Shown here piece after piece: positions 1-33,193 of a stretch of DNA of 33,193 nt. The first letter of the stretch is position 1. Each line of letters opens with the position of its first letter. The position numbers and the translations under genes are program-made. The notes under the pieces were generated by a model. That model did not search any database. It was given only the letters and a program-made list of their open reading frames with translations, and was not told the DNA's origin. The stretch comes from Marinoscillum sp. GTDB lineage: Bacteria; Bacteroidota; Bacteroidia; Cytophagales; MED-G16. The stretch lies in assembly GCA_038125345.1 (NCBI GenBank), contig JAYPDR010000005.1:1-33193 (forward strand), written 5' to 3'.

Positions 1-139
1 TGGTGATCCTATAGCTATAGCATTAGGTTTCTTTAGAACAAATTTCTATTTGGTTAGTATTTATATGTTGATTGGTAAAGTTACAAGATATGTAATTTGG
101 GCACTAATAACTTATTGGGGTGTTTCGCTATTTAATTAG
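1..139 (+). CDS. YqaA-family (DedA/VTT-like) membrane protein, 3' end only
   Basis: Not in the ORF track. The frame from base 2 reads GDPIAIALGFFRTNFYLVSIYMLIGKVTRYVIWALITYWGVSLFN* (TAG 137-139), matching the YqaA C-terminal pattern GDP...G..R......GK..RY. Confidence 0.8.
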   Translation, partial: GDPIAIALGFFRTNFYLVSIYMLIGKVTRYVIWALITYWGVSLFN

Positions 140-147
140 AGAATTCT

Positions 148-155
148 TAACTTCG
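148..155 (+). promoter_or_regulatory. Bacteroidota sigma-70 -7 element (TAACTTCG) for thrB
   Basis: One-mismatch variant of TAnnTTTG ending 5 nt before the thrB ATG. Confidence 0.5.
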
Positions 156-160
156 ATAAT

Positions 161-1090
161 ATGAAAAAAATTAAAATTTTTTCTCCAGCAACAGTATCTA
201 ATGTAGCTTGTGGATTTGATATTTTAGGTTTTCCTATTGAATCATTAGGTGATGAGATGACTATTTCAAAGTCTGATAATTTGGGAGTTAGAATTACTAA
301 GGTGGATGGTTACTCTGTTCCATTAGATCCTAAAAAAAATGTTGCTACTGTATCTGCAGAGCATTTAATTAAAGATCTCAAACCGAACTGTGGATTTGAT
401 ATTGAGATTAAAAAAAATATAATACCAGGTAGTGGTATTGGAAGTAGTGGTTCAAATGCTGCTGGCAGTGTTTTTGGTATTAATAAACTACTTGGAGATC
501 CACTAACAAAAAAACAACTTATTAAATATGCAATGAAGGGTGAGGCTATTTCTAGTTTAACTGAGCATCCAGATAATGTTGCTCCAGCCTTATTAGGAGG
601 GTTAGTAATGGTTAAGTCAATGGAGGAAGAAAATGTAATTTCTCTCCCTATACCAAGAGATTTATTTTGTTTTGTTATAAATCCTAAAATTGAGGTGAAG
701 ACATCATATTCAAGAGAGATTTTACCTAGTGAAGTTGAGTTAACTTTAATGACTAAGCAAGTTGCTAATTTTGGTGCTTTGGTACATGCTCTTCACACTT
801 CAAATTATGATCTTCTTAGATCTTCATTAGTTGACTATGTTATAGAAAAACATAGAAAGAAATTAATTCCTTCTTTCGATAATGTTCAAAAAAAATGTTT
901 AGAGTTAGGTGCTTTAGGTTGTTCAATCTCTGGTTCCGGTCCCTCAATTTTTGCTCTTACAAAAGGAGAGGATGATGCCATAAAAATTAATACTGAAGTT
1001 ACCAGAATTTACAAAGAAACAAATATTGATTTTTCTACTTATGTCTCTAAAATTAGTTCAGACGGAATAAAAATCATTGACTCTATTTAA
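161..1090 (+). CDS. thrB: Homoserine kinase
   Basis: PATVSNVACGFDILG, GHMP motif PGSGIGSSGS, HPDNVAPALLGG, ISGSGPS; coupled to thrC. Confidence 0.96.
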   Translation: MKKIKIFSPATVSNVACGFDILGFPIESLGDEMTISKSDNLGVRITKVDGYSVPLDPKKNVATVSAEHLIKDLKPNCGFDIEIKKNIIPGSGIGSSGSNAAGSVFGINKLLGDPLTKKQLIKYAMKGEAISSLTEHPDNVAPALLGGLVMVKSMEEENVISLPIPRDLFCFVINPKIEVKTSYSREILPSEVELTLMTKQVANFGALVHALHTSNYDLLRSSLVDYVIEKHRKKLIPSFDNVQKKCLELGALGCSISGSGPSIFALTKGEDDAIKINTEVTRIYKETNIDFSTYVSKISSDGIKIIDSI

Positions 1091-2394
1091 TGAATTACTT
1101 TAGCCTTATTAATAAAAATCACAAGGTAAACTTTAAAGAAGCACTATTTAATGGTTTAGCTCCTGATAGAGGATTATACTTTCCCCAAGAAATTAAATCT
1201 CTAAAAAAATCCTTTATATCAAATTTAAATGACTACAATAAAATAGAAATTTCTATGGAGGTTATCTCTCAATTTATAGGGAATCAAATTGATGAGGAAT
1301 CTTTAAAAAAAATAATTGAGCACTCTATTGATTTTGAATTTCCCCTAAAAAAAATTGATGAAAATATTTCAGTTCTTGAGTTGTTCCATGGTCCTTCAAT
1401 GGCTTTTAAAGATGTTGGTGCAAGATTTACCTCTCGTTGTTTGAGTCATTTTATTAGAAAAGGTTATGATAAGAAAGTCACAGTTTTAGTTGCAACTTCT
1501 GGTGATACTGGAGCAGCTGTAGCAAGTGGTTTTCATAAAGTAGAGGGTATAGATGTTTTTATTTTATATCCAAAAAATAAAATATCAAATATCCAAGAGA
1601 AGCAAATTGCAACCTTTTCAGATAATATTTTTCCAATAGAAATTGAAGGCACATTTGATGATTGTCAAAAAATAGTTAAGGATGCTTTAATTGATAAAGA
1701 TTTAATTTCAAATTTTAATTTTACTACAGCTAATTCAATAAACATATCAAGATGGATACCGCAGACATTGTATTACTTCTTTGCTTTTAATCAGTTGCCA
1801 TCTACAATAGAAAAATCTTCATTCTCTATCCCCTCAGGTAATTATGGCAACTTATTCTCTGCAATAGTTTCTAAAAAATTAGGTCTTCCTATTGAAAAAA
1901 TTATTTCATCAAATAATATTAATAATCCAGTAGAGAGGTATTTTAATTCTGGAGTTTATACTCCAGTTAAATCAAAAGAAACTTTATCTAACGCAATGGA
2001 TGTAGGGAATCCTAGTAATTTTAATAGAATAAATGAGATTTTTGATTTTGATTTAGAGAAAATGAAGGATACAATTAAAGCATATAGTTTTACAGATTTT
2101 GAGACAGAGGATACTATAAAATATCTTTACAAGAAGTTTAATTATCTCTGTGACCCTCACGGAGCAATCGGGTATCTAGGAGCAAAAAAATATAATAATT
2201 ATAATTTAGGTTCTCATTGTATTTTTTTAGAGACAGCTCATTTTTATAAGTTTTATGATGAGATAAAAAGCTTTTTAGAGATAGACTCTAAGGTTCCTTT
2301 ACAATTACAAAAAATTTTATTAAAAGATAAAAAATCAATTTTAATTAGTAGTTATGATAATTTCAAAGAATATATATGTAGCCATGGAAAATAA
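1090..2394 (+). CDS. thrC: Threonine synthase
   Basis: GLAPDRGLYFP, ELFHGPSMAFKD (PLP lysine), ATSGDTGAA, NSINISR, PSGNYGN, ETAH. Confidence 0.96.
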   Translation: MNYFSLINKNHKVNFKEALFNGLAPDRGLYFPQEIKSLKKSFISNLNDYNKIEISMEVISQFIGNQIDEESLKKIIEHSIDFEFPLKKIDENISVLELFHGPSMAFKDVGARFTSRCLSHFIRKGYDKKVTVLVATSGDTGAAVASGFHKVEGIDVFILYPKNKISNIQEKQIATFSDNIFPIEIEGTFDDCQKIVKDALIDKDLISNFNFTTANSINISRWIPQTLYYFFAFNQLPSTIEKSSFSIPSGNYGNLFSAIVSKKLGLPIEKIISSNNINNPVERYFNSGVYTPVKSKETLSNAMDVGNPSNFNRINEIFDFDLEKMKDTIKAYSFTDFETEDTIKYLYKKFNYLCDPHGAIGYLGAKKYNNYNLGSHCIFLETAHFYKFYDEIKSFLEIDSKVPLQLQKILLKDKKSILISSYDNFKEYICSHGK

Positions 2395-2425
2395 TAAAAC
2401 ATAAACTAAATAATTGATTTTTATA

Positions 2426-2433
2426 TATTTTTG
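2426..2433 (+). promoter_or_regulatory. Bacteroidota -7 promoter element TATTTTTG
   Basis: Exact TAnnTTTG consensus 25 nt upstream of ATG 2459; supports 2459 as the true start. Confidence 0.6.
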
Positions 2434-2458
2434 TCCACTTAAACAAATTATTAAGAAT

Positions 2459-3235
2459 ATGAAAAATTTAATTTTTGTTATTTCTATAATGTTTATTTAT
2501 GGATGTAACACGAATCCTAATTACGAAAGGAATTTAGCAACTGCAAAAAAAATGTTTGAATTACATGGTAAAGAAGATATTGATGGTCAGTTAGCTCTTA
2601 TTAGTGATAAAATTGAGTCTAATACTTCTTTTTATGGTTCTGAAACTGCTGGTTATGATCAGTATGTTAATATGTTAAAAGGATATCATGCAGCATTCGA
2701 TGATGTTAATTATACTGCTGATATTTGGTTACCAGGAACTGATTCTCTTGGAAATTTAGATGGTAGTGTAAGGACTTATGGAAATTGGACAGGTGTAAAC
2801 GTGGCAACTGGAAAGGTTCTTGATCTTCATGGTTACTGGTATATGAATTTTGATGATGAAGGAAAGATAATTGCTCAAGGAGATTATTTTGACTTTGGAG
2901 GAATGATTAATGCAGTGTACCCAAAAAACCTAGTTTTTGCTCAAATTGATGTTAAAAAGGGTAAAAAAGAAGAAATAATTAATTTATTAAAATCTGAGAG
3001 AGGTATTCCTACTACTGTAGCTTATGAGGGAGCAATAAGATATGAGATGGCATTTAACGATGACACATATACTGTTCATCTAGTTGGAGAATGGGAAAGC
3101 TATGAGAAATATGGTGAATATTTAAATTGGAGAATGACTGAGGATGATTTTATACAACAAATGATTCCTTTAATGGTAGGTGGTGCTAACGGACTAAAGG
3201 TTTTACAACCAAATTCAAGCTACTATTCATTCTAA
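2459..3235 (+). CDS. Lipoprotein with N-terminal NTF2/SnoaL-like domain and C-terminal ABM (antibiotic biosynthesis monooxygenase)-like domain
   Basis: MKNLIFVISIMFIYGC lipoprotein signal. WLPGTD..G.LDGSVRTYGNWTG...FDDEGKI..QGDYFD is the flavobacterial NTF2/SnoaL pattern. IDVKKGKKEE...AYEGAIRYE...GEWESYEKYGEYLNWR is ABM-like. Confidence 0.7.
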   Translation: MKNLIFVISIMFIYGCNTNPNYERNLATAKKMFELHGKEDIDGQLALISDKIESNTSFYGSETAGYDQYVNMLKGYHAAFDDVNYTADIWLPGTDSLGNLDGSVRTYGNWTGVNVATGKVLDLHGYWYMNFDDEGKIIAQGDYFDFGGMINAVYPKNLVFAQIDVKKGKKEEIINLLKSERGIPTTVAYEGAIRYEMAFNDDTYTVHLVGEWESYEKYGEYLNWRMTEDDFIQQMIPLMVGGANGLKVLQPNSSYYSF

Positions 3236-3255
3236 TCATTTAATAGAATATATCT

Positions 3256-3283
3256 AAAAAGGGGCAGATTTGCCCCTTTTTTT
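3256..3283 (+). terminator. Rho-independent terminator (possibly bidirectional)
   Basis: AAAAAGGGGCA-GATT-TGCCCCTTTTTTT: GC-rich stem with U tract, 20 nt after the stop at 3235. Confidence 0.9.
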
Positions 3284-3365
3284 ATTAATTAATATTGATC
3301 GTAAAATAATTATCTCATTTAAAGCAAAAAAAACAATAAAGAATAAATAACGTTTTAATTCATAT

Positions 3366-3383
3366 AACATAAATATTTATGTT
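3366..3383. promoter_or_regulatory. Perfect 18-bp palindrome, candidate operator
   Basis: AACATAAAT|ATTTATGTT, ending 3 nt before ATG 3387. Confidence 0.4.
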
Positions 3384-3386
3384 TAA

Positions 3387-4247
3387 ATGAACACAATAGA
3401 TATACTTTTTGAAAAAGTTTTCTCTAAACAAATTCAAAAGCAATTTGAGAAATTTATATTAATTCTAGCTGCAAGTGGATTTTTAATTCATCTTTTCTTA
3501 ATTTTTTTAAATACATATGGTATTATAGAAATTAATGTTGGTAGAGAATTACTAAATAACCCGATATCTGCTTTATATACTCCCTTTTCTTTCATTTTAG
3601 TTTATGAGGCTTTTTTACTCATATATTATTTGCCCAATTCATTTACAGTCTCTGTAGTTAAGGGATATGAGATAATATCATTGGTGCTGATTAGAAAAAT
3701 ATTTAAAGATGTACCTATGGTTGATTTAAGTAATGATTTTTTATCAAATCAGGCAAATATTCAATTCATTTATGATCTTGTAGGTTTCGTAATTGTATTT
3801 TTTCTAATTTATTTATTTAAAACTACTGCTGGTAAACCCAAAACTCACAAAATAGATAATAAGCTCAAGAAATTTATAATTCAAAAAAAAACAATATCAA
3901 TCCTTCTTGTTCCAGTTCTATTAGTTTTAGCAAGTCTTAGTTTTTATGATTGGGTTAATAGCTTATACGTTGGAAGTCAGACTAATATTGATTTTTTATT
4001 TTTTGTTGACTTTTTCACTATACTAATTTTAATTGATGTCCTTCTATTACTAATATCATTTAGGTACACAGAGAGATACTCGCAGCTTATTAGAAACACA
4101 GGATTTATAATATCAACAATTATGCTTAGATTATCCTTTGCTGCAACTGGTTTAACTAGTATTATTCTCCTAATTGCTGGTATTTTATTTGGTGTAGTAA
4201 TTTTAGCTATCTTTAAAAAAATGGAGAAGATAAATTATTTGGGGTAG
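3387..4247 (+). CDS. Conserved hypothetical polytopic membrane protein
   Basis: About 7-8 hydrophobic segments; motifs NPISALYTPFSFIL.YE, YEIISLVLIRKIFKD, YSQLIRNTGFIIST. Confidence 0.8.
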   Translation: MNTIDILFEKVFSKQIQKQFEKFILILAASGFLIHLFLIFLNTYGIIEINVGRELLNNPISALYTPFSFILVYEAFLLIYYLPNSFTVSVVKGYEIISLVLIRKIFKDVPMVDLSNDFLSNQANIQFIYDLVGFVIVFFLIYLFKTTAGKPKTHKIDNKLKKFIIQKKTISILLVPVLLVLASLSFYDWVNSLYVGSQTNIDFLFFVDFFTILILIDVLLLLISFRYTERYSQLIRNTGFIISTIMLRLSFAATGLTSIILLIAGILFGVVILAIFKKMEKINYLG

Positions 4248-4303
4248 AAATTTAATACTAATATTACCTTCAGTTCATTAACAATATTTTATTTTTGTTT
4301 TAA

Positions 4304-5677
4304 ATGAAAAACATTATCCTATTATTTTGTCTTATATTTTTTTATAATGATACACTTTCACAGCGTGTCTATAAAAAACCTGAATTTGTTAAAAATTGGA
4401 GTGAACCAACTAAACACCCTGACCACATTGTATTAAATTTTTCAGAAAACCCTGCTACATCAATCAGTGTAACTTGGAGAACCTCTAAGGAAATTAAAGA
4501 TGGATACGGAGAGATTGCTTTAGCTGACCCAAATCCTGCATTTATAAGTACAGCTAATACTATAAAAGCTGTAACTAGTTCATTTGTTCATAATGATGTA
4601 GTTGGAGTTCAGGATTATCAGAATCCTAAAAAAACTACTTTTAACTCATATAATCATAACTATCATTCTGTAACATTTAAAAATCTTAAACCTAATACAC
4701 TTTATGGGTATAGAGTTGGTGACGGAAATATATGGAGCGAATGGATCCAGTTCAAGACAGCTTCTGACAAGAGTGATCCATTTTCTTTTCTCTATGTGGG
4801 GGATGCTCAAAATTATATTCTGGAGTTATGGTCAAGATTAATTAGAGAAGGATATAAAAAAGCTCCTGATGCTAGATTTATAATTCATGCTGGTGATTTG
4901 GTAAATAATGCCCACGAAGACCATCAGTGGCATGAGTGGTTCCTTGCTGGTGGTTGGATACATAGGTCATTACCTTCTTTATCTATACCTGGAAATCATG
5001 AGTATATGCCGTTTGTACAAGAAGATATTGATAATAACGTTTCAAGACTTTCGGTTCAGTGGAATTCTCAATTCACATTACCTCAAAACGGAGTTGAGGG
5101 TATTAAAGAAACTAATTACTATATAGACTACCAGGGAGTAAGGTTTATAGCATTGAATAGTAATCTAATGATTGAAGAGCAAACTGTTTGGTTAGAGTCT
5201 GTTTTAAATAATAACCCTAATAAGTGGACTATTGCAACATATCATCATCCTATCTTTTCGGCTTCAAGAGGAAGGGATAATGAAGATTTAAGAAACTCAT
5301 GGAAGCCTTTATTTGATAAGTATAATGTAGATTTAGCTCTTCAGGGTCATGATCATACTTATACCAGAGGAAGGGTTGAACCATATGAAGCTAATATCGT
5401 TGAGGGAGAAAATGTAGTTGATGCTACTGGGACAGTTTATGTTGTATCTGTCTCAGGAGGTAAAATGTATAAAGTTAAGCCTGGTTGGCAAGAGTATGGT
5501 GCATTGAGAGATAAGGTTGGTGAAAATAAGCAACTTTTTCAGGTTATTTCAATAGATGAGAATAAACTCTCTTATAAGTCATATACAGCTACTGGAGAAT
5601 TATTTGATGCTTTTGATTTAATAAAAAACAACAATGGAGTAAATTCTTTTGTAGAAAGAAAGAATGAAGCTCTCTAA
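4304..5677 (+). CDS. Secreted purple-acid-phosphatase-type metallophosphoesterase with FN3-like N-terminal domain
   Basis: Signal peptide; FN3 pattern HSVTFKNLKPNTLYGYRVG; metallophosphoesterase motifs GDAQ, GDLV, GNHE, HHP, GHDH. Confidence 0.9.
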   Translation: MKNIILLFCLIFFYNDTLSQRVYKKPEFVKNWSEPTKHPDHIVLNFSENPATSISVTWRTSKEIKDGYGEIALADPNPAFISTANTIKAVTSSFVHNDVVGVQDYQNPKKTTFNSYNHNYHSVTFKNLKPNTLYGYRVGDGNIWSEWIQFKTASDKSDPFSFLYVGDAQNYILELWSRLIREGYKKAPDARFIIHAGDLVNNAHEDHQWHEWFLAGGWIHRSLPSLSIPGNHEYMPFVQEDIDNNVSRLSVQWNSQFTLPQNGVEGIKETNYYIDYQGVRFIALNSNLMIEEQTVWLESVLNNNPNKWTIATYHHPIFSASRGRDNEDLRNSWKPLFDKYNVDLALQGHDHTYTRGRVEPYEANIVEGENVVDATGTVYVVSVSGGKMYKVKPGWQEYGALRDKVGENKQLFQVISIDENKLSYKSYTATGELFDAFDLIKNNNGVNSFVERKNEAL

Positions 5678-6537
5678 TCTATAACAGGGATAGATTCAGC
5701 ACCACCAAATTGAGTGGTTGATAAAGCAGCAGCCTTACTGGCTCTTTCAAGACTATCTTTTATTGTCATGTTTTTTGCTCTACTAGCAATAAAATATCCT
5801 ATAAATGTGTCACCAGCCCCAGTTGTATCAACAGATTTAACTGGAAAAGCTTTAACTGTAATTTTGTTTTTTTTGTATGAGTATAATGATCCTTTTTTAC
5901 CTAGAGTTAAAATGATTTCAGTGTTCTTAAATTTTTCATTCAAAATTTTCAAAATTTTTGAAGGTTTTTTTTCTCCAGTTAAGCCTTCACCCTCAATTTT
6001 ATTTACAATAAGTGTTGAAACTTTTTCCAAATTGTAGTTATGAATACTATTATCAAAAGGGGCTGGATTAAAAATAATATTCATTTTTTTAGAATGAGCG
6101 ATTTTAATAATCTCATTAATTAAATTAGTTTCATTTTGAACCAATAATAAATCTCCCTCATTAAACTTTTCAACAGTTGATGAAATAAAATTTAAGTTAA
6201 AATCATAATTTGCTCCACTATTTATAAGTATAGAATTTTCACCATTTTTTTCAACTTGAATTATTGCATGACCTGTTGGATTATCACTTAAAATTATATT
6301 TTGAATATCAACTCCCCATTCTTTTAGTTTATCAAGAATGAAAGTATCATTTTTATTTATTATACCAGCATGATATATTTTATGTCCTCCTTTTGAAACA
6401 GCTACACTTTGGTTGAGTCCTTTCCCACCAATTTTTACAGATAAATTTTTTGATGAAATTGTTTCTCCTGGTTTGACTATATTTTTAACTGAATAAAAAA
6501 AGTCTTTATTTATAGAGCCAATATTTAAGATCTTCAT
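5674..6537 (-). CDS. rbsK: Ribokinase (PfkB family)
   Basis: GSINKD, GGKGLNQSVA, PTGHAIIQV, QNE, NPAP, TLGKKG, DTTGAGDTF. Confidence 0.9.
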   Translation of the reverse strand: MKILNIGSINKDFFYSVKNIVKPGETISSKNLSVKIGGKGLNQSVAVSKGGHKIYHAGIINKNDTFILDKLKEWGVDIQNIILSDNPTGHAIIQVEKNGENSILINSGANYDFNLNFISSTVEKFNEGDLLLVQNETNLINEIIKIAHSKKMNIIFNPAPFDNSIHNYNLEKVSTLIVNKIEGEGLTGEKKPSKILKILNEKFKNTEIILTLGKKGSLYSYKKNKITVKAFPVKSVDTTGAGDTFIGYFIASRAKNMTIKDSLERASKAAALSTTQFGGAESIPVID

Positions 6538-6541
6538 GTGT

Positions 6542-7450
6542 CTATACTAGACTTTTTTTAAGAATATTCAAAAAATTAGATCTGGATAATTGAGCAGCTA
6601 ACTGAATATTGCCTTTTTCATTATAATTTATAATATCTTTTCCTCTCTCTACTCCATCTTTAATTATTGAAATATTACAATTTTTATAAATTACTTGAGA
6701 ATCATTTATCATTACAGACATTGCTAGTGGATCAGCTAAATCAATTTTATATTCATTATAATGCTTAATATAATATTCAAGGCCTCTTCTTTGAATATTA
6801 ATTGCGAAATTGGAAACAACGGTATTTATTTTACTTAATTCTTGAAAATTTGATTTATCAAGGAATCCATAGGATTGTGTTGTGTCCCAAGCAACAATTT
6901 TAATTTTAAGATTAGAATTTAATACAATTTCAGCTGCGTCTGGATCAACCCAAAAATTAAATTCTGCAAATTCAGTTATGTTTCCTTTTCCTTCTCCAAC
7001 GCCACCCATAACATAAAGAGTTTTAATTTTTTTAATGATGGATGGGTCTTTTATAAAAGCCTTTGCAATGTTGGTAAGTGGACCTATTCCAATAATTTCA
7101 ATTTCGTTTGGAAAGTCATTTACTAATGAAATTATTAAGTCTATCGCATTTTTTTTTTCGGCTTTGCTAGATGGAATATATGGGCCTGTATCACCTAATC
7201 CATCTTTACCATGAAAAAACTTAGATGTTTGTAACTTTCTTTTTAAGGGATGACTTTCTCCTTTGAATACTGGTATATTTTTCTTGCAAAGCTCACAGAC
7301 GTACAGTGCGTTATTAGTGGCAAGTTCTACATCTACATTTCCAGCCACTGTTGTAATTGCTTTTACATCAAAGTTTTTGTTTTTTAGAGCCATTATTATA
7401 GCTATAGCATCATCAGTAGCGGTATCTGTATCTATAATTATATTTCTCAA
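6542..7450 (-). CDS. Inosine/uridine-preferring nucleoside hydrolase
   Basis: N-terminal DTDTATDD, AGN, HGKDGLG, GPLTN, MGG, AEFNFWVDPDAA; TTG start; 4 nt from rbsK. Confidence 0.9.
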   Translation of the reverse strand: MRNIIIDTDTATDDAIAIIMALKNKNFDVKAITTVAGNVDVELATNNALYVCELCKKNIPVFKGESHPLKRKLQTSKFFHGKDGLGDTGPYIPSSKAEKKNAIDLIISLVNDFPNEIEIIGIGPLTNIAKAFIKDPSIIKKIKTLYVMGGVGEGKGNITEFAEFNFWVDPDAAEIVLNSNLKIKIVAWDTTQSYGFLDKSNFQELSKINTVVSNFAINIQRRGLEYYIKHYNEYKIDLADPLAMSVMINDSQVIYKNCNISIIKDGVERGKDIINYNEKGNIQLAAQLSRSNFLNILKKSLV

Positions 7451-7454
7451 AAGA

Positions 7455-7638
7455 TTATTTTACTATTACAACTTTCATCTTATCGACTTCTTTATCCGAT
7501 ACTATCTCTAAGATATATATTCCACTATTTAGATTAGTTGTCGTTACCTGTAGAAGAAGATACATAGACAACATCATTTTGTGAGAAAATTTCTAAAGAA
7601 ATAAGAAAAAAATTTAGAAAAATTATAACAGATTTCAA
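7455..7638 (-). pseudogene. Internally deleted remnant of a T9SS-secreted protein (signal peptide fused out of frame to a type-A C-terminal sorting domain tail)
   Basis: 7638..7534 (TTG start) reads MKSVIIFLNFFLISLEIFSQNDVVYVSSSTGNDN*. A second frame ending at 7455 reads ...TTNLNSGIYILEIVSDKEVDKMKVVIVK*. Confidence 0.75.
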
Positions 7639-7663
7639 ATTCTTATCTTTTAAAAAAAAGAGA

Positions 7664-7999
7664 TTATTTTTTTCTTGCTTCTATAAAGCTTTTAATAAAA
7701 AAAACCATAGCGTATGCAGAGGAACATAACATAATTATTATTCTTAAAGCAGCTTCAGATCTTCCATCAGCAAGTGCACCACGTAAAGGCATAATATTGG
7801 CAAAAGATAAAAGAGTAACTAAAACAGCTATATGAGCAATAGTTTTATTACTATTTTTGACACCTTTGTTTATAAGAATAAGAATTGCACCTATCCCTAC
7901 TGGAATAAATGAAGTAGGTGAACCAGAATCGATGTACCCCCAAATTCCTATTGTAACTAAAATAATTCCGTTTATTAAACTTGCTGTATGTGCTTTCAT
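7664..7999 (-). CDS. Small four-helix membrane protein (TMEM14-like hypothetical)
   Basis: GIWGY...SPTSFIP.GIG, IAHIAVLVTLL, C-terminal FIKSFIEARK. Confidence 0.75.
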   Translation of the reverse strand: MKAHTASLINGIILVTIGIWGYIDSGSPTSFIPVGIGAILILINKGVKNSNKTIAHIAVLVTLLSFANIMPLRGALADGRSEAALRIIIMLCSSAYAMVFFIKSFIEARKK

Positions 8000-8124
8000 T
8001 TTCTTTTTCGATTATCTACAATATCATTTAACTCTTTAGCTGTTATTATAATCCAAATTATAAAGGAGATAGAGACAATACCTGCCCAAATGAAAATAAA
8101 TTCTTTAGTAAGTAATTCAGACAT
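7996..8124 (-). CDS. 42-aa single-TM small protein
   Basis: Not in the ORF track. MSELLTKEFIFIWAGIVSISFIIWIIITAKELNDIVDNRKRK*; ATGA overlap with the next gene; fills the intergenic gap. Confidence 0.7.
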   Translation of the reverse strand: MSELLTKEFIFIWAGIVSISFIIWIIITAKELNDIVDNRKRK

Positions 8125-8137
8125 AGTTTAGTTTACT

Positions 8138-8326
8138 CTATTCACCTTTTTTCTTTTGATTAATTATCAAAATAAAAAGTAAAATAGTTGGTGCCCATAA
8201 ACCTAGAAATACAGCCTTTAGTGGTTCATCATTGAAAAAAAATAATTCAGAAACCACTATTGTCATTAACACTAACAATAAAAGTACAATTTCTAGTGGC
8301 TTAAAAAGCTTTATAAACTTAAACAT
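8138..8326 (-). CDS. 62-aa two-TM small membrane protein
   Basis: Two hydrophobic helices with VSE and FLGLWAPT motifs; lies directly downstream of cry-DASH. Confidence 0.75.
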   Translation of the reverse strand: MFKFIKLFKPLEIVLLLLVLMTIVVSELFFFNDEPLKAVFLGLWAPTILLFILIINQKKKGE

Positions 8327-8377
8327 TTCTACTTAATTTTTACTATAGAATATTTTCTATTTATTTTAACTTATACT

Positions 8378-9679
8378 CTAAAAGAGAATATTTTGTTGCC
8401 CTATTTTTTTTTGTAGCCAAATTTCTCTGTATTTTCCGTCTTTATCATACATCTCTGCTTGTCTATTAGGATTGAAAATCCAATTTTTGACATTATTGCC
8501 TACCCCTGAAATATACATCCAGTTACACCAGTTGCTTGTAGTATCATAATCAATTAAATGTTTTTCAAAAAATGCTGCACCCCATACCCAGTTAATATCT
8601 AAATTATTTACTAAATAACTAGCTACATTTTGCCTTCCTCTATTGCTCATAAATCCAGTTTGTATTAGCTCTTTCATATTTGCATCTATGAAATCTTCTC
8701 CCGTTTTACCAGTTGACCATTTCTCAAATTTTTCTAGATTAGAATGAAAATTTTTTTTAAAAATATTTCCATTGATTCCATTTTTAAAAAATATTTTTTT
8801 ACCTCCTTTTTTATAGACATATCTAAAAAATTCTCTCCATAATAATTCAAATATGAGCCAATAAGTAGATTCATTTTTAGTAACATTCTCCTCATATTTT
8901 TTAATCTCATGATAAATTTTTACTGGAGATAAAGACCCTAAAGCCAAATAGGATGAGAATTTAGATGAATATTCTGTTCCAATAAGTCCATTTCTTGTCT
9001 CTTTATACCTACTAATACCGTGAGATCCCCACAAGTAATCATTTAACCTTTCTTCTCCGTAACTTTCTCCACCTAAAAATGGAAAGTTTGAAAATTTATG
9101 ATTCTCAACTTTATCAATTTCAATAGTTGATTCCATAGAAAAGTTATAATTAATGGATTGTTTTTTGAAATTGACATTTCTTACAACATCTCTTATTTTA
9201 GAAAATTTTTCAACTTTTTTTCTGAAATGAGTAAATATAAGAGGCAGCTCATTTATTTGGTATGGAAGATCTTCTTCATTAATTAAATTTTGATCGTCAG
9301 ATAATATTAATTTAAAATTATTTTTTTCTAGATTCTTTTCATTGCTCTGTTCATACCAACCAACTTCTCTGGTTCCGTATATAATTTCTGATCCGTATTT
9401 TATCTTAATTTCATTAAAAATTTCAATCAGATCTCCTTCTAGGATATAAAGCGTTTGATTTTCTTTCTTAAGGTTTGCTTTTAAATCTAAAATGGTTTCA
9501 TCTAAAAATTTTTTTCTATACACTCCCATTGAACCTAATTTTAATTTATTAGGATTATATATATTATAATTTTTAATATAAATACATAACACCTCATCAT
9601 TCTCTTCAAATACTCTTTTGAGAGAAGGGTTATCCTTTATTCTCAGGTTATTTCTAAACCAATAAATGGCCTTTTTCAT
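8378..9679 (-). CDS. DASH-family cryptochrome
   Basis: WFRNNLRIKDN, FTHFRKKVE, YKETRNGLIGTEYSSKFS.YLA.G.LSP, WLIFELLWREFF, GFMSNRGRQNVAS. Confidence 0.93.
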   Translation of the reverse strand: MKKAIYWFRNNLRIKDNPSLKRVFEENDEVLCIYIKNYNIYNPNKLKLGSMGVYRKKFLDETILDLKANLKKENQTLYILEGDLIEIFNEIKIKYGSEIIYGTREVGWYEQSNEKNLEKNNFKLILSDDQNLINEEDLPYQINELPLIFTHFRKKVEKFSKIRDVVRNVNFKKQSINYNFSMESTIEIDKVENHKFSNFPFLGGESYGEERLNDYLWGSHGISRYKETRNGLIGTEYSSKFSSYLALGSLSPVKIYHEIKKYEENVTKNESTYWLIFELLWREFFRYVYKKGGKKIFFKNGINGNIFKKNFHSNLEKFEKWSTGKTGEDFIDANMKELIQTGFMSNRGRQNVASYLVNNLDINWVWGAAFFEKHLIDYDTTSNWCNWMYISGVGNNVKNWIFNPNRQAEMYDKDGKYREIWLQKKIGQQNILF

Positions 9680-11151
9680 GATAATTTTTTTAAATAGTTA
9701 TCTGCTGTTTTCATATACAATTCTTTTTTTGATTCCTCCATTTTATCATAGGTGTTTAATAACATCCTCATTCTTGGATTTTTTGAAAAGAATTGTTTTT
9801 GTTTATATAAAAACCTCCAAAATAGAGAATCCCAAATCAAATTCCATTCTCCTTTCTTATAGTTACTCATTTTCATTATATAACTACTTCCACTAATATA
9901 AGGTTTGGTTGACATCAAACCACCATCAGCAAACTGACTCATTCCATAAACATTTGGTACCATAACCCAGTCATAAGAGTCAATAAATAATTCCATAAAC
10001 CACTTATAAACATGATTTGGATCAATTTCACAAAGAAGCATGAAATTACCAATAATCATCAACCTCTCTATATGATGACAATATGCTGATTTTTTAATTT
10101 TCAAAATTGTATCATCAACTGGTTTTATTCCTGTATTTCCCGTATAAAAAGATTTAGGAATTTTTCTTTGGAATCCCCAAAAGTTCCTTGTTCTTTCAAA
10201 ACATCCCTTAGCTAAATAAATACCTCTTATAAATTCTCTCCAACCTATTATCTGTCTAATAAATCCCTCAAATGAGTTAATTGGAATTTGATGTTCTCTA
10301 TAATATTTATTTGCTTTATCAATTATTAATTTTGGAGAAAGAAGTCCAGAATTAAGTAGAGGTGATAGTAAGCTATGGTTTAAAAATATTTTATTATTTA
10401 AGATAGCATCTTCATAAGGTCCAAATTCTTTGAATCTATGATTGAGAAAATCAATTAACCAATTCTCAGCTTGAATATAATTTGTTGGGTAAATTATATT
10501 TTTATTAATCTCACCATAATTATTTTTAAAGTTTTTTTCAATGTAAGAAATAGACTCAGAATAGATTCTGTCTTCAAGAGGAAAAATTATATCTGGAGGT
10601 AATTTTCCAGAAGGATACTTCTTCCTATTCTCATCATCGAAAGTCCATTTACCTCCAGTAGGGGAGTCATTATCTATTAAAATATTTAGTTTTTTTCTTT
10701 GATCTTTATAAAATGAAGTCTGAAAAAATTTTGATTTTTCTTTCTTAAAAAAAATGTCTAAGCTTTCTCTTGAATTTAGAAAGGATTCATTTTCATATGA
10801 TATTAAGGATATCTTTTTATTTAAGATAAATGAATTTATTCTTCTTTCTAATAAATAATCATTAGGATCTATTACATGAATTTTATTAATATCTGAAGAT
10901 AAGTTATCTATGAATAACCTGATATCTGAAATTTGTTTTGAACTTTCTATATAGGTAACTTTATTTTCTTTATCAATTAAAAATTTTTCGTAATTTTTCA
11001 TTGAAGCTCTTTGGAAAATTAATTTTTGTTTATGAAAATTATATTGTTTAAAAAAAAGAAATTCTTCAATTAAAAACAGATGCAAACCTTTATTTAAGAG
11101 AGGACTCTCTTTGAATAATTGGTTAGGAAGAATAATTCCAATTTCTTTCAT
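9676..11151 (-). CDS. Cryptochrome/photolyase of the bacterial (6-4) photolyase / FeS-BCP (CryPro, COG3046) class
   Basis: PNQLF, HKQKL, GGKWTFDDENRK, FGPYEDA, EGFIRQIIGWREF, HHIERLM, DSYDWVMVPNVYGM, KPYISGSSYI.KMS. Confidence 0.92.
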   Translation of the reverse strand: MKEIGIILPNQLFKESPLLNKGLHLFLIEEFLFFKQYNFHKQKLIFQRASMKNYEKFLIDKENKVTYIESSKQISDIRLFIDNLSSDINKIHVIDPNDYLLERRINSFILNKKISLISYENESFLNSRESLDIFFKKEKSKFFQTSFYKDQRKKLNILIDNDSPTGGKWTFDDENRKKYPSGKLPPDIIFPLEDRIYSESISYIEKNFKNNYGEINKNIIYPTNYIQAENWLIDFLNHRFKEFGPYEDAILNNKIFLNHSLLSPLLNSGLLSPKLIIDKANKYYREHQIPINSFEGFIRQIIGWREFIRGIYLAKGCFERTRNFWGFQRKIPKSFYTGNTGIKPVDDTILKIKKSAYCHHIERLMIIGNFMLLCEIDPNHVYKWFMELFIDSYDWVMVPNVYGMSQFADGGLMSTKPYISGSSYIMKMSNYKKGEWNLIWDSLFWRFLYKQKQFFSKNPRMRMLLNTYDKMEESKKELYMKTADNYLKKLS

Positions 11152-11276
11152 TTATTTCCTCTGCATCTTTTTGAACAATATTTTACTTCTTCCCAACAAT
11201 CTCTCCATTTTTTCCTGTAGGAAAATGGTCTTTTGCATACTGTACAAATCTTATCTGGAATTTTTATCTTGACCAT
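11148..11276 (-). CDS. DUF2256 zinc-finger small protein
   Basis: Not in the ORF track. MVKIKIPDKICTVCKRPFSYRKKWRDCWEEVKYCSKRCRGNK* has the P.K.C..C.RPF..RKKW...W..VKYCS.RC signature; ATGA overlap with the photolyase gene. Confidence 0.9.
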   Translation of the reverse strand: MVKIKIPDKICTVCKRPFSYRKKWRDCWEEVKYCSKRCRGNK

Positions 11277-11902
11277 TTTAAAGGCAGTTTGTCTCTTCTA
11301 GCGTAAGGATATTTTGCTAATTTTTTTGTCGAATAATAAGTGTCTAACCCACTTATACATACGGTACCTGTCTTCTCAAAGTCAATTGATCCATCATCAG
11401 ATATGATATTTTTCTTTAAAATAATTTTTATTATTTCTCCTACTAAAAGAATAGTATTATTGCTAAATATTTTAATCTCCTCTTTAAATTCTAAAGCAAT
11501 TTTAATTTCACTTTCTTTCACAAATGGTATTGGAAAGCCATCGATATATTCACTGTCAATATTACATTTTTCAAACTCTGATTCATCAATTTTAAACTTA
11601 GCAGAGGTCATGTGAGATCTCTCAATCATTTTATCATTTACACTATTAATTGTATAAAGTTTAGAACTCATTATGTTAGAATAAGTATGCCTTGGAATTG
11701 TATTTGGTCTTGTAATTATTCCTAAAAGAGGGGGATTGGAACCTAGATGAACTAAAGAACTAAAAATTGCTAAATTTTCTGTTTTATCTTGAGAAATTGT
11801 TCCAACCAGGTTTCCTGGTTTATATCCTGTGATGCTATTAATTAAATTAAGTCTGGAAATTTTATTAAGATTTTTAATATCTTCTCTAGTAATATATTTC
11901 AA
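11264..11902 (-). CDS. Flavin reductase-like (DIM6/NTAB) protein
   Basis: RLNLINSITGYK..NLVGT, NLAIFSS.VHLGSNPPLLG...RP, RHTY.NI, SGLDTYY. Confidence 0.88.
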   Translation of the reverse strand: MKYITREDIKNLNKISRLNLINSITGYKPGNLVGTISQDKTENLAIFSSLVHLGSNPPLLGIITRPNTIPRHTYSNIMSSKLYTINSVNDKMIERSHMTSAKFKIDESEFEKCNIDSEYIDGFPIPFVKESEIKIALEFKEEIKIFSNNTILLVGEIIKIILKKNIISDDGSIDFEKTGTVCISGLDTYYSTKKLAKYPYARRDKLPLKWSR

Positions 11903-11905
11903 AAC

Positions 11906-12592
11906 TTAAATTTTTAGTGTTGACATACCACCATCTACATTAATTATTTGTCCAGTAATACTTTTTGATTTTTCAGAAAGTAAAAAATTAGCCATCTCAG
12001 AAATATCCTCTGGCTCACAGATTTTCTTGAGAGGGTGTTTAGAAGCTATATTTTCTTCAATTTTTTCATTTCTTAAAATTTTTTGAGCCATTTCAGTTCT
12101 TGTAATTGTTGGAGCTATACAATTTACTCTGATGATAGGAGCTAATTCAGCAGCAAGAGATTTTGTTAATCCTTCAATTCCAGCTTTAGCTACAGAAATT
12201 GATGAGTGAAAGGGCATTCCTTGAGTCACAGCTACGGTACTAAAGAACAGGATTGAGGGAAAATTATCTTTATTAATATTCTTCAAATATGTTTGAATAC
12301 ATTTTACTGCTCCTAATACATTAATCTTAAAATCATTTATAAAGTCTTCTTCTTTAAGTTGAAGTATTGGTTTTAAAGTTATTGATCCTGGACAATAAAC
12401 TATAGAGTCTATCATGCCAACATCAGGCAGTTCATCAGAAATAACATCACCTTTTATATATGAGAGATTAGAGTGATTTAGATCTAACGGAGTTCTTGAT
12501 AAATTAATGCAATAACTGCCAAGCTCAAGTTGAGACTCAATAATTTTTTTCCCAATTCCTTTACTACCACCAATTACTAGGAGTTTTCTCAT
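11906..12592 (-). CDS. SDR family oxidoreductase
   Basis: GGSKGIG, YCPGSITLKP, FSTVA, AKAGIEGL.KSLAAE, TGQIINVDGG. Confidence 0.92.
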   Translation of the reverse strand: MRKLLVIGGSKGIGKKIIESQLELGSYCINLSRTPLDLNHSNLSYIKGDVISDELPDVGMIDSIVYCPGSITLKPILQLKEEDFINDFKINVLGAVKCIQTYLKNINKDNFPSILFFSTVAVTQGMPFHSSISVAKAGIEGLTKSLAAELAPIIRVNCIAPTITRTEMAQKILRNEKIEENIASKHPLKKICEPEDISEMANFLLSEKSKSITGQIINVDGGMSTLKI

Positions 12593-13062
12593 TCACTAAA
12601 AATTTTACTTAATTGATTTTTTCTGTACTCAAAAATTTTATTTAATTGGAACTTAATTAGGTGGCTTCCAAAAATACGTCCAATAATTCCAAGTGGTAGT
12701 TTATATTTTACAATATCATAAGCTATAACCCCGTTATCAGACTTCTCAAAAATGTGATTATGCTCCCAAATTGTAAAAGGTCCTTTTTCTTGGGTGTCAG
12801 TGAATGAATATGGCTCTTCAACTTGTGTGATTTTTGTTGTCCAACTAACTCTAAAAAAAGGGAAAGGAGAAACTCTATATTTTATGAGCTGACCTTCATA
12901 CATTTTATTGAAATCAGTTAAAATATTAAAATTCATATGATCTGGAGTAATTTTTTTTAAATTTTTTGGATTTGAGAAAAAACTCCAGCTATCCTTTATA
13001 GATATAGGAAGACTTTGATTCGCTCTCAGCTCGTAAATACCTTGACCAATATATTTTATCAT
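12589..13062 (-). CDS. SRPBCC-family (COG4276-like) protein
   Basis: WSFFSNPKNL..ITP, W.T.IT.V, F.D.Q..GPF..WEH.H.F, Y.LPLG, IF.YR. Confidence 0.88.
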   Translation of the reverse strand: MIKYIGQGIYELRANQSLPISIKDSWSFFSNPKNLKKITPDHMNFNILTDFNKMYEGQLIKYRVSPFPFFRVSWTTKITQVEEPYSFTDTQEKGPFTIWEHNHIFEKSDNGVIAYDIVKYKLPLGIIGRIFGSHLIKFQLNKIFEYRKNQLSKIFSE

Positions 13063-13868
13063 TTAGAGTTAATTAGTTTAATGCTATCTCTATTTTTTTT
13101 GTAATAATTTTTTACAATTATAGTCTCATCTTTAGTTGTATAATCTAACTTTCTTAGATGAGTATTTATGAAAAATGGATCATTAGTATATCCATATCCT
13201 TCAATAGTACCATTATCAACGGATACAAAAGGATAAGGTTTTTGGTGTTTTTTGTCTACTATTAAAAATTTATTTTTAGGAAATATCATATCCTCTTCCA
13301 TTTTTTTGAATCTTAAATTGTAATCGTAAAAGCTTTCTTCACAATAGCATGAGTGAGTATTATGTTTTGATGTTATTGCATAACAACAGTGTTTCTGTAA
13401 GTGAATAGAATTAAGTTTTTTGCATAATTCATATTTTTCAGAAATATAATTTATAAATGACTTTGCTTTTTTGATTGATTGAAAACTACTTAATGAATTA
13501 TTTTTTTCTTTTGAAATATTTAAAACTGAAAATCCATTTTCATCTTTTGAAATATTTACTGAAATATTCTCTCTTTTTTTTCTTAGTTTTCTATTAAAAA
13601 TTGGATTGTTTCTTTTTATCTCCTGAGATTCAATTAGCAGTGCAATGAGCTCACTTTTCGTTTCAAGAAATCTTATATGATCATATCTAGATTTTAATTT
13701 TAATGATTTATTTTTTTTAGAATTTAAATGTTGTCTTATTCTTTTATTAAGATTAATACTTTTTCCTATGTAGATAGGAAAGTTTCTAAAGTCCATAAAA
13801 AAATAAATACCTGTTTTTTCAGGTATTTCTTTTAAATCATAAATTTTTTTAGATAATATTAAATTCAT
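13059..13868 (-). CDS. GIY-YIG nuclease (UvrC N-terminal/Cho-like), without DEDDh domain
   Basis: IPEKTGIYFF...PIYIGKSINL.KRIRQH...ELIALLIESQEIK...P.FN. Start is either 13868 or 13895. Confidence 0.8.
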   Translation of the reverse strand: MNLILSKKIYDLKEIPEKTGIYFFMDFRNFPIYIGKSINLNKRIRQHLNSKKNKSLKLKSRYDHIRFLETKSELIALLIESQEIKRNNPIFNRKLRKKRENISVNISKDENGFSVLNISKEKNNSLSSFQSIKKAKSFINYISEKYELCKKLNSIHLQKHCCYAITSKHNTHSCYCEESFYDYNLRFKKMEEDMIFPKNKFLIVDKKHQKPYPFVSVDNGTIEGYGYTNDPFFINTHLRKLDYTTKDETIIVKNYYKKNRDSIKLINSK

Positions 13869-13903
13869 AAAATTTAAAAACGAAAAAGAATTCATTTAGT
13901 TAG

Positions 13904-14845
13904 ATGGTCGCAAAGCAAGCTTTTTTCTTGATTACTACTCTAGGAGGGTTAGTTTTTTTAACTTTTGGAACTAATATTTTTAATACATCATTTACCGAAG
14001 ATCAGATGAGCGCTTTATTGACTATGACGAAATTATATATTGGATCATCGGTTTATTGTTTTGTAGTGAGTGAATTAGCAAGGAATTATAGTCAAGTAGA
14101 TAAATTTTGGAGTAATATACCTATCATATATGTGTGGTACTTTGCTTACTCTTCCGGCTTTAATGATAGAATGGTTATGATGGCTGTTCTAGTAACTTTT
14201 TGGGGGTTGAGACTCACATACAATTTTGCTAGAAGAGGTGGTTTTAGCATTTACTTTTGGAGAGGTGAGGAAGATTATAGATGGGTAGAAGTAAAAAAAG
14301 CTATTCCATTTCTATCTTCAAGATTAACATGGGGTATTTTCAATTTATTTTTTATTTGTTTTTATCAAATGGGATTAATCTTTCTTTTCTCTTTACCAAT
14401 ACTTGCAGCTTGGCAAGGATCTGAACCATTTGGTATAATAGATTATTTTTTAGGAGGATTTATGTTTCTTTTGATAATCATTCAGTTTGTTTCTGATCAA
14501 CAACAGTATGATTTTCAGACCGAAAAATACAGAAGAATTGAAAATAAAGAAAAACTAGAAGGTGACTATAAAAGAGGTTTTGTAACTACTGGATTATGGT
14601 CTTTTTCAAGACATCCAAATTTTACTTGTGAACAATTAATTTGGATAACATTTTATTTTATAGGAGCCTCTGCTAACGGTTCATTATTAAATTGGTCTGT
14701 AGTTGGTTGTATTCTTCTAATTGTTTTATTTTTCAATAGTGCTGTATTTAGTGAGGGAATAAGTTCAAGAAAATACCCAGAGTACAAAAAATACCAGGAA
14801 AATCTTCCAATGTTTTTAGGGTTATTCAATAAAAAATGTAAATAG
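13904..14845 (+). CDS. DUF1295 family (steroid 5-alpha-reductase-like) membrane protein
   Basis: NYSQVDKFWS..P, WGLRLTYNFARRGG, EDYRW, DQQQ..F, GLWSFSRHPNF..E, YPEY..YQ. Confidence 0.9.
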   Translation: MVAKQAFFLITTLGGLVFLTFGTNIFNTSFTEDQMSALLTMTKLYIGSSVYCFVVSELARNYSQVDKFWSNIPIIYVWYFAYSSGFNDRMVMMAVLVTFWGLRLTYNFARRGGFSIYFWRGEEDYRWVEVKKAIPFLSSRLTWGIFNLFFICFYQMGLIFLFSLPILAAWQGSEPFGIIDYFLGGFMFLLIIIQFVSDQQQYDFQTEKYRRIENKEKLEGDYKRGFVTTGLWSFSRHPNFTCEQLIWITFYFIGASANGSLLNWSVVGCILLIVLFFNSAVFSEGISSRKYPEYKKYQENLPMFLGLFNKKCK

Positions 14846-15288
14846 TAAAAACTATAATACTCAACTTTAACTCCAGCTTCTTTAAACATCTGTAAACTTC
14901 TTTTAGCAGAATCTTTCCATTTTTGTGATTTTGAGCCGGCATCTTTTTTTGCAATTATTTTTATTATTCCTGCATTAATAATTCCTCTAGCACAGTCAGC
15001 ACATGGTATATCACAAGTTAAATAAATAGTACACTCTTTCGTTGATACTCCAATTCTTGCTGCATTATAAATTGCATTCCTCTCAGCATGTTCAAACCAA
15101 AAATATTTTTCAGGCTTTTCTTGACGTGAATCTTTTTCATCATCTATGCCCCTAGGAAATGAATTATATCCTGTTGACACTATCTCTCTATCTTTACCAA
15201 CTATAACAGCTCCAATTTTGGTGTTAAAATCTTTTGATTTTTCTTTTACCTGTTCTGCAATATTAAAAAAATATTGATTCCAATTCAT
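14653..15288 (-). CDS. dCMP deaminase family protein; core ends near 14850 and the ORF runs on antisense into DUF1295
   Basis: SKD..TKIGAVIV, GYNSFPRG, HAERNAI, PCADCA zinc motif, MFKEAGV. Confidence 0.88.
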   Translation of the reverse strand: MNWNQYFFNIAEQVKEKSKDFNTKIGAVIVGKDREIVSTGYNSFPRGIDDEKDSRQEKPEKYFWFEHAERNAIYNAARIGVSTKECTIYLTCDIPCADCARGIINAGIIKIIAKKDAGSKSQKWKDSAKRSLQMFKEAGVKVEYYSFYYLHFLLNNPKNIGRFSWYFLYSGYFLELIPSLNTALLKNKTIRRIQPTTDQFNNEPLAEAPIK

Positions 15289-15289
15289 T

Positions 15290-16282
15290 TTATAAATACT
15301 TATTGATAAGATTTTTAGTTGCTAAAACACCTTCATGAGGTGATAAAAAATTACCTTTTCTACCAAACCTCTCTAACATAGATCCTTCATATTCAATAGT
15401 TAAATAACCATTATAACTAGATTCTTTTATTAATTGAATCATTTTCGAAAAATCAGTGTTAATTTCTTCTCCGTTATTATCAAACTCATGAGTTTTTGCA
15501 CTAATTCCTTTGGCATAAGGCAATAATTTTTTTACACCTATGTATTTATCGTATTGCTCGGAGCAATTATTAAAGCTGTCAGAATTAAATTCACCTCTAT
15601 CCATGCAAAAATTTGAATTCCCAAAGTCAGGTAGAGTACCTAAAAGTTCATGATTTACATTCTTCATTAAATTTACTACCCAGTCCGCATCTCCAGTTAT
15701 CCCACCATGATTTTCAACAACAATACTTATGTTTCCCTTACTACTATACTCAATAAGTTTTAAGATACTTTCTGAAGCATTGTCAAGAATTTTATTTTTA
15801 TCATTTTCCTCTGATCTTAAATTGATTCTTATTGAATGACATCCTATAGTCTTAGCTATGTCAATCCATTTCTTATGGTAGTCTACAGCTACTTCTCTGT
15901 CACTTTTTAATGATGATGAGAGACTTGGGCCACTTTTCATAGTGCTAAAATCAATATGATCAACCAGTATTAGTAAATTGGAGATTCCAAGGTCGTCTGA
16001 AATATTTTTCAGGTCTTTTAAATAAACTTTATCATTTTCTTTTTGAGCTAATGATAAAGACCAGTACTCTGCACCATCTAACCCATAAGTGTTTTTAACT
16101 ATTCCAGGGAATTCATGAAGATCAAACTCTCTTCTCATAAGCTGTGAGGCTAATGAATATACTTGAAGTGCAATTTTTAAATTATTCTCTTGTATATAAT
16201 TTCCATATATATTATTATTAATCAAAGCTAAGGGTAAGGCTTTGGCAGAATTTTTTATAAATTTTCTTCTAGATTGATTCAT
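15290..16282 (-). CDS. Tat-exported sugar phosphate isomerase/epimerase (xylose-isomerase-like TIM barrel)
   Basis: SRRKFIK twin-arginine motif; GCHSIRIN, VENHGG, GTLPDFGN, ISAK, IEYEG. Confidence 0.88.
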   Translation of the reverse strand: MNQSRRKFIKNSAKALPLALINNNIYGNYIQENNLKIALQVYSLASQLMRREFDLHEFPGIVKNTYGLDGAEYWSLSLAQKENDKVYLKDLKNISDDLGISNLLILVDHIDFSTMKSGPSLSSSLKSDREVAVDYHKKWIDIAKTIGCHSIRINLRSEENDKNKILDNASESILKLIEYSSKGNISIVVENHGGITGDADWVVNLMKNVNHELLGTLPDFGNSNFCMDRGEFNSDSFNNCSEQYDKYIGVKKLLPYAKGISAKTHEFDNNGEEINTDFSKMIQLIKESSYNGYLTIEYEGSMLERFGRKGNFLSPHEGVLATKNLINKYL

Positions 16283-16300
16283 TAAGTATTAGGGTTAGTG

Positions 16301-16322
16301 TTTATTTTAAATTTAAAATAAA
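16301..16322. promoter_or_regulatory. Perfect 22-bp palindrome in divergent intergenic region
   Basis: TTTATTTTAAA|TTTAAAATAAA; it is all A/T, so a chance occurrence is possible. Confidence 0.3.
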
Positions 16323-16360
16323 TATTATTTAATATAAGATTAATTAAATATTTTTATAGC

Positions 16361-16654
16361 GTGAATAAAATTGTTTCAATATTTCTTTTTTTAGCCTTAT
16401 TTATTCCAAATATTTTTGAGCTAGTAAATCACCATCATGAAATATGTTCAGAAGATGGGATTCACTATCATGAAAATGTTCATGAATGTGATTATTGTTT
16501 GCATACTGGTTTAAATTTTTCTACATATTTAAACTTTCAAAGTAATTATTATTTTGAAATAACTAATGAAAATATAATTAGTTATGAGTTAGTTCATTTC
16601 AATAAAATTTCATATTCAGAAATTTTTGGTAGAGCCCCACCTGTTAAAATTTAA
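16361..16654 (+). CDS. His/Cys-rich exported leader protein ending in RAPP (DUF2946/CruR-like putative translation-arrest peptide)
   Basis: GTG start; hydrophobic N-terminus, HHHEIC...HYHE.VHECDYCLH, and GRAPP three residues before the stop; upstream of a lipoprotein and a TonB receptor. Confidence 0.8.
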   Translation: MNKIVSIFLFLALFIPNIFELVNHHHEICSEDGIHYHENVHECDYCLHTGLNFSTYLNFQSNYYFEITNENIISYELVHFNKISYSEIFGRAPPVKI

Positions 16655-16690
16655 TCTTAAGAGAATTATAAAATCTTAAATCATTCTTTT

Positions 16691-16717
16691 ATTGACCTTA
16701 TTTAATAAGTCAATTTT
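16691..16717 (+). promoter_or_regulatory. Weak hairpin with short U run between leader and lipoprotein (candidate attenuator element)
   Basis: ATTGAC-C-TTAT-TTA-ATAA-GTCAAT followed by TTT. Confidence 0.35.
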
Positions 16718-16748
16718 AAACTATTACTAATTTTTAAATTTTTAAATA

Positions 16749-17354
16749 ATGAAAAAAAATATATTCAAAATAAACATACTATTATACTTTCTGCTATCTC
16801 TAGTTATTTTTACATCATGTGAAGATGATGATATAGTACCAGAAGTGGAGAAAGAGGAGGAAGTAATAACTGATGTTAAGCTTATTTTTACTTCAAGTGC
16901 TGGAGTAAAAGTTGAAGCAAGAGCTCAAGATCCAGATGGAGATGGAGTTGAGGAGTTAAAGGTTATTGATGCTATTAATTTATCATCAGGAGAAACCTAC
17001 ATTCTTACATTAAACATTATGAATAATTTGGAAAGTCCAGGAGAAGATATTGGAGATGAAATAGCTGAGGAAGATGATGAGCATCAAATATTCTTTGCAT
17101 GGACTGAGGGTGTATTTTCTAATCCTTCAGGTGACGGAAATATAGATAATGCATCGGACCCAGTTAATTATAATGATGCTGATGGTAATGGAAACCCGTT
17201 GGGACTTAATACATCATGGACCACAGGTGATCCAACAACCGCGGCTTCTTTTACTGTAAGGTTACAACATCAGCCAGATGTTAAAACTAGTACATCTGGA
17301 GCTAATGATGGTGATACAGATTTTGAGTTACAATTTGTATTAAACATTCAATAA
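16749..17354 (+). CDS. Acidic surface lipoprotein associated with TonB receptor (family often annotated 'type 1 periplasmic binding fold superfamily')
   Basis: Lipobox IFTSC followed by acidic EDDD; EEEVIT.V.L.F, DPDGDG, EDDEHQIFF, Y.D.D.NGNPLGL, LQHQP.K, GDTDF. Confidence 0.8.
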   Translation: MKKNIFKINILLYFLLSLVIFTSCEDDDIVPEVEKEEEVITDVKLIFTSSAGVKVEARAQDPDGDGVEELKVIDAINLSSGETYILTLNIMNNLESPGEDIGDEIAEEDDEHQIFFAWTEGVFSNPSGDGNIDNASDPVNYNDADGNGNPLGLNTSWTTGDPTTAASFTVRLQHQPDVKTSTSGANDGDTDFELQFVLNIQ

Positions 17355-17375
17355 TAAAAAGTGTAAAGACTAAAC

Positions 17376-17415
17376 AATTATCAATGTTCCCTTAATTGGG
17401 GACATTGATAATTTT
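17376..17415 (+). terminator. Long stem-loop after lipoprotein gene (terminator or mRNA 3'-stabilising hairpin)
   Basis: AATTATCAATGTTCCC-TTAATT-GGGGACATTGATAATT: 16-bp stem with one G-U pair and only a short U tail. Confidence 0.65.
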
Positions 17416-17485
17416 ATACTTCATCTTGATTACAATATTAATTGAGTTAACTTATTAGAATAATATTAATATTATTAAATAAAAT

Positions 17486-19948
17486 ATGAATAATAACCAT
17501 GGAGCTATTAATAGTATTAGATGTTATGGTTGTAGTATATCTTATGTAAAAAACTTAAAAGTTAAGTTTTGCTTTACATTATTTATGATTTTTATTTTTC
17601 AAAATTATATTTTTTCACAGGAAAATTGCTCTTTTAATTTATCAGGAAAAGTATTAGATATAGAAACTAATGAATCTCTTCCTGGTGTTTTAATTAAAAC
17701 TAATAACTCTCAAAAATTTTTCACATCAGATGAAAATGGAAATTTTACTCTTAAAAATTTATGTTCCGAGAACATCAAAGTTCTTGTATCAAGTATAGGT
17801 TATACTGACTCAACTTTTACTCTTTCTCCTAATAAAACTAACATATATTTATCTAGAGATAATATTGAGTTAAATTCAGTTTTAATATTTCAAGAAAAAG
17901 AGAAAGATAGGGGGACTAAGACAATATCTCAGCAATTTATTAATTTAGATGAAAGAGGATCAAATAATACATTCTCTCTAGCTAGTATAGCTAGTGAAAT
18001 TGATGGTGTATCTTTTATATCATCTGGTTCGAATGTTGAGTTACCTGTAATTCATGGATTATTTGGAAATAGAATATTGGTTTTAAATAATTACTTAAAA
18101 CACGGCTTTCAGAATTGGGGAAAAGATCACGCTCCTGAAATAAACATAGCTTCATTCTCAAACTTAAGGGTAATTAAAGGTGCATCAGGAGTTAGGTTTG
18201 GTCCTGAGGGTCTTGGAGGGGCTATTATTGTAGAAGCTGATCCAATGAAATTAAGTCAACCTTTTTTTCTAAAATTAAATTCAGGATATGAGACTAATGG
18301 CAAAGGAATAAATTTAGGATTTAATCTGGGCCAAGGTCATAAGAATTTAGGTTATACTTTTGGTTATAACAACATCAAGATAGGAGATAGACATGCACCA
18401 GACTATATGTTAACTAACTCTGGAAAAGAAGAGCAGGCTATAAATTTGGGTATTCATTACCATATTAAAAGCTTTGATATAAAACTTTATTATAACTATG
18501 TTCATTTGAACAACGGATTACTTAGGGCATCAATATTTGAAAGTGGAAATGCTATTTCAAGAGCATTTAGTTCTAATGAACCTTTATTCATCAGACCTTT
18601 TTCTTATTCAATTAATGAACCTAATCAATTAGCAACTCACCATTTACTTAAAGCAAATATAAATTGGTGGTATAGTGAAGATGAAAAAATTTCATTGACT
18701 ATTGGTTCTCAAAAAAATGAGAGAAGAGAATATGATGTCCGAAGAAATTCTCACAAACCAATTGTTAATTTAGAGCTATATTCATATGATTATTTATTAG
18801 AGTGGGATCACTCGATTTCAGATAATTTTAGTGGAATATTTGGGCTTCATTACTTTATTCAGAATAATGATAATATTTATGGTACTGGTACAACTCCTTT
18901 AATACCAAATTATAATTCAAATAGATTGAGCTTTTATTTGGTTGAGGGATACAAGATTTTAAATAATTTATTTGAATTTGGGATGAGATATGATATGGAA
19001 AATTATGGTGTTAGGGGAAGAGAAAAGAATCAAGATGTTTTTCGTGATGAAAATGATTTTTCTAATCTTACATTTTCGCTGGGTTATGAGAGAATAGTTT
19101 CGGATAAATTTTCTTTTGAATCTAATATTGGATCAGCATGGAGAACTCCTAATATGGCAGAACTTTACTCTTTTGGCTCTCACGGGTTTAAGACCTCATT
19201 TGGTTTGCTGAGATATTATTTTTCAGAAGATGGTAGAGTAAAAACTGATAAAGTATTGAAGATGGATGGTAATTATTTCTCTTCTGAAAAATCACTGAAA
19301 CTAGTTAATGAGTTAAATTTTAGTACTGAAAAAAGTAAATTAAAAATTACACTTCACTCAAATTATATTTCAAACTATATTTTTGATAAACCTATTGGGT
19401 TATTTCAAACAATTAGAGGTCCAATGCCATATTTTGTTTTTGATCAGACAGATGTTTTATTTTTAGGCTCCGATATAACATATAGAAGAGATGTATCTAA
19501 AAAGCTTAGATCATCTTTTACATTTGGCTATTTATTTACTAAAAATTTTAATAGAGGTGGTAACCTAATTGATCAACCCCCTATAAGAATAAATAATACT
19601 TTTAATTGGACTACTAATAATTTCTGGAAAATAAATTCTTCTGAAATTTCAATAACACCAAGTTATACCTTTAATCAATTTAGGGCTCCTGAAACAATAA
19701 CACCAGATGAACTAATAAATAATTTTGAAACTTTTAATCCTCAATCTGATATTTTTGATTTTAAAGATGCTCCTGAAGGATATTTTCTTATAGATTTTTT
19801 ATGGAAATTTAAAATAAGAGCATTAGATTGTTCATTAGTTGTGAAAAACACCTTGAATAAAAAATACAGAAATTATTTAAATGAGATGAGATATTTCGCT
19901 GATGAACCAGGTAGAAATTTTCTTATTAATTTTTCTTATAAGTTTTAA
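17486..19948 (+). CDS. TonB-dependent receptor (probable metal uptake type)
   Basis: CarboxypepD_reg-like N-terminal domain; plug motifs PVIHGL.GNRIL, QNWGKDHAPEI, VIKGASGVRFG; WRTPNMAELYS.G.H; C-terminal Y..YLN.MRYFADEPGRNF...YKF. Confidence 0.92.
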   Translation: MNNNHGAINSIRCYGCSISYVKNLKVKFCFTLFMIFIFQNYIFSQENCSFNLSGKVLDIETNESLPGVLIKTNNSQKFFTSDENGNFTLKNLCSENIKVLVSSIGYTDSTFTLSPNKTNIYLSRDNIELNSVLIFQEKEKDRGTKTISQQFINLDERGSNNTFSLASIASEIDGVSFISSGSNVELPVIHGLFGNRILVLNNYLKHGFQNWGKDHAPEINIASFSNLRVIKGASGVRFGPEGLGGAIIVEADPMKLSQPFFLKLNSGYETNGKGINLGFNLGQGHKNLGYTFGYNNIKIGDRHAPDYMLTNSGKEEQAINLGIHYHIKSFDIKLYYNYVHLNNGLLRASIFESGNAISRAFSSNEPLFIRPFSYSINEPNQLATHHLLKANINWWYSEDEKISLTIGSQKNERREYDVRRNSHKPIVNLELYSYDYLLEWDHSISDNFSGIFGLHYFIQNNDNIYGTGTTPLIPNYNSNRLSFYLVEGYKILNNLFEFGMRYDMENYGVRGREKNQDVFRDENDFSNLTFSLGYERIVSDKFSFESNIGSAWRTPNMAELYSFGSHGFKTSFGLLRYYFSEDGRVKTDKVLKMDGNYFSSEKSLKLVNELNFSTEKSKLKITLHSNYISNYIFDKPIGLFQTIRGPMPYFVFDQTDVLFLGSDITYRRDVSKKLRSSFTFGYLFTKNFNRGGNLIDQPPIRINNTFNWTTNNFWKINSSEISITPSYTFNQFRAPETITPDELINNFETFNPQSDIFDFKDAPEGYFLIDFLWKFKIRALDCSLVVKNTLNKKYRNYLNEMRYFADEPGRNFLINFSYKF

Positions 19949-19974
19949 ATAAGCTTACTTTTTAAAAAATATTT

Positions 19975-22335
19975 ATGTTTAAAAGACATCTTTTATTTTT
20001 TTTATTAGTATCTAATATTACCTTTTCTCAAGTACAGATAAGTGGATATATTCAAGAAAGTAGTTCTGGAGAAAAATTACCATATTCAAATATTTATTTA
20101 GATGCTTTACAATTAGGTGCAAATGCTAATGAAAATGGTTTTTTCTCATTTAAAGGTCAAGTAACTCCTGGTATGGTTTTAAAGGCAAGTTATGTAGGTT
20201 ATCAGACAAAATCTATTGTTTTAACTGAAGATTTAATTAATAGTCAATTAGTTATTGATCTTATACCTTTAACATCCACCTTAAATGAGGTTGTTATCTC
20301 AACTGAATCTAGCAAGTTTTTACAGTCAAGTTCTGAGATAAGTGCACATAGGATATCTGTACAACAACTAAGTTTGATGCCTTCTATTGGAGAAGTTGAT
20401 ATCTTTAGATCACTACAGTTACTCCCTGGGGTGAGCGCTACTCAAGAAAGTAGTTCAGGTTTATATATTAGAGGTGGTCAACCTCAAGAAAATCTTGTCC
20501 TTCTTGATGGTATCAAGGTATATAATGTAGATCATTTTTTTGGCTTCTTTAGTGCGTTTAATGCAAATGCAATTAAGAGTGTAGATCTATATAAAGGAGC
20601 ATTTCCTTCAAAATATGGGGGAAGACTATCGAGTGTTATTGATCTTACGGGTAAGGTTGGAAGTTTTAACGAGATAAAAGGAAACTTAAATGTAAATTTA
20701 CTAAGTGCCTCTGGCTCAGTTGAAATTCCCTTCCTAAAGAAATTTAGTTTTTTTGCTGCTGGAAGAAGATCGTTTACCGATATACTTCAATCATCTTTTT
20801 TTGATAAGATATATAACCAATTTGATCCTGATGATGACATAGAAAATTTAGATCCATGGGTTCCTAAATTTAATTTCTATGATTTTAATGGTAAGCTATC
20901 TTATAAACCTTCTAGTGATGACCTAATAACTTTTAGTTTTTATAGGGGAGAAGATAATTTAAAAGAATCAAGTGATACCAGAAGGTATCAATATCCAAAC
21001 TTTGGAGATATTGATAAGATAGAAATTCTTGGTGATTTAGATAGAATATCTGAGTGGGGAAATAGAGGTTACTCATTTAAGTGGTCACGTCAGTGGAACA
21101 GAAGGTTTTATAATTCCCTAAATATTTCTTATTCAGAGTATTATAATTATCAAGATGATACATATTTTGTAAAGGCTAGAATTCCAGATTTGGATTCTAC
21201 AATATTTAATCTCAATATAATTCTAGATCAAGATAATACTGTTCAAGACTTTACAGCTAGGTATGATGCAGAAATTTTATCTGGGAAAAATAACAAATTC
21301 GAGTTAGGATTTGAATTAACAAAATCAGATGTTGACTATCTTTTTGTCAGAGATGACACTCTTACCATATTAAAAACAAAACAAAATTCAGATTTATATT
21401 CAGGATATCTTTCATATGACTTGAACTCTGTCAAAAATTTAAATTTAAAAATTGGTATTAGGGGCAACAGATACGAGTTGAATGATAAAAATTATTTTTC
21501 TCCGCGATTTCAGGCAGATTATTCCTTCCTTAAAAATCTAAAAATTAAAGTTGGCTACGGTCATCACTTCCAATTTGTTAAACAGATTATTGGTGAGAAT
21601 GTGACATCTAGATCTAGAGATTTCTGGTTACTTTCTGATGATGTAGATGTTAATGTTGGAGAATCTATTCATTATATTGGTGGCTTAGCATACGAAAATA
21701 ATAAATGGTTATTTGATACAGAGTTTTTTTATAAGGAGATATCAAATCTTACTGAGTTCTCACTAAGATTTCAAAGTACTGGGTTAAATAATTTGTTTTT
21801 CAATGGTAATGGGATAGCTAAAGGATTTGAGACTTTAATTCAAAAAAAGATAAATAACTACACAGGATGGATATCATATACATTTACAGATGCTGAGAAT
21901 ACCTATTCATTATTAAATGATGGTAAAAGTTTTCCTGCTCCTCAAATTCAAAGAAATGAAATTAAAATTTTTAATAATTACGAAACTAATGGCTGGAATT
22001 TTTCTGCCTCCTTCATCTATGGATCTGGCCAGACATTTACAGAGCCATCATATAAGTATAATATATCTCTATTAGATGAATCAAGTTTGACGTTCATTGG
22101 AGTAGGACCTAAGAATGGATCTCTTCTTCCAGATTATCATAGACTTGACGTATCGGTTCATCACGTATTTAACATTAATAAATCAAAGGGTGATATTGGT
22201 TTATCTATATTTAATCTATATAACAGACAAAATGTGTGGTACTATGAATACCAATTTGATTATGTTCCTTACGAGAGACAGGTAAAAAAATATTTAGGAA
22301 TTGTACCTAATCTATCATTTAAATTGAGTTTTTAG
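19975..22335 (+). CDS. TonB-dependent receptor
   Basis: MPSIGEVDIFRSLQLLPGV, GLYIRGG, NLVLLDG..VYNVDH.FGFFS.FN, YGGRLSSV, LPDYHRLD, terminal F. Confidence 0.92.
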   Translation: MFKRHLLFFLLVSNITFSQVQISGYIQESSSGEKLPYSNIYLDALQLGANANENGFFSFKGQVTPGMVLKASYVGYQTKSIVLTEDLINSQLVIDLIPLTSTLNEVVISTESSKFLQSSSEISAHRISVQQLSLMPSIGEVDIFRSLQLLPGVSATQESSSGLYIRGGQPQENLVLLDGIKVYNVDHFFGFFSAFNANAIKSVDLYKGAFPSKYGGRLSSVIDLTGKVGSFNEIKGNLNVNLLSASGSVEIPFLKKFSFFAAGRRSFTDILQSSFFDKIYNQFDPDDDIENLDPWVPKFNFYDFNGKLSYKPSSDDLITFSFYRGEDNLKESSDTRRYQYPNFGDIDKIEILGDLDRISEWGNRGYSFKWSRQWNRRFYNSLNISYSEYYNYQDDTYFVKARIPDLDSTIFNLNIILDQDNTVQDFTARYDAEILSGKNNKFELGFELTKSDVDYLFVRDDTLTILKTKQNSDLYSGYLSYDLNSVKNLNLKIGIRGNRYELNDKNYFSPRFQADYSFLKNLKIKVGYGHHFQFVKQIIGENVTSRSRDFWLLSDDVDVNVGESIHYIGGLAYENNKWLFDTEFFYKEISNLTEFSLRFQSTGLNNLFFNGNGIAKGFETLIQKKINNYTGWISYTFTDAENTYSLLNDGKSFPAPQIQRNEIKIFNNYETNGWNFSASFIYGSGQTFTEPSYKYNISLLDESSLTFIGVGPKNGSLLPDYHRLDVSVHHVFNINKSKGDIGLSIFNLYNRQNVWYYEYQFDYVPYERQVKKYLGIVPNLSFKLSF

Positions 22336-22337
22336 AT

Positions 22338-23159
22338 ATGAAAAAAATACTATTATCTCTTATTATAGTTTTATTTTCTTGTGATGTGGAGACACCGATT
22401 GAAGATAATTTTGTGGTTGAAGCTTTTTTATTTCAGGGAGAGAAAGTTGATGATATTAAAATTAAGAAAACTCAACTCTGGAATTCTTTAGATAGCATTG
22501 ATTCTTACATTTCTGATGCTGAAATTAAACTGTTTGGTGCTGGCGAGGAGTATATTCTTAGTTACAATTCTTCTGATGAAAATTATTTTTCAAATGAAAA
22601 TATAGATATTATTTCTGGAGATATATATGGGTTAGAAGTTAAGGTTGGAGATAGAATAGCAACTTCTGAAACAGTAGTACCAACAAAACCTCTAGGATTA
22701 AGTATATCACATAGTAAAATTGTAGTTCCACCATTGGTTTTATCGCCTGAATTACCTAATAAATTAAGAACTTTATTTGATAAGGCAAGAACAAATATTA
22801 CCTGGGATAATTCTTCTGGTGAGTATCACTATCTAACAATTAAGTATGTTGGGATAAAAGATGATCCAATATTTGATGATGAAATTCCAGGTCAAGTAGG
22901 TGAATTCTTCTCAAACTTTTCAATTCAGTCTGAACCTACAACTGAAGGTAGCTATAATGTAATATGTATGAGTCTAAAAAATTATGGAAGGTATATGGTG
23001 ACACTCTACAAAATAAATCAGGATTATGTTAGCTTATTTGAATCGGAAGTCCAAGATGGTACAGAGCTCAATGAGCCACCATCAAATGTAATAAATGCAT
23101 TCGGAATATTCGCTGCATTTGCAAGTGATTCAACTTTTTTTGAAATTGTCAGAGAATAA
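22338..23159 (+). CDS. DUF4249-like lipoprotein partner of TonB receptor
   Basis: Lipobox LFSC; VVEAFL; C-terminal PPSNVINAFGIF; 2 nt after the receptor gene. Confidence 0.8.
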   Translation: MKKILLSLIIVLFSCDVETPIEDNFVVEAFLFQGEKVDDIKIKKTQLWNSLDSIDSYISDAEIKLFGAGEEYILSYNSSDENYFSNENIDIISGDIYGLEVKVGDRIATSETVVPTKPLGLSISHSKIVVPPLVLSPELPNKLRTLFDKARTNITWDNSSGEYHYLTIKYVGIKDDPIFDDEIPGQVGEFFSNFSIQSEPTTEGSYNVICMSLKNYGRYMVTLYKINQDYVSLFESEVQDGTELNEPPSNVINAFGIFAAFASDSTFFEIVRE

Positions 23160-23534
23160 TTATTTTCTAATCCAGTATGCAACCCAAATAAAAATTCCTT
23201 GAATAGGTAATCTCCATGTTGCAATTTCTTGGGTAGCTCCAATTGCTTTCTGAGCTTCCTCACTCTGGAATAAATAAATATTAGCAGGAAAAACAGCTAT
23301 TAGTAGAAGTATAAGTCCTACTGATCCCCAGTATCTATATTTAGGAAGTAATATCATTACACCAAATAAAATTTCAAACAAACCACTTATATAAACTAAT
23401 TCAAGCTGGTAAGGTAAGTATGGGGGAACTATAGCAAGAAAAAAATCAGGGTCGATAAAATGTTTAATGCCAACTAAGACATAAAATATTGATGATATAA
23501 TTATTAAAATATGCTTAGCTGTTTTAACTTTCAT
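23160..23534 (-). CDS. DoxX-like membrane protein (COG4270 type)
   Basis: GIKHF..P.FF...VPPYLP, LVYISGLFEI, AVFPANIY, RLPIQ. Alternative start 23549. Confidence 0.85.
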   Translation of the reverse strand: MKVKTAKHILIIISSIFYVLVGIKHFIDPDFFLAIVPPYLPYQLELVYISGLFEILFGVMILLPKYRYWGSVGLILLLIAVFPANIYLFQSEEAQKAIGATQEIATWRLPIQGIFIWVAYWIRK

Positions 23535-23552
23535 ATCGTATAGATACATATA

Positions 23553-24296
23553 ATGAAGATAATTTTTTCAGTTTTTTTTATATTTTTTCATATTACCTCC
23601 TTCTCCCAAGACGCCACATCAATTCTTCAAAAGTCTGAGGAAAATCTTAGAGGGATTAAGTCTTCATATACTGAGATGGTTATAACCATAGTAAGACCTA
23701 AATGGGAAAAAGAAATGAAATTAAAGGGATGGTCAATTGGAGAAGATTTATTTTCATCTGTTGTGATATCTCCCCCTAAAGAGAAAGGTACTGTATTTCT
23801 TAAGAGGGAAAAAGAAGTATGGAATTATATTCCTTCTATAGAGAGATCTATAAAACTTCCACCCTCTATGATGATGCAAAATTGGATGGGAACAGATTTT
23901 ACTAATGATGACCTTGTTCAGAGGTCTTCTGTCTCAGATGATTATAATAATAATATTTTAAGAGAAGAAAAAATTGAGGGGTATGATTGTTGGGTAATCC
24001 AATTAATACCAAAAGAAGAGGCAGCAGTAGTTTGGGGAAAATTATTAATGTGGATTGATAAAAATCATTTTATGCAACTCAAAACTGAGTTCTATGATGA
24101 GTATGAGGAGTTAGTCAGTGTTATGAATTCTTCAAAAATTAAAGATTTTGGAAATAAAAAATTACCCTCAGTTTTAGAATATATACCAATGGATAAAGAT
24201 GGAAATAAAACAATAATTGAGAGGTTGGTTTGGAATTTTGATATTGAGATTAATCAGAGATATTTTCTCCCTGGAAATATGAAAAATTTGAGATGA
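23553..24296 (+). CDS. Outer-membrane lipoprotein-sorting protein (LolA-like)
   Basis: Signal peptide; RPKW, P.KEKGT.FLK, WNYIPSIER.IKLPPSMM.Q.WMGTDFTNDDL. Confidence 0.85.
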   Translation: MKIIFSVFFIFFHITSFSQDATSILQKSEENLRGIKSSYTEMVITIVRPKWEKEMKLKGWSIGEDLFSSVVISPPKEKGTVFLKREKEVWNYIPSIERSIKLPPSMMMQNWMGTDFTNDDLVQRSSVSDDYNNNILREEKIEGYDCWVIQLIPKEEAAVVWGKLLMWIDKNHFMQLKTEFYDEYEELVSVMNSSKIKDFGNKKLPSVLEYIPMDKDGNKTIIERLVWNFDIEINQRYFLPGNMKNLR

Positions 24297-25516
24297 TTTT
24301 AAAGATTGCATGGAGAAATATTTATAGGAATAAAAAAAGGAGTTTAATAACGATTACTTCAGTTTTTGCTGCTTTATTTCTTATTATTTCAATGAGATCT
24401 CTTCAATTAGGATTTTATGACTATATTATAAAAACAGTTGTTGAGTCGTATGCTGGATATGTTGAAATTCACGCAGATGGTTTTTGGGACAATCAGAGCC
24501 TAGATAATTCAATGAGTGTTGACGATGAATTAATTAAAGAGATTTCATCCGTTGAAGGAGTAGAGAATATTGTCCAGAGATTACAAACTTTTTCACTCCT
24601 TTCAATGGGAGAGAAAACGAAAGGTGGAATTATAAATGGGGTTGATCTAGAGGAAGAACAAAAAATCACAGATTGGTCAAAAAAAATAGTATCAGGATCA
24701 ATAAAAATTTTGGATAACGAGATAATAATTGGTAAAGGCATAGCTGATTATTTTAATGCTCAACTTAATGATACTATTATTTTATACGGGCAAGGATACA
24801 GAGGAATGATGGCAGCAGGAAAGTATCCAGTGAAAGGAATTATTGATCTAAATAATCCTGATTTAAATAAATTAGCTGTTTTTATGACTATGAATTCTGC
24901 AAGAAATTACGTTTCTTCAGATGAAATTTCAACTCATATAATTATTGATAAGAAGCAGTATTATAATGAAGAAAAAATTGTTGATGAATTGTTAAATACT
25001 ATTTCAGATGATTATGAGGTGATGACATGGAAAGAAACACTTCCAGAGATTGAACAAACTATAGCTGCAGATAGTGCTGGTGGAATAATTATGGCATTTA
25101 TTTTATATGTTATAGTTGGATTTGGCATGTTTGGTACTGTTTTGATGATGACTGAAGAGAGAAAGTATGAGTTTGGTGTTTTGATATCTATAGGAATGAG
25201 CAGATTAAAATTATTTGTTATAATATTTTTGGAGACAGTAATTCTTTCAATGATTGGAGTTTTTCTGGCTGTTCTTTTTACTTATCCCATTAGTTTGTAT
25301 TTTAATATTAACCCAATTGATATGACAATTCTTATGGGGGAAGGTGCAGATAAAGCAATTGAGGACTTAGGTTTTTCCCCTATAGCTCCAATGTCTATCT
25401 CTCCAGGAATACCATTTACGCATGCTATGATCATATTTATTTTTTCACTATTAATATCAATATACCCTGCAGTAAAAATATTAAAATTGAATCCAGTAAA
25501 ATCAATGAAAGAATGA
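24293..25516 (+). CDS. ABC transporter permease, FtsX/MacB (LolC/E-like)
   Basis: KIAWRNIYRNKKRS, large periplasmic domain, ERKYEFGVLISIGM, KLNPVKSM. Confidence 0.9.
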   Translation: MILKIAWRNIYRNKKRSLITITSVFAALFLIISMRSLQLGFYDYIIKTVVESYAGYVEIHADGFWDNQSLDNSMSVDDELIKEISSVEGVENIVQRLQTFSLLSMGEKTKGGIINGVDLEEEQKITDWSKKIVSGSIKILDNEIIIGKGIADYFNAQLNDTIILYGQGYRGMMAAGKYPVKGIIDLNNPDLNKLAVFMTMNSARNYVSSDEISTHIIIDKKQYYNEEKIVDELLNTISDDYEVMTWKETLPEIEQTIAADSAGGIIMAFILYVIVGFGMFGTVLMMTEERKYEFGVLISIGMSRLKLFVIIFLETVILSMIGVFLAVLFTYPISLYFNINPIDMTILMGEGADKAIEDLGFSPIAPMSISPGIPFTHAMIIFIFSLLISIYPAVKILKLNPVKSMKE

Positions 25517-26739
25517 GTGTTTTAACTATAATTAAAATTTCTTGGAGAAATATTTGGAGAAACAAGCTTAGAAGTTCTGTTGTAATTCTATCTGTTGTTT
25601 TTGGTATACTTGGAGGTATTATAATGATAGCAATGGCATATGGATTAAATGAAGAAAGAATGAATAATGCAGTTGAGACATATTTATCTCATCTTCAAAT
25701 CCATAATAAATCATTTGCTGAAGATTTTAATTTAAAACATAGTATAAAAAATCTTGAAAGAATTGAAGATGAATTAAGAAATGATAAGAGAGTAATCTCT
25801 TATTCAAAAAGAATAATCTTGAATGGAATGCTTTCTAACTCAAATGGTTCGTACGGCATACAAGTTAAAGGTGTTGATCCAGATCAAGAGAGAGAAGTAA
25901 CCAATACTTTTTCAAAAGTAATTTCAGGAGATTATTTTAAATCTGATAGAGATAATACAATTCTTGTTGGAAAAAAATTAGCAGAAAGGTTGAATTTAAA
26001 CTTGAAGTCAAAGGTTGTTATAACTTTTCAGGATGAAAATTATGAGCTCACATCTTTATTATATAGAGTTGAAGGTATTTTTAAATCTGGGAATTCACGA
26101 TATGACGAAGTAAATGTATTTGTTAAAAATTCTAGCATTCAAAATAACTTAAATGAATTCTCAGGTTTTCATGAAATTCCAATTTTATTATCAGATATTG
26201 AGTTAAGGAAAGAAGTAAAAACCAAACTCTCTGAATTAGACTCAGATAATTTGGTAGAGACTTGGGATGATATATCAAAAGATTTGGCTTATGCTAATGA
26301 AATGCTTGGAGCGGTACTATATATTTTTATGGTAATAATTTTAGTTGGTTTATCTTTTGGAATAGTAAATACGATGTTAATGGCAATTTTAGAGAGAAAG
26401 AAAGAAATTGGAATGCTTATGTCAATAGGAATGAATAAATATAAAATATTTTTAATGATAAGCTTAGAGACTATATTTTTATCTCTTATTGCATTACCTT
26501 TCGGATTATTCTTATCCTTTTACATAGTTGAATATTACTCAGTAGTTGGTATCGACTTGTCAGTAGTATCTGCTGGATTAGAAAATTTTGGTGTTGGAAC
26601 AAGACTGTATTTTAAAGTGCCAGATGAGCAATACGTTGTAGTTGCTCTTATGGTATTTATTATTGCTTTAATTTCATCTGTATTTCCTTCATTAAGAGCA
26701 TTGAAAATTAATCCTGTTGAAGCTACAAAATCAATTTAA
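25513..26739 (+). CDS. ABC transporter permease, FtsX/MacB (LolC/E-like)
   Basis: SWRNIWRNKLRS, NTMLMAILERKKEIGMLMSIGM, ALKINPVEA. Confidence 0.9.
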   Translation: MSVLTIIKISWRNIWRNKLRSSVVILSVVFGILGGIIMIAMAYGLNEERMNNAVETYLSHLQIHNKSFAEDFNLKHSIKNLERIEDELRNDKRVISYSKRIILNGMLSNSNGSYGIQVKGVDPDQEREVTNTFSKVISGDYFKSDRDNTILVGKKLAERLNLNLKSKVVITFQDENYELTSLLYRVEGIFKSGNSRYDEVNVFVKNSSIQNNLNEFSGFHEIPILLSDIELRKEVKTKLSELDSDNLVETWDDISKDLAYANEMLGAVLYIFMVIILVGLSFGIVNTMLMAILERKKEIGMLMSIGMNKYKIFLMISLETIFLSLIALPFGLFLSFYIVEYYSVVGIDLSVVSAGLENFGVGTRLYFKVPDEQYVVVALMVFIIALISSVFPSLRALKINPVEATKSI

Positions 26740-26748
26740 TATAAAACG

Positions 26749-27423
26749 ATGATAGAAGTATATAACCTCTCAAAAATTTATAATCCTGGAAAATTTGAAG
26801 TAAAAGCTGTAAATAATATAAGCACTAATTTTAATTCAGGTGAATTTACTGCTGTAGTTGGACCTTCAGGATCAGGCAAAACAACATTTTTAAATTGTGT
26901 TGGTGGATTAGATTCTCCAACCTCAGGAGAAGTAATTATTTCTGGAGAGAATATATCAAAATTATCTGGCCACAAAATTATTGAATATAGATTAAAAAAT
27001 ATTGGATTTGTTTTTCAAGCATATAATTTAATACCTGTTTTATCAGCCAAAGAAAATATAGAGATGATAATGCTACTTCAGGGAAAAGATGAGAAAACAA
27101 GAAAAAACAGGACTGATGAACTTTTAAATCAAGTTGGATTATATGATATGAGAAATAGAAGACCATCAGAATTATCTGGTGGTCAACAACAAAGAGTTGC
27201 TGTAGCTAGAGCTCTCGCTTCCAAACCTCAGTTTGTTCTCGCAGATGAGCCAACTGCTAATTTAGATAGTGCATCTACCACTAACTTACTTGATATTATG
27301 AATAAATTAAATCAAAGTGAAGGAATTACATTTATTTTTTCTACTCATGATCAGAGAGTGATAGAAAGAGCAAAAAGAGTAGTTACGCTTGAAGATGGAA
27401 TAATTGTTAATGATAAAGAATAA
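26749..27423 (+). CDS. ABC transporter ATP-binding protein (LolD-like)
   Basis: Walker A GPSGSGKT, IGFVFQAYNL, LSGGQQQRVA, ADEPTANLD, STHD. Confidence 0.95.
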   Translation: MIEVYNLSKIYNPGKFEVKAVNNISTNFNSGEFTAVVGPSGSGKTTFLNCVGGLDSPTSGEVIISGENISKLSGHKIIEYRLKNIGFVFQAYNLIPVLSAKENIEMIMLLQGKDEKTRKNRTDELLNQVGLYDMRNRRPSELSGGQQQRVAVARALASKPQFVLADEPTANLDSASTTNLLDIMNKLNQSEGITFIFSTHDQRVIERAKRVVTLEDGIIVNDKE

Positions 27424-28543
27424 TTTTATTTTTTTTATTTTCCTTTTCATATTTTCCTTTGATGCTTTATCAAAAGAAAAAAAAGCTTCATTTGAACTTA
27501 ATGGTTATTTGAAATATTTACCTTCTCTAATGAACTATAGCTTTTTTGATTCAGAGTTCAACAATTTAATACATAGTAGAATAAATTCAAGAGGAAATTT
27601 TGGAGAAAACCTCATAATAGGGTTTGAGTTAAGAAATAGATTAATTATTGGAGATTCACCTCAATTACAAGATGACAAAGGTTTAGTTGATATGTCATTT
27701 AATTTAATAAATGATAAAAACATTTTATTTAATACTATGATTGATAGATTTTGGATTAAATATCAAAAAGAAAAATTAGAAATTATTATTGGCAGGCAAA
27801 GAGTTAACTGGGGAGTAAATTCTATCTGGAATAATAACGATTTATTTAATGCTTATAACTTTATTGATTTTGATTATATTGAAAGACCTGGATCGGATGT
27901 TGTAAGAATGATTTATACCGGAGATAATCTTTCAAGTTTTGAGATTGTTTACATGCCCAAAAAGAGATTTAGCATTGGAAATGTTTTTGCTGGAATGTAC
28001 AAATTCAATTTTTATAAATACGATTTTCAAATTCTAGCAGCAAATTATTATGAGGATTTTGTTTTGGGGTCTGGATGGGCTGGAAATTTTTTTAATGCTG
28101 GTTTTAAAGGTGAAATATCTTATTTTTTTGATAAAAATAAATTTAAAAATTCATTGAGCCTTTCCTCATCAATTGATTATTCTACTAAAAAAGGATGGTA
28201 TTTTTTAGCCTCATATCTACTTAATTCTAATGGATTTACTGAATCTAATTTCTTGAGTCTCATTAATATAAATAATAATATTTTATCTGCTAAAAATCTT
28301 ATGCCATCAAAGCACTCATATTTAATTCAAATTTCAAAATCAATATCTCCTCCTGTTAATGCCTCAATGTCAATATTATACGGACAAGGAATAAAACTAC
28401 TTTTTTTATCTCCTAATATTTCTTATGAAATAAATTCTAGAGTAGATGCAGGATTAATAGGACAATTCTTTTATTTAGATAATTTTGGTGATTTTAAAAA
28501 TATATTAAAAGGATATTTTTTACAGATGAGATATAGCTTTTAA
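27410..28543 (+). CDS. Probable outer-membrane beta-barrel protein
   Basis: Signal peptide; IDRFW, GRQRVNWG...WN.NDLFN, FDYIERPGSD; alternating aromatic C-terminal strand ending MRYSF. Confidence 0.75.
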   Translation: MIKNNFIFFIFLFIFSFDALSKEKKASFELNGYLKYLPSLMNYSFFDSEFNNLIHSRINSRGNFGENLIIGFELRNRLIIGDSPQLQDDKGLVDMSFNLINDKNILFNTMIDRFWIKYQKEKLEIIIGRQRVNWGVNSIWNNNDLFNAYNFIDFDYIERPGSDVVRMIYTGDNLSSFEIVYMPKKRFSIGNVFAGMYKFNFYKYDFQILAANYYEDFVLGSGWAGNFFNAGFKGEISYFFDKNKFKNSLSLSSSIDYSTKKGWYFLASYLLNSNGFTESNFLSLININNNILSAKNLMPSKHSYLIQISKSISPPVNASMSILYGQGIKLLFLSPNISYEINSRVDAGLIGQFFYLDNFGDFKNILKGYFLQMRYSF

Positions 28544-28544
28544 T

Positions 28545-29048
28545 TCAGTTTTTTTCTTTCCACATCTCATAATCAGCTTCATTCACCATATATCCCCAAT
28601 GGAGAAGAGATTGCCTAACAGCTAGAGAAAATGATTGATCTTTGACAGATGTTTGTTTTTTATGAATTTTAGAATAAATATAATTTCTCCATCTTCCTTT
28701 TTCACCACAAAAATTATTCCACCTTTGAATTTGTCTTTTATCATCTTCAGTCTTCCTACCTAAGTAATATCTACAATACCATTGAAACCATCCTCTTGGG
28801 TCTTGGGGATGAATCCATCCTTTTTCCTCCCATTCCCCTTGAGATAAACCTGATTTTACATTAAAATAATTTACCTTCTTAAGGTACTTTTCAGACATGA
28901 AATAAGATTTATCCAAATTTTCAAACCAATTCGAAGGGAATTCTTTATAATCAATATCAATTTTACCTCCTTCATTATTAAAATAAATGCCTCCAAAAGA
29001 ACCCATTTGTATTACTTCTTTAGGTGTGAGGTTGGGTGAAAAATTCAT
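28545..29048 (-). CDS. Conserved hypothetical protein (PTHR37948/Bll5189-like)
   Basis: F.PNLTP.E....GSFGG.YF, NYF.VK.G, W..KGWI..QDPRGWFQWYCRYY.GR...DD.RQI.RW, RQ.LLHW. Confidence 0.75.
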   Translation of the reverse strand: MNFSPNLTPKEVIQMGSFGGIYFNNEGGKIDIDYKEFPSNWFENLDKSYFMSEKYLKKVNYFNVKSGLSQGEWEEKGWIHPQDPRGWFQWYCRYYLGRKTEDDKRQIQRWNNFCGEKGRWRNYIYSKIHKKQTSVKDQSFSLAVRQSLLHWGYMVNEADYEMWKEKN

Positions 29049-29050
29049 AA

Positions 29051-29209
29051 CTAATTTATTTTTTCTAACTGAGATAAAATCTCATTAGCTTCTGCTAATT
29101 TCTTATCACTCTCTTTTCTGCTAGTATTAGAGAGTTTGTATGACTCTTTTAGGAGTCTGTTATATTTCGAAAGTAATTTTTCTTTCTTCGATTTAAATAA
29201 TCCAAACAT
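29051..29209 (-). CDS. Lacal_2735-family small protein
   Basis: Not in the ORF track. MFGLFKSKKEKLLSKYNRLLKESYKLSNTSRKESDKKLAEANEILSQLEKIN* matches the MFGLFK...EKL...Y..L..E.YKLS...R..SD.K..EA pattern. Confidence 0.85.
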   Translation of the reverse strand: MFGLFKSKKEKLLSKYNRLLKESYKLSNTSRKESDKKLAEANEILSQLEKIN

Positions 29210-29242
29210 ATTTTTTTTTACGAAGGAAGAAATGAATAGTTT

Positions 29243-29575
29243 TTATAAGGTTTTTTGAGGTAGTGGATTTTCATCTCCAAAATATACTATTTCACAATTA
29301 CAATCCATTTTAATATATTTTTCAGAAATTTTTGATGTATTTGTATCAAAATATGTCAAGTAAAATGTCCAGTCTTCTAATAAAATAACTCCATCAGAGG
29401 GTAGTCTAGAACCTAATTTAAATATCTTTTGAGAAATAAATTGCTCGCAATTCCTTGGATGAGAATAATAACAATTTTTCTCTTCTTTATTTATAGAATT
29501 ACAACTATTTGTAAAAAAAATCAGTAGAATACCAAAGAATACAAATAAGTTGAATTTATTAGATAAAAATTTCAT
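29243..29575 (-). CDS. Hypothetical Cys-containing lipoprotein
   Basis: MKFLSNKFNLFVFFGILLIFFTNSC signal with lipobox-like Cys; four further Cys. Start chosen at ATG 29575. Confidence 0.5.
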   Translation of the reverse strand: MKFLSNKFNLFVFFGILLIFFTNSCNSINKEEKNCYYSHPRNCEQFISQKIFKLGSRLPSDGVILLEDWTFYLTYFDTNTSKISEKYIKMDCNCEIVYFGDENPLPQKTL

Positions 29576-29813
29576 TTTGTTGATATTAGTTCTTTGGAGC
29601 TTGCCTAGCACATATTTTAGAAACAAATTTAGAAAAATTGTTTATAATACAAATGACTGGAAAATTAACATAAAACCTTTATTTAAGAAAGAGATTATAG
29701 CCCTTTTCTCAAATATTTATCCTAATAATACCGAGTATTTAAAAGTTAGAAATTTTTATAGATTTTATCTTTTGATCTATTTATCAATCTTTTTAATCTA
29801 TTCATTTATATGA
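29550..29813 (+). CDS. Small hypothetical membrane protein
   Basis: W.LP.TYFR.KFRKIVY.T.DW.INIKP.F.KE...RNFYRFYL; hydrophobic ends; ATGA coupling to the next gene; TTG start. Confidence 0.7.
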   Translation: MNLLDKNFILLILVLWSLPSTYFRNKFRKIVYNTNDWKINIKPLFKKEIIALFSNIYPNNTEYLKVRNFYRFYLLIYLSIFLIYSFI

Positions 29814-30232
29814 AACTATTGATATTTATACACCTCTTATCAAATAGCTTTCTTTTAGCTATTATTTACCAAACCCAACTTATTACATACCCAACTTTCT
29901 TAGAAATAAGTCCAAAGAAATTCAATAAATATCACAAAAATTATGTGAATGTTATAACTTATTTAGTTGCTCCTTTTATGGTTCTAGAATTATCAACTCT
30001 CGTTGTTATTATTTATAATAATAAAGGTTTCTTATTAATTAAATCTTTATTGACATTGATAGTAATTTGGTTGGTTACATTTATTGTTATGGTGCCCATT
30101 CATAATAATATCTCTAAAAAATATAAATCATCACAAATTAGGAGATTAATAAATTATAATTGGATAAGAACCATCCTATGGACTTTAAAATTTATTGTTG
30201 TTTTTTATATATTATATGATGAAATTATCTGA
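29810..30232 (+). CDS. Four-TM membrane protein (DUF1772/anthrone-oxygenase-like hypothetical)
   Basis: QL..YP.F, YH..Y, V.P.M.LE, TF...VP.H, RL...NWIRT..W. Confidence 0.7.
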   Translation: MKLLIFIHLLSNSFLLAIIYQTQLITYPTFLEISPKKFNKYHKNYVNVITYLVAPFMVLELSTLVVIIYNNKGFLLIKSLLTLIVIWLVTFIVMVPIHNNISKKYKSSQIRRLINYNWIRTILWTLKFIVVFYILYDEII

Positions 30233-30485
30233 TTCAGAAATTGATAGAATTATTCAGATGTGTTGGGAAGATAGAACTCCATTTGATATGATTAAAAAAC
30301 AATTTAATTTGACTGAAAAAGAAATTATTTCTGTGATGAGAAATAATTTAAAAGAAAAATCTTTCATAAGATGGAGAAAAAGAGTTGATTCGAGAAAGAC
30401 CAAACACATGATTTCAAGTCAAAGTGAAATGAAAAGATTTAAATCTGCCGCTCAAAAACAAATTTCATTTAACAAATCAAAATAA
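30219..30485 (+). CDS. TIGR03643 (DUF2805) family protein
   Basis: IDRIIQMCWEDRTPFD.IK.QF.L.EKE....MR..LK..SF..WRKRV..RKTKH. Start 30216 or 30219. Confidence 0.9.
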   Translation: MKLSDSEIDRIIQMCWEDRTPFDMIKKQFNLTEKEIISVMRNNLKEKSFIRWRKRVDSRKTKHMISSQSEMKRFKSAAQKQISFNKSK

Positions 30486-30535
30486 TTTTAGCCATATTCT
30501 AATCTTATCAATTTAAGATTTATATTGTTATTACT

Positions 30536-30543
30536 TATATTCG
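30536..30543 (+). promoter_or_regulatory. Bacteroidota -7 element TATATTCG
   Basis: One-mismatch variant of TAnnTTTG, 19 nt upstream of the M16 peptidase ATG. Confidence 0.5.
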
Positions 30544-30562
30544 TAAAAATTAAGAAATTACC

Positions 30563-31876
30563 ATGAGAAAGTTCTATCTAATTATTCTTTCATTTTTATT
30601 TCATATCTCTCTATTTTCTCAAAATGTAGATTTTATAGAATATGATTTAGATAATGGAATGCACGTTATCCTTCATCAAGATAAATCAGTCCCAATTGCT
30701 GTGACTTCAATTATGTATCATGTAGGAGCAAAAGATGAAGATCCTGAAAGAACTGGTTTTGCTCATTTTTTTGAGCATCTTCTATTCGAAGGGACAAAAA
30801 ATATTGAAAGAGGTGAAATGGATAAAATAATTGAGAGAAATGGAGGATCTTACAATGCTAATACTACTCAAGACAGGACATATTACTACGAACTCTTACC
30901 ATCTAATAAAGTTGAGCTTGGTTTATGGATAGAGTCAGAGAGATTATTACATCCTGTTATTAATCAGATTGGGGTAGATACTCAAAATGAAGTTGTTAAG
31001 GAAGAAAAGAGATTAAGGGTAGACAACTCTCCTTATGGTCAGCTGTTAGAGCAAATAGTTCAAGGTTTATTTGTAAAACACCCTTATAGATGGACAACTA
31101 TAGGCTCAATGGATCATCTTGATGCAGCAACACTTGAAGAGTTCTTAGAATTCAAAGAAAAGTTTTATGTCCCAAATAATGCTGTTTTAGTAGTTGCTGG
31201 AAATTTTGATATAGATGATATTAAAGTTAAAGTACAAGATTATTTTGGACCAATTCCAAGAGGTAATGATGTACCAAGGGTTAATGTTGTTGAAGATCCG
31301 TTAAATGGGGAGAAAAAAAGATCATTTAATGATCCTAATATTCAAATACCTATGGGTCTAGTATCCTACAGAACTCCTTCGATGAAAAGTAGAGATGCAT
31401 ACGTTCTTGATATGATTTCTTCTATTTTAAGTGGAGGTAAAAGTTCTAGACTCTATAAAAAAATGGTAGATGAAAAAAAAATATCATTGCAAGTACAAGC
31501 AGTAAATCTTTCTCTTGAGGATTATGGAGCTTATGTCATTTTATCTTTACCCGTTGGAGAAAATTCATTAAAAACATTATACGAGAATATTGACGAAGAA
31601 ATTGAAGTGCTAAAGTCTGAACTTATAACTGAGAGGGAATATGAAAAATTGCAAAATGTTTTTGAAAATAATTTTGTGAATTCCAACGCATCAATGGCTG
31701 GAATTGCAAACTCATTAGCAAGAAATTATATGTTATATGGAGACACAGATTTAATTAATTCTACAATAGAAATTTATAGATCTATTACAAGAGAAGAAAT
31801 TAAAGATGTTGCAAATAGATATTTAAATAATAATAACCGAGTTCTTATTGACTATTTGCCAAAAGACTCACAATAG
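30563..31876 (+). CDS. M16 (pitrilysin/insulinase) zinc peptidase, catalytic subunit
   Basis: Signal peptide; LDNG, GFAHFFEHLLF (HXXEH), NANT..DRTYY, VVKEEKR, HPY, FY.PNNA. Confidence 0.95.
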   Translation: MRKFYLIILSFLFHISLFSQNVDFIEYDLDNGMHVILHQDKSVPIAVTSIMYHVGAKDEDPERTGFAHFFEHLLFEGTKNIERGEMDKIIERNGGSYNANTTQDRTYYYELLPSNKVELGLWIESERLLHPVINQIGVDTQNEVVKEEKRLRVDNSPYGQLLEQIVQGLFVKHPYRWTTIGSMDHLDAATLEEFLEFKEKFYVPNNAVLVVAGNFDIDDIKVKVQDYFGPIPRGNDVPRVNVVEDPLNGEKKRSFNDPNIQIPMGLVSYRTPSMKSRDAYVLDMISSILSGGKSSRLYKKMVDEKKISLQVQAVNLSLEDYGAYVILSLPVGENSLKTLYENIDEEIEVLKSELITEREYEKLQNVFENNFVNSNASMAGIANSLARNYMLYGDTDLINSTIEIYRSITREEIKDVANRYLNNNNRVLIDYLPKDSQ

Positions 31877-31889
31877 AAAATAATTTAAA

Positions 31890-33158
31890 ATGAAAAAGAT
31901 CTCATTAGTTTTAATTTTTATACTTTTTTCAAGTATAGTTTTTGCTCAGATAGATAGGACAAAACCTCCTCAATCTGGACCAGCTCCTGAAATTAATTTA
32001 GGAAAACCTAAAACCTTTTCTCTAAAAAATGGACTCAAAGTTATAGTTGTTGAAAATTCAAAATTGCCTAGAGCATTTGCTAATCTTGAAATTGATAATT
32101 ACCCAGATTATGAAGGTAAATTAAAAGGTGTCTCAAATATGGTTAGCTCAATGATGGGTAATGGCACAGAAAATCAGTCTAAGGAAGAATATAATGAAGA
32201 GATAGATTATATGGGCGCTACTCTCTTTCTCTCTTCAAGTGGTGGATATGTTTCTTCATTGAAAAGATATTTTCCAAGGGTTTTAGAGATGATGTCAGAT
32301 GGATTACTTAATCCGATTTTTACCCAGGAAGATTTTGATAAAGAAAAAAATATTCTTTTAGATAATATAAAGTCTGTTCAAAAAAGTGTACCCGATATTG
32401 CTGATCAGGTAACAGGAAAATTATTTTATGGGTCAAATCATCCTTTCGGAGAGTTTTCAACAGAGCAAACAGTTAATAATATTTCCTTACAAGATGTTGT
32501 GAAGTATTATGAGACTTTTGCAAAACCGAATAATTCTTATCTCACAATTGTAGGTGATGTTAATTATGAAGAAGTTAAATCATTAGTTGAGTCATTATTT
32601 GGAAAATGGAAAAAAGGAAAATTACCAAGATATGAAATGCCAGTTGTTGGTGATGTTCAAAAATCAGAAATTAATTTCATTGATATGTCAAATGCTGTTC
32701 AATCTGAAATTACAGTTGGAAATATCATAAATATATCTATGTCAGATCCTGATTTTTTTGCTTTAAGGTTAGCAAATCAAATTTTAGGAGGTTCTGGAGG
32801 TAGATTATATGAAAATCTAAGAGAAGATAAAGGGTTTACTTATGGTGCTTACTCCTCTGCATCAACAAGCAGATATGTTAGTACATTTTTAGCAAGTGCT
32901 AGCGTCAGGAATGAAGTTACTGATAGTGCAGTCACTGAAATAGTTAATGAAATTTTTAGAATTAATTCTGAGGATGTCTCTGAATCTAAACTAGAGTCAG
33001 TGAAGCAAAAGTTTGTTGGTAATTTTATTATGTCAACAGAGCAGCCCTCAACTATTGCAAATTTTGCAACAAACATTGATAAGTATAATTTATCTTCTGA
33101 CACTCTCAGGGTGGCTAACGTCATAGACTACTCTAGTAACCTCACTTTTTTTTACTAG
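31890..33158 (+). CDS. M16 peptidase partner subunit (no HXXEH); 3' end truncated or replaced after about 33100
   Basis: QIDR..PP.SGPAP.I, LKNGLKV, RLYENLREDKGFTYGAYS; M16-like sequence stops at YNLSSD. Confidence 0.85.
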   Translation: MKKISLVLIFILFSSIVFAQIDRTKPPQSGPAPEINLGKPKTFSLKNGLKVIVVENSKLPRAFANLEIDNYPDYEGKLKGVSNMVSSMMGNGTENQSKEEYNEEIDYMGATLFLSSSGGYVSSLKRYFPRVLEMMSDGLLNPIFTQEDFDKEKNILLDNIKSVQKSVPDIADQVTGKLFYGSNHPFGEFSTEQTVNNISLQDVVKYYETFAKPNNSYLTIVGDVNYEEVKSLVESLFGKWKKGKLPRYEMPVVGDVQKSEINFIDMSNAVQSEITVGNIINISMSDPDFFALRLANQILGGSGGRLYENLREDKGFTYGAYSSASTSRYVSTFLASASVRNEVTDSAVTEIVNEIFRINSEDVSESKLESVKQKFVGNFIMSTEQPSTIANFATNIDKYNLSSDTLRVANVIDYSSNLTFFY

Positions 33159-33193
33159 CAGAAAATTTTTTAAATTGAAAAAAACTAGTTAAA

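What the first reader, a model, noticed from the sequence alone, without database searches (positions are those of the whole stretch)
16361..19948. RAPP arrest-peptide-type, His/Cys-rich leader heading a lipoprotein + TonB-receptor cluster: candidate ribosome-stalling metal sensor in Bacteroidota
Seen: the 97-aa ORF has an export-type hydrophobic N-terminus, a cluster of 7 His and 3 Cys (HHHEIC..HYHE.VHECDYCLH, including CxxC), a ~40-aa linker, and AGA GCC CCA CCT (RAPP, 16631-16642) three codons before the stop. Hairpins follow, then an acidic surface lipoprotein and a TonB receptor. Known: RAPP/RGPP motifs stall ribosomes (ApdA, ApdP; SecM has RAGP), and the DUF2946 leaders CruR (Bordetella) and CutF (Rhodobacter) use signal-CxxC-RAPP-type architecture to control downstream copper genes. 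Inference: here the nascent leader samples periplasmic metal while stalled and gates uptake-gene expression. The His-rich ligand set suggests Zn/Ni/Co rather than only Cu. I am not aware of a characterised flavobacterial example.
Basis: partly seen in the sequence, partly recalled or inferred. Interest (0 to 1): 0.85.

Follow-up and report, generated by a model that had tools for sequence, protein, structure and literature searches.

The report
Metal-sensing ribosome-stalling leader peptide gene
A small gene in front of an outer-membrane uptake system most likely encodes a peptide that stalls its own ribosome and uses histidines and cysteines to sense a metal; this kind of switch is known from copper control in other bacteria but has not been tested in this phylum.

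Summary
ORF 16361-16654 (97 aa) has a hydrophobic N-terminus, 7 clustered His, 3 Cys including CDYC, a 44-residue linker and RAPP three codons before the stop.

It is not a chance ORF:
- 55 distinct relatives across Bacteroidota keep the first Cys (55/55).
- 45/55 carry RAPP or RGPP; the rest carry RPPP, KPPP, RSPP or RPPQ.
- The Cys-motif-to-Arg spacing is 43-46 in all 45 RAPP/RGPP members.
- The tail before the stop is 1-7 residues.
- RAPP occurs once among all 3,114 ORFs of 50 aa or more in this genome.

The spacing and "three residues from the end" match what is published for Bordetella CruR (DUF2946). The Pfam model misses the window protein and hits 1 of 40 relatives.

The downstream lipoprotein and TonB receptor form a fixed pair (33/33 loci). 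The leader is optional (15/28 loci). Eight of the 13 leaderless loci carry a Fur-family regulator instead.

Best reading: a CruR/CutF-type, metal-responsive arrest-peptide leader. Metal identity, direction of control and the coupling step are not established.

Published surveys already list CutF-like proteins in Bacteroidota and RAPP/RGPP uORFs upstream of TonB receptors, so this is a new member of a known kind.

The parts
16361..16654 (+). Leader ORF, 97 aa, GTG start: a CruR/CutF-like candidate arrest peptide.
   Evidence: Searches show the ORF. A profile built without it recognises it at E 5e-23, and a profile built only from flavobacterial upstream ORFs at E 7e-10. It is single-copy in its own genome.
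16370..16417 (+). Hydrophobic N-terminal segment (residues 4-19): export signal or signal anchor.
   Evidence: One search gives a mean hydropathy of 2.53 over residues 4-18. An equivalent segment is present in the aligned relatives. No signal-peptide predictor was available, and no clear small-residue cleavage site is visible.
16430..16504 (+). His/Cys cluster (residues 24-48): H24-26, C29, H35, H37, H41, C43-x-x-C46, H48. Presumed metal-binding site.
   Evidence: One search gives the positions. C43 is invariant in 55/55 sequences, CxxC is present in 43/55, and one His column is at least 90% conserved.
16487..16498 (+). CxxC motif (CDYC).
   Evidence: It lies 44 residues before Arg91. The spacing is 43-46 in 45/45 RAPP/RGPP relatives.
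16631..16642 (+). RAPP (AGA GCC CCA CCT). The expected stall has Pro93 (16637-16639) in the P site and Pro94 (16640-16642) in the A site.
   Evidence: P93 and P94 are invariant and R91 is at least 90% conserved. Codons vary synonymously between loci. It is the only RAPP in the genome's ORFs. The stall register is inferred from ApdA/ApdP and CruR (PMC10951233; PMC12992588).
16652..16654 (+). Stop codon of the leader, three sense codons after RAPP.
   Evidence: The tail is 1-7 residues (mode 3) in 55 relatives.
16692..16717 (+). Small hairpin (TTGACCTTAT / ATAAGTCAA) followed by TTTT in the leader-lipoprotein spacer. Candidate attenuator or terminator-like element.
   Evidence: A hairpin at the equivalent place appears in the MFE fold of 12/12 spacers from the same genus, with different stem sequences. 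It is not significant against shuffles in the window.
16749..17354 (+). Acidic lipoprotein of 201 aa, the obligate partner of the receptor. It has a conserved EEDDEHQ motif and a second invariant His.
   Evidence: It has 1,298 homologues and sits adjacent to the receptor in 33/33 loci. The AF2 model (pLDDT 87.7) is a beta-sandwich with no specific match.
17376..17413 (+). Strong 16-bp hairpin between the lipoprotein and receptor genes.
   Evidence: terminator-like scan: 3 found in the region against 0.4 expected.
17486..19948 (+). TonB-dependent receptor. The first ATG is listed; by comparison with homologues the true start is probably some 20-25 codons further on.
   Evidence: Only weak similarity to copper receptors was found: TIGR01778 at E 1.2e-6, far under its cut-off, and the OprC plug at E 5.5e-4.
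19975..23159 (+). Second TonB-dependent receptor (19975-22335) and a DUF4249 lipoprotein (22338-23159), same strand. They may or may not belong to the same transcription unit.
   Evidence: The second receptor follows the first in L001, L002, L003, L017 and L023.

Best explanation
The 97-aa ORF is a cis-acting regulatory leader of the CruR/CutF type.

Proposed steps (all inferred, none measured here):
1. The nascent chain is targeted for export by its hydrophobic N-terminus.
2. [quoted passage not shown]
3. At that point the CxxC lies 47-50 residues from the peptidyl-transferase centre and the His run 67-69 residues from it. That is just outside the exit tunnel, at or beyond the translocon.
4. 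Metal binding to the His/Cys site changes how long the arrest lasts.
5. The ribosome's position then decides whether the downstream lipoprotein and TonB-receptor genes are expressed. The likely route is the small hairpin plus U-run 38 nt after the stop, or Rho access as in CruR.

The downstream genes look like an uptake module, so the net logic should be 'metal present = genes off'.

Shown here: the conserved anatomy, the fixed ruler, the uniqueness of the motif, the linkage to the receptor module, and its alternation with Fur-family regulators.
For: 1. Family conservation with low overall identity (mean column identity 20-27%). C43, P93 and P94 are invariant; R91, C46 (in the first 26 sequences; CxxC in 43/55 overall) and one His column are at least 90% conserved.
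2. Among 55 distinct sequences, RGPP occurs in 27, RAPP in 18, RPPP in 6, KPPP in 2, RSPP in 1 and RPPQ in 1. The spacing is 43-46 in 45/45 RAPP/RGPP members and the tail is 1-7 residues.
3. In the exhaustive protein search, 11/11 full-length hits end in R[AGP]PP plus 3-6 residues.
4. 12 of 18 other species of the same genus carry it, all with R[AG]PP.
5. Arg, Ala/Gly and Pro codons vary synonymously between loci, so selection acts on the peptide.
6. RAPP occurs once, and RGPP, RPPP and RAGP never, in 3,114 ORFs (595,804 residues) of the own genome.
7. [quoted passage not shown]
8. RAPP and RGPP give robust, EF-P-refractory arrest, and CruR arrests in vitro with the two Pro codons in the P and A sites (PMC12992588, abstract and passages).
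9. Context: 26 of 29 family hits in a 401-genome phylum sample are followed by a TonB receptor homologue on the same strand, with spacers of 39-418 nt.
10. The receptor-lipoprotein pair is constant (33/33 loci), while the leader is present in 15 of 28 loci with enough upstream DNA. A Fur-family gene (PF01475, 51.3 bits) is present in 8 of the 13 leaderless loci and in 0 of the 15 leader-bearing loci of equal size.
11. No PF01475 match was found in the own assembly, which is 84.8% complete.
12. One family member (L033) passes Pfam DUF2946 at 24.7 bits against a cut-off of 23.7, aligned over the CxxC-to-RGPP part. The nearest Pfam-bearing cluster in the protein atlas is DUF2946 (score 0.92; a lead only).
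Against: - There is no experimental or ribosome-level evidence. Arrest on Bacteroidota ribosomes is untested.
- The window protein gets no DUF2946 hit even at E 10, and only 1 of 40 relatives does. With L033 left out, the family profile finds it only at E 4.7e-4. Common descent with CruR is therefore weakly supported, and convergence is possible.
- The spacer is not more structured than shuffles in the window. Across 29 loci only 5 had z below -2 (that run was cut by the time limit).
- A ribosome stalled at RAPP would not physically reach the hairpin at 16692.
- Bacteroidia ribosomes do not use Shine-Dalgarno pairing (abstract of PMC9976891, seen in the listing). The CutF mechanism of unmasking a ribosome-binding site therefore cannot be copied directly.
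- The second Cys is replaced by F, Y, Q, L or D in 12 of 55 members, so a strict CxxC sensor is not universal.
- One locus (L054) has both a leader and a Fur-family gene.
- A strong hairpin at 17376-17413 separates the lipoprotein gene from the receptor gene, so control of the receptor by the leader is less direct here.
Confidence: 0.68

Rival explanations
1. The ORF encodes a stable, exported or membrane-anchored small metal-binding protein, a metallochaperone or partner of the lipoprotein/receptor. Its C-terminal RxPP would be a structural or interaction motif rather than an arrest signal.
For: It has an export-type N-terminus and a His/Cys cluster. It is genetically linked to an outer-membrane uptake pair. 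The spacer is not significantly structured.
Against: - The 44-residue linker is poorly conserved in sequence but fixed in length. That fits a ruler to the ribosome better than a folded domain.
- The motif is always 1-7 residues from the stop.
- RAPP and RGPP are strongly excluded from proteomes because they impede translation (PMC12992588), and the motif occurs nowhere else in this genome.
- The pair functions without the ORF in 13 of 28 loci.
- CutF was not detectable as a stable protein (PMC9973294).
Confidence: 0.14
2. It is an arrest-peptide leader that senses something other than a metal, such as the redox or disulfide state of the envelope through its cysteines, or the capacity of the export machinery.
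For: RAPP/RGPP uORFs also occur upstream of DsbA/thioredoxin genes and Sec genes (PMC12992588). The first Cys is the only invariant residue of the sensing region.
Against: - The downstream genes are a TonB receptor and an acidic His/Glu-motif lipoprotein, not Sec, YidC or Dsb components.
- The His-rich cluster is conserved.
- Fur-family metal regulators replace the leader at orthologous loci.
- The second Cys is often lost (12/55), which argues against a disulfide switch.
Confidence: 0.12
3. The ORF is a chance open frame in AT-rich intergenic DNA and the motif is coincidental.
For: It starts with GTG. No Pfam or NCBIfam family matches. The word-based search found only the ORF itself.
Against: Profile and exhaustive searches find relatives with the same architecture in 47 of 401 sampled genomes of the phylum and in 12 of 18 congeners. 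Leave-one-out E is 5e-23. The peptide motif is kept while its codons vary synonymously.
Confidence: 0.01

Closest known systems
CruR (Bp2923) of Bordetella pertussis, DUF2946 family (PMC9426467; abstract and passages read)
   Same: - Small ORF at the head of an operon with a TonB-dependent transporter.
- Export-type N-terminus.
[quoted passage not shown]
- A spacer of roughly 100-160 nt before the next gene.
- An uptake-type target, for which 'metal off' logic is expected.
   Different: - The window protein is not recognised by PF11162.
- It is 97 aa against 145 aa.
- It has an additional His-rich cluster.
- The next gene is a lipoprotein, not the transporter itself.
- There is no PepSY_TM gene.
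- The locus has 14-30% GC, so a C-rich Rho-utilisation site as in cruR is unlikely.
- The metal and the sensing compartment are unknown.
CutF of Rhodobacter capsulatus and 'CutF-like proteins' (PMC9973294, passages read; preprint 10.1101/2025.02.05.636593, abstract read)
   Same: It meets their operational definition: under 150 aa, PP within the last 15 residues, an N-terminal signal, and a same-strand downstream gene within 1,000 nt. Their list counts 19% of 5,334 proteins from Bacteroidota, with TonB-like neighbours frequent. They note His-containing variants that may sense metals other than copper.
   Different: - CutF has CxxxC and a PPP motif that needs EF-P.
- It controls a detoxifying multicopper oxidase, switching it on when copper is present.
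- It works by melting a stem-loop over a Shine-Dalgarno site.
- Here the motif is RAPP, the targets look like uptake genes, and the phylum does not use Shine-Dalgarno pairing.
- I could not check whether this subfamily is in their list because supplements are closed.
[quoted passage not shown]
   Same: A C-terminal RAPP/RGPP in a small secretory protein encoded upstream of a TonB-dependent receptor. The paper reports this class as found universally in Gram-negative bacteria.
   Different: That survey is annotation-based. As far as the passages I read show, it does not describe this family's His/Cys site, its fixed spacing, the lipoprotein partner or the alternation with Fur-family regulators.
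ApdA, ApdP and SecM arrest peptides (PMC10951233, PMC7897499)
   Same: [quoted passage not shown]
   Different: Those peptides monitor Sec/YidC and sit upstream of sec genes. They have no metal-ligand cluster. Release there is by the pulling force of the translocon.

Membership tests
Pfam DUF2946 (PF11162) / CruR family | Match to the PF11162 profile at or above the gathering score (23.7 bits). | tested here: not met
   No hit for the window protein even at E 10. No PF11162 match anywhere in the own genome. 1 of 40 relatives (L033) scores 24.7 bits.
Pfam DUF2946 (PF11162) / CruR family | Conserved CxxC motif. | tested here: met
   CDYC at residues 43-46. CxxC is present in 43 of 55 relatives and the first Cys in 55 of 55.
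Pfam DUF2946 (PF11162) / CruR family | C-terminal RAPP about three residues before the end. | tested here: met
   RAPP at residues 91-94 of 97. RAPP or RGPP is present in 45 of 55 relatives, with a tail mode of 3.
Pfam DUF2946 (PF11162) / CruR family | Spacing of about 45 residues (within 1-2) between CxxC and RAPP. | tested here: met
   44 in the window and 43-46 in 45/45 RAPP/RGPP relatives. The published value is from PMC9426467.
Pfam DUF2946 (PF11162) / CruR family | Heads an operon with metal-homeostasis genes, often a TonB-dependent transporter. | tested here: inconclusive
   The gene order leader, lipoprotein, receptor on one strand is shown. Co-transcription is not shown. The only RNA contig found lies inside the lipoprotein gene.
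Pfam DUF2946 (PF11162) / CruR family | Translation arrest at RAPP and metal-dependent control of the downstream genes. | not testable with these tools
   This needs toeprinting, ribosome profiling or reporter assays.
CutF-like proteins (operational definition of PMC9973294) | [quoted passage not shown] | tested here: met
   97 aa; PP at residues 93-94; hydrophobic N-terminus judged by hydropathy only, with no predictor available; 94-nt spacer to the lipoprotein gene.
Sec/YidC-monitoring arrest peptides (SecM, ApdA, ApdP, MifM, VemP) | Encoded directly upstream of a gene for the protein-localisation machinery. | tested here: not met
   The downstream genes are a lipoprotein and TonB-dependent receptors.
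NCBIfam 'HYC_CC_PP family' (name recalled from memory, accession not known to me) | Match to the NCBIfam profile. | tested here: inconclusive
   No such family appeared among NCBIfam hits up to E 10 for the window protein or up to E 1 for 16 relatives. I cannot confirm that the recalled family is in the library.

The most novel reading that the evidence does not exclude
This is a Bacteroidota-specific arrest-peptide sensor that is not simply a diverged CruR. Three features would set it apart.
- It reads a metal other than copper (zinc is the leading candidate) through a His-rich site plus a single essential Cys.
- It serves as a cis-encoded substitute for a Fur/Zur-type repressor at the same receptor-lipoprotein module. 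The streamlined genome here has the leader and no detectable Fur-family gene.
- It couples arrest to expression by a route that needs neither a Shine-Dalgarno mask nor a C-rich Rho site. One possibility is a small hairpin plus U-run whose 5' arm is covered only when the ribosome moves on to the stop codon.
Probability: 0.25. Interest if true: 0.7.

Novelty: new member of a known kind. Interest (0 to 1): 0.45.

Why it matters
If the reading is right, the nascent-peptide metal switch known from two Proteobacteria also works in Bacteroidota. Translation initiation and termination signals differ in this phylum, so the coupling step cannot be the same as in CruR or CutF.

The comparative data provide a ready set of tests:
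- a 43-46-residue ruler;
- an invariant Cys;
- a His column;
- R(A/G)PP.

They also provide a natural experiment. The same receptor-lipoprotein module is found with the cis leader in some genomes and with a trans-acting Fur-family gene in others.

The data also flag an abundant marine outer-membrane pair (1,298 lipoprotein homologues, mostly from ocean metagenomes) as a probable trace-metal uptake system with an unidentified substrate.

Tried and rejected
Searches and checks that led nowhere:
- Word-based homologue searches of the leader and of L033's leader found only the query itself. I had hoped L033 would give a bridge to proteobacterial DUF2946 proteins for a profile-profile comparison. 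That comparison could not be made because I had no DUF2946 alignment.
- Pfam and NCBIfam gave nothing for the leader.
- A family name I recalled ('HYC_CC_PP') did not appear.
- The lipoprotein has no family and no solved relative by sequence.
- By fold, its confident model gave only generic beta-sandwich matches. Foldseek's best E was 3.7e-3 and VIA's best Z was 7.0 for RhoGDI. The copper proteins PmoD and CrdA scored Z 5.0-5.1, within the unspecific range. No function can be read from this.
- The receptor's only solved match is the OprC plug at E 5.5e-4, too weak to name a substrate.

RNA structure:
- The window's spacer is not significant.
- RNAalifold on a MAFFT alignment of 12 spacers gave no consensus, because the hairpin arms are not in register. 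The hairpin claim therefore rests on per-sequence folds and inspection.
- I did not build a covariance model.

Expression:
- One metatranscriptome run held a single 250-nt contig inside the lipoprotein gene, 16885-17134.
- It says nothing about the leader or about co-transcription.
- The absence of cover elsewhere is not evidence.

Other points:
- Sigma-70-type promoter matches were at chance level (11 found, 11.9 expected).
- The literature searches found no experimental study of such a leader in Bacteroidota.

Full report
**What is there.**
The window carries a GTG-start ORF at 16361-16654 on the + strand, 97 aa long.
- Its most hydrophobic stretch is residues 4-18.
- It has His at 24-26, 35, 37, 41, 48 and 79, and Cys at 29, 43 and 46. 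CDYC is at nt 16487-16498.
- It ends G-R-A-P-P-V-K-I-stop. RAPP is encoded by AGA GCC CCA CCT at 16631-16642.
- After a 94-nt spacer of 14% GC come three genes. The first is a 201-aa lipoprotein (lipobox VIFTS|C; mature part 40 D+E against 7 K+R, pI 4.05). The second is a TonB-dependent receptor with CarboxypepD_reg and Plug domains. The third is a second receptor with a DUF4249 lipoprotein.
- Upstream lies a divergent TIM-barrel gene.

**Is it real?**
Standard libraries do not know the protein, and a word-based search found only the query itself. Other searches did find relatives.
- An exhaustive HMMER search of 1.84 billion representatives found 13 proteins at E up to 0.001, the query's own record among them. 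All 11 full-length hits have the same plan and end in R[AGP]PP plus 3-6 residues.
- I used the lipoprotein to fetch 34 genomic loci and found equivalent small ORFs in 15 of them.
- A profile of 26 such sequences hit 47 of 401 sampled Bacteroidota genomes, in 33 of 180 genera and 23 of 28 genomes in one family.
- The same profile hit 12 of 18 other species of the window's own genus. Five of the six genus genomes without a hit are only 54-79% complete.
- A profile built without the window sequence finds it at E 5e-23. A profile built only from the flavobacterial upstream ORFs finds it at E 7e-10, with Z set to the 3,114 ORFs of the genome.

**What is conserved.**
Over 55 distinct sequences, mean column identity is only 20-27%. 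Even so, the Cys equivalent to C43 and the two prolines never change, and the Arg and one His column are at least 90% conserved.
- The motif is RGPP in 27, RAPP in 18, RPPP in 6, KPPP in 2, RSPP in 1 and RPPQ in 1. The RPPQ case is a partial, doubtful hit.
- The number of residues between the four-residue Cys motif and the Arg is 43-46 in all 45 RAPP/RGPP members (28 at 44, 11 at 45). It is 44-52 in the other motif classes, apart from the doubtful RPPQ hit at 66.
- The tail after the motif is 1-7 residues, most often 3.
- The codons for Arg, Ala/Gly and Pro differ between loci (AGA, AGG, CGA, CGT, CGG; GCC, GCT, GCA; GGT, GGA, GGG; all four CCN). Selection is therefore on the peptide.
- In the window's own 1.67-Mb, 30% GC assembly, RAPP occurs once among all 3,114 six-frame ORFs of 50 aa or more, in this ORF. 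RGPP, RPPP and RAGP do not occur at all.

A linker of free sequence but fixed length, ending in a translation-impeding tetrapeptide next to the stop, is the signature of a regulatory arrest peptide rather than of a folded protein.

**Comparison with what is known.**
- *CruR.* Roy et al. (PMC9426467; abstract and passages read) showed that Bordetella CruR heads an operon with a TonB-dependent transporter. CruR is a DUF2946 protein with a signal peptide, CxxC, 45 intervening residues and RAPP three residues before its end. Copper sensed through CxxC relieves arrest at RAPP and allows Rho-dependent termination. [quoted passage not shown]
- *CutF.* Öztürk et al. (PMC9973294; preprint abstract) showed the related CutF. 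[quoted passage not shown] They listed 5,334 CutF-like proteins, 19% of them from Bacteroidota, with TonB-like proteins among the commonest neighbours and some His-only variants linked to nickel and cobalt genes.
- *RAPP/RGPP surveys.* Fujiwara et al. (PMC12992588) showed that RAPP and RGPP give robust, EF-P-refractory arrest and are excluded from proteomes. They recur near the C-terminus of small secretory proteins upstream of, among others, TonB-dependent receptors 'universally in Gram-negative bacteria'. CruR arrests in vitro with its two Pro codons in the P and A sites.
- *Mechanism of arrest.* Morici et al. (PMC10951233) gave the structural basis of the arrest.

The window's ORF matches the CruR anatomy feature for feature, with 44 against 45 residues of spacing and the same three-residue tail.

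By sequence the link is thin. PF11162 does not detect the window protein or anything else in its genome. It detects 1 of 40 relatives, L033, at 24.7 bits against a cut-off of 23.7. L033 is itself peripheral to the family, with a leave-one-out E of 4.7e-4. A protein-language-model search named DUF2946 as the nearest Pfam-bearing cluster, which is a lead only. I therefore file the ORF as working like CruR/CutF and meeting the operational CutF-like definition. It is not a demonstrated member of Pfam DUF2946.

**Context and an argument for a regulatory role.**
The lipoprotein and the first receptor are adjacent in 33 of 33 loci, in either order. In the phylum sample, 26 of 29 leader hits are followed by a receptor homologue on the same strand after 39-418 nt. 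Two are followed by small lipoproteins and one lies at a contig end.

The leader itself is dispensable. Of 28 loci with at least 500 nt of upstream DNA, 15 have it and 13 do not.
- In 8 of those 13 a Fur-family gene lies in the locus, four times divergent and directly upstream (PF01475, 51.3 bits; best NCBIfam matches are split between Fur and Zur, none near its cut-off).
- None of the 15 leader-bearing loci of the same size has a Fur-family gene.
- The pattern is not absolute: one locus of the phylum sample, L054, has both.
- These loci are related to each other, so the counts are not independent.
- The window's own assembly (84.8% complete) has no PF01475 match.

Two different metal-linked control devices at the same module is what one expects if the leader is a regulator. 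It also shows that the module responds to a metal. It does not say which one:
- CxxC and the faint OprC/NosA-type similarity of the receptor plug point to copper.
- The Fur/Zur-type neighbours, the His-rich leader and receptor N-termini, a His/Glu-rich insertion in one lipoprotein (L012) and a folE gene upstream in L009 lean towards zinc or another divalent metal.

My rough odds are copper 40%, zinc 35%, other 25%.

**How it may work.**
Shown: the anatomy above. [quoted passage not shown]

Inferred for this locus: at arrest the nascent chain is 93 residues long. C46 and C43 lie 47 and 50 residues from the peptidyl-transferase centre, His24-26 lie 67-69 residues away, and the end of the hydrophobic segment lies 74 residues away. 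With 30-40 residues in the tunnel, the CxxC sits just outside the ribosome. The His run could already be across the translocon. Cytoplasmic sensing (as proposed for CruR) and periplasmic sensing (as for CutF) are both geometrically possible. The tight ruler says that the position matters.

For coupling, the spacer contains a small hairpin at 16692-16713 followed by TTTT. A hairpin at the equivalent place is in the minimum-energy fold of all 12 spacers from the genus. The stems differ (UGAC/GUCA types, GAUUUUUUU/AAAAAAAUC, CGGCCU/AGGGUCG), which suggests that pairing is kept.

In half of those spacers the 5' arm starts 9-15 nt after the stop codon. A ribosome that has moved on to the stop would cover it, while a ribosome held at R(A/G)PP would not. 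This allows an attenuation-type model in which the length of the arrest decides whether the hairpin forms.

That model is a hypothesis. The window's spacer is no more stable than shuffled sequence. Flavobacterial spacers of 39-60 nt are not consistently structured; 5 of 29 had z below -2, and that run was cut by the time limit. I could not test covariation formally. Rho-dependent termination as in CruR remains possible.

Because the targets look like uptake genes, I expect 'metal present = off'. The sign is not established.

**The lipoprotein.**
A confident model (pLDDT 87.7) is a beta-sandwich without a specific structural relative. Its invariant residues include E104, E108, E111, H112, Q113 and H174. 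This fits a metal or metal-chelate binding site, but that is inference.

**Verdict.**
The periplasmic-sensing and Zn/Ni/Co inferences remain open. The organism is closer to MAGs labelled Flammeovirgaceae or Marinoscillum than to flavobacteria.

The kind of element is published, including bioinformatic counts in Bacteroidota and upstream of TonB receptors. My literature searches found no experimental study in this phylum, and I could not see the supplementary lists. New here are the phylum-wide ruler statistics, the uniqueness of the motif in the genome, the fixed receptor-lipoprotein partner and the alternation with Fur-family regulators. I rate it as a new member of a known kind, of moderate interest.

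Noticed in passing
window 16301-16322: A perfect 22-nt palindrome, TTTATTTTAAA-TTTAAAATAAA, lies 39 nt upstream of the leader's GTG, between the divergent TIM-barrel gene and the leader. It is the only match in the window, with 0.05 expected. It could be an operator or promoter element. In a 14-20% GC spacer it may also be chance.
   Followed up: partly
window 17376-17413: A strong 16-bp hairpin, AATTATCAATGTTCCC / GGGGACATTGATAATT, lies between the lipoprotein stop and the receptor start. It could be a terminator or a processing or stability element that uncouples lipoprotein and receptor levels.
   Followed up: no
window 17486-17560: The first ATG of the receptor ORF adds about 24 residues (MNNNHGAINSIRCYGCSISYVKNL...) that homologues lack; they start at the signal peptide. 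The true start is probably further downstream, which would make the spacer after the lipoprotein gene about 200 nt.
   Followed up: no
own genome G000 (whole assembly): No Fur-family (PF01475) match was found in the 1.67-Mb assembly, which is 84.8% complete. The same search rang in all 14 control genomes, over the cut-off in 12. If this is true of the complete genome, the streamlined organism lacks the usual trans-acting metal repressors.
   Followed up: partly
L009:40-765 (+), upstream of the receptor-lipoprotein pair: A GTP cyclohydrolase I FolE gene (272 bits) lies directly upstream of the pair in a Polaribacter MAG. Some public records name the lipoprotein itself 'GTP cyclohydrolase', probably a carried-over mis-annotation.
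   Followed up: no
L005, L018, L019, L022, L026, L027, L030, upstream of the leader: In flavobacterial loci the leader is preceded on the same strand by a DUF6146 lipoprotein and a DUF6787 membrane protein. In L019 the homologues lie on the opposite strand, beyond the lipoprotein gene. These are conserved neighbours of unknown function that may belong to the same system.
   Followed up: partly
L011:2602-3858 and L020, L032: The lipoprotein is duplicated in tandem, as a fused two-domain form of 418 aa in L011 or as two genes in L020 and L032. L012's copy carries a Glu/His-rich insertion, EEEEEEEHEEEEHGHSHG.
   Followed up: no
L054:1980-2366 (+): This is the one locus where a Fur-family gene and a leader co-occur, arranged divergently. 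It is a useful exception for testing whether the two controls are redundant or layered.
   Followed up: no
L001, L002, L017: OsmC-like gene ending 1-4 nt before the leader start: In three close relatives an OsmC-family gene (PF02566) sits immediately upstream of the leader on the same strand. It is absent from the window, where the leader follows a divergent gene.
   Followed up: no
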